A DNA stretch of 64,000 nt, from positions 16,565,208 to 16,629,207 of the forward strand of contig OU015568.1 of the NCBI GenBank assembly GCA_907165135.1, read 5' to 3'. Positions 1-64,000 of this stretch are shown here, piece by piece. The number at the start of each line of letters is the position of its first letter. Position 1 is the stretch's first letter. Source of the stretch: Oikopleura dioica (taxonomy: Eukaryota > Animalia > Chordata). Under the pieces are notes generated by a model that worked only from the letters and a program-made list of their open reading frames with translations, made no database searches and was not told where the DNA came from. Both the position numbers and the translations under genes were made by a program.

Positions 1-492
1 TATGAATTATTCGGAATAATTGAAACCTCGATGATCATTATCTAATTGTTCGGAATATAAGGGGGAGGTGGTCGGTTTAAAGACTTCTTTTTAAAAGCAT
101 AACTGCATGAATTCATTATAAGAAGTTTTTTATTCGCTTTTTTTTATTTCGACTTATGGAGAAATTTTTGGTCAAAGTGGACCCTATTCTTAACAAGGAT
201 TCCGGCCAAATCCTCGCAAATTTTGAAAATTGAACCGGTAAAATATATTTTCGAGACAAAAAGAAGAAGGCAAACCTTGAGAAAAATAAGCGATAAACAG
301 CCGATTTTTGGAATGCTCTCTTGATAAAATTATCGTAATTTTAAGATGGAATCGAAAATTTTCATAAATTAAGTTTCTCCAATAAAAATAGGCTTGAAAC
401 CTAAAATACTCCTTTTTTATCGAGGAATCTTGAGAAGAAATCAAAATTTTAAGAAGTCGAAAAAAATCCTGACCACCTCTCTCTAAGGTAGT

Positions 493-1573
493 TTAAATTT
501 CGGCAAACGTTTGATAGAAGAAATTCTTTACGGTATAAGGAGTTGCTGGAACGAGCCAATCACTAGCTACGAAGAATTGAAGATCCCCAGAGCTTTTGCC
601 GCCGCTTGCAGGATAGCTGCCTGTCCGCATTGTAATCCCATCAACTTGTATTTCGAAGTTCAATTTTGACAAATTGGCATCTTTTCGAACCTCGACGGAA
701 AATGTATACCATTTATCGATGGTGCAGCTTCTAAATTGAGTCCCGTCAGAATGATTCAAATGATCTCCTTCTGGATTATTCGTTTGGATAGTCAATATAT
801 TCTGGTTCGGATTTCGATAAATTGCGAAAGTTTGACTTCCAGGCGTGTTTAGCTCGTTCCCATCAGTCACATGAAGCACATTTCTCGTATTGTCATAGGG
901 CGAATATGGAGCGCAGTATACGTCGGCGGAGATTTTGTAGTTCAACGAAGCAGGTGCGGTTGCTATTTTATTGTTTCTCGATGGAGAGATACCACAAGCG
1001 TCAACGATTACGCTGCAGTTATCAAGTCCATCGCAAGGATCGTAGCCACAAGGCGCCGGAGTTGTCGTTGTTGTTGTAGTTGTTGTTGTTGTTGTTGTTG
1101 TAGTTGAAGTTGTTGTTGTTGTTGTTGAGGTTGTTGTTGTAAATGTAGTTGTCGTTGTCGTTGTTGTCGTTGTTGTTGTCGTTGATGAAAGTGCAGTTAT
1201 AGGTGAGCAGGTCAAAGTCGATCCCATTAAAAGATTTCTAGATTTGTTTAGATTCGAAAATGTGGAAAATTTACCTGTTGATGATGGTAGCCTTGTCATT
1301 ACATCGAGTAACGAATTGCGGTTGGTCAGTCCAGGTAGGCGTGTAGCCAATATCGCACATCGGATTGCAACGGACTTTGGGACGGACCCGATCTGGTTCA
1401 AGATTCGGGCAATGCCAAGATCCATTCTTGATGACGAAAAAGGCTCTGGTCTCTTCAGTCTTAGCATCGCAGATGATTTTCCGCTCAGTTTTTTCCTCGG
1501 CAGTAAGGGATGGCCATTTCGGATTGTTTCTGGCAGAAACCTGTATCGCAAATAAAAATGCAACTAACTTCAT
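493..1573 (-). CDS. Secreted mucin-like protein, copy 1: signal peptide, Cys-rich sushi-like domain, Thr-rich linker, C-terminal ConA/LamG-like beta domain. Exons 1573-1275 and 1237-493 (~347 aa).
   Basis: ATG at 1573 gives a hydrophobic leader (MKLVAFLFAIQVSA). A 37-nt GT-AG intron (1274-1238) joins ORF 1271..1573 in frame to ORF 493..1563 (IINR|NLLMG). A closely similar paralog lies at 2931-4137. Confidence 0.8.
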
Positions 1574-2930
1574 TTTCGTTCTGTATTCAAATTGAGCAGT
1601 TTCTTTTGAATTCAGAATGCCGAGTTCTATCTTTTGGCGTCTTTTTATATAGGATTTTCGACCGAAATGTCAAGACCTTTCTTGTAAGGTGCTTGGTTTT
1701 CTTGAAAAGACGACAATAGTCGAGCTAGAACGCTTTTTTTAAATAAAACGGCAAGAAAAACCGGGTACAATTCGCTAGATTTCTAAAAAAACAAGACAGA
1801 CCGAGGCTTACAACATGTAAACTAGGGCTTAAGTGTCAAAATGTCACGAGAGCCGGCGACAATTTAAGCTCTTTTTAACAAAAACTAAAAATTTTTTAAA
1901 AAGGAATTATAAAATACGACTTATTCGCCTTGAGAAGAGAAAAAAATTGTCCAGATTTTTTTTTAAACAAATCTGATTCTCGATCACCACCCATTTGCAA
2001 TGGCCTATTGCTTGGGTCCGTGCACAAAAAATAATTTTATGACAGATTTGAATACAGTTGACTCGAATAATTTGGACCAATAATAATGCAATTTGAATAG
2101 AAAAATTGAATTTTTGAATTTCTGAAATTGGCATCAATTAAAAAAACGATTTTTGCCAATTTATATTCTAAAGCAAGGAGTATGGAGATGAAAGATTGTT
2201 TTTGTAACAATGTGTGGAGCTCAATAAATTTGAGTTAACTTGTAAGAATAACTTTAAATTGGGAGAAGAAAAACACAAAAGTACGTTGGTTATGTGCGGT
2301 CTAATTATTAGACTCTAATTTAGGATTAAGAGCAAAATTAAGAAAAATAATAAGATAACAAGCAAATTGAATAAGGTATGAATTATACAGTATAACTCGC
2401 ACCTTACAAAATTTGCTAGTTCTCTTACTAACTCTTATTATTTTCTTAATTTTGCTCTTAATTTATACTGTATAATTCCGACCTAAATGATCATTATCAA
2501 ATTGTTCGGAATATAAGGGGGAGGTGGTCGGGTTTAAGACTTTTTTAAAAAATCATGATGTTGGAGAAATTATAGGTCAAAGTGAACCCTACTCCTAACA
2601 AGGATTCCGGCCATCTTCTCGAAAATTATGAAAAGTGATCCGGTTAAATATATTTTCGAGACAAAAATTAAGAGGCCAATGTTGAGAAAAATAAGGCGAT
2701 AAACAGCCGATTTGCTCTGTTGGTAAAAATCGTTATTTAACTTATTTTCACGGAAATTTTAGAAAAAGAAAAAGTACCCGTAATTTTTTCGATTTTTAAA
2801 AATCAAATATGATATATAAACATGAGTTCGCACAATCGTAATTCTCAAGATAATATCGAAGATTTTCATAAATAAAGCTTGCTTAACCTAAGTCGAAAAA
2901 AATTCCCGGCCACCTCTTCTTTAAGAGTGT

Positions 2931-4137
2931 TTAAATTTCGGCAAACGTTTGATAGAAGAAATTCTTCACTGTATAAGGAGTCGCTGGATCCAGCCAATCA
3001 TTAGCTACGAAGAATTGAAGATCACCAGAGCTTTTGCCGCCGCTTGCAGGATAGCTGCCTGTCTTGATCGTAATCCCATCAATTTGTATTTCGAAGTTCA
3101 ATTTTGACAAGTTGGCATCTTGTCGAACCTCGACGGAAAATGTGTACCATTTATGGATGGTGCAGTCTTTAAAAGAATGATCTCCTTCTGGATTACTCGT
3201 ATGGATATTCATTATGTTCTGGTTTGGAGATTGAAATATTGCGAAAGTTTGACTTCCAAGCGTGTTTATCTTGCTCCCATCAGTCACATGAAGCACATTT
3301 CTCCAACTGTCATAGAGCAGAAATGGAGCGCAGTACAAGTCAGCGGAGATTTTGTAGTTCAACGAAGCAGGTGCGGTTGTTATTTTATTGTTTCTCGATG
3401 GAGAGATACCACAAGCGTCAACGATTACGATGCAGTTATCAAGTCTATCGCAAGGATCGTAGCCACAAGGCGCCATAGTTGTCGTTGTTGTTGTTGTAGT
3501 TGTAGGTCTTGTTGTTGTTGTTGAGGTTGTTTTTGTAGTTGAAGTTCTTGTTGTCGTTGTTGTTGTAGTTGTTGTTGTTGTAGTTGTTGTAGTTGTTGTG
3601 GTTGTTGTTGTTGTTTTTATTGTTGCTGTTGCTGGTGTTGTTGTAGTTGTACTTGTTGAAGTTGTTGTCGTTGTCGTTGTTGTCGCTGTAGTTGTTGTCG
3701 TTGTAGTTGTTGTTGTTGTTGATGAAAGTGCAGTTGTTGGTGAACAAGTCAAAGTCGATCCCAACAAAAGATTTCTAGATTTGTTTAGATTCGAAAATGT
3801 GGAAAATTTACCTGTTGATAATAGTAGCCAGGTCATTACATCGAGTAACGAATCGTGGTGTATTCTTTGTCGATTTCGAAATCGAAACATCAGTCCGGGT
3901 AAGCTCGTAGCCAACATCGCACAGTGGAGTACAACGGATTTTGGGACGGACCCGATTCGGCGCTAGATTTGGGCAATCCCAAGATCCATTCTTGATGACG
4001 AAAAAGGCTCTTGTCTCTTCAGTCTTCGCATCGCAGATGATTTTCCGCTCATTTTTTTCCTCGGCAGTAAGGGATCGCCATTTTGGATTGTCTCCGGCAG
4101 AAACCTGTATCGCAAATATAAGTGCAATTAAATTCAT
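2931..4137 (-). CDS. Secreted mucin-like protein, copy 2 (tandem paralog). Exons 4137-3812 and 3774-2931 (~389 aa).
   Basis: Same architecture and the same 37-nt intron (3811-3775) as copy 1, with a longer Thr tract. Flanking non-coding DNA is also duplicated. Confidence 0.8.
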
Positions 4138-5587
4138 TTTTCGTTCTGTATTCAAATTGAGAAAACTCTTTTGAATTCAGAATGCAGAGTTCTATTTTCT
4201 AGCTTCTTTTTATATGCCTTCAATGCATTATAAGTAGGGATTTTCGCACAAAATGTCAAGACTTTTCTTGTAAGTTGCTTATTTAACTTGTTAAGGCGAC
4301 AATAGTCGAGCTAGAACGCTTCTTTTAAGAAAATGGCAAGATAAACCGCGTGTGCTGAATTTCTATAAAAACAAGACAGATTAAGGCTTACAACATGTAA
4401 ACGCGGGCTTAAGTGTCAAAATGTCGCGAGAACGGGCGATATTTTAAGCTCTTTTCAACAAGACCTCAAAAGAAATTATAAAATTAGACTTTTAACGTTG
4501 AGAAGAAAAATAAATTGTTCAGAACCTTTCGAATAAATACGATTCTCGATACCACTCATTCGCAATGGCCTTTTGCTTGGGTTCGTGCACAAAAAAAAAT
4601 GTTTTTCTGACAGATTTGAATAAGTTAAATATAAAAATTTATCAAATCATGCAAACTTATGCATAAAACTTATCCCCCATATATAATTAAGGATGTAGAA
4701 TTCGAATCTTTTCTCAAAGTAGATTTTTAATGTCTAATAACCGATTGGCAGTGTTCTTTACAATAATAACTGCCCTTAATTTCTTAACGTATTTTCTAGA
4801 CCCTTAGAGGGACATTTCTTATAAGGGCATTAATTGTTGTGAACAGGGATGCAAAATCAACTCACCTCAACTTCGACCCAGGTTGGGTTGAAAAACTCCA
4901 ACATATATTCACCCCACCGGCGTGGTCCCTTGCATCTATAGAATCTCGGCTTGACACCGCCTGTGCCTTGGCCTCACGTGCGGAGTGGGCCAACTCAATC
5001 CGTGTTCCCCAATAAAAGGGGGGCCACAATTATAACGGGCAAGTTCTCTAGTTATTTCATTCATTGGCAGATCAAACATTTTGCCTATTCGTAGGACCAA
5101 GTAAATAGCCCGCTTGCAATTAATTAGAGCCAGGCATAAATGCGCAGTCGTAGAGCATCAATAATTCCAACTTGAGATATTTTGTCAACATGTACGGTGA
5201 CAAATGTTCGAACGAATATTCTCGAACTGCGCAAGTTGGCTCACTTCTAATTCTGTCAACCCGCCAAGTATTTACTTCAAAAGGTTCTTCAGATCTAAAA
5301 AATCCGAATCACCTTCAACTGACATATTATCGAGTCAGACGTAATAATTGCCATCATATTGAGGTAACTTTCTTTCCCGAAGATCTCGAGTCGCCACTTT
5401 TCGACAATCCAAGTCACCTTTCGGCTATTGAGTTCCTTTTTGCTCCACTAGTTCTTGACGGAAATCGTTTAATACGAAAATGAACAAGAGAAAAAAAGAT
5501 TTTCAGGCAAACATAAAGGAATGTCTTCCGCTCTAATTCATAGTTTCTGACCATAATAAGTTGTTTTCGGCAAAAGCCAAAAAATAG

Positions 5588-8500
5588 TGTCTCGAATGTC
5601 AATGCGTCGGTTCCCTCAGAAACACCAGCGAAGGAGTCGTTCTCTTTCCAGAGCACATCGCCAGAACCGTCAAGGACCCTGAGAATTACTCCTTCGATGT
5701 GGTCAAAGAAGCAGCGATAAAAGTGATCAAAAATTACGGCATTCAAAAGCTGAAAAAAGAAAAACCGACTCGCAACATTTTCAAGGGGTTTGATTCTTGA
5801 TTTTTATGTAATTTCATTTCTCAATAAGATTTCTGTCCGATGAAATAAACGTCGAGAAAACATCGCGAAAACGCCTTGCGAGACAGTAAGTCTTGCAGAA
5901 AACCGGGTCATCGGTAACTTTTGTTATTTGTAGCGGATTTTCGACGACCTTTCAGCGCACAAATTATCTCGTTTTGGGAAGTATTTTTTGGGTGGCTGTG
6001 ATGGTAACAAGTACGTTCTTCAATCTCTTCGATTTTTTCGTATTACCACACTTACCGCTTGAATTTAGCAAATTACCTTTCAATGATCCAGTCGCGGATT
6101 CAGCCATCTTATCTCACCACTGTCTGCCAAACAAGCTACAAAAAGTGCGTGAAAATGGAGAAAATGGACCTCTGCGGGCATTTGATGCACGAGTGCTTCA
6201 GGACCCGAAACTTTACTCTTCCTTCCCCAGTTCAGCCAGTTAGGCCGACGAGAACCCCTTCCCTGACCTTCACCGACGAAGAAAATCGAATAAACCTGAG
6301 ACGCTGCCAAAAGAAAAAGTTCTACGACGCGAATATTTGTCGTCATTTGTGCTCGCGCTCGCTCGTGCTGCAATCAACTAAGAAAAAGGCCTTTTCAAAG
6401 TGCGAACTGATCTGTTATCAGCTCACCCGCTCGTTCGACTCGGCAGGAGCTGTCTGCCCAGGAGAAAAGTATTGTTCTACTGGCTGCCCTTGCTTGCACT
6501 ACGCTTGCGAGAAGTTGGGAGTTGACGATCAACGGCTCGTTCCCGTTTGGGACTTGGCGAATAGCACCAAACTAGAAGTTCCCGAAGCGGAAAGGTCAAG
6601 CTTGATTTACAGAAGAAGCAAAGACCTCAATCGGGATGAAAAGATCGACGTTTCCAAAACTGTTTTATACGACTACACAGCTACTGAAAATGACAAAGCG
6701 ATGGAAATAGCCCTCCCGGAGCAGTTTACTTCTCATGAAGGTTTTTAGTGATTTTGAAAATATCTTTTATATCACCGATCTTGAAAACCAAGCAGGTTAC
6801 TGGTGCCGTGTTTATTGAGGGGAAGCATTACTTGGTGGATGCAAAAGGCAACATGCTCAAATTTTCAGAGAAGAGCGCCGATCTCGCGGTTTCCATCCCA
6901 AATCGAAAGTTCAGGAGGTCAGTAAAGTGTACCAGGCTGGTACTACTAGCTTATTCAACAGTCTTAAAACCTAACCGAAATTTTAAGCACTGGATACTTC
7001 ATGTTTCATTATGGCTCGTCGATCGGAACGCACTTTATAGAAATACGCAGAAAAGATCAAGGAAGAGACACGTTTTCTGTCGTGGCCATTTGAAAAGGTC
7101 AAAATCAAAATTGAACAAAACAAATTGAAATTTTTTGACCGTAAAAAGTTCGCCTTCGACACGACCCGACAAGTGCTATTACTACGCCCCCGACTACAAT
7201 CTCAATCGTTTCGAAACTGCTCAAGGTAGGAATCACCTTTCGCCGAAACATATCCTTATTCGGCATTTCAGGGTACATTGCAAGTAATCATTTCAACGCC
7301 AAAACATCTTCGATGAGTTGGCAAGGTGTATTTTATTTACTAAGCATCAGATTCTCTGAGCTGTGGATTAAAACATCCTCTACGCGAGCGCTCAATCGGA
7401 TTCGCCCAGGGTTGAAAACTTCGCGGAGCGGAGCGAGCGGATTGAGCGGAGCTCCGGACTTTTTTGGATTCAAATCGCTCATCGCTCCGCTCGCTCCAGA
7501 CAAAAAAACCATGAGTGATGATTTTCAGGACAATTCCAAGACGCTCAACCGTTGAAAAAGGCGATTCAAGATTTCTTGGCAAAAAATAAGATATCTCTTG
7601 ATTAAATATTACAATATCTATTTATCTAAAATAAATATACTCTATTTTTTTAAGTAAATTTTTTCAAAAAAGAAAAAATCGCTCATCGCTCCGCTCGCTC
7701 CGCGATTTTTTCCCGAAATTTTCAACCCTGGATTCGCCAAAGCGAGGAGCTTGAAAAAGGCTGGAAAAAGGGAGAAATCGCCTTTCCCGCGGAATTCAGA
7801 GATCTCGACCCAGTTCACATTCTCCCATTGATTGACCTGGATAAATTGCTCCTCGTTCTAGTGATGCGCAGCGTTCCCCTCTCTAACACGCAGTACTCGC
7901 TGCTTCTCGAAGAAAAAGGCAAATTTCTGACGCTCGGAAGCGAATGGGTCGGATCAAGACTTCGATACCAAACGAATGCGAAATGCTTCTCCGCGCTTTT
8001 CGCCCCGGATGACTTTCAGTACACGAACTTCTGGGGGACGAACAACGACGAGTGCGAATATTTCCAAAACGGATTCGTCCTCAACGATCGATTGTTTCTT
8101 CAAAGCTATGTGTTTGAAGCTACTTTCGAGATTGAATATGACTTTGAAAGATTTGGAATCGAGTATCGCCAACTTGAAGAAGTGCAAAAAATGCACATGT
8201 GCAGCAATCCATATTTTTCATTCCACGACGACGTCTTTCCCGGCTTCTCCAAAAACGCCGTTTCCCAGCCCCGCTTTAGTCCAGCTCCCTTTCCACATTT
8301 CCTGGAACCTTATCGCAAAACCGTCATTCCCGACAATTCCTTTTCTTCCCTCGAAGAGTTTGATCACATCTCTTCAGTGGAAATGAATTTTACTGAAGAC
8401 AGCACTTTTTCGTTCTTTGTGGCGAAAAAGCAGCAGTTTAAAATCCGTCTTGAAATTCTTAAAATGGAGCTCGAAGACGGATCAAATCTCCTCACCATCG

Positions 8501-9817
8501 GCGCTCTCGGAAATGACTCGATCGTTATCAAGTCGGATTTCTTCAAAAACGAAAGAATACTGAAAGCGAATATTCTGAGTTCAAATTGGACACATGTCGA
8601 AATCAACTTCAGCGCGAATAAAACCAATCTCGAAATTCGAGCATCGTCAGAATCGATAAAAGAAGAAATCAAGGAAGAATTTCTTTTGCTCGAAAATCAG
8701 ACGCTCAAGATTTTGAAACTAGATCAATTCACCTTCATCAAGAAATTTTCCTTCTTCAAGACGAATCAGGTAGTTGAAGCAATCGGGCGCTTTGTTAGTT
8801 TGTTCATTAGATGGAGAGTCCAAAAAACAGTATACTCGTGGTTCTCGAAGATTTGCGACTCGTGTACTCAATCTCCGAAGATGGAAAAATCAACAAAAAA
8901 GCAAGCGTTTTCGCGGGACGCAATGACTATGCCCAGTACGCGCAATTTGCCCTGGTAAAGAATCAGCTCCATATTTTCGGAGGACAATCGGACATGAAAA
9001 AAATTGCGCGGCTTGAAGGATGCGTTTTTAAAGAACTTGCTGCGCGGTTGAATTCGTACTACGCGTGGGGAAGCGCTGCTGTGGCTCTCGATGGTGGTAA
9101 CAAAGGTTTGACTAGCAAGATTTCTGTCTGCATGAATGTTCTAGCGCTAATTTGCTTCGACTACTCCCGCGGGGACTCGAAAAATTGCGACCTCTTCGAC
9201 GGCGAGCAGTCCTTGCGAAGCTTCAAAACAGTTTACCAGCATTGGTGGGCGAAACTAGCACTCTACAAAGGACAAGCCACGTCGGTCGGAAGCTACTACA
9301 AAGAAGGCCAGAAAAAAGTGGAAACTTTGGGGACTGACGGCTGGACGTTTCTTCCCGACGCGCCAATGTAAGAAGCCAGATCTATTGCACTCTTCGTGAT
9401 CTTTTTTTGTCTTTAGGGCGACTTGGAGTCATACGTTACTTGGGCTGCCTTCTGGCGCGCTCTTTGTGATCGGAGGATACGACGAAGACCCAAATATTAA
9501 AGGGCTTACGAATAAGATCTGGAAGCTGAAGGACAATGTCTGGTTCGAGGCGGGAAAAATGGAAAAGGTTTGGGAAGAAATTTTTATCACTTCAAACTTT
9601 TTGCTTTCAGAGCATCTCGAAAGGTTCTGCAATCTTGACTGAAAACTCGATTTTTGTCTTTCCGGGCGACGATTCGGGATCAGACGAACATCCAATTCAA
9701 CGGATCGATCTCGAGGATGAAGCTGTTGCTTCCACTACTGTGATTGGAAACAATCCTGGCTATCGCGTTTCTCCTGTGTTGTTTCATACAGTTGCTGGCC
9801 AGTGCGTTACTGCTTGA
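5588..9817 (+). CDS. Multi-exon membrane protein, copy 1 (5' end unresolved): N-terminal TM segment, Cys-rich CPxxxxCxxGCPC domain, beta-rich middle region, C-terminal kelch-like propeller
   Basis: Exons CLECQCVG..EGVVLFPE (5588-), NYLVLGSIFWVAVMV, CPGEKYCSTGCPCLHYAC, LHIFGG, LFVIGGY..IWKL..W, ending PVLFHTVAGQCVTA* at 9817. Collinear with a paralog at 15821-25773. A MITE sits inside an exon at 7407-7730. Confidence 0.7.
7407..7730. mobile_element. hAT-type MITE (324 bp)
   Basis: TIR CAGGGTTGAAAA...TTTTCAACCCTG. 8-bp TSD GATTCGCC at 7399-7406 and 7731-7738. Subterminal GCGGAGCGAGCG/CGCTCCGCTCGCTCC repeats. Absent from the paralogous exon near 23380. Confidence 0.92.
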
Positions 9818-10149
9818 TTAAAAATGTTTGTGCCATTTTTCTGGGATAAATTTAATAGAATTAGCTCAAAGTTAACAATAAGGAATTTTGAAAATTTAAC
9901 AATTTTTTTTCTGAGAAAAATGTTTTATAACAATTCCCAAACTTAAAAAACAGCCAAGATTTTTTTCTTTGTTGTTTTATTTGTTAAAGCTTTCGGTTTC
10001 TGAAAGCTAGCGGCGTGGAAGATGTGTCGGTTTAATCCAAAGCCGCAGCACTGTGGACCAGAAGAGGAGTTTCCAGAGCTTGATCCACTACTCCTCGATG
10101 ATGATTTTTCTGGGATAAATTTAATAGAATTAGCTCAATTTGATCTTAA

Positions 10150-10648
10150 GGGATAACGCCATTTTTGGCCATTTTTGAATAGAAATTCAGCCGATTCGGG
10201 CTTAGATAGACTCGATCTGAGAGAAGATTGAGGTAGAATGGAGCCTAATCTTTAATCTCTAGTACAGAGAGCCCATTTGCTCAAGTCATAAAAAAAATTC
10301 TTAAGAACAACCATCTGTAGCCATTTTTGGCGTTTTTTGGTCATTCATTGCTCTCTAGCGCCAGCAAATGGGCAAATATTCCTAATGCGGTTATTATATT
10401 CTAAATCGGCAGATTCTAAGCTTTCGAAAGACCCCTTATATGGCTTATTTAGATGACATTAAAAAACCGAAAAAAATCCGATTTTCACGCTAAGTACAAT
10501 TTATATGCATTTTTGAAGGCCAAAATCTCGGGGATCGATGTTCGTAAGGGTATCATGTGACACATCAAAATGATCCTCAGAAGACGGGGAATCTAAAAAT
10601 ATCAAACATAGACCCTTATCAAAGAGTTGAAAAAACAGGGGGGATCCC
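10150..10648. mobile_element. Putative non-autonomous TTAA-flanked element (Kolobok-like ends)
   Basis: TTAA at 10146-10149 and 10649-10652 flanking GGGAT...ATCCC termini. Non-coding interior. The TIR is only 5 bp. Confidence 0.4.
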
Positions 10649-13600
10649 TTAATACACTACGTACTCCACTACTTCGTACTGAATCGTGCCTTCAGGAATT
10701 GTCATCGGAGGAGGAGTTTTCTTCGATGTAGGTGGAGTGAAAGTAATTGAATAAGCTTGCGGAAGAAGATACCATTTTTCTTTAGCCATTTTGAAATGTT
10801 CGTTCACCAAGGTTAGAAACTCGTTGTTGTCTCCATAATAAACATGGTCGTTGTAACAGTTGTAACAATCTTCCATCATTTCGTAGGAAGCATAGTATTC
10901 TCGGGAAAGAGGAACTCGGATTTGAGTGCCAGAATGGTCGATGAGGGTGTTTTGGAGAATGAAGTCGGAGTTTTCGATTCGGTCAAGTATCATTTGATGG
11001 AAAATCATGGTTCCGTCGGGATTCTGATAGGCCCCGGTGACGGTTAATGGACGAGAGAAGGCGTATTTAGGATGCAGGAAAGCTAGAATATTCTTAATTT
11101 TTAATGATTTCTACAAAAACCTTGTTCATAATTGAATTCTGCTTCTTTCGAGTGGTACATGTCTTTTGGTCGCATAATGGCCCATCCACTTTCATTCAAA
11201 TAAGTTTTGAATTTCATTCTTTTGAGAAGCAATTCAACTTCATTTTCTTGAAATTTCTGTTCCTCCCTTTTCGGATTGAGGTTGAAGCCAGCCAAACTGC
11301 GCGGATAAATTATCATTGTCAGTTGAGTGAAAATTGTTTCAACATCAATATTTTCGTTCAAGTCATGTTTGAGTGCCCATCTCAAAAGAATAGAAACCGA
11401 AATGGGAACACAAAGATTGCTTTCTTTTTGGTTCAAAACATTCTTTGTTAGATTGCTGAAGTCAGAATTGACCTGTCTCGTCAGTTTGTGCTTGAGATTG
11501 GCCATTGCCGATGACTTCGTCAAATTTGGATCGTCCAGGCAAAAATCAGAAGACGCGTTTTTCAGAGAAATGATTTTGGATACTTTTTCTATTCGTAAAG
11601 AGTCTAGGGTCTCGTTTGAGAGCCACTCTGCATCGCAAGTCTAAGAAAAATCATCGATAATGATAGAAGAGGTCTTTTTTATCTGAACTCAAGAACTAAC
11701 CTTTAGCTCCTTTTCAATTGCTTTTCTCTCGACTTCTCCGATCGGGTTGAACAAAAGACTCCATGCTGTTTTCCAATCGCAGAAAAGCAAAACATATAGG
11801 GAAGATTCGTCTCCTCCATCTTTTTCGCAAAGGTGCCTGCTTCTCGAAAAAGCAGCAGAACCAGCATCTTGGAACAAGAAAATGATAATCAGGTCAGTTC
11901 AACTGAATACTCACATAAATTGAATGACATTCTATATTTGCTCCCTCTCCTTACGTAACCCATCTGTCGATAGCTCTTCCGTCCAGTGTCTTCGTCAATA
12001 TTTCCGAAATCGATCCACTTGGCTTCACTATTCTTCAACAGAATGTTTTCAGGCTTCTTGTCGTGATGATGAATCCCAATCTTTATGAAATAATAGTATC
12101 CCTTACTAACACCCAGTGCGATTTTCTTTCTTTCTTCCAAGCTTAATTCATTTGTCTTCAGTTTGCTCCTCAAATCCGAGTCGCACTTTTCCATTATCGT
12201 GATCCAACCTAGGCAGTCTTCGTTTCCCTCATCATTGCTCGAAAAGATCTCGATGTTGGCAAAGTTTTTGATTATGTTGGAATGAAGCGGTATAACAGGA
12301 TCCTCATCCTTCTCCTTGTTTTGAGCAATTTCGAAGTCTATAAGCTCTCGATTTGTGTAAAAGATGCAAGTTTACCTTCCGAAAGATGAATAACAAACTT
12401 AAATTCTTCATCCTTCGTAAACAGCGCCGAGTCAAAAGCCTGAACCCGAACCGCAACTTCCGATTCTCCGAAATTTTCTTCCACCACAATCGCCTCTCCT
12501 CCCACTGAAATCACTTTATGTTGAAAAGTTTTGTCGAAGGTCCATCTTCCAGTTTCTTCTTTTAATTCAGACCGGTCAATGGTTTTTCCTTTCAGATCAG
12601 GATTTTTGTCGAGAATCGTCCTTTGAAGTGAAGTGATCGCCCACTCTTCTGTTCTGAAAGAACCTCTCGTCGAGACTCTTCCTTTTTCATCTTGAAAGAT
12701 CACCTCGATCCACTGACCACAGCCATCATCTTTAAACTCGCTTCTTTCAACGGACAAGATCAACCTATCCAAATCATCTCTGCTCGTCGTCCGCTTCAAT
12801 TTCTTTTTAAACTCTTCCAGCCATTCCTCAACGGCTTCTCGCGTCAACTCTTTTGGATGCGTCGAAACTTTTATATTCGGACTTTTTGGCGGCAATGGAG
12901 GAGTCACAGGACGGGTCTTCTCCAAAACGAGTGGAGTTAAAGTTATCGAATAAGCTTTCGGTAGAAGATACCATCTTTCTGTTTCCATATTGAACTGCTC
13001 GTTCACCAAAGCTATCAACTCTTCGTTGTCTCCGTAATGGACAAAATCGTTGTTACTCTTAAAGCAATCCTTCATCATTTCTTCGGGAGCGTAGAATTCT
13101 CGAGAAGTAGGAATTCTGATTTCACAAGCAGAATTGTCGTTGAGAGTGTTTTGGAGAACGAACTCGGAGTTTTCGATTCGGTCCAGCACCATTTGGTGGA
13201 AAATGATTTCGCCGTTGGGATTTAGGTAGGCAACGGTGACGGTTAAAGGACGGGAGAAGGTAAAGTTTTGATGAAGGAGAACTTAATGATTTTATAGTCG
13301 AATTTATTAAACTGAAAAAAAACCTTGTTCGAAATCAAAAGTCCCCGCTAAAAAGCCACTTCTTAAAATTTCCCATCCACTATTATTATTCAAATATGTT
13401 TTATACTTCAATCTTCTTAGAAGCACTTCAATTTCGGTTTCTTGACATTCTTGTTGCCCTTTCTTCGGATTGAGATTGAAGCCAGCAAAACTTCGCGGAC
13501 AAACCACCATTGTTAGATGTGCAAAGATTTTTTCGAGAGTGAACCAGTCTCTCATTTTCCAATTTTTTGGTTTCAAGTCATTTTCGATCCCCCATTTCAA

Positions 13601-15108
13601 AAGAACCGAAACTGAAATGGGGATACAAAGATTGCTTTCTTTTTCGTTTGAAACATTCTTCGTCATACTTTCGAAATTGATCTGGTTTTTCATTTTTTGC
13701 TTGAAATCGGCGATTGCACAAGACTTCGTCAAATTACGATCGTCCAGGCAAAAATCAGAAGCAGCGTTTTTCAGAGAAATGATTTTTGACAAGTTTCGGA
13801 TTTCTTCCGCTGAAGGAGAGTAGATTGATCCCCAATCATCTCTGTCTGAAAGCCAGACAGCATTGAAAGTCTGAAGAGTTACTTTATCGCGAATCCAAAA
13901 TTAAGATCAGACCTTCAGTTCCTCTTTGATCATTTTTTTCTCTTCTTCTTTGATAGGTTTGAACAAAAGACTCCAGGCTGTCTTCCAATCGCAAAGAATA
14001 AAAATGTGAAGAGCTGATACTTCTCTTCCCACCATCGAACAAACCTGCGTGCTATCCGAGAATGCAGCAGATCCAGCATCTACGAAAAAAAGAAGAATAT
14101 AAAATGAAAGGTGGTTATTTCAAAATAAATTCAATTCATAACTTACATAAAAACGAATTGCCTTTGTATCTGCTTCCTCTTCTCGCGTAGCCCATCTCGC
14201 TGTAGCTTTCTCGCGAACTTTCTTCTTGGATAATTCCAAAATCGATCCATTTTGCTTCCCCATTCTTCAGAAGAATATTCTCCGGCTTCTTGTCGTGATG
14301 CCGTATTCCAATGTTTCCCAAATAGTCGCATCCTTCTTTTACTCCAATTGCGATCTCCTTCCTTTCTTCCAAATGAACATCATCTTTTTGTAGTCTGCTT
14401 CGTAGATCAGAGTCGCATCTTTCCATAATTGTGATCCAACCAATGCAGTCCTCTTTCTTTGTATCAACTGTTGAGAAGATCTCGATGTTGGCAAAGTTTT
14501 TGATTACGTTTGGATGAAAAGGAATGACATTTTCATGATCTTCTCTCATGCCAATAGCCACGTCATAATCTTTAATAAAAAATAAAACGAGTTTTTAAAA
14601 CAATCAAGTTACCTTCCGAAAGATGAATCTCAAACACAAACTCTTCATTCTCCTCCACAAACAGCGCCGAATCAAAAGCCTGAACCCTAACCGCAACTTC
14701 CAATTCTCCAAATTTTTCCTCAAAAACAATTGCTTCTCCTCCAGAAGAAATCTTATTTTGGCGAAGAACATCATCGAGAATCCATTCTCCGGTTTCTTCT
14801 TTTAATTCAGCTCGCGAAATTACTAGTTTTTTCGCCTCTTGATTAATTTTCTCAAGGATCGACCTTTGAAATGAAGTTATCTTCCATTCCGGTCCCCAAG
14901 AGCCATAAACTGTCCCGTTTCCGTTTTCAAAAGTAGCCTCTTCCCATCCAGCACCATGATCTTGGTGAAAGTCGATTCTCTCCACCGACAAAATCAATCT
15001 GTCCAAATAATCTCTGCTCGTCGTCCTTTTTAATTTCTTTTTGAACTTTTCTAGCCATTTCTCAACAGCTTCTCTAGTCAGCTCTTTTGGATGCGTCGAA
15101 ATTTTCAT
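10649..15108 (-). CDS. Tandem double [atypical protein kinase + papain-like cysteine peptidase domain] protein, multi-exon, roughly 1300+ aa
   Basis: Each half has GGEAIV, EVAVR, HHDKKPENILL and WIDFG, then N(Q/E)KESNLC and FHQM..LQNT. ORF 12338..13192 runs uninterrupted from the end of half 1 into the start of half 2. Short GT-AG introns, e.g. 14612-14570. Confidence 0.8.
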
Positions 15109-15390
15109 TGCAGAAATCAATTATTGAAAATTTGCTGCTTCGAAAATTCAAAAAAACATTCCCGTTATCCAGTCGATGATTGCGCAAAACACACAGAATT
15201 GAATTTTTCTGTTTGTTTTCTGAGGGCATCAGGCTAATCGTTATGATTTTCAACAAACGATCTTTTTTCTGGACAATCTACTGGAAAACAATAAACACAA
15301 AAAATTCTTGCCCTCACCTGAGAAATCTAATTGTTTTTAAATTTTTCAAATATAATTTGAAATTTTGCTTGAGCTCGAATTGCTGGCCGC

Positions 15391-15542
15391 CAGGGTGGCG
15401 GGCGCCCAGGTTCACGATCGGTTGGTTCACAATTTTGTGAACCTGGTTCTAAATTTCTGGAGCGCATACAGACCCCTGATTTCATACTTTTAAAAATTTT
15501 GTGAACCGGGTTCACAATTGTGAACCTGGGCGCCCTACAACC
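15391..15542. mobile_element. Degenerate hAT-like MITE
   Basis: Starts CAGGGTGGCGGGCGCCCAGGTTCAC and ends GTGAACCTGGGCGCCC(tacaacc). GGCCGCC flanks both sides. Internal GTTCAC/GTGAAC palindromes. Confidence 0.6.
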
Positions 15543-15820
15543 GGCCGCCAAGAGTAGCTTGAAAATAACCTTTTGGATCCCCCGGTCAAAACTGTCAGTC
15601 TGTCAGGGAAAGCTCCCACGGCGTTCAAGAGTTCATCCTCTCGTCTCGCTTTTCTCAAAGTTTATCTCACCAAAAGTTTTTTCCTCAAAAATACTTCAAA
15701 ATGACGATCCAGAGTCACGAAGATGCGAATTTTCGCGAGAAAAATCAACCCAAAATCAAGGAAATTTAGCAAAATAGAAATCAAAATTAACGAGAAAGGA
15801 AATGCTGATTTCTATAAAAG

Positions 15821-18800
15821 TGTCTTGATTGCCAGTGTATTGGAATTCTGAAAACCGTGGGCGAAGAAGTTTTCCTCTTTCCCGAAGAAGTTCTTGCTTC
15901 GCGAAACATTCACGCGCAAAAGCAAGATCTAAATTCGAAAAAATACAAAAAAGCTTATCGAAAAACGTTTGAGCTTTCTTCCCATGGATTTTCGACATTG
16001 CCCCACAGAGGAAATTATCTCTTTTTTGGAAGCATTTTTTGGATAACCATCATGCTTGTTGGTAGGTCACAATTTTTTGACTGAAAAGTCGAGTTTGTCT
16101 TTTAGCGAATTTTTATTCTTTGGAAAGATCGCGAGCAGTGACAACCTTTTTGACGTCAATTTGCCACCGCGGCTACAAAAAATGCGTGCAAACTGAGAGC
16201 ATGGACTTCTGTGGTCATTTGATGAAGCAATGCCACAAAACGAAAACGTTCATTCAACCGATGCGTGCTTCCAAAATCCAGCAGCGCGAAAACATCGTCG
16301 AGAAATTTAATGAAGAGGAGAATCAAGTCAATCTGCGCAGATGTGAGAAGAAGAAATTTTACGATGCGAAAGTCTGCCGCCATTTCTGCTCAAATACGCT
16401 CGTGCTGAAATCAACGAAGAAGAAGGCTATCTCTCCGTGCGAATCGATTTGCTACGAGCTAACACGATCCTTTGATTCTGCGGGCGAAGTTTGCCCCTTT
16501 GAAAAGTACTGCGAAAGTGGCTGCCCTTGTCCTCATTATCAGTGCGAAAAATTGAATGGCGATCAGAAATTTATTCCCGTTTTTGACTTGGAAAAGAGTG
16601 GTAAGATACTATTTAAAAAATCGCCTTTCTTTGATATTCAGCAGCTGAGAAGAGCTTTGAAAATCAATCACTTTCATTTTTCAATTTTGAAAGCAATTTG
16701 GCGGAAGAAGTTTCTACCGCGAGCGGGGAATTCCTTGCTCACAATGAAATTTTTCATAAAAATTGCCAAATTGGCAATTTTGCCCTTTAGTATAGGTAGG
16801 GCCCAGCCGCAAAAAATGGCCAACTCGAAATCGCTGTTTTTTCAAAATCTGTCAAGATAGGATGATAGAGCAGCTCAAGCTGAACAACTTTCATATTGAA
16901 GACTTTTGAAAAACCTTTGTTGTGTGACCGGAAATGACCTGCAAAAGTCCGAAAATCGCACCAAAATCGGTTTTTGGCCTGCGCAAGGTGTGCGCATCGG
17001 AAAAGTGTCTATTTTTTCTTCTTATTGAAAAGCTCAGGCTCTGAGCTATCTGTAGGGACCAAAAAAGTGGTCTTGGTACCCATTTTTTATGAGTAAAGAC
17101 TGCCGGAATATACCGGAAACCAGCGAAAAATGGCAAAAATGCCGGAAATTAAGGATAGGCTTCTAACTACTACATCTTTTTCGTCCTCGACGTTTAAAAA
17201 CACTTAAGGTCAACTTCGGCCACTTAGTGCCGGAGGACCTCCCGGAGGACCCTCTGCTGGAAGACAAGCTGCTGGAAGACCAGTATTTAAAAATAAAGAC
17301 ACAAACAAAATATAAAGGCTGGATTGGCTGGTTATTGCCGTATTCGGCCACTTGATGCCGGAGGACCTCCTGGAGGACCCTTCAGCTGGAAAACAAGGTA
17401 CTGGAAGACCAGTATTTAAGAAGAAAGATATAAATAAAATATAAAGCCTGGATTGCCTCGTTATTGCCGTTATCGGCCACTTGATGCCGGAGGACCTCCC
17501 GGAGGACCCTCTGCTGGAAGACAAGCTGATGGAAGACCAAAATAAAAGAAAATAAATAAAAGCCTTGTCTGGGCACAAATTGCCACATTTGGCCAAACTC
17601 GATCACTTAAGAGACATCTCGAAAGACCTTAAACAAAAAGACATACTGCTGGAAGACTAATTGGAAAAAATAAGTTGCTTTTCTTGTAACACGTCTGTTT
17701 ATTAAATTTGTCAAGAAAGAAGAGGCCCGTTAATTCTTTTCAATCAGAACCAGGGCGAAGCCGACTCGGAGGAGGCCACGCCCGCTTATTCTTTTCAATC
17801 AGAGTCAGGGCGAAGCCGACCCGAAGGGGAGGCCACGCCCGGTTATTCTTTTCAATCAGAGTCAGGGCGAAGCCGACCCGAAGGGGAGGCCACGCCCGTT
17901 TATTCTTTTCAATCAGAACCAGGGCAAAGCCGACCCGAAGGGGAGGCAACGCCCGTTTATTCTTTTCAATCAGAACCAGGGCAAAGCCGACCCGAAGGGG
18001 AGGCCACGCCCGTTTATTCTTTTCAATCAGAACCAGGGCGAAGCCGACCCGAAGGGGAGGCAACGCCCGTTTATTCTTTTCAATCAGAGTCAGGGCGAAG
18101 CCGACCCGAAGGGGAGGCCACGCCCGTTTATTCTTTTCAATCAGAACCAGGGCAAAGCCGACCCGAAGGGGAGGCCACGCCCGTTTATTCTTTTCAATCA
18201 GAACCAGGGCAAAGCCGACCCGAAGGGGAGGCAACGCCCGTTTATTCTTTTCAATCAGAGTCAGGGCGAAGCCGACCCGAAGGGGAGGCCACGCCCGTTT
18301 ATTCTTTTCAATCAGAACCAGGGCGAAGCCGACCCGAAGGGGAGGCCACGCCCGTTTATTCTTTTCAATCAGAACCAGGGCGAAGCCGACCCGAAGGGGA
18401 GGCCACGCCCGTTTATTCTTTTCAATCAGAACCAGGGCGAAGCCGACCCGAAGGGGAGGCCACGCCAGTTTATTCTTTTCAATCAGAACCAGGGCAAAGC
18501 CGACCCGAAGGGGAGGCAACGCCCGTTTATTCTTTCAATCAGAGTCAGGGCGAAGCCGACCCGAAGGAGGCCACGCCCGTTTATTCTTTCAATCAGAACC
18601 AGGGCGAAGCCGACCCGAAGGAGGCCACGCCCGTTTATTCTTTCAATCAGAACCAGGGCGAAGCCGACCCGAAGAGGAGGCAACGCCCGTTTATTCTTTT
18701 CAATCAGAACCAGGGCAAAGCCGACCCGAAGGGGAGGCCACGCCCGTTTATTCTTTCAATCAGAGTCAGGGCGAAGCCGACCCGAAGGGAGGCCACGCCC

Positions 18801-21800
18801 GTTTATTCTTTCAATCAGAACCAGGGCGAAGCCGACCCGAAGGGAGGCCACGCCCGCTTATTCTTTTCAATCAGAAACAGGGCGAAGCCGACCCGGAGGG
18901 GAGGCAACGCCCGTTTATTCTCACCAATCAGAAACAGGGCGAAGCCGACCCGGAGGGGAGGCAACGCCCGTTTATTCTCACCAATCAGAAACAGGGCGAA
19001 GCCGACCCGAAGGGGAGGCCACGCCTGTTAACACTTTCCAATCAGAGTCAGGGCACAGCCGACCGCGATGGATAATCTGGAACCCGACAGGGGGTGATTT
19101 TTTTTGTTGGAAGCAAAATTGACGCGAGAGACAAAAATAAAAAAAAACGCCTGGTTTAAGACGCTTCCATGAAATATGGCTGTCCCAGACCGAGCATTTC
19201 ATCTGTACATGATCCTGAGTATTTCGAGTTTTTCCGAACCTATCAGTCTCACGAATCATCCGGGAGGCTTTTCACAGATTCAAAATTCGAAATTCCCAAA
19301 AGATCGGAATTCAACGATAAGAAGCGAACAAGTCAAGGCCTATTAAATCCTTTCGGCCTGTCTCTGATTGAAAAGAATAAGCAAGCGTAGCCTCGACTTC
19401 TTTTCGGCTTCGCCCTGACTCTGATTGAAAAGAATAAACGGGCGTTGCCTCCCCTTCGGGTCGGCTTCGTCCTGTTTCTGATAAAAAAGAACAAACGGGC
19501 GTCGCCTCCCCTTCGGGTCGGCTTCGCCCTGACTCTGATTGAAAAGAATAAACGGGCGTTGCCACCCCTTCGGGTCGGCTTCGCCCTGACTCTGATTGAA
19601 AAGAATAAACGGGCGTGGCCTCCCTTCGGGTCCGCTTCGCCCTGAGTCTGTTTGAAAAGAATAAACGGGCGTTGCCTCCTTCGGGTCGGCTTCGCCCTGA
19701 CTCTGATTGAAAGAACAAACGGGCGTGGCCTCCCTTCGGGTCCGCTTCGCCCTGACTCTGATTGAAAGAATAAGCGGGCGTGGCCTCCTCCGGGTCGGCT
19801 TCGCCCTGACTCTGATTGAAAAGAATAAACGGGCGTTGCCTCCCCTTCGAGTCGGCTTCGCCCTGGTTCTGATTGAAAAGAATAAATGGGCGTGGCCTCC
19901 CCTTCGGGTCGGCTTAGCCCTGACTTTGATTGAAAAGAATAAACGGGCGTGGCCTCCCCTTCGGGTCCGCTTCGCCCTGTCTCTGATTGAAAAGAATAAA
20001 CGGGCGTTGCCTCCCCTTCGAGTCGGCTTCGCCCTGGTTCTGATTGAAAAGAATAAATTGGCGTGGCCTCCCCTTCGGGTCGGCTTCGCCCTGACTTTGA
20101 TTGAAAAGAATAAACGGGCGTTGCCTCCTCTTCGGGTCGGCTTCGCCCTGGTTCTGATTGAAAAGAATAAACGGGCGTGGCCTCCCCTTCGGGTCGGCTT
20201 CGCCCTGACTCTGATTGAAAAGAATAAACGGGCGTTGCCTCCTCTTCGGGTCGGCTTCGCCCTGGTTCTGATTGAAAAGAATAAACGGGCGTGGCCTCCC
20301 TTCGGGTCGGCTTCGCCCTGGTTCTGATTGAAAAGAATAAGCGGGCGTGGCCTCCCCTTCGGGTCGGCTTCGCCCTGACTCTGATTGAAAAGAATAAACG
20401 GGCGTTGCCTCTCCTTCGGGTCGGCTTCGCCCTGACTCTGATTGAAAAGAATAAACGGGCGTTGCCTCTCCTTCGGGTCGGCTTCGCCTTGGTTCTGATT
20501 GAAAAGAATAAGCGGGCGTGGCCTCCCCTTCGGGTCGGCTTCGCCCTGACTCTGATTGAAAAGAATAAGCGGGCGTGGCCTCCCCTTCGGGTCGGCTTCG
20601 CCCTGACTCTGATTGAAAAGAATAAACGGGCGTTGCCTCTCCTTCGGGTCGGCTTCGCCCTGGTTCTGATTGAAAAGAATAAGCGGGCGTGGCCTCCCCT
20701 TCGGGTCGGCTTCGCCCTGACTCTGATTAAAAAGAATAAACGGGCGTGGCCTCCCCTTCGGGTCGGCTTCGCCCTGACTCTGATTGAAAAGAATAAACGG
20801 GCGTGGCCTCCCCTTCGGGTCGGCTTCGCCCTGGTTCTGATTGAAAAGAATAAGCGGGCGTGGCCTCCCCTTCGGGTCGGCTTCGCCCTGACTCTGATTG
20901 AAAAGAATAAGCGGGCGTGGCCTCCCCTTCGGGTCGGCTTCGCCCTGACTCTGATTGAAAAGAATAAACGGGCGTTGCCTCCTCTTCGGGTCGGCTTCGC
21001 CCTGGTTCTGATTGAAAAGAATAAACGGGCGTGGCCTCCCCTTCGGGTCGGCTTCGCCCTGGTTCTGATTGAAAAGAATAAGCGGGCGTGGCCTCCCCTT
21101 CGGGTCGGCTTCGCCCTGACTCTGATTGAAAAGAATAAACGGGCGTTGCCTCTCCTTCGGGTCGGCTTCGCCCTGACTCTGATTGAAAAGAATAAACGGG
21201 CGTTGCCTCTCCTTCGGGTCGGCTTCGCCCTGACTCTGATTGAATAGAATAAACGGCCGTTGCCTCTCCTTTGTGTCGGCTTCGCCCTGACTCTGATTGA
21301 AAAGAATAAACGGGCGTGGCCTCCCCTTCGGGTCGGCTTCGCCCTGGTTCTGATTGAAAAGAATAAACGGGCGTGGCCTCCCCTTCGGGTCGGCTTCGCC
21401 CTGACTCTGATTGAAAAGAATAAGCGGGCGTGGCCTCCCCTCCGAGTCGGCTTCGCCCTGGTTCTGATTGAAAAGAATTAACGGGCCTCTTCTTTCTTGA
21501 CAAATTTAATAAACAGACGTGTTACAAGAAAAGCAACTTATTTTTTCCAATTAGTCTTCCAGCAGTATGTCTTTTTGTTTAAGGTCTTTCGAGATGTCTC
21601 TTAAGTGATCGAGTTTGGCCAAATGTGGCAACTTGTGCCCAGACAAGGCTTTTTATTTATTTTTTTTTATTTTGGTCTTCCATCAGCTTGTCTTCTAGCA
21701 GAGGGTCCTCCGGGAGGTCCTCCGGCATCAAGTGGCCGATAACGGCAATAACGAGGCAATCCAGGCTTTATATTTTATTTATATCTTTCTTCTTAAATAC

Positions 21801-24800
21801 TGGTCTTCCAGTACCTTGTTTTCCAGCTGAAGGGTCCTCCAGGAGGTCCTCCGGCATCAAGTGGCCGAATACGGCAATAACCAGCCAATCCAGCCTTTAT
21901 ATTTTGTTTGTGTCTTTATTTTTAAATACTGGTCTTCCAGCAGCTTGTCTTCCAGCAGAGGGGTCCTCCGGGAGGTCCTCCGGCACTAAGTGGCCGAAGT
22001 TGACCTTAAGTGTTTTTAACGTCGAGGACGAAAAAGATGTAGTAGTTACCATGGAGTTGAGCTCTAAAGGGAGATCGAGAATCTGAGCTACTGAAAAATG
22101 CACTGAGTTTTTCAGTAGCTCATTCTGAGCGCGCCTAATTTTGGGGAGAAGCCGCGCAAACCATTGTCGGCTCTCTCATTGGCTCGGACTTTCCAGATTC
22201 TGTTCTTCAGAATCTCGAGATTCTTCTAAACAGCCAGGCAAGCGTTCAAGAAGTTTTCTAGACTTCCCCGACACTGATTTGCGCGGGATAGGGGGAAGGG
22301 GGCCAAGAGCTTTCTCCCCAAAGAGTTAAACTTCATGGTAGAAGCCTATCCTTAATTTCCGGCATTTTTGCCATTTTTCGCTGGTTTCCGGTACTTTCCG
22401 GCAGTCTTTACTCATAAAAAATGGGTACCAAGACCACTTTTTTTTGGTCCCTACAGATAGCTCAGAGCCTGAGCTTTTCAATAAGAAGAAAAAAATAGAC
22501 ACTTTTCCGATGCGCACACCTTGCGCAGGCCAAAAAAACGATTTTGGTGCGATTTTCGGACTTTTGCAGGTCATTTCCGGTCACACAACAAAGGTTTTTC
22601 AAAAAGTCTTCAATATGAAAGTTGTTCAGCTTGAGCTGCTCTATCATCCTATCTTGACAGATTTTGAAAAAAACAGCGATTTCGAGTTGGCCATTTTTTG
22701 CGGCTTGGCCCTAAGTATAGGCTATACTAAAGGCTATACTGTATAGCTTTTTCATCAGTTTTATGAAAATAACAAAGCCGATTGGTGCAACTTTTCTCAA
22801 TGGTCAACACTTTCTCGTTGATTTCGAAGGAAACTTGAAAATATTAAGCGAAGATGGGATGTCGGCGAAATTTGTTGTCAATCGAGACTTTTCAAGGTAA
22901 ACAGTTTAAACAGTCAGTTAAACGTTACAGTCAGAGTAATGTTTTTTTGTAGCACTGGCAATTTCATGTTTCACTTTGGATCATCTATCGGCACTCACGA
23001 AATCGAGATTCGAGACAAATACGACGCAAAAATGTCCTTTCCCGTCGTCGTCATCTGGAACCGGTCAAATTTGTTCAATTTATGACTCGTTAATTTGATC
23101 TAAATCTCTAAAAAAGCACAAAATATTGACCGCCGAAAGCTCTCCCGAAAGAAGAAAGGACAAGTGTTTCTACTACGCGCCGGACTACAATTTGAATAGA
23201 TTCGAAGCAGCCCAGGGTTTGAGCAATAAACCGCTAAAATCTTCATTCGATTTTAAGGGTACATCGCCAGTAATCACTTCAACGCAAAAACATCGTCAAT
23301 CAGCTTCGGCGGAACATTCTATCTGATGAGCATGAGACTGGGCGATGGATGGATACAAATTTCAAAAACTGTCGCTCTCCACAAAATAAGGAAGAGTGAA
23401 GAGCTCGAAAAAGGCTGGCGGAAGGATGAAATCGCGATTCCGGCCGAGTTTAGAGATTTTGACCCAGTGCATGTTGTACCTCTGGGACGGGTTTCAAATA
23501 ATTGATTAATGAATTATTTGGAATAAATCATTCCTGAAAATTTAAAAATCCAGGGTAGATCGACCTTGGACGACTTTTGATCGTTTTAGTCACCCGAAGC
23601 ATCGTCCTTTCCAACATGCAATATTCCTTGCTGCTCGAAAAAGAAGGCAAGTTCCTCACCTTCGGCAGCGACTGGATCGGCTCGCTCGTCCAGTACAATC
23701 AAGAAGCACGATGCTACTCGGCAATGTTTGCTCCTGACGACCTCGCGTATTCGAATCCATATGGGACCAACAACGACGAGTGCGAATATTTCATCAATGC
23801 GTTTTCAAGCAACGATCAACTTTACCTTCAAAGTCTTGTTTTTGACGCAGCTTTCGAGATTCACTTCGATTTCGAGCGAATAGATCTCGACTTTCGGCAA
23901 CAGGAAGCGGCGAATAAAATGCACGTCACAAGCAACCCATATTTCACCTTTCACGAAGACATTTTCCCGCAGTTTTCGAAAAACGCGGTTCCTCAATTTG
24001 ATAATTTTCCTCCCTCAGTCATGGCTCAGATTCAATCTTAAGCTAGAATTCCACTCTATCAAATCTTGAGCCGACCATGAAGCAAGTAGCTTATCTCCAC
24101 CGTATCCGCTCGCTATTCTTCCCAACGCTGGTTTTCGTTCCTTCAATGAGTTTGACCACATTTCTTCGTTTCAAATGGATTTCAATGAGACACGAAAACT
24201 CAGTCTTGATATAAAGGTGCTGTTCGAAATCACATAAAATTTTGAAATGCGAACTATTTTTCTAACAAGCAAGATAATCAAAAACGCGACAACTCCGGCG
24301 ACTGTTCTACAACTTCAATCTTATGAAGATAACTCAATTATATTTGAATTCAAACTGCTGCAAAGTGGCTTCCTCGCTTGCCAATCTGACTTTTTCAGTG
24401 GTGGAATAGTGCTGGATCTTCCCGACTTGAAGTGGTCATCAGTTGAGATCGTCTTCCATGTTGAAGATGAGTCGTCTCATATCTTCGAAATGAAAACGAA
24501 CGGAACGCCGATCGGGTCAAAAAGAATAAAAAATCTGCAATCATTTACAGACAAGAGAATACGATTATTCAAGTTTGACGAGAAAACAGAAGTCAAAAAT
24601 TTCTTCTTCTTTGAAAACCGGCCGAGTCAACTCGTGGTCGTCTTGCCAGAGCAGTATGAGATTTCGATGCCATACGCTCTTTTCGGAGACGGTTCAAGAG
24701 ATGAAAATATCAATATTTTGTCTCCTGTGGATTTCGAGGGTTCTACCGCTCAATTTTCTTATTCGTCGATTTATGCTCTCGTCAAGGAAGAACTCTTTCT

Positions 24801-25773
24801 TTTTGGAGGTTTTGATTCAAAGGTAGCGTTTCAGGAATTTCCACTTTTATATTTTTTAGAGAATCGCAAAGCTAGAAAATTGCAGATTTGAGGAGCTATC
24901 TGTGAGGCTTATTGATTCTTATGACATTGGAGGCTCTGCTCTTTCTATCAGAAATGGAACAGAAGGTATTCTTCCAGCCTTAGTTAAACGCATTTAAATT
25001 AAATTAGCATTGATATGTTTTGATCAAACACAAAATAAAGCATGCAATTTGTTTGATGGCTTTGATGTAACGCAAGGTTTACCATCCACGGAAGGTCACT
25101 GGGCTAGCGGTCTTGGCCTCTACAAAGGACAACCTGCTGCGGTAGGCGGGAGAAAGTTTCCGTTTTCAAACGAAGGATACTCTGAAACTCTTTTTGAAGA
25201 CGAATGGAAAATTCTTCCAGCGCATCCAAAGTATGTATAAATATGATATTAACCGCTAAATTAGCACAATTTTTACAGGTGGCTGAGTCATCATTCAGTT
25301 GTTGGGCTTCCTTCAGGTGCACTTGCAACTCTTGGTGGTATTGACTTCCTTACTAAACGAAGTGTAATGAACATTTGGATTTTGAATGAAAATGAATGGG
25401 GCGAAAAAATTTCTCTCAAACAGGTAAGCTTGTCTTCAAGAGGAAGTTAGAGGCAATCGCTTTAATATTGTCCCTGTTTTTGACATAAATTTTATTTGAG
25501 GGTGTCTTTCAATGTTCATCAATCTTGATCGACAACGCAATCTACCTGTTTCCCGGTGACAGCAAAGAAGTAACGAGAGATATTCAGCGAATTATATTAG
25601 GAATGGCACTAGACATATAAATTAGATGATAAAGTAAAATTTCTAAATAGAAATTGTCTTTACCATTTGAAGATTCGAATGAAATCACGGAAGTACAAAG
25701 TCTTGGCTCGCACGAAAGATTCTTTTACTATCCTATCATGTTTCACTCGCAGATGAATTACTGTACTTTGTAG
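15821..25773 (+). CDS. Cys-rich/kelch-like membrane protein, copy 2 (5' end unresolved), interrupted by a 5.9-kb foldback element
   Basis: CLDCQCIG..EEVFLFPE, NYLFFGSIFWITIML, CPFEKYCESGCPCPHYQC, SNMQYSLLLEKEGKF, LFLFGG, ending PIMFHSQMNYCTL* at 25773. Collinear with copy 1. Confidence 0.7.
17218..17600. repeat. ~128-bp subrepeat, about 3 copies, in the left arm (mirrored at ~21615-21995)
   Basis: ggccactt..tgccggaggacctcc..gaggaccct recurs at ~17218, 17346 and 17474. Confidence 0.85.
17722..19066 (+). repeat. 57-bp minisatellite, ~23 copies
   Basis: Unit TTATTCTTTTCAATCAGAACCAGGGCGAAGCCGACCCGAAGGGGAGGCCACGCCCGT, seen as a 19-aa period in the ORF track. Confidence 0.97.
19345..21489 (-). 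repeat. 57-bp minisatellite, ~37 copies, inverted relative to the left array
   Basis: Reverse complement of the same unit. A ~280-bp unique core lies between the two arrays. Confidence 0.97.
22049..22338. mobile_element. 290-bp MITE with TA TSD (Tc1/mariner-type target) nested in the right arm
   Basis: TA at 22047-22048 and 22339-22340. Imperfect ~26-bp TIR (CCATGGAGTTGAGCTCT vs CCATGAAGTTTAACTCT). The left arm has a single TA at the empty site. Confidence 0.85.
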
Positions 25774-25860
25774 AGAGGATTTAATTTGATCAAAATTATC
25801 TCCGCTCGTCGTCCGATTCGATTTCTTTTAATTTTTTTCAGCCATTTTTCAGATCTGCTT
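25770..25860 (-). pseudogene. Frameshifted relic of the N-terminus of the kinase/papain-like gene
   Basis: ctccgctcgtcgtccgattcgatttc..cagccatt matches 12775-12830 and 15010-15060. Reads EKWLKKIK-(1-nt deletion)-KSNRTTSGDNFD versus EEWLEEFKKKLKRTTSRDDLD. Confidence 0.6.
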
Positions 25861-28343
25861 ACCCGAACTCACTTGCGAATAAGAATCTGTTTGCATTGTA
25901 AAATGGTATTTTTGAAAGTTCTGGAAAAATGGTTTGTGTTCTACAAAACAGAGCTGCCCAAAAATTATTTACAAGAACCTTTTCTTATTAAAATATTCAA
26001 AAATTTGCTATAAAAATGGTTAAAACGGTTCAGTTGTCTCCTTGCAGAATTTTCAAAGTACGCGTCTTTTATTTTCTTAGTTTCTGATTCGAATTTTCTT
26101 TGATAAGATTGCGCGTTGGTTCTATCAGTCTCTGAAAACACGTCATCTATGTGTAGTAGCACTAAGCACTAGTTTGCTCGCTAGCGCGCTGTGGAAAATC
26201 ACGAAAAGGCGAAAGAAAATCGCGCAAGTGATCAAAAAACTTCGATACGAACAAAGTTTTCGATAAGATTTTCGATCATGACGCCTTCGCTAAGAACTTT
26301 TTTCTTCAATTTTTAGATGATCAACGTTATTTCCTTAGTAATAAACGGCGAGGACTGCTCCTCAACTCGACTTTGGATAGATTCGAAAGCCCAAGTCAAA
26401 GTTTTCTTTCACATTTCCATGACTCCAAAATAGTCTAAATTTTCTCGTAACTCACGGAAAATCGAATTTACGGAAAATCGAACCTCTCATTTATTTAGCC
26501 CGAAACATATAAAATTTTTAAACAGAATAAAAGCAATCATTTTTTTTCAATAATCAAAATCTCACGAGAAAAATTTTACAAAAAACATGATGCTTTTTGT
26601 TTTAGCAGTTTTATTTACAGAAAATTAATATTAAATCTGACATAATCAAAATCAGCAGCTTCCATTTTGTACTTGATAGTTTGTCGCTGTCCATCCGCCT
26701 CGCTTTCGATTTCTTGCCAATTCCGTTCTTCACCATCATTACCATCAATTTGTTGCGCGACAGCTTTGAATCTTCCGCCGCCTTCTGAAATAAAATTTTA
26801 AAAATTGAAATTTTCATTTTTTACCTTTGTTCCAGATTGATAAATAGAACCAGCCATCTCCTTCTCCCCAATATTCATCAGCACTTTTGAATTTCAAGTG
26901 CCATCCTTGTTCCGCGACCTCCCAATTATTGAAATAATGAAACTTGTCGAAGAGTTTTTCGATATTCTTTTTAGCTTTAAGAACATTTAAACCCTCTTTC
27001 CTTGAGATTTATCGTATTTTCTCCAAGCGCGACCAGCTTCAGCACTTTTGCAATTCTCCTTCTTCCATTGGTCCTCTCACTCCACCATCACTAGTCCATT
27101 TTTCGTTTCCGAAGAACTCGCCCGCTCCACCGATCGCCCCCAACTTCTCCCTCATCTTCTTCAGTTCTTTATTTCTTGCTTCAACCCTTTTTTCTTCCTT
27201 TTTCGAAACTGGCTGATGGTTTTTCCGCTGTTCTCTCAATTCTCGCCCCAATCTCTCAATTTCCCTTTTCTGATTTTCAATTTCTCCTCGATTTCTTTCT
27301 TTTTCTTCTTTCAAAATCGACTCAAGATTTTCAATTTCCCGTTTCGCTTTTTCCAGCTCATTTCGTTGCTTTTTCTTCTCTGACTCGTTTCGCTAGAATT
27401 TCGTATAGACATTTCCAAGAAAATCTTTTTTTTACCAATTCTAGCTGGTCGATCATTTGCCTCGAATATTCAAAATTCTTTTCAAGCTCGTTGTTGATTT
27501 TTTTCAATTTGGCGAGTTCTCGCTTGAGATTTCCATTTTCTTCTTTCAATTGCAAATTTTCCTAAAGATGAGTAAGATCAAAACTATAAATATCTGAAGT
27601 AATTAAAATACTCACTCGATTTTGCTTCGCGATCTTCGCATCTTTTTCTTTCGCTTCTTCTTTCAGTCGATCTTCCATGATTTCGTTGAAAGTATAAAGT
27701 CGATTCTGCAGTTCTTGAATCGTTCTATCTTTTCGCTGAATCTCTTCCTTGAGTCGTTCAACTTCGTCATTCTCATTCGGAAAAGGTGGAGGAACGATGC
27801 TGCTCGGTCGCTCGTCGTTTTCGATTCTCCCTAAGAAATCAACGAAGAGATTCTCATCCCGGAGTTTGATCGCGTTTCTTGGCCGTCTTTTTCGATCCAA
27901 ACGAGTGCATTTTTCAAGAAGAATCTCAAATTCTTCGAATTCATCTGTTTCGCCGAAGGCTTCGAAAAGAGAAGTGCGATTTCCTTTTTGAATGTTCGTT
28001 TCTAAGGAATTTGAAAAATTTAATTCAAGAATTCAAAAAGTGAACTTACGAATTTCAGCAAACAGTGCGGGCTGACCATTGACTCGGCCAAATGGATGCT
28101 CCAAGGTCAATAACTCCTTTGAAACAGATGAAATTTGACTCGAAAATAACCAAAAAACCTGCAAAATGAGAGCAAAGCCCCAGACGTCCAGCCTCGCTGA
28201 CTTCTCCACATGTTCTCCAGAAAGAATTTCTTTAACAAAATATTTAACTTATAAATCTTTTAACTTATAAAATTCCCTTTCATCTTACCTGGAGCAGCGT
28301 AGAGAGGAGTGTAGTTGATTGAATCTCCACTTTTTGTCGTGAC

Positions 28344-31300
28344 TAGGGTTCGCAATCAAATAATTTTGACCATCTTGAATAACAATAAAATTGAATTTTA
28401 GTATAGTAAATCGGTATAAGGGAATCTTAAAAATCGAAAAAAAATGAGAAAAATAAACAAACAAACAAATTATGAGCTAGAAATTCCGGAAAATAATCAA
28501 TATCTTGGGTCACAGGTGTTCTACGATTTCGCAACCTCGACCATACATTTATACAGGCAAAATAACCCTCCTGTCAAAAATTCAAGCGATTTGGAATGGT
28601 TGGTGGATCGTACTTGGAAATTAAAAAATTATTGTTTAGAAAAAAGTGCGCGAAATTCAAAATATGAAATATGCTGAACAAAGAAGATTTCTTATCTGTA
28701 CAAACAGAATAATAATAAAACAAACGGCTATAAAAATATAAAACAATGGAAAATTTAATGATGACATAATACTTATCATTAAAAAATTTGTCGAATCAGC
28801 AGAAAAAATCACGATACATGCATATATAAACCAATAATAATAAGAACTATTTCTCTCTTTTCAAAAATATCACACTATGTATTTATTCATATAAAAGGAT
28901 GTGAGCACGACACATAAGACACATAAGACTTGACTTTGTTATCGATAATTTTCTTGATTAAGTAGTAACAGCTGGGTACCCCGCTGAGAATGCCTTATCA
29001 TCAAAGCCATAATTTCTCCCCTTATAATATAATTTCGGATCACATGTCAAGTCATGTGATCGAAGATCAGCTCAATTTATGCGCAGCTTCCCCTTGAAAC
29101 TGACAATTTTCTTGAATACGTTGTCCCAGCTGGGTACCCCGCTGTGAATGCTTTATCATAGATGCCGGAACTGTTCCTTTTGTCACATGATTTGAGAACA
29201 CCTGTTGAGTCATGTGACTTGATATCAGGTCAATTGATGCGCAGCTTCACCTTGATACTGACGATTTTCTTGAATACGTTGTTCCAACTGGGTACTCCGC
29301 TGTGAATGCCTTATCAGCGATGCCAGAACTTTTCCTTTTGTCACATGATTGCAGAACATGTGTTGAAACATGTGACTAGGTATCAGATCAAAACATGCGC
29401 AGCTTCACCTTGATATTGACGATTTTCTTGAATACGTTGTCCCAACTGGGTACCCCGCTGTGAATGCCTAATCAGCGATGCCAGAACTTTTCCTTTTGTC
29501 ACATGATTGCAGAACACGTGTTGAGTCATGTGACCGGATATCAGGTCAATACATGCGCAGCTTCACTTTGATACTGACAATTTTCTTGAATACGTTGGCC
29601 AGATTGGGTACCCCGCTGTGAATGCCTAATCAGCGATGCCAGAACTTTTCCTTTTGTCACATGATTGCAAAACATGTGTTGAGTCATGTGACTTGATATC
29701 AGGTCAATTGATGCGCAGCTTCACCGTGATACTGACAAATTTCTTCAATACATTGTCTCAATCGTTGTTCCATAAGTTAAGCATAGTCAACTTTAAATTT
29801 CTTGTAATTTTTGATGAGGTATTTGCTGTTTTTATCTTAAAAACAAAGACAAGAGCATAATAAATTCATATCTGATAACAAATTGTCGAAAAATTGTGGA
29901 AAAAGCAATATTGTCGGACATAAACATGTCATACGATGTACTTGAATACGTTGTCCTAACTAAGTACCCCGCTGTGAATGCCTGATCATCGATGCCAGAA
30001 TTTTTCCTTTTGTCACATGATTCGAGAACACCTGTTGAGTCATGTGACTGGATATCAGGTCAATTGATGCGCAGCTTCACCTTGATACTGACGATTTTCT
30101 TGAATACGTGGGCCCAACTGGGTACCCTGCTGTGGAAGCCTTATTGTCGATGCCAGATATTTTTCTTTTGTCACATAGCAGGGTAGGTTGATCATAGAAA
30201 GAAAATCATCAGTATCAAGGTGAAGCTGCGCATGTATAGAAAAGATATCTGGTCAAAAAACTAAACATTTCCTCGATATTCGTGTGACAAACGGAAAAAT
30301 TCGGGCGTCGATTATAAGGCATTCTCATCGGTGATACCATTAAGGACGACATATTTGAGAAAATCGTCAGTGTTGAGGTGAATCCGGGGGTAACTCGGTT
30401 ATGACGACATCTTCAAGAAAATCAGTAGTGTGGAGGGAAGCTGCGCATGTATTGAGCTGATTTCCGGCCAAATGACAAATTGTGTGCTTTGACATCATGT
30501 GAGAAAAGGAGAAACTCTGGCGACGAGGATAAGGCATTCACAGCGGGGTACTCAGTTGTGACGACATATTTAAGAAAATCGGTCATATCGAGATGAAGCT
30601 GCGCATGTTTTGAGCTGATATCTGGTCACATGACTTAGTGGGTGCTTCGACATCATGTGCCAGAAGGAGAAATTCTGGCGACGATGATAAGCCATTCACA
30701 GCAGGGTACCAAGTCGTGACGACATCTTCAAGAAAATCCCCCATATCGAGATGAAGCTGCACATGTTTTGACCTGATATCTGGTCACATGACTAATTGTG
30801 TGCTTCGACATCATGTGATAGAAGGAGAAATTCTGGCGACGATGATAAGCCATTCACAGCAGGGTACCAAGTCGTGACGACATCTTCAAGAAAATCCCCC
30901 ATATCGAGATGAAGCTGCACATGTTTTGACCTGATATCTGGTCACATGACTAATTGTGTGCTTCGACATCATGTGATAGAAGGAGAAATTCTGGCGACGA
31001 TGATAAGCCATTCACAGCAGGGTACCAAGTCGTGACGACATCTTCAAGAAAATCCCCCATATCGAGATGAAGCTGCACTTGTTTTGACCTGATATCTGGT
31101 CACATGACTAATTGTGTGCTTCGACATCATGTGACAGAAGGTGAAATTCTGGCGACGATGATAAGCCATTCACAGCAGGGTACCCAGTTGTGACGACATA
31201 TTCAAGAAAATCCCCAATATTGAGATGAAGCTGCGCATGTTATTAGCTGATATCCAGTCACATGACCGAGCACGTGGTTTGACATGATGTTACAAAGCAT

Positions 31301-31857
31301 GAAATTCTGGCGTCCATCGTAAAGCAAACACAGCGGGGTACCTCTTCGTGAAAGCGATTTCAAGAAAATTATTTTTATCAATGTGACACTCCTAAAGTGA
31401 GTGAGTTCTGTTTATTAATGCTTTTTTTTATTATTTATTTAAATTATGAGTATTTATATAATTTATATTTATTTTTTTTTTAATTTTTATTATTAACTTT
31501 ATTTGTTAAGTTATTATTAAATATTTTATTAATTTATCTAATATTTTTTAATTAAAGTTATTAAATTATTAATTTTATTATCATAAAAAAAAAGAAAATA
31601 GAACAAGTGAAATTGATTTGGGCCAGAGTTTGACTCGGCGCTTTGCTTCAGCACTCGGGCGCCACCCATACAGGGCAGCGCGCAGCCCGCGCCGATGAAA
31701 TTCGTTCTTTTTTCCGGGGCCATATCTCGAGTTCTACTGAAGATTATTAAATTCTGATTTCAGAAATGAAATCTTGATGATTGAAAAGGGGGGAATCCTG
31801 AAAACGGTTATTTTTAGAGCAATTTTAAATTTTGAAATTATTTGATTGCGAACCCTA
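28344..31857. mobile_element. Non-autonomous hAT-type element (3514 bp) carrying inverted 158-bp satellite arrays
   Basis: Perfect 23-bp TIR TAGGGTTCGCAATCAAATAATTT. 8-bp TSD GTCGTGAC at 28336-28343 and 31858-31865. Confidence 0.95.
28953..31370. repeat. 158-bp satellite in head-to-head orientation (about 6-7 units per arm)
   Basis: cttgaatacg recurs at 29111, 29269, 29427 and 29585 (period 158). Reverse-complement units run from ~30200 to 31370 (ttcaagaaaa at 30727 and 30885). Confidence 0.93.
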
Positions 31858-34486
31858 GTCGTGACAGTTCGATGGACGGAGCTGATCGAAACCGCGCTGC
31901 CGAAGTCGCCCAGTTTTACCTTCGATTTTCATTAATTTACAGTTCGAATGATATTTGCTTACTGTAATAAAATCGCCGAGCAAGAACACATTTGCTGGCT
32001 TTAAATCGATGTGCAGCTTGTTCCGCTCGTGGCAGTAGCTCAGAGCGGAGATGAGCTGCGCGCCAATGATCCTCGCCTCGTCCAGCGTTGTTCGTCGTTG
32101 GGCGTCCTTCATCTTCTCGATCCAATTGACAAGGCTTCCACCAGCGCAGTGCTCCATGATGATGAAGCACATGGAGCCAAAGGCCCATTCTGGCGTGTGC
32201 CGATCGAGGAAATCGACAAATCGGACAACATTCACGTGGTCTGAAAAATTTCAAATGCTGCCTTTGTCTCTTTCCCCGCAAGAGTAAAAAATAAACTTAC
32301 CGAGTTGTCGAAGAGTCGCCGCTTCTTGTTGGGTGCTTTTCCAATGGCTAGCGTTTTGAAGCAGAATCGCCTTGACGATGACAGTCTCTCCCGTCGAGGT
32401 GTCCAAAGCCGTCGTCACTCCCTGGTCCGTTTCGAAACGCGCAACGTCGATGTTCGCGTATTTTCCGTCTTTCTTTCAAAAAGTTACAAAATCAATCTTC
32501 AAACTAAAATTTTAAACGTTTGTAACCGAAACAGACTCTCTGGCATTTTGGTTGATAAAAAGCTTATTTCTCTCACGGCAGATTCCACTGTGAAACGAAG
32601 CAACGACTGATTCTGCTGCTCATGCGCTTGGTGCAAATATTTGCTTGTAGGCTCTGCTGACAACTGCAGTTCGAATCAGAACTTTTTTGACATTTCCTGC
32701 GTAAAAATCAAATCACAAATCAAAACTCATGTTTCTATATTCGTCCACATTCGCGAAACAATGTCAAGTGCGGCAGAGCAATTTTCACTTTCCAAAAAGT
32801 TCTGGTCAATTTTGTAAAGAGCATAAATTCGTCTCGAGTAGTCAGGAATTTCTTGCTCTAAATATTTCTCCATCAGTGGTCGTTGTTGAATTAGTTCTTC
32901 GATTTTTATTTCTGCTTCTTGGGTTGCTGTCACGATGATTCCCAGTTCTTCGGAGAGTTCTCTGATGAGTTCGGGGAGTTCTTCGCAGGGCTTTCGTTTT
33001 CCTAGATCCTGGAAATTTGGAAAATTCAATGCATTCTTATATTTTTACTTTTAACGATAAATTTGTAGAAGAGGAATTTGCAATGACTCGCCGTCTTTTT
33101 CGTATAACAAAATAGTCTTAATTTCATCGTTAGAAATGAGAATAGAAACTGTCGAAAACCTGAAAGATTCGGTAAAATGTGCTCGACATATTCTTCCTCG
33201 CCTATTTTTGCAAATTTTTCTCGAAGGAGAAGATAAAATCGCTTCCATGTCACTTCGAACTTTCGAAGTTTTTCGCTGAGCTCAAGAAGCAAATCTTGAA
33301 TTCGAGCGAAGAGATTGTCGATATATGCGACTTTTATGCGCTAAAAACACTTCAGAAATTTTCAAGTTTAGAGAAAGAACCTTGAATTCAACTAGAGCAA
33401 GGGTATTCTTCGGATTCTGAGGAAGATCTTCTGATTTTTCATCTTCTCCAGCGAGAATCTCATTCAGCTTTTCTCTCAAATCATCATCTTTCATATGACA
33501 CTTTTCGGCGGTTGAGCACAAAATTGCAATTTTTTTATCAATCGAATCCAGTTCTATAAATTTCCGTTTTCAAAAGCTGTCAAATAACTGTTACTTTGTC
33601 GCTCAGATAGAAGTCGAGCTAGGCTTCCTTCGATCGGATGAAGTGGCAGAAAAGGGTTGGTCTTTTTGTCCGGCCAAATTTGGATGAGAAACTCAAGAAC
33701 TCCTTTTTGCTCAGTCAGCGACATCAACCGCCAGTTAGATTTGTTTCTGTCTTTCTTAGTGAAGTTTTCAAATGTTGAAAAAATAAAGAAAAGTGAGTTG
33801 AAACCTTCCTTGTATTGCTCTAATAGAGTCCTCCTCTTGTTTTCATCCCGCATGATGGCAACCATGTCCGCCTTCGTCTCAAGATCGACCTTTTCCGAAT
33901 TTCTAGCGTCGTTGACAAATTTGAGAACATCTTTCAAAAGCGCCAAAGTAAAATATTTCGCCACTTTTTCCATTCCTCCCGAATTTTCAGCTTCAGAAAT
34001 GGTTTGAATCAAAATTCCGCACATTTCTCGCGTTTGAGCTTCATTTGTCGATTTTTCATTCTAGAGCAGTGTTGTTACAATGATCAGATGATGATCTTAC
34101 CCGGTGGATTTTGAGGATTTCTCTGATATCAATTTCATTTTCCTCAAACGGGTTCATTTCTTTTTAAATTTATCGAAGCAAATGTGCGATTTTTTTGCTT
34201 TGAGCAAACACTTTTTTCCAATGAGAATCTTTTTGCATCAGATTTTTGAAGCCTTGAAGAAATTCTTTTCAATAAAAGCTTACTAAACACGCTTGATAAT
34301 CGCTTTAAAAGTTGTGTAATTATCAATAGCGCTCTCTAAAGAGCGTCTAAAGCGCTTCCCCCTTTTTCTATATCTTCTGATAAGACAGCTAAGGGCTCAT
34401 TTACAGCGCCATCTGTCGATGTCCAAATCACGCCATGACAAATTGAAATTCGCTTCAGCAAGAAAATCCACAGAGTCTAAAAAATT

Positions 34487-37400
34487 ATGCGAGATTCTTT
34501 ACTTTTATATTTTTATACGATACATTCGTCAATAGTGGCTTCTGCTTTAGAATGCCCGCAAAGGTCAAATTTACTCAGTCCCAGAATAGATCTAACGAGT
34601 TTAAACCGAACTCTTGACTGCGGGCAAGGGTCGAATTCGAGACAACCATGGTCCGTAACGCTGAGAATGAAGGATGGAGTCCTCTGCGGAGGAGCTCTAG
34701 TTTCGCCAAACTGGGTGCTCACATCTGCCGACTGCGCGAAGAGATTTGAAGAAAAGTGGGGAAGCGTTTTTCTTGAGAGAATAGAAGACGGAGTCCTTCT
34801 CGGTCCATCCAGAGAGCAATGTGTTGTCAAAATCGTCGTCCATCCAAACTACACTGTCGAAAGCCGCGAGTCCAATGTTGCTCTTTTGAAATTAAACACA
34901 GATCGTGCTCATTTCGCCGGTTTGACTTCTTCAATTTGCATCCCTGAAAAACCAGCTGAAAGAAATCTCGGTCAACTTCACATGCTGGTAGTAAAGTTTC
35001 CTCCCCCTAGAATTTCATTTTTTCTTTTCAGAGAAATTGCGTGGTAACATCTTGGATGGAGTCCGAGCCCGATTCATCAACTCAGCTTTCGCCTAAACAT
35101 CGACCAGTTCAAATTCATCGTCGGCCTCGATGTGGCGCTTTCAATTCTGAAGGGCTCATTTGCTCCAGTGGCAAAGGATTCGGCGTCTGCAAGGGGACCA
35201 ATGGAGCTGTTCTCTCCTGCGAAGACATCAACGGAAAATGGTCAGCTTATGGCATCGGAGGGCTGGTGATGGACAACGATTGTACTCAGGGTTCTCAGGT
35301 GTCCGAGTACACCGACATCTCCCGACACGCAGATTGGATTAAAGAAACGATCAGAGAAGAACAGATTGTTCCCACTCGCGAAGTTTACAGTAATTGGGAA
35401 AACTGGTCGACCTGTACCGAAGTCTGCAACGGCGGAACTCAAATGAGAAGAAGACGGTGCTTAGCTAGAAGTTATTGCAGCATGCATGAAGTGGAAACGC
35501 GACCTTGCAGCACTTTTCCATGCGAGACACTTTTTGGCCTCGGACCAATCGGCTTCAGAAGACAAATCGTCGAAGAAAAGCCAAAAGAAGGAGCCAGCGT
35601 GTGTTTTCATGATTACGTCCAGGAACGAACGATGCGAGTCGTGGGAGGACAAGCGACTGATGCGGAAAGCTGGCCTTTCATGGCGGTTTTTTACAGCAAG
35701 AAAGGAGGCTGGGGTAGTCGATTCTGCGGCGGCTCGCTTCTCAATGAACGGTGGGTGCTCTCCGCTGCGCATTGCTTCATGGACCCTTATTCCGGAGAAA
35801 TGTTCAATTTTAAAAAGTACGCCGTCGGATTTGGCAACTTCAAGAGCGGCACCTTCCCCGGTCAAACCAGCAGCGTCAAATCCATCAAGTGCCACAAAGG
35901 ATTCAAAGCGACATACGAAAAGATTACTGATGACATTTGCCTGGTCGAACTCAATGATCCTGTCCAATATACAAAGACTGTCAATCCTGTCTGTATTTCG
36001 AAAAATCAGCCGGCAGAGGGAGACTACTGTAAGATCGCTGGTGCTGGGCAAACTCTAGGAACAGCCTCTGATGCGACTTTGAATGAAGCTTCAATTCCAG
36101 TTGCGAATTTTGACCAATGCAATCAAGAATATAAAGATTTCGGGATAACCGTAAGTTTGGCTCGAGTTCCAGCATTTTCTATTGAAAAAGTGACATGTCA
36201 CATGTCTAACAAGTTGATATCTAGCTCGAGTCGCGACAACACCTCTGCGCGGGGTTCGATAAAGGTGGAGTTGACGCGTGTCAAGGCGATTCTGGAGGAC
36301 CCTTCTATTGTGAAAACTCTTATCTCTCGGGCGTTGTCAGCTTTGGAATTGGTTGCGCGAGCGCCGATACGTTTGGAATCTACACATCTGTCTCCGCTTA
36401 CATCGACTGGATCGGGGAGACCATGGGAATAGCACCAGCTTCGGCTGGACAAGAACTTTGCCCGAAAGGATTCAAAGGAATGGTTTTCAATGTTCAAATT
36501 TTATTTCAAAAATTGAGCAAAAATTTTCTGAAACCAAAATAAAGGTCCTTCTTGCTCTGAAGACATAGACGAGTGCTCCACCTCCCCATGCGACTACGAC
36601 CAAAAATGCGTCAACACCGTTGGTTCCTACAGATGCGAAGATCTTTCCTGCCAAAACGGATATGAAGCGGTCAATGGCGAATGTGTCGATATCGACGAAT
36701 GTGCGATGAACGCGTGCGGCTACACAATGTGCGTTAACCTTCCCGGTTCGTTCGAATGCGTCTGCCAAGACGGATACGAAGTCGTCAACGGAAGATGCTT
36801 GGATATCAACGAGTGCGAAAGGGATTCTTCTCTTTGCGGCGATGGAAAAGTTTGCAAAAACCGGCTTGGTGGATATTTCTGCGAAGAAATCATCGAAAAC
36901 GAAGAGAAAAACAGTTGGACTTATCGCTGCGATCCACCAAGAGAGCTTCAACGATCAAAATACGTCTGCGCTGGCGACGAATGCACTCTTCAATGTGATT
37001 CTGGCAGCTCAATGTCAAAATGCATCAACAACGGATCACGGTAAAGAAACTGAAAAGAATGAACGTCCTCTTCAATTTTCGTTTAAGGAAATGCACTTGC
37101 ATGGGAAGCCGGTGTTTCTGGAGCTCGATCGGCAAAGAGTGCCAATGCAAAGAGGATGAAATCAGCGACTATGGAGGATTTATGCTTGGACCAATGTCGG
37201 ACACCGGTGGTTGGTCCGAATATCATCCTCAGTTTATTGACAATAGAGCTGAAGAGGTACGATTTTCAGTTTGATATACCCATTTTTAATTTTCCTCGAG
37301 GAGCCGACCTGCAACTACAATTTGATCAAGAAAAAATGCAAGACAAAAATGAGGATCTCCGAGTATCTCAATGGCGAAATCTGCAGAGGAAAATGCAACA

Positions 37401-37524
37401 AGTAAGAAAAATTCAAGCCAAAAAATCATTAACGAAAAATTTCAGACGAGGAAAATCAAGCAGCTGTACTTGCAACTGTATTGGAAATCAGTGCTCCTGG
37501 AAGTGCAGAAAAGATAAATGCTAG
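34487..37524 (+). CDS. Secreted multidomain serine protease: inactive trypsin-like domain, TSP1, active trypsin domain, EGF/cbEGF repeats, Cys-rich tail
   Basis: Signal peptide; [18 protein letters not shown] (His lost); [22 protein letters not shown]; RVVGG..LSAAHC..DDICL..GDSGGP; DIDEC and DINEC repeats. Confidence 0.88.
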
Positions 37525-37815
37525 TTTTTGACTAATAATGTTATTATTAGATTCGCAGAAATTGAGAACTACTGCGACTCACTGTTCAATTTTGTAAATT
37601 TTCTGTACAAATAAACTCGTCATTTTCTTAAATAAAACTGTTTGAAAGGGCTGGTCGGGGTTAGGGTTATCATTTTTGAACCGAAAAAATGAACTCAATT
37701 GACAGTTGACCTTTCTTCTTTCCACCAAATATTTGATATTTGCTCAGAGAGTCTCAGTTTTCCTTGAATTTTGACCTTGGCAGCTTTAGATTCAGTATTA
37801 AACAAGAGAAAGCGC

Positions 37816-40044
37816 ATGATTTTCCTTCTATTGGGGACACTCCTGGTCCTCGTTTTTGGCCGACTTCTGCAAGTATGGCTCAAATACAAGTTCCATCCGA
37901 TCCCGACTTATTCTTTTACTCTTCAAAAAGCTCAAAATGCAAAGGATCTCGCCGCAGCCTTCAAAAAGGGAGATTTGCCGAAGATCTTTCGCCCGAAGCT
38001 GTTTCCTTTTTCAACTTACAGGAGAGTCTTCAAAATCGAAAAAGTGGCTAAATATTTAAAATAAGCTTTTTTGAAGCCTTGCAGTAATTTTTACGTAATC
38101 ACAGATTTCGACTTTATGAAGGAGGCTTTTGCTCACAAGGAGCTTTCAAATCGCGACTACAACGAAAAGATCAAAATCGACACCAAGCGAAATATAGAAT
38201 ATTACAAACTGGATAAGCAAGCTATCGAAATTCTCGGGCAAAACGACCAGTTAATAAAGAATGGGCCAGGATACAATACAGGCATTCGGGTCAGCATTTT
38301 TCTGAGTCAGGAGATCATGACTCCTCAGACCCTGACTCAGGTTTTCTACATGGGTTCCCGAGCCCAGATCCTCCGAAAAATTGCTAACCCTTCGAAAGGA
38401 CTGGCAGATGGTCTGTATGATGATTTTCACCGAAAGTTCCGAACAATTTGGTACGAAACGACGAAAAAACTGACCGGGCGGAATCGAATTATCGAAATCA
38501 TCGAGCATAGCTCCGAGTCAGTAAACAGAATTCTTGGCGAAAAAGGAAGCAAGGAAGAAGGCATCGATCCAAAAACCGTTTTCGTAAATGGCACCATGAA
38601 TGTTATTACTGGTTTCGCTTTTGGAACAACCTTTGAATTCGACGATCCTGGTAAAAAAAGAGCGAGAAAAAGAAAAAATTTCAATAAAAAATTCTAGTTT
38701 TCAAGATGCTAGAGGACGAGCTGAAAATCATCTTTGAAACCATCATCCCCATTCTTTTGAAGAAAACTGCCGCAGGAAAACTGCCCCTGTTTGTGTCCCA
38801 AAATTGGCTCTATCAGAAACTTTGGAAGTCGACTACTGACAAGTATTACGGATCTGTGAAGAAATTCAATCAATTCTGCTTCGAAAATGTTGTCAAGCAT
38901 CGAGAATCACTCGATAGAAGCAATCCGCGGGATTTTCTCGGTAATAAATTTCATTATTTATTTTTCGTTAGTTTCAGACATGCTTTTGATCGAGGCGGAA
39001 AACGAGCCAAGGCTTGGATTTGATGTCGTCGCTGGCACCGCTCTGATCATTTATGCTGCTGCTAGCGACACTCTCGCGTAAGAAAAATGCCAAAAATAAC
39101 TTCTTTAAAATTTCAAAGCAATACATTAACCTGGCTCTGCGCAGTGCTATCCGATCGGCCACATGTGCAAGAAAAAATGTACGAAGAAATCATGAATTCA
39201 ATCGAGACAGATAATGAGATCAAGAAAGAAAATTGACATTCGGGTTCGAAAATTATTTTATATCAAGAAAATTTAAAGCAGATTTTACCAAGATTTCATT
39301 GGTGTAGCGGGGTTATCGGTCGGGCGCCCTAAAATGACTGTCCTCTATTAGCCCTAATCTCGGTTTTTAACCCCCTGGGTTAGGTCTTAGGCGGGGTTAG
39401 GGTAAGGGTTAGGTCCCAGGGGCGTAGGTTAAAGGCTGCCCGACTTTTGACCCCCTACTACCATTTCATATTGGCACCGTTTTTGATCCCCACCAGTCCT
39501 TATACAAGATCTGTTTTACTTGAAAATATGCGACTCAATCCAGTTGCTCCAGAAATCATCCCACATCAAGCTTCCGAAGACATTGTCGTTGATGGCGTCT
39601 TGATTGAAAAAGGATCAACACTTTACGGTTCAAAATCAGCAGCTTTTATTAAATAAACGTTTTCTTGTTAAGGTTCAGTTGGTGCCGTTTTTGCCAATCC
39701 AGAGAACTTTCCTGAGCCAGAAAAATTCATCCCTGATCGATTTATGAAAAATGGCGAGTATGTTCATGACCTGCGCGTTTGCAGCTTTTCTGTTGGATTG
39801 AGATATTGCATTGGCAAACAAATTGCCATCGAGGAACAGTTCATTTTCGCGACGAACATCGTTCGGGAATTCCGACTTGTCAGGTTCAGTAAAAATCTGA
39901 TCAAAAATTCTGAACCCTAACCCTAACCTTAACCTTATCGATTTTTTTTCTAGAACTTCTGGAAATATGGATATTGCTGAAGATCTGTCTATGCGCTTTC
40001 CGAAGCATTCGATGATGCGATTTGAAAGAAGAAGATCAAATTGA
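37816..40044 (+). CDS. Cytochrome P450 (CYP2/clan 2-like)
   Basis: N-terminal anchor MIFLLLGTLLVLVFG, I-helix AAASDT, K-helix ENMR, PDRF and heme motif FSVGLRYCIG. One splice junction near 39236 is unresolved. Confidence 0.9.
39300..39463. mobile_element. 164-bp MITE with a telomere-like (TTAGGG-variant) core in a P450 intron
   Basis: Imperfect ~30-bp TIR (TGGTGTAGCGGGGTTATCGGTCGGGC vs rc TGGTAGTAGGGGGTCAAAAGTCGGGC). TTTCAT duplicated on both sides. Internal GGGTTAGGGTAAGGGTTAGG. Confidence 0.7.
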
Positions 40045-40081
40045 AATAAAAAATAATTATTTTTGATTAAAACAAAAAAAT

Positions 40082-40288
40082 GGAGGTGGATTTCTGGATA
40101 ACCAATAAGATTGCTGCATTTAACTTACCGATCAATCAAAACCCTGATCCGTAAAATCACCTCTTAATTTTGGTTTTACCAAATATTTTGGGTTAAACTT
40201 ATTTATGGAAGTGATTTTATGGGTCAGAATTTTGATTGGCCGGTAATTCAAATGCAGCAATCTTATTGGTTATCCGGAAATGCATTCC
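40082..40288. mobile_element. Hairpin MITE-like element with ~71-bp inverted arms
   Basis: ATTTCTGGATAACCAATAAGATTGCTGCATTT.. is mirrored by ..AAATGCAGCAATCTTATTGGTTATCCGGAAAT. Confidence 0.8.
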
Positions 40289-40451
40289 GTAAATTGGTTT
40301 AGTCCATTATTTTTGGCATTGATTTATTTAACAATTATGAAGAAGAGCATATGACAAGATAAGAATGAATAAAAATGTTCACAAAATACAATGAAATGTT
40401 CACAGACTATGCAGATTAAATAATGAAAGATGAATCGATCAAATGAAACGC

Positions 40452-41579
40452 TCAAATAGTGCAATCTGGTTCTTCAACTGGGCAGAGCCCGGCCATGCAG
40501 ACAAAGATCGAGCAGTGCATTTCCATAGAAGTGACTTCTGCGTTTCCGGAAAATTGGAAGGCAGTGTACGAAAGTTGGAAAAGATCTTCGTTTTCGAAAT
40601 TTTGACCGATCGCGTTGTTGTTTACCACTGGATTGGGGCAGCCGTTTTCGAAGACGGGGAACGAGTTGCTTCCGTCGGTTACGTTGCAGTCGTTCACAAC
40701 GAAGGTGACGTCTTCAATAGGAACAGATGGGGAGAGGCCGAAGAAGACAGCTTCGCCGACAACTTGTTCGTCGGAAGCTTCGTCGCTGAAGTCGCTGTTG
40801 GAGAAGAAAGCCGCTTCGAACTTGAACTCGCCGTGACCGGTTGTTCCGACTTCTTGGGTTTCGTCTCTGTTGGTGAAGTTGGCCGAGGAGACATCGTTGA
40901 CTGCTGACGAAAATCGACACTTTTTGAAGATTTCGGATTTTTTCCTCTTTTTCAACAAAAAATCATTTGTTCAAAATTTCGCGAATCTTTCCTGAACGTC
41001 AATATCAACATCGGTGTTCAAAACGATGCCGTATTTGTTGGTTCTTTTCTTGACGCTGATGACATTTTTGAACACGATCTCATCATCTTCCACAGTCGTC
41101 AAAGTATCACACTGATCGAGGGCTGTTGAAATGACGAATTGGTCCTCAGACTCGGCGGATTCACATCGGTTATCGTCGAAAGAAAGGACGATTTCGTCGC
41201 TTTCATCGGTTGAGTAGATGCACTTGTCGAGCGAAAGCGACATGGCAGATTGCTCGCAAGAGATCGCGATTTTTTCTGGGTTCGGAGTACAGGTCGCCTC
41301 GTCCTCCAAAAGCGTCCAACAGGAGGGGCACTCACACACGTGATCAGCCTGGTTGCAAAAGTGGGAGCAGCCGCCGTTGTTGCCGTCTGCACAATCGATG
41401 TTTTCGACGTTTGGCTCCATCGTTTCAAGCTCGATCTCAGCGACTTCGGTTCCAAGAACTTCGGCGTCTCCAACATCGAGATTCTCAATGAATTGGTTGA
41501 CAACTTGATTCACCATGTCAAGCAAGTCACTGTTGTCGTCCGTTTGACGTTTTCTTCGACCAGTTGTTGTCTCATTCAC
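40452..41579 (-). CDS. EGF + zona pellucida (ZP) domain protein; 5' part unresolved and possibly continuous with the CUB gene
   Basis: Furin-like RRKR site, EGF CADGNNGGCSHFC..CECP, and ZP Cys pattern (ISCEQ..LDQCDT..CRF..VNDCNV..GCP..MHCSIFVC). Confidence 0.8.
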
Positions 41580-41878
41580 TTTATACAGGGTGCATTTTAT
41601 CAGTAAATTTTAAATTTTTAAAAATCTAAAATTTATACCCTTCCTGGAACATGATATTCGCGAATATAATTGACGCTGAAAAACGTAAACCATGTCCCAT
41701 AAGTGCTTGTCCTTCCTTCGGCTATTGAAAATTCCCAAATTCTTGACATTTTTCTTGAATTTCCGTAGTCACTTATTGCCTAAAATTCATGTTACATATT
41801 GCCTGATTAAGTTAAAGTTGCTACAAAAAACTGATAAGAGGAATTTTTGACCAAGAAAAATCAATATTCTTGCTAAAA

Positions 41879-43576
41879 TTAGGGCAAATTCGTCAATTTT
41901 CGGCGAAAAGTCCAATTTTCAAATGCGATTTTGAGGGTAAAGGAGTCGAGATAGACCCCCAAAAAATGGAGCCTCAAAATCGTTTTTGACCCGTAGAATC
42001 CATTTCCGGGGTCAAAATTTTGAAATTCCCAAATCTGATTTTTCGAAAAAAGCTGACGGGGGGGCCTTAATCTATCTTTACCCAAGTTGTCATCTGAGGA
42101 TTCTTGTTCCTCAAATAGTCCAAATAAGATTCCGCGCTTGTGATGCTGCTGAATAAGCAAAAGACTTGAGTCCTTGCTCTGTAGTCGCTCCAAAGTTGAG
42201 TAGAGGGTTTTTTCGGACAGTCCTGTCCATTGATCGCTGGAAAAATCAATTACCGAAAGAGCAAAAAGTGGCGACCTACCATAGCTATTTTCATTTCGAT
42301 CCGACAGCCTGTTTCCTGCGTGCACACAAGTAGAAGGTCCGTCCAGCTTGAATTTGAAGCAGCCCGGAGTGTCGCGACATCCAGCAGCGCAGCGTTTTCC
42401 AAACTCTTTCTCGCCGACTTTATCGACATCCTCGAAGGAGTTCGAATATATCGACCTCTGAGTGGCTTTGTCTTTCTCGCCGATTTCCCAGGCCTTCATC
42501 AGAACTGACTCGTCGTTGTTGTAGGACCAAATGCAGACAGGAGGATGATCGTCTTCTTCCTTTTTGCACTTTGACGGGTCGTGTTCTAAAGCAATCAATT
42601 TCGCTGTTTAGCGAAACCTGGGTTTACCTGGAGTTACAGTGAATGCGAATCCCGTGTTTCTCACGCTAAAGTCAGTGGTAAATCTAGCCATGAAGGAGTC
42701 GCCAGGGATGAAGAGAACATCGCCAACTTCGAGATCGTCGAAATCTGGTCCATAATCGCCCGACGACTCATATGAGTCATAATATGAGCCGTAATAGTCG
42801 TATTGATTGCAGAAACCTCGGTCATAATTCGCAGCATTTTGGAACGAAAGCTTGTCATAATAACAACTGTAGCCACCGGCTAAAGGAAATAGTTTAGGGG
42901 GGTAGGTACGAAGAATCGGGTTTTCTGTCAGTGTTTTCTTAAATTTTTAACATAGGGACCCCCTAATTTTTTCTGCTTAATTGCAGGCAATTATCTCTTT
43001 CCTATGGAATCTAAAAATTTAGATTTCTTGAGCTTTCATGGTGCTACAGTGCAAACCGGGTACCTTTTATTGTCGCAAAATTGACCATTTTAGGAAAGTT
43101 AGCGATCTTTGACGAATAATTTTGTTAATAATTCTTTCGAAATTTGAAATTTTGGCTTACACAGGAAATAAAGAAAGGTCTAAAGTTTTAGTTTTCAAAG
43201 AAAAATACGGGTGTTACTATTTTAACCTTTTAGGGAAAAGTCTGACATAAAATCCAGATTCTTGATATCTACCTCCTAAGAAATAGCAAAATCTATTGTA
43301 TAAATTATTACCTTCAATGTCGAAGTGCAAGATGTTAATGTTGAATCCGCAGGCCTTTGGCGCCTCAAACTTCCACTCGCAAGTAGCGTAGTTTGGGTAC
43401 ACTAACGAGTCAAAAGGATCCAAAGGAGATGAGATCTCGACACTAGTCGTTTTGCTGTCAAAGAGCGTGTCAAAACCACAGTCCGTAAATTGGATCCGAG
43501 GAGCATCTTCATTTGGAGGAGGCTTTTCTTTTGTCGCAGAAACTGCGGCCAACGTCAAAAATCTGAAAGTTTTCAT
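41879..43576 (-). CDS. Secreted CUB-domain protein (3' end uncertain)
   Basis: Leader MKTFRFLTLAAVSA; CG..ISSP..YPNYATCEWKF..FDIE; next exon CYYDKL..FTTDFSVRNTGF; then a Cys-containing exon, ORF 41879..42598. Confidence 0.72.
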
Positions 43577-44466
43577 TCTCGCAGAAGACTTAATAACTCT
43601 TTTCTTTTTAACAAGGCATTATTGAGTATCTCAATATACATTTCTCCAAATTCTGGAGCGTTTATAAGCAGCTTGATTGGCGCCAGTGTGATTTTTCATG
43701 ACGCGATCATGGCAAAAAGGATAGCATAATTTTAGAGCCATCCAATCTCCATCGAATATTTATCTTATCATGAGCGAACTCGCTCGTTCAAATATAAATG
43801 TCATACAAACTCAACTTCAATCGCTTGCAGGAAATCGTGCTGCTCCGAAAAAACATCGCTTGACTTTCCCACATCATTTTTAGCAAAATGATCAATTTTC
43901 AAGGTCGAGAAATAATTTTGAATTTTCGAAAAATTAATTTTTTCGAGAGAAACTGCTTCAATAATTCGCAAATTTCAAAATTCCCAGCAAATTGAATAAA
44001 TATGATGTGCAACAACTGAAATGCCAAATGACAATCACAAATAGGCTTCACTTCGCAAACACGACGGAATGGCTAAAGATCGATAAATAGAAGATTTTGG
44101 CGCTGGCGGAAGAATAAAAGGGCTCAATAAATAATTTTGACGTTCAGGGCGGCTTTGATCGGTTCAATTTTGAAGGGAGAGGGGGAGAAATATTTGGAAA
44201 GGATGGATTTATTTATGGAACTGGTCAACTGCAAAAAAACTGTCATGATAGGGGTTAGGGTTAGCTTCACCTTGGTCATTCTTGCAGGAAACAAGAAGAA
44301 CAGCGGAGCAGAAAGAATGATCTGAGCGATGATTTTTCACATAAAATCTTTAAAATATTTGCATATGTCACTTTTGCCAAAGGCTTTCTTCAAACAAAGT
44401 GATTCTACAGTTCGATTTGAACTATTCCAAGTTGTTATTTCAAAGAGAAACTACTCGACTCCGACG

Positions 44467-45672
44467 ATGGAAAGAAGGGCGATAATTATTACGACGATAC
44501 TTACTGTGATTGGATTCTCCGCAGTCTTTTTCCAAGTAAATAGCCTTTTCTTACCAAAGCTTTAAAAAGATCGTTCAAATAATTCTCAAGCATACTTCAT
44601 TACAAAACACAAATACTCCACAACAACCTCTTCCACAACCACCACAACTACCACCACCACAACCACGACAACAACGACAACGACAACATCAACGCGGACG
44701 ACAACAAGTACCGCGAAACCAACTCTCATCCCAGATTTCCTGCCTGACGGCCTGAGTACTTGCACAATCCAAGAAAACTATCCAGAACTCTACAACAAAA
44801 CCGACCAAAATTTAAGAGTTATCGATGGCAAAATTGTCGAGGGAACGGAGTGGCCTTGGATGGCCCGGTAAGGAAGAGAACCATTGATTCAACTGTTTGT
44901 TTCAAGAATTCAACGACAAGCGGACGGATATTTATGCGGCGGAACAGTCATCCATCCCCATTTTGTTCTCACAAGTGCGGAGTGCTGCAAAACTTGGCCG
45001 ATGAATGTCACTTTTTCAAGCAAAACAATCACTGTCCATGAAGGTAAAATGCCCTGAGGAGTGGAAAATCATGTTCTTCCGATTTCAGACTCTCAGTACA
45101 CCTTCGAACCCCGCGGCGGGATGATCCAGTACGTCTGCATTCTCCACTTTAACGAAAACCTCCTCTGGAACGGCACAGACACCTCCTACACCAACACACC
45201 CTGCATGCCTCAAAAACAAGTTGTCGCGCAAAACCAAGCATGCTGGATCGCCGGTTGGGGTTCTTCCGCCACTATTGGCACTCCAAGCGATCAGCTGCGA
45301 TCTAAAGGAGTGCGACTCGAAAACGGAACAGATTGCCAGGAAGGAATTCTTTACAAATGGGCCCAAGCGTGCATTGAAGGAGAGTATTCCCAAAGCGGCC
45401 AAATTTACCCCGAAGCTCCTACTTGCGCGAATGATATGGGTAAAGGGTTAAACAGTTTTTAATTGCAAAATATTTTGATTTCAGGAGGGCCGATAATTTG
45501 CCCTGTGGATGGAAAAGCGATGCTAGCGGGGGTCATCGGCGCTGGAGGATGCGGAATCTACCAAGCAAAGAGCTACTACTGGGATGTTTTTCGCAAATGG
45601 ACCAGATTATTGAAACCATCTCACGATTCAATGATACAATACCATGAAAAATTATTCCAGCATAATCCCTAG
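44467..45672 (+). CDS. Catalytically inactive trypsin-like homolog with N-terminal hydrophobic anchor and Thr-rich stalk
   Basis: MERRAIIITTILTVIGFSAVFFQ, poly-Thr, RVIDG..WPWM, LCGGTVIHPHFVLTSAEC (His to Glu), CWIAGWG and NDMGGP (Ser to Met). Confidence 0.82.
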
Positions 45673-46691
45673 TGTAATTATTATCGAATAAACTTCATAA
45701 CTTCTATATAATATTCTGTATATACAGTATACTGTATGTACAGTATATTTCTGTGTTGAAAACCTGAGTCAGGATCTCAAAGATCTCGAAGCGGATTTTT
45801 TTCACGAAAGAATTTCAAAATGGACTAGAATGATAAGTATGCGAAGCCGCTTTGCGGCTTCGATTAAAAAAAAAGCCGCCACGCGGCTTTTCATTTCAGC
45901 TGTTTCAGCTGAAAACCAAGCATCGTTAGTTTTTTTCCTTGAGTTTATTTTTTCGATTTCGGTCACGGTTCCTTGATTATCATTGATAATTTATCAATAA
46001 ATACAGCTTCGAGGAATTCGAATTCCCAAAAAATGTATGCTCAGGGCACTCATTAACGATTAGGCCCCCACCGAAGTAGTTCAAGTAGAGCTGCAAAAAC
46101 TTGGTAGAAGGAGTAGGTCAATCAATGTGTAAATTTAGGGCAGGCGGACAAAAGGCCGATTATCTCGGCGAAAATCAATCTCGGACGTTCCAGGCGGCGG
46201 AACTTTCTCAAAAGCCGTCTTTTGCTGGCAAATTATTCGGACACTCTCATCCGGAAAGCCCCTTCTTTTTCAGCCAGGATCATAATTAATTAAAAGTTTT
46301 AAAAGGTCAGCTTATGTCCGCCCGAGCGTGAAATTACTGCTTGTTGGAATTTTTAATTAGCACTTGGTTCTATTTTGATAATATAAATTTTAAGAAAATT
46401 CGAGGTACTTGAGCGAGCAGTTTATGTTTGGCGGGATAAGCCTTGAAGTCCTTATTTTGAGTGACGACAGATTGAGCCGTTTTCAAACTGCTCTGATTTC
46501 CAAAAGCCTAAATTATTCTTTACGAATTTCTGCCGCCCAGAAAGTGGCGTGACAATAATTTCGCAGAAAAAAGGATAATTTTTAAATATTTAAAAGCACA
46601 ATAAAGCCTTGTGCTTTTAAAATAAAAAATATCCATTTTTACGAAAATACTTTCATGCCGCTTTCTAAAAATATAAAGCGCCTATTGTACA

Positions 46692-46891
46692 ATGACTCAT
46701 AATTATTGAGAGTATGTAGGACTCAAATAATGAGCAGTAAAATAATGAATTTGATGCACCCAATTATTCGTTCCTAATTATATTTTATTGGATAATAAAG
46801 TAATTAGGAAGAAATAAGTGGGTACATTCAAAATTCCTTATTTTACGACCCAAAATCTGAGTCCTCCATAATCACAATAATTATGACTCAT
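46692..46891. mobile_element. ~200-bp MITE-like element with 33-bp imperfect inverted ends
   Basis: tgactcataattattgagagtatgtaggactca versus rc of the right end, tgagtcataattattgtgattatggaggactca. Confidence 0.6.
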
Positions 46892-47482
46892 AGAGAATGA
46901 CGACTAACAAAGATCCTGTATTTTCCGCTCGTGAATCATTTTTTTTTCAAAACACCCGTCCTAAAAAGTTAACCTTGTTTTCCAGACAAGCTCATAAACC
47001 TCCTCCGGCGCGCGTGCCCAAAAAAGCAGCTTCCGGGAAGCACTTTAATTTCAGACGTCCCCTTTTTTCATTTTCTTTGTTCTTTTTATTTTACTCCAGC
47101 TCGGCAAAGAAAAATTGCTCGCGGGCGCCACGGGCCGAGCGCGCGCGCTCATTGGTCGATTTGAAACGCGCCCACTTTCTGGCCCAGGTCAAGCAACATT
47201 CACCCTCTTTCTTGCTCACCTCTCTTTTACTCGCCAGAGAAAAAAAAACGAGTCATTCGAGAAATAAAAATTGCCGACTTTCCGTTTTCAAGTAAAAACT
47301 AAGAGATCTACGAAGACAGAAAAGAAGAAAAAAATCAAGAAAACAAAGAGAGTAAAAGAAGCTTTATTACCGCGAAATTGAGAACAAAAGATTGAGAAAG
47401 AATAAGAAGACCGCGTTTTAGAAAAGAGAATTATTCGAATAGGAAAGGGTCTATTTTCGGCTTTGTTCTACTCAAATTTTTA

Positions 47483-47550
47483 TGCAGAAAACCTGAGTCA
47501 AGGTCTGAAAGCAGCTCTTTCTGACCCTGACTCAGGTTTTCTGCACAGGT
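47483..47550. mobile_element. Mini-MITE, family A
   Basis: TGCAGAAAACCTGAGTCA..TGACTCAGGTTTTCTGCA. Relatives at ~38297-38351, ~45752 (one end) and 51957-52069. Confidence 0.75.
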
Positions 47551-47616
47551 TAAGAGCTTCTTTCCATCAAAAATCGACCCTCGAAAGAAGCCCCAAAACA
47601 GTAGAGCAGCCAAAAA

Positions 47617-50160
47617 ATGCGTGCATTACACGCCCTGGGGCTGTTATCAGCCCTGGTCTCTTCACAGTCCGATGGCGATGATAGCGGGAGCGAGATCGAG
47701 CTTGAGACGCGTTCGAGAACGGGTCGACCGATCAAGCAAGTGCGCAGCGGGCAGGACCAGTTCCGCGATGTTTGGACCACGAATCAGATCGTCTCGACGG
47801 ACACGATCAAAGTCGGCTGCGGCGGTTACGGCCAAGTGGCCATGATGTACCTGCTTTATATCAAAAACAACACGCTCGACGACTCCGTCAACAAGCGAAA
47901 GATCGTGATGCAAGTGTTTCCAAGTTCCGGAACAGCTGGCGAAGGATATCAAGGAAGAGTTCAGAAGTCTTCTATTCATGGATCGGATGTGACTTTCACC
48001 ATTTCGGATTTGACTCTCGACGATGCTGGCTACTACTACTGCGAGATCCACAACCATGGCAACAGACCAACGATGACGGATCTGACCGAAATCGTCATTT
48101 GGGTCCAACCAAGTCCGCCAGCCTTGACCGTCGACGATCATTTCTGGTCATCGGAAACGACGAAAAACGACACTGGAGTCGATTATTCGAAGGAGCAGCT
48201 AATCGCGACTTGCCGATCTGAAGGTGGTTTTCCCGCTCCGGAGCTGAAATTCCTCGACATTCAGACAGGAGAAGTCCTGACTGAAAAGAGCGACACGAAA
48301 TGCTTGCCGAACAAAGTGGATAAGCGAAAGCAAGACTGCCACCTCCAATACCGCGCAATTATCCACAAGTCGATGAACAGAAGACAGCTGAAATGTACGC
48401 TGCAGCACAAATCCCTCCGCGGTATTCAGCAGGAAGCCACCACAACGATGAACGTCTGGTACCCACCCTTTGATATGCAGATGAAGGGCAATCTTACCGA
48501 GAAGACTGTCACGTGCTCTGCAATTGGCCACCCCAAGCCTGTCTTTTACTACAGAATTGGAAAGACTGGAACCAACATCAAAATGGCAGAGATCGATGAT
48601 TTTCATAGGGATCCAACTTCAGGAACCGGTCGAAGTTTGCTTGGTCACGTACGCACGCTGTGTACGTGACTTGTGCATTTTAGCACGATCACGTGTACAC
48701 GCTGCCTACGTGACGTAGTCTATAAATAACAATCCGTCTGTTAATATTTAATCTATCCATTAGGCACGCCTTTCTTGGCCTTTATTTAGGGACAAACAAA
48801 GTCAAGTGTCTTTCTATTTGACAAATTGAGACCGTAATTAGAACGATACACGTCCAAAGCGTTTGTTTCGCAGCTCGGCGATCTCGCCCAAAATGAGGTG
48901 GTCTATTGTGTCGCCCGCAATGATGCTCCGCCTGAGCTCCTCAAATTTCAGTAAGAACCTTTTCTCTCTGCTTTGGAAAACGGTCTTTTTAGGCAAGTAG
49001 AAGAACTCTTTGCGCCTGAACCGCTTCTTGGCAAGATGCATTGGATCATTATCGCAGCTGCTGGTAAGAAACAAGAACATTATTTAAGCCGAACTTTATC
49101 AATAACGTTCTATCAGGCGGCGCGTTTGTGATCTGCCTTATCATCATAATTTGCTGTTGCTGCAGACGAAAAGACGAAGATAACACGCACGACTCTTACG
49201 CCAAAGGAAGGAGCCAATCCAAGCCCAAAAACAACTACGGGGATCACACTCTTGCTTCCAACGCGTCTTATGATTATCGACAACCAAGCCACGCTGGACC
49301 CCAATCTAACGGTAAGTTGCTATCAGTGTTCTTTCTGAATTCAAAATAAACCTCCCCTAGTTCAAGAATACCTGAAACGCGCTGCTTCAAAAGAAAAGCT
49401 CGTGGACGACTACGAAGTCGCCTCCGCCGTCCAGTCAAATTACTCAGACTACATGAGCCATGTCGCGCGAAGCCGTCAGCTCCTGGCACGCTCCCAAGAA
49501 AACCTCGCCGATCATCTTGGCGTCGATGTAATTTGTGTCTATCCGGGCTTTGAATTTAATACTTTTTTCAGGTGAACGAGGACGATCTTCAATCCGGATC
49601 TGGGGTTCAACGAGCTGACTCATTCGAGCCTTACGATGATCACCCAGCTCACGATCACAGGAGCAAGTATCAAGGCCAGCGAAACTACCATCAGTAAGGG
49701 GATTTCCGCTGCTTCCTTTTTTCTAACTGTTTGTTAAAGAGACGACGATGAGCACTTGTACGCCAACGACCCTCAATACGATAACAATCAATACCGCGAT
49801 AACCAGTAAGTACTCCTCTCCAAAACCAATGACGAATCAACGGACAACGCAACAAAATCGTTATCAATTTTGTCTCTAACTCTCAAGTAGTCTTCTAACT
49901 CTTCTTTTTCACAGCTTTTGTAATGCTCCGCGTGCGCCGGTAATTCTCCGGCCGCACAATGGCAGATCCAATCGACATAGCTATCACGACGAGATCCATC
50001 GTCAGAAAAGCTATAATAACTACGGATATAGCAGATCGAGACTTAGGTGAACCTTTCATCCAGAAATTCAACCACTCATCTCGTTTAATATTCGTTCAGT
50101 AGTACTTCCGAGACGGCTATTTGTATCAATAATATATGGATAGCCTTCAATAGCGAGTTC
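47617..50160 (+). CDS. Ig-superfamily type I membrane adhesion protein (V-set + two C2/I-set domains, TM, multi-exon cytoplasmic tail); 3' end approximate
   Basis: Signal peptide; FTISDLTLDDAGYYYC; ATCRSEGGFPAPEL..LKCTLQH; VTCSAIGHPKP..VYCVARN; TM WIIIAAAGGAFVICLIIIICCCC followed by RRK. Confidence 0.85.
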
Positions 50161-50399
50161 TAGTGCCAAGATAGGCTTTTAATACTCCTCTTATTCTCAA
50201 GAAAATCAGTTCCTTAGCCCGGATTTCTGCGCTAAAAGCTGGTAATAAAGCTGTTTTTAAGTAAAGAACAACTTGAGTAACAGTTTTTAGCACAGAAATA
50301 CGCGTTAAGGAACTGATTTTCTTGAGAAAATGAGGATTATTCAAAGCCTATCTTGGCACTAGAACTCGTTTATGAAGGCTATCCATATTTTATTCTTGA
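50126..50399. mobile_element. Long hairpin element (~115-bp inverted arms)
   Basis: GATAGCCTTC..CGAGTTCTAGTGCCAAGATAGGCTTT..TTCTCAAGAAAATCAGTTCCTTA is mirrored on the right arm. Confidence 0.88.
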
Positions 50400-51633
50400 A
50401 ATAGCTTGCTTGATGTTATTTTTAATTACTCCACTTGTAACAAAGACTATCTCCTCATCTCCAAGTTAATTGTTCATCCATCAAATCCGAACTTCTTCAG
50501 CTCAATCAACAAAGACGCTAACCACAAAGCCTAACCCGCTTGCTGACTTGATTACTCAAAACTCGCACTAGATAGAATCCGTCATTCTTTTTGAATCCTT
50601 GCCCCTTTCTAAATATTTATACGGTTTTAGTTATCATGACGAAGCCTCGCCGCCGCCGCCTCCACGGTACGAGTCAGTCAACCGCCACGGGGATTTCTCT
50701 TCACCCCAGCTCATTTAACTTCTATTCTTCGCTCACCTGGACGAAAAAAGCGCAATCAAAAAAGAATGAAAGAATGGCCTTGCTCAAAACTCGCTCTCTT
50801 CAGCCAAAAAATGTTTAACTCTTTTATCAAGTCTACTACCAAAAACAAAAAAATCGATGCCTTCTCCGCTCAAAATCCTTTTCTGAAAACAAAATAGTGC
50901 GAAAATTTTATCTTTCAAAAACATTCCTCTTTCCTTTTCCTTCTTCTTCTATCAATTGTTTTTTCCTTCTCTTTCCGGTTTCAAACGACCGTGCGTATAT
51001 TTGTACATTTTGTATTTTTATTTTGAAATTTTTTCGTTGTTAAAAGTTCAGTTAAAAATTATAACTCTCGTTTGCGCGCCTTTACCTCTTATCAATCTTA
51101 TCAGTAGCGCAAATAAAGACTAAAAATATGCACTTGGAAAAAAAAATATTATTCAATTTCTGCAATTTTCAATTCGTCTCAATCCGAAAAAGGCTCAATC
51201 GTGTGCCTTACTGCTTCAAACAATAAATATACAAAAAAAAAAACAATAAATACTTTATTCTATTGAAAAAATGTTATTCTAATAATGAGAGTCGTTAAAT
51301 TTTGAGTTTTCGTTCGAACCAGCTTCAGCTCAAGCTAAATTTGAGCTAGCTTAATAAAAGCTCGACCTTACCTTGATACTGAGCTGAGCTGGGTCAAAAT
51401 GAGCCGAGCTAAAGCTAATGAGAAGTCGGAAAAAGAAATTAGGCTTGATTGAGCCTGCTCAATGTTTGCTCAGGTGAGCTCAATTGAGCCACCTCAGCTC
51501 AGAATCAAGAAACATACAACAAGGTTTTATTGAGACAGTTCAAATTAGGCTCAACTCTGCTAGCTCAAATGAAAGATATCAAAAAATCACAGCTCTTCTC
51601 AAATTTCTCATGTTTGCATCGTGATTTGTTCAG

Positions 51634-53475
51634 ATGATGTCGCTAGGAACTCCAGGAATGTACCCAAGCGGCGCCCCAGCTCCACCACCACCCGGAGCAG
51701 TGGACCCTGGTACCATCGGCCAAGCCGCTCCCTACATCATCCCAAAGAAGGTTCCCAAGCCTGGCCAAACGTAATTCATCTCCTCTTGAATAAATTAAAA
51801 ACTCACTCTTCCAGATCAAAGGCGACGCCGATTTCAATGCTCCAGGAACTCTGCCAAAAACTTTCAAAGACGCCTCGATATGATTTACTGACAATGGAGG
51901 GCCGTGCGCATCAGCCTAGTTTCGTCTTTCGGTAAGCTCAAGACTGGACTTGCCAACCTGTGTAGAAACCTGAGTCAGGGTTTTCAAAGAGCTTTAGTTG
52001 AAAGCGTCGCTCTCGCTTTATTCTTTCAGCCAAAGCGCTTTCAGAACCCTGACTCAGGTTTTCACACAGGCTCCGAAGCCCGAAAGCTGGGACAAAAGCT
52101 AAAACATGAATTCAGATGTGTTGTCGGAGACGTAACTGGCGAAGGGCACGGTACGTCGAAGAAATCGGCGAAGCACCAAGCTGCTGAGAACGTCCTCACG
52201 CAGTTGAAATCTGGTGTCGTCCCGGGAGAGGAAAAGCCGCCGATCAAAGGGGAGGAACTCGAAAAGGATCAGTCCATGATTCACGCTGGGGAGATCAATC
52301 CGATTGGCACCCTTCAGGTTTTAGCCGCAGATTAGCCCTCTATCTCGTCCCTTATTCTTTAGCATCTGTTGATCACAAACTTACATAAGCTCTAGGAACT
52401 TGTCGTTTCCCGAGGATGGCGCCTTCCGGACTACTCCCTGGCTTCCGAAGCTGGCCCGAGCCACAAGAAAGAGTTCATCATCTGTTGTTCCGTCGAAAAG
52501 CTCAAAGAGTACGGCAGTGGTAGTTCCAAAAAAGTCGCTAAACGAAATGTAAGTTCCCACTTTTGAAAAGGATGAAAATTGAGTGAATTTAAGGCTGCTG
52601 GTTCAATGTTATCCAGATTGCGGGAAATCCCATCGGACTCGAAGGAACATGTTCTAGATACCGTGAGCATTACGATTGTTGTTAGACTTTTGAAGAAATT
52701 TTTAAGGATGATATTGACCCTTCGAGTTTTTCCAATGGCCGCCGAGGTCTTGTGCCTCTCGAGCTCTTGCGAAACAGCAACGGAGAGAGGATAACAATCG
52801 CCAAAGGTAATAAGAATGCTAGAAGAAGGGTGAAGAATCTGACTGGCGGATATTCTTTCGTGCGAAATCTGATACAATCTAAAAGACCATGCGAGATTAA
52901 AGGAATTAACTCAGCATGTGTCTAATGAAACTGCCTTTTCATAGTGTCTCATGCGCGTTAAAGCCTTCATTGATTCGTTCATTTTTGCCAAAAGTGAGGA
53001 AAATAATCGATTACTAGCAGAATAACAACTTCTAAGTTTGGTGTTTTAGTAAACGAATCCGCGGCGGACCCGATTCTGCAATTGCACGAGTACTCAGTCC
53101 AGCACCAATTCTCTGTCGCATTCCTTGACATAAGTAAGTCTTCTTGTTCTCTTCTAGGGTTGATTGTTTTGTTCAGAGGAACGCTCCACTGTGGGCCTTG
53201 TTCAGTGCTTTGTCAGGCTCACTACGATGCCAGTCTCCGTGCTCAACGGAGAAGGAGCCACCCTCACCGATGCGCATAATCATGCTGCACGAAATGCTCT
53301 TCAGGAATCGAGTTTTATATTGAAATAACCCTAGGATTAGGCTCTTTTTAAAACGAAACCGCTTTGCCTAACCCTTAATTGATTTCACCAAAGATGTTTT
53401 AAGGGGATAAGATGCGTTAGAAACTCGAGACAGTACTTGAAGATCATGGGTGCAGAAAAGCCATTGACTGGCTGA
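51634..53475 (+). CDS. TARBP2: TRBP/PACT-family dsRNA-binding protein (3 dsRBDs; TARBP2/PRKRA co-ortholog)
   Basis: ATPISMLQE..EGRAHQPSFVFRC..SKKSAKHQAA; NPIGTLQELVVSRGWRLPDY..GPSHKKEF..SKKVAKRNAA; HNHAARNALQ|YLKIM. Confidence 0.9.
51957..52069. mobile_element. Mini-MITE, family A, in a TARBP2 intron
   Basis: CCTGTGTAGAAACCTGAGTCAGGGTT...AACCCTGACTCAGGTTTTCACACAGG. Confidence 0.8.
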
Positions 53476-54015
53476 TCACTGTGATCTGATAACAAGGCGC
53501 TAACGAAGAGTGTCCAACACAACAATTTGTTTTTTACGTAGTGACTTTTATTTTTAAATGGGATGAGACATCAGTCACTTCGCGAAAAACAGCAGACAAC
53601 ACGCAGCTGCCGCTGGTGATTCTTATTATTTTTGTCCTTTTCCCATTTCTCGTTTTTATCCGTTTAACTATCGCACTTAACGAACAGTAATTGGTACAGT
53701 ACAGTACTAGTGAGCTTCACCCTTTTCCGCTGCATGTTGTCTGATTTATAGTCAAAACTTTTAAGCTGAAAATCGAAAAAGGTCTCTTTTTTAAAATAAT
53801 GGGTTCACTCAATTCTTAATAACATTGAAAATTTTATTAAAAGTTGCGCGTGCTCTACCCTTTTTTCGAAAAAACCACCCCTGATAATCCCGCATTACAT
53901 ACTTTTATTATTATTATTTTTATTAATTTTATTTTGTTCAAAACATCCTTCTTTTGCTTCGTTATTTTGGGGTTGGTGTGGTCTGTGGGGTTTTATGGAT
54001 GACTTTTGCTCTCTG

Positions 54016-54168
54016 ATTGGCTGACAAAGCGTATACTGGTCTCTGATTGGCCATGAAAAAAATACCGAGATCTTATTGGCTCAGAAAACTATAACGGCTT
54101 CTGATTGGCTCGGGCAAAAAAATCTTGCCTTTGATTTGCTCAGAGGACCTATACTGATCTCTGATTGG
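54016..54168 (-). promoter_or_regulatory. Array of six CCAAT-like boxes at 29-30 bp spacing, upstream of RIIAD1
   Basis: ATTGG starts at 54016, 54046, 54075, 54104 and 54164, with ATTTG at 54134. Confidence 0.55.
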
Positions 54169-54542
54169 CTGAGACACCCCAAATCCTCAAAAAAGCTCCC
54201 GAGACCTAGCCAACCCCAAATTATCTACTTGCCGCTGCAGTCATTACTGTTTTCAATCCGTTTTGGTCATTTATTCACAATTTACGAGAACGGGCGGAGA
54301 AAAGTAAAACAGATCATAATTACGCCCGTGCAATGAATTAACCAATGAATGTTCCAACACCATTTTTTTCCTAGGATTTTTACTTTTATTGTTCTTTATC
54401 TCCATTTTATCAGCTTCTAACTTGCGTCTACTTTAAAAATTAAAAAAATCATCCTCAAAAAACTCATTTTTGAATGTTACTAAATCTAATGTATTGAGAT
54501 AGCATTTTAACTCTCTTCAATGATTTTCTTTCTTCAGAAAAA

Positions 54543-55059
54543 ATGCTGACAAAAGGCGCGCTTGAACCGTCAGACGGACCAGCTTTGAGCGAAGAACAGA
54601 GGCAGAAGCTGCGACAGCTAAAAGTCGACACACAAAAGCGAGACGAAGCTTATATTCGAGTAAGCTTCTTTCTGAATTATTAAAAAAGGGCTTGGCTTAC
54701 AGAAAACTGCCGCATGTATTCAGAAGGTCTGATTTAGACCCTGAATATCAGGGAAGTTTCAAGCTTGAGCCGCGCGCGGCTTCTCAAAGAAGACCCTAAT
54801 TTATCTTATTTGACATGACCCGCAAAATCTTCCCATTTTATTTTTCAAACTTTGAATTCAGGAGCACCCAGAACTGGACCGAATGTGCTCCGAGTTCCTG
54901 CGCGACATTTCTCACAAACGACCAACTGACACTACCGCGTTCGCCGCGGCCTGGTTCACCAACGCAAATCTCCAATCCCACATCGAGAAGAAGATGCAAG
55001 AGAAAAAGCCAGATCGTGACTTCGAATTCGTCAAAGACGTTCCCAACTTGAAACTTTAA
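54543..55059 (+). CDS. RIIAD1: RIIa domain-containing protein 1 (2 exons)
   Basis: GPALSEEQRQKLRQLKVDTQKRDEAYIR|EHPELDRMCSEFLRDISHKRPTDTTAFAAAWFT matches the RIIAD1 pattern from recall. Confidence 0.8.
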
Positions 55060-55150
55060 CTTTCACAAGCTTTACCACATTTTTACAAAACAATATATTT
55101 TTCTAGAACACCAGAAGGGTTACTTTTAGTTACGTAAAATTGAATTTAGT

Positions 55151-56347
55151 ATGGAATCGCCAGAAGAAATCGCCGCTCTTCATGATGCACTGTCAGTTAC
55201 TGAAAGTAAAAGGTAAAAAATTTGATTATTATTATAATAATCAAATTAGAATTATCAAAATTATCAAAAAAGAAATCTTGATTTCTTAATTTTGGATTCT
55301 GATTGGTCCAAACGGGGTTTCGAGCATTTTGATTGGTCAAGGAATGATTCAATATAAAAATGGTCTCTTGGCCAATCAAAATGTCCGAGAACATTTTTCA
55401 GCCAATCAAATTTTGAACAAAAAAAGAAAAAGTTGACTTATTTTTGAAGGATCAAATGTGCTCTCACGGGGCACGAAATGGTCCCTAAGCGGGCAGTAAT
55501 CGAGCAGCACATGAAAGGAAAGAAATTCATACGACTCGCCAAGGAGTGGAAAAAGCCAGATGCCAAGTTTGAAGAGCTCAGGTAACGAAAAAGAACGAGT
55601 TCATTAGCTTAACTCTTCCTAGAGCACATCTAGTTGAAAACAAGAAGAATTCAAAGATGCTTTACTGTAATTTGACTGGACGATCGATTCAAAACGAAGT
55701 TGTCCACATTCAGCGGCATATCTTTGGCCAGAAGTTCACCAAGGCTCTAGCGCACTGTAAGTGACTGTAGTCCGGCTCGACAGCCTGATAGATGTAAAGA
55801 AAACCCGGGTCATTTTAGTGAATATTTTTAGTCAAAGAATGCGAAAAGAGTGGCGAAACCTTCCGGCCAATGCGCAGTTGGGGAAGTCGAGGAAAAGATG
55901 TTGAAAATTTCTACGAAGAACGCGGAATGGGCGAAGAGGAGGAAGACGATGGAGAAGAGGGCCCATCGAAAAGAAAGAGAGACGATGATTTGAGCGATCT
56001 GATGCCCTGGCTTCGGGAGGACGCGGCGTCAGGTGCGTAGAGCTATTTTGGGTTAATTCAATCTGGAGAGCGATGACACGTAAAAAGCTACGCACTTTTT
56101 GATCACCCCCTCTTTTTCTGAATATTTGAAGTCTGCCCTTTTTCTTTTGGAAAAATGAAGAGACAAAAATGATTTTTCAGAAACGGAAGAAATGGAAGCA
56201 GAAATTTCAGGCGAAGAAGAAGAAATGGACGTTATAGAAGAAGTAGCTGTCAAAGAAGTGTCAAAACTGAAGCTGGCCTCCCGAAAACGAAATAAACGGG
56301 GCTCCGTCCCTGTTCGTAAGAAGAAGCAGCAAATGGATATTGATTAA
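55151..56347 (+). CDS. SURF2: Surfeit locus protein 2
   Basis: RIKCALTGHEM..HMKGKKF; LYCNLTGRSI..HIQRHIFGQKFTKAL; acidic tail with DDLSDL. Confidence 0.85.
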
Positions 56348-56501
56348 CTCGAAGTTACTGAAAGCGTAGTGGGCGAAAGAGTGACTCTTCTTCTCTTTTT
56401 TTTCTTTCCTGACTGAAAAAGCAAAAAAAAGGAAGATTTTTTATTTTAAAAATTGGTGTTTTTAGATTTGAGACGAGGTCTCGAAGCGTCAAAATTAAAA
56501 G

Positions 56502-59500
56502 ATGGTGAGTGAAATGAAAAAAAAAATGATTTTTTTTTTGAATCTGTGGAATTATAATTTTGAATTTACGGAAATTGATGCGTGCAGTGCCAAATCGATC
56601 GATCAAGCGTTTCATTGTTAATTTTAATGAAAAATCATTTTGAAGCTTGAAAAAAATGAGCTCGTTTTTCAATCAGCGTCTTTTCAATATTTTAATTGAC
56701 GTTAGTTCAAGAGAGGATTTAAAAAAGAGCGCGTGAATAATTCTTTTTAGGGAAATGAACACAGTCTTCCGCTCGAGATGTGCTCTCACTTCGACTCCGA
56801 CGAGATCGCCAGACTTGGCAAGCGATTCAAAAAGCTCGATCTCGACAATTCTGGCTCCCTTTCTGTCGACGAGTTTATGAGGTAAAGTTTAGTCTGTTTT
56901 TCTTCCCGTCAAAATTCGTAGCTTGCCGGAATTGCATCAAAACCCGCTGGTGCAACGAGTGATAGAGATTTTTGACCAAGATGGAAATGGAGAAGTCGAT
57001 TTCAAAGAATTCATCGAAGGAGTTTCCCAGTTTTCTGTCAAGGGCGACAAGGATTCCAAGCTAAAATGTAATTACAATCTTAACTGGAAGCTAATGAAGG
57101 CATGAAAAGCAATAAGAAGCAAAGTTGCTTTATGAGAACCAATCAGAAGCTCTCATTCTTCGCTTGAGCCAATCAGAAGCTGTTAAACTTTCAAAGGACC
57201 AATCAAAATCCAGTTTTTGGTTGATAGAACCTATCCATAACTATAATCTTTAATTTCTTTGTTCAGTCGCGTTCCAAATTTACGACATGGACAAAGACGG
57301 CTTCATCTCGAACGGAGAGCTCTTCCAAGTTTTGAAAATGATGGTCGGAACTAATCTCAAAGGTAAACAATTACTGTTCCTCTCTTCGAAGCCACATCAT
57401 GAGAACTGGAAAAAGTCAGCATTACTCACTCTCTCTCAACTTTAGACACTCAACTACAGCAGATTGTTGACAAAACGATTATTTACGCAGACCAGGATGG
57501 CGATGGAAAGATCTCGTACAGCGAATTTTGCGCCGTAAGTACTTGACTTTTTTGATAAAAAACAGAGATGTTCTTTGGTGTGTTGTGCACACTAGAATTC
57601 CTCCGACACCTGTAGCAGTAGTGCGCTCAGTAGGATTTTCAATTCACCAGTTATTTACTCATTTTCCGAAGGTCACGAGTGACGTGAGTATTTCAAATTC
57701 AAAATTAATGATTCCCTAATTCTCTAATTCAAAGTGATATTTATTGATTCTATCGAACAGTGATTTGTTTCAATCTTAAACAAGAGTTCCTAAACAGCCC
57801 TCCATGAAGCAGTCTTCATTCGGGTACTCGTACGGGTAGTGATGAACGAGGGTAGTCTGAAGTTTAGAAATACGCTTTTGAAACCCTTAATCTTTTTTCC
57901 AAACCTGGGTAAAGTTCATGGGCAATCCGGTATGATCGTTGATTCCAAGATGATGGGTGACTTGGAAGAAAGTGGCTTGGTAGAATTCATCAGTTTTCGG
58001 AAACGAGACTTTTACTCGATTTTCATCGAGTTGGGTCGGGTTCTTCGGATTCCACCAAATTCGTTCGATCTTAATTTTCTCCAAGAAATCGAATTCTTCA
58101 AGAATAGCATCGGGCAGTGGCGGGTCATCCTCATATCGAGCTCTTGCCAGTCGGAAATCTAATTTTTTTGTAAGCAAAATTTCGTGTCTTTCATTATTTT
58201 ACCGAGTCTGGTGTTTCCCCGGCTTTGAGAAAAGCGCCCTCAGCTTCCCAATCTCCGGTTGTTTCGGCAATCAATCCAAATCGCTCATCATCGTCATCGG
58301 TGGTCCAAGAAATTTGGGGAATATCGAGTCCTTTGTTTACTGCCAGAAAGAAGTAGGTCATCGCCCACTGGATAAAAGGAGAGGATCTTCCTTGCCCGAT
58401 CATTTCGTGTTCGCAATTTGGCATTGTTCTGATTCGGCATTTAGCTATTTACTGAAATGTTTGTCTTACCTGAGATAAACTTGTGGCAACTTATCGTAGA
58501 AATACTTAGCATCAGTGGGCAAGAAAAACTCATCCCCAGCGGACATGATCGCGTATATAGGCATTGTCAGGTTGTCCTTATAGCTAATTGGGTCGATGTG
58601 CTTGCACATTTCGTTGAATTCATAACTGTCCATGTATTTTGTCAATTCCTCGCGCATATAGTCCGCAAAAGCAAAGCTCCAGCCTCCCAGCGCTTGGAAA
58701 TGCCCGTGCAAGACATCAGACATGCCCACAAAGGTCTCGACAGCGGGCATGATCGCATTCACTCGTGGATCAACACCACCAGTGATCCAAGTCGTCCAAC
58801 CTCGTTTGGACGCGCCGGTGATTGTGAACTTGTTGATTTCCTCGCGACCTTCTTGCATGTTGAACTGGCTGATTGCGTCCATGCCTTTGACGACAGACTT
58901 GACCATGGGGAATCGAAGAAGCCAGTGTGGCTCGTCGATTTGTGGTCCTAAATTGGGCGTGTCGATGAATCGTTTCCAGGTGTAGGCGATAATTGCATCC
59001 TCTCCTCTTCCACGAGAGATGTAGTACTCGTCCCAGTCGTCGACGAAATACACCCGTTGATTCGGAACAAAGTAGATATTCGCGGCAATCGCTCCACTTT
59101 CTTTGGCAATTTTTCCAACAAACGCTGCGTTGAGATTTTCCTCTGGATAAATAGGGTTGCCTCCAGTGCTAGGGTTGAATCCACCATCAATAATTAGCAT
59201 GGCAGATCCAGCCATTTGCGGGTCGAGATTGTGGGGAACGGCGATGCAGAGCAAATGCCACCAAATTGGAGCGCGAACGTCCCGGTCGGTTAGCCACTGC
59301 TGGGCGGTAATGTTAAGGGTGTAGAAGTCGAATCCATCGTAGACCTTGGAATCGACAACGTCCCATTTGAACATGCCATCGTCCCAAGCGATGTAGTCGA
59401 AAATATTTCGAAAGTTGGGGTAATACGGCCGGCTGAGTTGATCAACTGCCATTCCCACGCCGGCGTAGAGATCAGCGTAGGCTTGAGAAATTTCATCTTC

Positions 59501-61046
59501 CTCGCACGAATCGCAATTTAGATTCACACCGAAAGAGGGAATATTTCTATATCGTTCGGCCATCTCGTGAACGTGATCTTCTGGTCGTCCGCCAGCGCCG
59601 GTTCCTTGAGTCCAAGAGTACTTTTCTGTTGAATTTCGACTCATCGATTGGGCAATTTTTCGAGCCCATGGCTCCAGCTCATTCCAAAATCGGGACTGTT
59701 TGTCGGAGGAATATGGCCAGGAAACAGCCACCAGGCTTCCGTCAGCTTCAACAGATAAGAACTGATCAGGGAATTTGCTTGGCCGTCTCAATAGATCCTC
59801 CAGCGCTTCTGTTTCTTTCTCGCTACTGGGTTCGTATCCTGCGAATTGATCAGAACAGGGATTGTTGTCCACGAATCCGTAACTCCAACTGCTCGTGTTG
59901 AAGTTGTTTTGAATAGCGGTTCCAACGCAGCCAGATCCGTCTCCGTGTCGCTGTCTGTTCTTCGTCCAGAACTTGTCTCACACGAACTAAACAACGTCTG
60001 AAAAATAAAAAAAAAAGAATTTAGGGATCTTGTGATCCTTCGCGGGCGACTTTTTTGTTTGAGCTCGTTTCCTGAAGTTTGCGCGTAATCATAACCGTCT
60101 GGATTGAGAAGGGGGATTACTAGCCAGTTAAAGTCTTCGAAATAGGGATTCCTTCCGCTAGAGAGATCGTCGATCAACTTGATACAGGATGCGACACCGA
60201 GCTGGTCATTTCCCTTGGCTCCGCATTGAATCGCGATGAGCTGAAAAAATTAGAGAATAAAATGAAGCAAAAAATTTCAAAGCACATAGCTTTCGCTCCT
60301 TTCGTCTTTACCTTTTCATTTGAAAAATTCGTCTTCTCATAAGCTCGTAAATTTCTTCCCTCGTGAGTAAGTCCAAATACATCAGCCCCTAGCTGGCGTA
60401 GCCAAAAGTCAATGTCGGCGTAGCTATTAAACTTGTCATAGTCGAGAAACTGACTCAAAGCCACCAGGGGTAGGTAGCTTAGAGCAAAAAAAGACCTCAT
60501 TCACCACCGAAAAAGGGGACTAATCACCATCACTCCGTCTGATTCGCGGCGTTATTAGTATCGACATATGTTTTTATTCCCAACCAGAGAAATTTTCATA
60601 ATAATTTGTTCTATTTTTCTGTATCGGCAATTATTGATTTTACGTTTTTTCTGAATCTATTTGAGAGCGGCAAATAGATTGAAGAAACAATATGGCCTGT
60701 TTTTAATTGAGACGGGGGTTGGGTTTTATACGAAATTGAGGGGTTTTCAGCCAATAAAAGGGGAGTTTTCGTTGTCTTGGCCAATCAAAGAACGCCTACA
60801 ACTCACGTAGGTTGTCACATTCCATGTCCTTGTAAAAGGCAACCAAACCTTATTTCTTATTGGCTGAAGACTTCCTGACTGTAATTTACGGTCATATTTG
60901 AATAGATGATGTACTCCTCCTTGATCTCAATTTAAACAGAACCATGATTCATGAATCACTTTTGCACCACGGTTACTAATAATTTTCTTTAGCTCGTCGA
61001 TTCATCTGGACTTGATGTTCACAAAAAGATGGTCGTCGACGTCTAA
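56502..61046 (+). CDS. PPP3R1: Calcineurin B regulatory subunit; ATG-only first coding exon; last intron 57535-60992
   Basis: ATG|[69 protein letters not shown]|..[12 protein letters not shown]. Confidence 0.96.
57776..60500 (-). CDS. Secreted fusion of a degenerate M14 carboxypeptidase domain and a PqaA/AprA-family alpha/beta hydrolase, nested antisense in the PPP3R1 intron
   Basis: Signal peptide; [40 protein letters not shown] (M14 scaffold); SQQWL-like [42 protein letters not shown], ending CLGTLV*. Confidence 0.85.
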
Positions 61047-61615
61047 CTCGTCCCCTGCAATGATCTCAAGAGCTGCATGATCTGACAAACTTTCCCAAAC
61101 TCAAACACAAGCAAACCAAAAAAAAACATCGTCGTACTGTTTTTTATTATCCAAACCTCTTTTGTTGCCGCCCAAGATTCAAAAATCTTGAAATACCGTT
61201 TCATCAATACTAAATATATATATTTATAATTCCGTTTTTTTTTTCAATACAAATAATGAAAATGTCTTCAAATATTCAAATATTGCTTCAAGCTGTTCCT
61301 TTTCTTACTTTTGCGATAAATTAGTTCGATAGTTTCAACGTAAAACTATCAAATTAAAAAAGTACTGTTGTGTTTCCAAGAAAAATACCACCGTGTTCCT
61401 TTCAAAAAATTTCCCTGTCGTTTCATTTTCCTTGTTGATTTCAAAAGCGAAGAACTGGGTTCGTAAAAAATGAATCTTTCAAATTTTTGAAACAACGTTT
61501 TTTCAGAAAAGTTACTCAGTTTTACCTGTGTTTTCGTTTACATCCTGAAGAGGCGCAAATAAACGGATTCCAATTCAATTGAAGAAAGAAAACAAGAAAC
61601 AAAGAGATCTCTAAA

Positions 61616-64000
61616 ATGGCGAAAAAGACTTATGCCAAGGTTTCAATACGGAAAATCCTCTCTAAAAGCGCTAGAATTCGCGCTCAAGTTTCATATTTAA
61701 CCTTTTGAAGACCTGCTCTTCAAGCTCCTCCTCATCGGCGACTCCGGTGTTGGAAAAACATGTGTTCTTTTCAGGTAAGAGGCTGCGTTCGTCCCTTTTT
61801 CATCCCTTTTCAAGATTTTCGGACGACACATTCAACACAACATTTATTTCCACGATCGGCATCGACTTCAAAATCAAGACCGTCGAGCTCCAAGGAAAGA
61901 AAATCAAGCTTCAAATTTGGGACACTGCCGGTCAGGAGCGATTCCACACAATCACCACCAGCTACTATCGGTAAGATAGAGTACAAAAGTGTTTTTCTAC
62001 CGCTCCTCGCCCAAGGCGCTTTGGCCGAGTGGTTACTTCGTTACTCAAAACTCTTTTCAACTCCTGAACTCTGAAAAAGTCCCGCGGGGAGGAATCCCCG
62101 TCGCTCGTTATTTCCGAGCAAACTACTCCCGCTCTCGCCTTTTGTTTCATTTTTCAATGTCATCATTAGTTAAACAATCTCAAGACTTCCTAATCCCCTT
62201 CTGAATTCATTGACAGAGATGGATCGTGAGGTCACGGGATCGAGTCTTGTCGGAGGCTTGTTTTTTCGGCTTATTTTGGTCTTATAATTTTGATTTATTG
62301 TTATTCAATTTGACAGTAATTTGAGGCTAGTAGCCTCAAACAGTGTTATTTCTTTGATAAACTTAGTTGAAGTGGCATTATTTTTCAGCATTTGCTGACG
62401 CTATAATCAAAGAAGGCGCGTGATCGAATCACGATGAAACAGATTATTTTCAGTTCGACACTCATTTTCAAGACTAACCCAGCCTTTTTGTTACTCGAGC
62501 TCAAGGCGCTCTGGCCGAGTGGTTACTTCGTTTCACCGACTAGCAGTCTCCAGTTTCGTGAGGGCGTCCAGTCCAAAGCATGATTTCAGGATCACTTCCA
62601 TGGGAATAAATTCCCATCGCTCAATATCTTGGCATACTACTCCCGCCGTCGCCTTTTGTTCTTTTCAAGAATGTTTTGAAAATGATTAGGGCCTTTCATA
62701 AAATCAACAACAGTCAACCGATCTGATTTTTATGCATTTTTTGGTTTATTTTTTCATGTCATTCTGTCATGTTCCCACTGGCAACACTAAATTTGCAGTG
62801 AGGGCCGTAAAACTTAGGGGTACAAGTACAGTAAGGAACTGCGAAAAGAGTTTTAGGCCATTCGTGAGTCCCATATCTGACACCACATGAACCCCCATTT
62901 TGACAAGGATTTTCCGAGCAGGGCGTAAGTTCGCAAAATTTTCCGCTGAATCCAAGAGTACAGGAACATCGGGTTGAATATGTTGGCTCCACGTTGCGAG
63001 TAGCAGCGTGTGGCAAGCTCATGCAACGACCGGAATTTTCACAGGGTCGAGTGGTACAAGATTCGTTTTTCTCTGAATTGCTTGGATTCTGGAGTGAAAA
63101 AGCGCAGACGACAGTTATGGCGAAAACAATCATCGAAATGCTGAAAAATGCAACTGCTTTTTTCGTTCTTGAGTTCACACATCGCCGAAAGAAAGATGGT
63201 TTTTCTTCTTCCATGTCAAAATTTTCATATTTCATATTTAGAAAAGTCCTAATATTATCGTTCTGCTCTTTTATCTCCAGCATTTATTGAGATCGAGCCT
63301 GAACCATTGAGTCGGAACTATCCTCGCTTTTGTATTTCTGTAGTACCCTTATCGGCGATAGCTTATCTGTTAAATTTGTCTAACTTCAATGAAGAGCTAC
63401 TTATTCTTAACTTGAATCACACTGATTCAACGGCAAAGCCCCAGTTCTCGGGCAAAAAGCAAGTTTCTCAAGGCGAGTGCTCAAGGCGCTCTGGCCGAGT
63501 GGTTACTTCGCTACCAAAACAAGCAAATATGTTTCCAGTTTCTGACAGGATTAGTCCACGGGAGTTCCCGTCGCTCATCATGTGAGCATACCACTTCCGC
63601 ACTCGCCTTTTGCTATTCTTCATAAAAATGATGAAGGCCTTATCATCAAATCGAGTGTCATGCTGTTTTTTTTTGAACAACAGAGCTACGAGGTCGAACC
63701 CTCAGCTGAACCTCTTTTTTACGTGACTAAAATCATTCTTTCAGCGGAGCAAACGGAATTCTCCTGGTGTACGACATCACGCAGCCGAAGACATTCGACA
63801 ATATTTCAAAATGGCTACGAAATATCAACGAGCACGCGTCCGAAGATGTCGAAAGGATGCTGATAGGTAAGTCGCTCATTTCTCCCGCCGATTCAGCTAA
63901 TGACACTCTCAGGAAATAAATGCGATATGGAAGATAAGCGTTTAATATCGGAGGAGCGTGGGAAGAAAGTCGCTGAAGAAAATGGAATTAAGTTCTTTGA
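61616..64000 (+). CDS. RAB10: Rab10 GTPase (runs off the window end)
   Basis: MAKKTY|[74 protein letters not shown]|[17 protein letters not shown]. Confidence 0.93.
62015..62143 (+). ncRNA. Vault-RNA-like Pol III RNA, copy 1 (~129 nt)
   Basis: 5' GGCGCTTTGGCCGAGTGGTTACTTCG (A-box plus GGTTACTTCG), 3' CGAGCAAACTACTC..CGCC followed by TTTT; the two ends are complementary. Confidence 0.6.
62505..62657 (+). ncRNA. Vault-RNA-like Pol III RNA, copy 2 (~153 nt)
   Basis: Same 5' motif, 3' GCATACTACTCCCGCCGTCGCC-TTTT, and internal hairpin ATGGGAA/TTCCCAT. Confidence 0.6.
62759..63283 (-). CDS. Single-exon type II membrane protein with two EGF domains, nested antisense in the RAB10 intron
   Basis: 174-aa ORF with [22 protein letters not shown], then [25 protein letters not shown] and [25 protein letters not shown]. 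Confidence 0.8.
   Translation of the reverse strand: MLEIKEQNDNIRTFLNMKYENFDMEEEKPSFFRRCVNSRTKKAVAFFSISMIVFAITVVCAFSLQNPSNSEKNESCTTRPCENSGRCMSLPHAATRNVEPTYSTRCSCTLGFSGKFCELTPCSENPCQNGGSCGVRYGTHEWPKTLFAVPYCTCTPKFYGPHCKFSVASGNMTE
63485..63611 (+). ncRNA. Vault-RNA-like Pol III RNA, copy 3 (~127 nt)
   Basis: Same 5' motif, 3' GAGCATACCACTTCCGCACTCGCC-TTTT, and internal hairpin ACGGGA/TCCCGT. Confidence 0.6.

Follow-up and report, generated by a model that had tools for sequence, protein, structure and literature searches.

Positions 10649-15108 of the window, a stretch of 64,000 nucleotides from Oikopleura dioica, contain an intact-looking gene composed of two in-frame tandem copies of a lineage-specific module. 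Within each unit, an N-terminal region precedes a divergent domain of the kinase fold, and the C-terminal part is a domain with a Gln/Cys...His/Asn set, which is predicted to adopt a papain-like fold. The architecture and the folds as described here are very likely correct. Taken as a whole, the data are best explained by a two-unit kinase-fold/peptidase gene with a regulated, active peptidase, a reading to which a probability of roughly 0.55 is assigned. The window sequence was analysed exon by exon, and folds were predicted on the database homologues P0064 and P0084.

The gene is read on the minus strand and consists of 9 exons with 4083 nt, corresponding to 1360 codons plus a TAA stop codon (10651-10649). 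Exons 1 to 5 (15108-14613, 14569-14147, 14079-13913, 13870-13324, and 13281-12376) and exons 6 to 9 (12337-11915, 11867-11701, 11640-11121, and 11082-10649) all form open frames. The eight introns (38-67 nt) are, without exception, of the GT...AG type and consistent in phase. The two full units share one reading frame, are located about 2.2 kb apart and display a nucleotide identity of 70-86%, with a dN/dS of 0.30 at a dS of 0.81.

Unit 1 begins with an ATG (15108-15106) and a hydrophilic N-terminal region of about 104 amino acids (14797-15108). It is followed by the kinase-like domain (13913-14796), encoded by the end of exon 1 together with exons 2 and 3, and by the linker and papain-fold domain (12932-13870), encoded by exon 4 and the initial portion of exon 5. 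The terminal residues of this papain-fold domain are ...WYLLPKAYSITLTP. The junction between the units (12875-12931) is a proline-rich stretch, LVLEKTRPVTPPLPPKSPN, which contains no stop codon, continues into unit 2 and lies inside a single 314-codon open frame (13282-12341). In the N-terminal region of unit 2 (12560-12874), an ATA (12874-12872) occupies the position of the ATG of unit 1, and this N-terminal exon part is devoid of any Met. The kinase-like domain of unit 2 spans 11701-12559, and its linker and papain-fold domain (10652-11640, exons 8 and 9) extend to the stop codon. The original prediction envisaged a single fusion of a kinase and a peptidase; this holds for the architecture, but not for the count, as the span holds two units. 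The motif peptides it quoted, VLNQKESNLCVPIS (Cys codon 11412-11410) and IFHQMILDRIENSDFILQNT, are present in the minus-strand frames and belong to the downstream unit 2.

The N-terminus of the protein, MKISTHPKELTREAVEKW..., is hydrophilic, in line with the earlier statement that a signal peptide is missing. A cytosolic location is therefore presumed. In the predicted model of P0064, residues 1-120, which are homologous to the N-terminal region, form a small alpha/beta domain with a pLDDT of 83-94; a Pfam search of the unit 1 N-terminal region returned no match.

The kinase-like domain, also part of the original prediction, is real, based on its Pfam score and the kinase fold of P0064. Pfam PF00069 (Pkinase) matches unit 1 with 42.6 bits and unit 2 with 34.5 bits, both above the gathering cut-off of 31.7, and the matches cover profile positions of about 74-156 only. 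The P0064 model (pLDDT 77.8, pTM 0.78) displays a bilobal kinase fold and retrieves ERK2, JNK, IRAK4, and TTK in Foldseek at E-values of about 1e-6 with a probability of 1.00. From sequence reading, unit 1 contains the G-loop SSGGEA, the beta3 motif VAVR (Arg 14688-14686), the catalytic loop HHDKKPEN (14300-14277), and DFG (14243-14235), and VAVR, HHDKKPEN, and DFG recur in unit 2. Among the family proteins, each of the four residues H, D, K, and N of the catalytic loop HxDxKxxN is present in 31/31 and DFG in 30/30, and the HRD-Arg occurs in only one of 31. At the position of the ATP-anchoring Lys of VAIK, all 25 of 25 family proteins carry Arg, a feature absent from the earlier description. 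The domain is thus a very divergent, non-RD kinase domain that has kept HxDxKxxN and DFG, with Arg in place of the beta3 Lys. An Arg at this position is classically associated with a kinase-dead protein, and the domain may therefore phosphorylate nothing. It is probably a pseudokinase or an atypical nucleotide binder, and may regulate or target the peptidase of its own chain.

The catalytic set of unit 2 consists of Gln (11430-11428), Cys (11412-11410), His (10999-10997), and Asn (10951-10949). The papain-like spacings that had been proposed, Gln-6-Cys and His-16-Asn, were recovered in this unit. Unit 1 has Cys (13627-13625), His (13198-13196), and Asn (13150-13148), preceded by a Glu (13645-13643) at the position of the oxyanion Gln, within the peptide NEKESNLC. 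Across the paralogues in the genome, 51/52 retain the Gln, 49/52 the Cys, 48/49 the His, and 48/49 the Asn; Ser replaces Cys in three of 52 and Asp replaces His in one of 49, so that some family copies may be non-catalytic. Retention among 52 paralogues, which also bears out the expectation that Cys, His, and Asn are conserved in the family, indicates that the Gln/Cys/His/Asn pattern is not due to chance. Judged by the alignment, unit 2 looks canonical: in the Cys exon none of the 30 highly conserved columns deviates, and in the His exon two of 25 do. The peptidase of unit 1 looks more derived, with the change of Gln to Glu and four further substitutions in conserved columns; its 5/30 deviations in the Cys exon exceed those of 46 of 48 paralogues.

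The gene is part of a family with over 100 members in this tunicate, a point that the original prediction did not contain. At least 129 matches were found in the O. dioica genome, many of them clustered, and the paralogues have 31-67% amino acid identity and intron positions in common. Outside these genome matches, the only representatives of the family found are proteins of O. dioica and fragments from marine metagenomes; database homologues of the gene are CBY13560.1, CBY31701.1, and CBY31442.1 of O. dioica. No paper on the family was found in a literature search. The architecture had not been recognised in the initial reading, and likewise no characterised protein with such an architecture was found. 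Most members consist of one unit only and terminate about 10 residues past the last strand. In-frame unions occur at two or more loci besides the window gene, including L053 and L054, in both of which the second unit has Ser in place of Cys. A tree of 54 Cys-exon peptides gave no resolution around the three fusions and the two units of the window. The two-unit chain most likely arose from neighbouring paralogues through the loss of a stop and a start codon.

The in-frame union could instead be a by-product of evolution, with neighbouring paralogues merged by the loss of stop and start, and one or neither unit still being of importance while the other is heading for decay. Such an explanation is possible, although less probable than the reading given above. 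It is favoured by the ATA of unit 2 and the lack of Met in its first exon, by linkers that have no motif in common among the three fused loci, by the Ser for Cys in the second units of L053 and L054, and by the Glu and the unusually high number of deviating columns in unit 1. Conversely, both units keep every exon open and every splice site intact, and the dN/dS between them is 0.30. Furthermore, unit 2 is better conserved than unit 1 although it has no start of its own; it therefore seems to be retained, which would imply its translation within the fusion.

The region behind the kinase is predicted to have a papain-like (clan CA) fold and is an orphan in sequence. The model of the papain-fold domain of P0084 (pLDDT 75, pTM 0.70) is of moderate confidence near Gln71-Cys77, with a block pLDDT of 67 and values below 50 at residues 59-73. 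It consists of two lobes, one helical, in which the Cys starts the central helix, the other a beta-sheet with the His. Cys77 opens helix 77-93, His207 is located within strand 204-215, and Asn223 closes the next strand. The clan CA fold suggested at the outset is thus supported by the model, with papain-like structure matches and with Cys, His, and Asn on the canonical secondary-structure elements. In an exhaustive VIA-align search, the only informative one among the structure-library searches with this model, C1 and C39 peptidases were the best matches; lower rows list pseudomurein endoisopeptidase, a phytochelatin-synthase-like protein, CDI toxins, and a 'CD lyase'. Foldseek with the peptidase model yielded no match at E <=0.001 against the PDB or a viral structure library; C39, AvrPphB, and staphopain are among the weak top rows from the PDB. 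A feature search of the ESM Atlas leaned towards Peptidase_C1/C39_2 clusters with scores of 0.90-0.92, and its nearest clusters are mostly viral.

By sequence, Pfam provided no match for the C-terminal domain in any window exon or in the four homologues P0084, P0006, P0037, and P0064, including PF00112 (Peptidase C1). Neither PF03412 (Peptidase C39) nor PF14381 (EDR1 domain) matched the exons, the homologues or 19 family members, one of which matches Peptidase_C1_2 (PF03051) with an E-value of 0.071. Searches of PDB sequences by phmmer and with a 19-sequence profile returned nothing for this domain.

The C-terminal domain is probably an active cysteine peptidase or isopeptidase. In this putative mechanism, the nucleophile attacking an amide bond would be the Cys that begins the helix, with the His as base, the Asn as the residue orienting the His, and the Gln as the element of the oxyanion hole. 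The papain fold is known to host peptidase, acyl/acetyl transfer, transglutamination, deamidation, and lyase activities (PMC10318531). Hence, the domain could instead perform one of these other Cys-His chemistries or act as a non-catalytic binding module, which is considered unlikely. The lower VIA-align rows and the lack of a sequence match to any peptidase family are in favour of this option. However, the best structural matches are peptidases, and a conserved Gln six residues before Cys, combined with His-16-Asn, characterises the canonical peptidase cluster, while members of the transferase/transglutaminase cluster are mostly without the oxyanion-hole element (PMC10318531). In addition, all four catalytic residues are near-invariant, which argues against a mere scaffold role.

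Compared with the papain family C1 of MEROPS (papain, cathepsin B, Der p 1), the window domain shows no detectable sequence similarity. C1 enzymes are secretory zymogens with a signal peptide and an inhibitory propeptide, whereas the window protein has neither a signal peptide nor an I29-type propeptide. Where C1 has NSW, the window domain has QNT, in which no Trp follows the Asn, and, unlike in C1, the papain-fold domain stands behind a kinase-like domain. C39 peptidases, the double-glycine leader peptidase domains of ABC transporters such as PCAT1 and ComA, use Asp as third catalytic residue and are located at the N-terminus of bacterial ABC exporters. The window domain has no sequence match to C39; it differs by the Asn of its family in place of Asp, by its kinase-like partner in place of an ABC transporter, and by about 80 additional C-terminal residues. 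The UBL-specific clan CA peptidases (ATG4, UfSP1/2, ZUFSP) have lower structural scores than C1 and no sequence similarity to the window domain, in which no UBL-binding element was found.

Viral papain-like leader proteases cleave themselves at or near their own C-terminus. Following this example, the gene could encode a self-processing polyprotein in which each peptidase cuts the chain at or near its own C-terminus, liberating two kinase-peptidase units. The in-frame junction directly after the papain-fold domain at three loci would suit this proposal, as would the 'autoproteolytic' activity considered in the original prediction, but the absence of a conserved junction motif at these loci and the predominance of single units with only about 10 residues past the last strand make it improbable. 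It is more improbable still that the family is cargo of transposons or endogenous viruses rather than a host gene family: despite the clustered matches in a 64-Mb genome, hAT/MITE elements nearby and the mostly viral ESM Atlas clusters, no inverted repeats were found flanking the gene, the copies are old and diverged with common intron positions and a dN/dS of 0.30, and the viral structure library gave no significant match.

The family thus pairs, in more than 100 genes, a kinase-fold domain with an apparently intact papain-fold peptidase, the latter unseen by domain databases. With it, clan CA gains a new branch that is an orphan in sequence, and its in-frame two-unit loci illustrate how multi-module proteins originate from tandem arrays. 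O. dioica is not known to possess much of the classical immune toolkit. A lineage-specific regulatory or defence system is a candidate role for the family, an assignment that is tentative; by way of a guess, a fast-evolving role in defence or conflict would fit its size, its clustering, its divergence, and its limited taxonomic distribution.

A more speculative proposal is an appendicularian-specific intracellular surveillance system. Here, the kinase domain, degenerate and non-RD, would serve as sensor or decoy for factors of pathogens or selfish elements and would activate the papain-fold peptidase attached to it, the executioner of the system. The two-unit chains would resemble the tandem-kinase immune proteins of plants, functioning as sensor/helper pairs. 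MLKL and plant tandem kinase proteins of the WTK/Rpg1 type combine a kinase fold with an effector or a second kinase unit. The window gene shares with them a kinase fold with a degraded ATP site and units tandemly duplicated in the chain, which is an analogy only; its effector is a peptidase-fold domain, and homology is limited to the kinase fold.

EDR1 is a regulator of disease resistance. Plant EDR1/CTR1-type kinases contain a papain-fold EDR1 domain and a protein kinase in one chain (PMC10318531). They are the only described pairing of a kinase with a papain fold found in the literature, and the O. dioica family represents a second, independent coupling of this kind. In these plant proteins, the EDR1 domain precedes the kinase, whereas the order is reversed in the window gene, where the peptidase follows the kinase. 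Moreover, the EDR1 domain is placed in the transglutaminase/acetyltransferase-like cluster, in contrast to the window domain with its canonical oxyanion Gln.

The gene is read on the minus strand as a series of long open frames, from an ATG at 15108-15106 to a TAA at 10651-10649, in a window of about 40% GC with very short introns. The model comprises 9 exons (4083 nt, 1360 codons) and eight introns of 38-67 nt, all GT...AG and with consistent phases; exon 4 ends at 13324. Direct-repeat analysis resolved the span into one unit present twice, with copies about 2.2 kb apart and a DNA identity of 70-86%. Both units begin with a hydrophilic N-terminal region (about 105 residues), which is followed by a kinase-like domain (SxGGEA, VAVR, HHDKKPEN, DFG), a linker and a C-terminal domain, in which N[Q/E]KESNLC[IV]PIS is followed, after a 38-45-nt intron, by FHQM[IV]LDRIENS[ED]F[IV]LQNT. 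The peptides quoted in the original prediction and its Cys codon at 11412-11410 are exact in the minus-strand sequence and are located in unit 2, the downstream unit. In unit 1, the upstream one, Glu replaces Gln at the position six residues ahead of Cys. Both units share one reading frame, as exon 5 (13281-12376, minus strand) runs from the His/Asn region of unit 1 through a proline-rich stretch into the N-terminus of unit 2 without a stop. The position in unit 2 matching the ATG of unit 1 is ATA (12874-12872), and the first exon part of unit 2 contains no Met. The fusion makes unit 2 dependent on the start of unit 1.

The C-terminal domain gave no Pfam match on any window exon or on four homologues, and no match to PDB sequences, either as a single sequence or as a 19-member profile. 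Peptidase_C1_2 was touched by one of the 19 members, with an E-value of 0.071. A fold model was made on the database homologue P0084 (297 aa, essentially the domain alone) with a 53-sequence alignment, the window exons not being joined (mean pLDDT 75, pTM 0.70). Foldseek yielded no PDB match to this model at E <=0.001; its best weak rows, above that value, include PCAT1 and ComA (C39), AvrPphB (C58), and staphopain (C47). In an exhaustive VIA-align comparison with 48,161 chains, nearly all 50 listed rows are papain-fold enzymes, among them cathepsin B (9.0), the PCAT1 peptidase domain (8.7), ATG4A (8.5), staphopain C (8.4), and UfSP (7.7). For the model, this indicates the kind of fold clearly, albeit with moderate strength. 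Several of these alignments start with the conserved Gln (residue 71 of the model), facing residue 23 of cathepsin B and residue 29 of Der f 1, which are the oxyanion-hole Gln positions in those two enzymes. In the model, helix 77-93 begins with Cys77, strand 204-215 holds His207, and the following hairpin strand ends at Asn223. This placement on the predicted secondary structure is the arrangement of papain. The papain-like nature claimed for the domain is thus upheld by the P0084 model and VIA-align. A feature search of the ESM Atlas leaned towards Peptidase_C1/C39_2 clusters (0.90-0.92) and serves as a lead only.

Conservation of Cys, His and Asn across the family, which the original prediction set as a requirement, was borne out in 51 further paralogous loci, aligned exon by exon with tblastn. 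Cys is kept in 49 of 52 cases (three Ser), and His and Asn in 48 of 49 each (one Asp and one Thr, respectively). Gln is kept in 51 of 52, the exception being the Glu in unit 1 of the window. The adjoining Asp+5 and Gln+15 are nearly invariant as well.

Pfam Pkinase scored above cut-off on both units, with the match confined to the catalytic-loop region, and among PDB sequences only TTK and CDK9 reached an E-value of about 1e-3. A model of the full-length homologue P0064 (pLDDT 77.8, pTM 0.78) places its kinase part close to ERK2, JNK, IRAK4, and TTK (Foldseek E-value about 1e-6); its N-terminal 120 residues form a small, confidently modelled alpha/beta domain. Among Norwegian-strain proteins, the catalytic loop H-x-D-x-K-x-x-N is present in 31/31 and DFG in 30/30. 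The HRD arginine occurs in only 1/31, which makes this a non-RD kinase. The beta3 lysine position is Arg in 25/25, and both window units read VAVR here. Since Lys-to-Arg at beta3 is the standard kinase-dead substitution, the domain is classed as an atypical kinase or pseudokinase.

The architecture, which joins the kinase fold to the papain fold, is undescribed and lineage-restricted. In the literature searched, the only described pairing of the two is in plants, where the EDR1 domain is fused N-terminally to Raf-like kinases (PMC10318531). There, the domain order is opposite, EDR1 falls into another cluster of papain-fold domains, and the EDR1 profile has no match here. By the model comparisons, C1 and C39 peptidases are the nearest structural counterparts of the domain, although it matches neither profile. 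In contrast to C1, the protein has no secretory pro-form; in contrast to C39, the domain has Asn instead of Asp and no ABC transporter is attached.

Alongside the architecture, folds, residue placement, conservation, family size and narrow range, which are established, a working can be proposed. The protein is probably cytosolic, and the predicted C-terminal domain may hydrolyse a peptide or isopeptide bond through papain chemistry. The kinase-fold domain, with intact Mg/catalytic-loop residues and the beta3 Arg, would bind nucleotide or a partner and control or target the peptidase. Possible substrates of the peptidase are proteins in general, a UBL conjugate and its own chain. Alternatively, the papain-fold domain may perform other Cys-His chemistry. 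In the original interpretation, the structural part is supported and the functional part stays a proposal.

The two-unit layout allows further, less likely readings, in which the fusion would be a decaying by-product or, much less probably, the protein a self-processing polyprotein. Exon-wise Nei-Gojobori comparison of the units gave a dN/dS of 0.30 (dS 0.81), so both were constrained during most of their divergence. In the exons holding Gln/Cys (Cys exon) and His/Asn (His exon), 30 and 25 columns, respectively, are conserved at >=90%. Unit 1 deviates in five Cys-exon columns, including the oxyanion Gln, and in one His-exon column; unit 2 deviates in none and two, respectively, and the median paralogue in one column of each exon. 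A junction-peptide search of the same assembly revealed two more loci with a single frame across two units, namely L053 (G000:C5:15522800-15529800), with Ser for Cys in the downstream unit, and L054 (G000:C4:5410300-5417000), with Ser for Cys and Thr for Asn. In a third pair, L055/L020 (G000:C1:5890300-5896500), a single TGA separates the junction-like sequence of the upstream neighbour from a copy with Asp for His (IFDQMVLDRLENS). Fusion of neighbours via lost stop and start codons is thus recurrent. The linkers of the three fused loci share no common motif, and a Cys-exon tree did not separate independent from common origin. What this locus adds is a fusion with a canonical downstream unit and an upstream peptidase carrying Gln-to-Glu at the oxyanion position.

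A phmmer search of 1.84 billion representative proteins with the unit 1 Cys exon gave 54 matches only. Those that carry a name are O. dioica entries labelled 'unnamed protein product' (CBY13560.1/E4XV29, CBY31701.1, CBY31442.1), and the remainder are short ENA/JGI metagenome fragments. With the C-terminal domain of the homologue P0004, a word-indexed search found 51 proteins, all from O. dioica or metagenome pieces, whose precomputed Pfam domains are two kinase families only. Single-unit full-length members measure 690-720 aa. The 64.3-Mb assembly of the window holds at least 129 Cys-exon matches, many clustered on contigs C1, C2, C4, and C5. Full-text literature searches found no paper on this family. 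That the family is mobile-element cargo is a remote alternative; no inverted repeats flanking the gene were found.

Many copies gather near one end of large contigs (C1, 14.5-16.6 of 17.09 Mb; C2, 11.6-12.7 of 12.96 Mb), among them a run of about 15 matches within 450 kb upstream of the window. About 270 bp upstream of the ATG, at 15383-15552, sits a small GC-rich inverted repeat (arms 36 nt, 78% complementary, 98 nt apart), which may be a MITE. The stretch 18001-22000 is a GC-rich block (53-54% versus about 40% elsewhere). In the papain-fold domain of the metagenome homologues P0006 and P0089 (ENA/JGI), a conserved Ser/Arg-rich insert, about 40 residues long, separates the helical lobe from the beta lobe. 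It is absent from O. dioica copies, which suggests a second source species. The full-length Norwegian-strain proteins P0066, P0070, and P0079 begin with a hydrophobic stretch (MLEFSILAILATCIAGM...), which is missing in the gene described here and in the further copies inspected in this assembly. This stretch may serve one subfamily as a membrane anchor or signal.

Follow-up and report, generated by a model that had tools for sequence, protein, structure and literature searches.

In Oikopleura dioica OKI2018_I69 (Okinawa), an intron of Rab10 carries three RNA-gene-like units on the plus strand, which raises the question whether they are the vault RNAs of this animal. They were located in the window, that is, the whole stretch of 64 kb of contig OU015568.1 that was analysed. 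Vault RNAs were reported in all major deuterostome lineages, according to the statement in PMC2770079 that cites Stadler 2009. The MVP of O. dioica was included in an MVP tree (PMC3762200), and the presence of MVP and TEP1 in the O. dioica genome is taken here from the literature. The supplement of PMC8704543, with an RF00006 scan of ten tunicate genomes, lists 1-4 candidates (47-60 bits) for each of nine species but gives no candidate for O. dioica. An earlier note on this DNA had proposed a cluster of three vault-RNA-like genes and was aware of no such locus described in larvaceans, which agrees with that supplement.

The positions given for the three units in the earlier note were correct, and all three lie on the plus strand (Table 1). 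The unit limits include the T-run and were set by scripts and a covariance model. An 18-mer, GGCCGAGTGGTTACTTCG, starts at 62023, 62513 and 63493 and has exactly these three copies in the 64 kb; in shuffled sequences 0 copies are expected even with three mismatches. In all three units the shared sequence carries a perfect Pol III A box and GGTTACTTCG, and the A box of the head, TGGCCGAGTGG, is perfect against TRGCNNAGTGG. The shared 3' block described before was also recovered, since the pattern CCGCNNTCGCCTTTT was found without mismatch at the three unit ends only in the 64-kb window. In each unit of the window the first base is a purine preceded by a pyrimidine, the A box lies 9 nt from the start, and the end is CGCC and T4. 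Among them the first 28 nt are identical at 27-28 of 28 positions and the last ~60 nt at 37-41 of 56, and the centres differ in length and cannot be aligned, with 13-21 identical columns out of 43.

Table 1. Features of the Rab10 intron of O. dioica; positions are those of the window, or of contig L003 where this is named
Feature	Position	Strand	Description
Rab10 host intron	61971-63744	+	GT..AG, 1774 nt; flanking exons about 61815-61970 and 63745-63866
Unit 1	62013-62143	+	131 nt including T4; A box TGGCCGAGTGG at 62022; GGTTACTTCG at 62031; H1 CGGGGA/TCCCCG; H2 GCTCG/CGAGC; 3' end CGCTCTCGCC-TTTT
B-box-like 11-mer GGATCGAGTCT	62237-62247	+	94 nt past unit 1 terminator; in a tRNA T-arm-like block, then T6
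Unit 2	62503-62657	+	155 nt; head and tail as in units 1 and 3; centre longer; H1 ATGGGAA/TTCCCAT; H2 bulged
Nested opposite-strand ORF	62759-63283	-	between units 2 and 3; 151 aa from ATG 63215, 174 aa from 63283
Unit 3	63483-63611	+	129 nt; head and tail as in units 1 and 2; H1 ACGGG/CCCGT; H2 GCTCAT/GTGAGC
B-box-like 11-mer AGGTCGAACCC	63691-63701	+	80 nt past unit 3 terminator
Bergen uA	L003 2468-2621		same Rab10 intron
Bergen uB	L003 2670-2802		same Rab10 intron

The host intron is real, as the splice joint 61970>63749 was found in three RNA runs. The flanking exon showed 98-100% identity to Rab10 proteins over exon 2 (the exon-2 ORF alone was searched), so the assignment of the intron to RAB10 holds, and the gene predicted at this locus in OU015568.1 carries a Ras Pfam domain. 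A P4-ATPase gene neighbours the locus. The ORF nested in the intron contains two EGF-like domains (Pfam) and, as judged by eye, one hydrophobic stretch; it is a neighbour and no part of the RNA genes.

The RNA runs mapped to the locus gave single reads only at the conserved ends of the units. These runs are oligo-dT or single-cell cDNA and belong to the North-Atlantic-type lineage, because their loose read ends match the exons of L003, a JGI marine contig of O. dioica type. Words of the intron were present in a single run, in a metatranscriptome contig that covers 62947-63219, on the nested EGF gene and off all units.

Through comparison with L003, we found that the Rab10 intron of the North-Atlantic/Bergen lineage is only ~510 nt long and contains two units, Bergen uA and uB; two scaffolds of the Bergen reference, FN653024.1 and FN654492.1, contain units identical to them. 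Conservation of the locus thus extends, at the equivalent intron, to another O. dioica lineage that is deeply diverged. The North-Atlantic-type lineage is 90-95% like the window on the exons, and outside the units the introns of the two lineages can be aligned near their 3' end only. Between lineages the heads are identical at 25-27 of 28 positions and the 3' domains at 30-44 of 54-56, with the centres at background level; across all units the heads agree at 25-28 of 28. Bergen uA deviates by an A-box mismatch, a mismatch in the P2 helix and a different minimum-energy fold. A search for the nested ORF at the Bergen loci was negative, a weak result because the query was translated one base out of frame.

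A closer relative is represented by L001, an ENA metagenome contig reached via the nested ORF. Its orthologue of unit 2 is 95.5% identical, and the first 93 nt comprise 92 identical positions and one gap column. Outside unit 2, the identity of L001 to the window is 82% in the left flank, 64% in the downstream spacer, 71% in the right flank and 88% in the nested CDS; in this comparison unit 2 therefore evolves slower than the adjacent coding sequence. Its centre is 100% conserved between the diverged populations, and three of the four substitutions fall within hairpin H2 and change one 5-bp hairpin into another. Of all the evidence, this difference between unit 2 and its surroundings speaks most strongly for purifying selection on the units, the "variable" centre included.

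The comparison also bears on the possibility that the units are non-functional repeats, either decaying pseudogenes or the product of a SINE-like tandem duplication within the intron. Unit 1 has an internal T4 at about 62053-62056, which could stop Pol III early, Bergen uA is degenerate, and units together with their downstream flanks were duplicated as modules, all of which would suit such repeats. Against them stands the contrast between unit 2 and its flanks in L001; moreover, the two lineages kept heads and tails in introns that otherwise cannot be aligned. A covariance model of the six distinct units (five paralogues from two lineages and one orthologue) found no further copy in 132 kb, made up of the 64-kb window and ~68 kb of related loci. 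Neither an A-rich tail nor a target duplication was seen at the unit ends, and the two lineages have the units at an orthologous position. The dispersed copies that would have marked a tRNA-derived SINE were thus not found in the 132 kb, and we regard non-functional repeats as very improbable.

In other plankton Rab10 contigs (L008-L010), the intron at the equivalent position is 45-70 nt long and contains no unit, and the intronic location is therefore not general. No unit was detected in the 967 nt of L002, a more distant homologue of the nested gene, and the scan of viral contigs was blank. Five loci came from the scan of metagenomes with the 18-mer; four of them (L004-L007) were rejected as GC-rich bacterial chance matches, and the fifth is L003.

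The folding of the units was predicted by unconstrained minimum energy. Each unit of the window is closed by AAGGCG/CGCCUU, a short UGGC helix and GAGUGGU/ACUACUC, which reproduces the end pairing described in the earlier note. The segment UUACUUCG is left unpaired at the mouth of a multiloop that consists of the variable part, the G/C-rich hairpin H1 and the hairpin H2. H2 (GCUCG/CGAGC and variants) is a second internal hairpin that was missing from the earlier description. Against shuffled sequences the fold z-scores were -3.1 for unit 1, -1.35 for unit 2 and -2.1 for unit 3. Panhandle, H1 and H2 together form the unconstrained fold of five of the six distinct units, with z down to -3.4, and the 5'/3' panhandle also appears in the RNAalifold consensus. 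Pairing holds in 91.7% of the cells of the consensus structure, and sliding the partners lowers this to 41-61%.

The compensatory changes noted before in the hairpin stood in part. By direct reading, double changes occur at about two positions of H1 (C-G to U-A and G-C to A-U) and at one of H2, and the terminal helices show hardly any variation. The formal count of covariation was not significant, with one doubly changed pair and a score that was reached by 48 of 500 shuffles; this is an undercount, because a structure-aware realignment of H1 and H2 left the register of unit 3 unfixed. Covariation thus does not carry the argument for selection on structure that had been based on it, and selection is seen instead from the conservation of the units relative to their flanks.

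The T-run terminator directly follows the 3' strand of the panhandle, as CGCC-T4 in four units and as T6 in Bergen uB. This arrangement is relevant to the possibility that the RNAs are processed by way of Pol II from the intron of the Rab10 pre-mRNA, as intronic snoRNAs are. The units are indeed intronic, on the strand of the host gene and without a canonical internal B box. Such an origin would nevertheless leave unexplained a perfect A box at the distance from the putative start that is found in tRNA and vtRNA genes, and a T-run placed precisely where the panhandle ends; moreover, no snoRNA family of Rfam matched the units. We consider processing from the intron highly improbable, and the units are very probably real, conserved RNA genes of Pol III type.

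Do these genes belong to the vault RNA family? At the gathering thresholds of Rfam, no match was found anywhere in the 64-kb window. With E-value thresholds, Vault (RF00006) was the sole Rfam family to match the units, at 25.6 bits for unit 1 and 21.7 bits for Bergen uB, but both fall below the gathering score of 34; for units 2 and 3 and Bergen uA no Vault match was reported at E up to 10. At the scale of the whole window the match of unit 1 has an E of 0.28, comparable to chance miRNA matches, so the Vault score alone proves nothing.

Unit 1 aligns to the full length of the model (positions 1-99), and the unit head is identical to model positions 7-29 at 19 of 23 places. The Pol III-gene anatomy and the vault-like 5' block that had been recognised earlier are both supported. 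The block of the A box and GGUUACUUCG lies ~10 nt from the 5' end and is exact in five units, with one A-box mismatch in Bergen uA. The tail CCCGCUCUCGCCUUUU aligns to GCGCUgUCCggCccUUUU of the model, and the B-box columns of the model are deleted in this alignment. Inside the units, no match to the internal B box GGTTCGANNCC was found with up to two mismatches, so that the B box called degenerate before is degenerate indeed; H2 occupies the place where the Vault model expects the B box and the 3' strand. Within the head, the portion with the A box, GGCCGAGTGGTTA, is also typical of tRNA-Ser/Leu, and only ~10 nt of the head are therefore specific to vault RNAs. Of the proposed vault identity, the 5' block and the only Rfam match speak in favour, and the sub-threshold score and the missing internal B box do not.

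Compared with vertebrate and ascidian vault RNAs, the units share the Pol III layout, with a 9-nt leader before the A box and then GGUUACUUCG, the 5'/3' panhandle with an oligo-U tail, the fast-evolving centre and the small clusters of paralogues on the same strand. Their length is at the upper end of the range of 84-141 nt (PMC8287541). They differ in their scores, 21.7-25.6 bits against the 47-60 bits given for ascidian candidates in the supplement of PMC8704543. They also lack an internal B box, have a conserved H2, reach ~151 nt and lie in a Rab10 intron.

The head pattern leads to another possible origin, namely a lineage-specific family of Pol III RNAs derived from a tRNA gene and unconnected with vaults, its likeness to vault RNAs being due to promoter constraint and not to descent. 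The head would then be of Ser/Leu type, H1 would resemble a long variable arm and the downstream block would be a relic of the T-arm. The A box and the following bases would fit the D-arm pattern of class II tRNAs. With class II tRNAs (Ser/Leu) and tRNA-derived SINEs, the units share the TGGCCGAGTGG-type A box, a G/C-rich hairpin that resembles a long variable arm, and neighbouring T-arm-like relics; the Vault score, too, is sub-threshold. Unlike them, the units have no called cloverleaf and no match to a tRNA model, their ends form a long panhandle, and dispersed copies, tails and target duplications as in tRNA-derived SINEs were not seen in the 132 kb. ARAGORN, with default and with relaxed (-ps) settings, found no tRNA at the units, at the T-arm-like blocks or elsewhere in the intron, and no tRNA family of Rfam matched the units at E up to 10, where Vault does. 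Furthermore, the 9-nt leader, GCUUU before the A box, UUACUUCG after it and the tail CGCUCUC..CC-UUUU follow the Vault consensus. We think an origin from a tRNA gene rather unlikely, though it is the main alternative to vault RNAs.

Evidence related to this origin comes from the sequences downstream of the units. B-box-like 11-mers were found 80-94 nt past three units: AGGTCGAACCC beyond unit 3 is homologous to AGTTCGATCCC, located 87 nt past Bergen uB (L003 2889), and the 11-mers beyond unit 1, unit 3 and Bergen uB all lie inside a homologous tRNA T-arm-like block with a T-run after it. The same three units are preceded by an A-rich element at about -30 (TATAAAAAG, TACAAAAG, GCAAAAAG). Beyond unit 2 and Bergen uA such 11-mers are missing. 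Chance alone would place about 2.4 B-box-like 11-mers in the intron, close to the number observed, so that only their conserved position carries weight.

The yeast U6 gene SNR6 has a TATA at -30, an intragenic A box and a B box downstream of the terminator. By analogy, the 11-mers might act as downstream B boxes, since three units likewise have their A box inside the gene, an A-rich element at about -30 and, 80-94 nt past the terminator, a B-box-like element. The likeness to SNR6 is limited by the absence of B-box-like elements at unit 2 and Bergen uA and by the near-chance count. We might speculate that a split promoter, with the A-rich -30 element, the intragenic A box and a B box 80-94 nt past the terminator, has replaced the internal B box, that whole modules were duplicated, and that the centres are functional sequences specific to each paralogue; we hold this combination to be improbable. 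If it were true, sequence-specific targets rather than generic vault cargo would be expected.

The units are most likely very divergent homologues of vault RNAs in O. dioica, and the case comes from several features jointly, namely the head, the panhandle running into the terminator, the fast-evolving centre, the small cluster of paralogues and the conservation across lineages. Because two such units lie in the same intron of the North-Atlantic lineage, we consider that they are probably vault RNAs which the published RF00006 scan overlooked. New here are the North-Atlantic/Bergen pair in a shorter intron and the unit 2 kept in L001.

In the mechanism that we propose, the three units would be independent Pol III genes giving structured RNAs of 125-151 nt. 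TFIIIC and TFIIIB would be loaded through the A box, and since there is no internal B box, the loading may be helped by the A-rich -30 element and the B-box-like element 80-94 nt past the terminator. Transcription by Pol III would stop at the T-run, and the panhandle would form in the released RNA. Judged by homology, this RNA may associate with TEP1, the vault cap protein, within MVP particles; alternatively, it could act as a free riboregulator, like most human vtRNA. The complete conservation of the unit 2 centre suggests a separate sequence-specific partner for each paralogue.

The units are concrete, conserved candidates for probing the vault RNAs of O. dioica, and they can be added to the family model for searches in other appendicularians. 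If their identity is confirmed, they would reveal how far a vault RNA can drift, losing the internal B box and reaching ~150 nt, with the head, the panhandle and the terminator kept, and they would provide a compact system for asking what role the variable centre has. If they prove not to be bound to vaults, they would represent a new conserved family of Pol III RNAs in a chordate.

The Rab10 intron of the Okinawa genome (61971-63744 in the window) is 1774 nt long and contains three vault-RNA-like units, candidate Pol III genes, together with a nested gene, whereas the corresponding intron of the North-Atlantic lineage (L003, a Bergen-type contig, 2440-2951) is about 510 nt with two units. The two introns could be aligned only in the units and in the last ~80 nt of the intron.

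Counted from its ATG at 63215, the nested gene encodes 151 aa. The product carries two EGF-like domains (30.8 bits to Pfam EGF) and a hydrophobic stretch judged by eye; an AATAAA was found downstream of the gene. The OKI2018_I69 locus gene list has no gene call over this interval, and the gene is unannotated. Homologues were found in L001, a metagenome contig from a closer relative (78% identical), and, more distant, in L002 (53% identical), and a marine metatranscriptome contig matched 62947-63219 with 8 differences. At the Bergen Rab10 locus no homologue was found using an out-of-frame translation as query.

Features in and around the Rab10 intron
Feature	Window	Other contigs	Strand in window	Context
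Nested EGF gene	62759-63283		-	inside Rab10 intron, antisense to host gene
Motif CCATTGAGTCGGAAC	~63300-63330	L001; L002 (twice)	+	upstream of nested EGF gene start
B-box-like 11-mer AGTTCGACACT	62452-62462			51 nt upstream of unit 2
tRNA 3'-half-like block	62205-62262	L001 1234-1170 (- strand); L003 2870-2925		downstream of unit 1 in window

The tRNA 3'-half-like block is composed of AGGTC, a T-arm-like stem-loop, an acceptor-like CGGAGGC and T6, and ARAGORN gave no tRNA call for it at any threshold tried. L001 retains the block found 3' of unit 1, and unit B of Bergen and unit 3 of Okinawa are each followed by a related block. The B-box-like AGTTCGACACT lies within a 35-nt stretch identical between the window and L001; the adjoining sequence contains indels.

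Elsewhere in the window, ARAGORN predicted an 86-nt tRNA-Arg(CCG) at 51644-51729 (-), where Rfam reported no tRNA, whether the gathering score was applied or E values up to 1 were allowed; the prediction may represent a pseudogene or a gene with an intron. Hairpins at 46750-46831 and 40125-40247 showed sub-threshold Rfam matches on both strands to plant and other miRNA families (29-34 bits, E 0.01-0.07), and are probably palindromic repeats.

Returning to the nested gene, CCATTGAGTCGGAAC was kept in all three lineages (window, L001 and L002), with two copies in L002, and it may be a promoter element.
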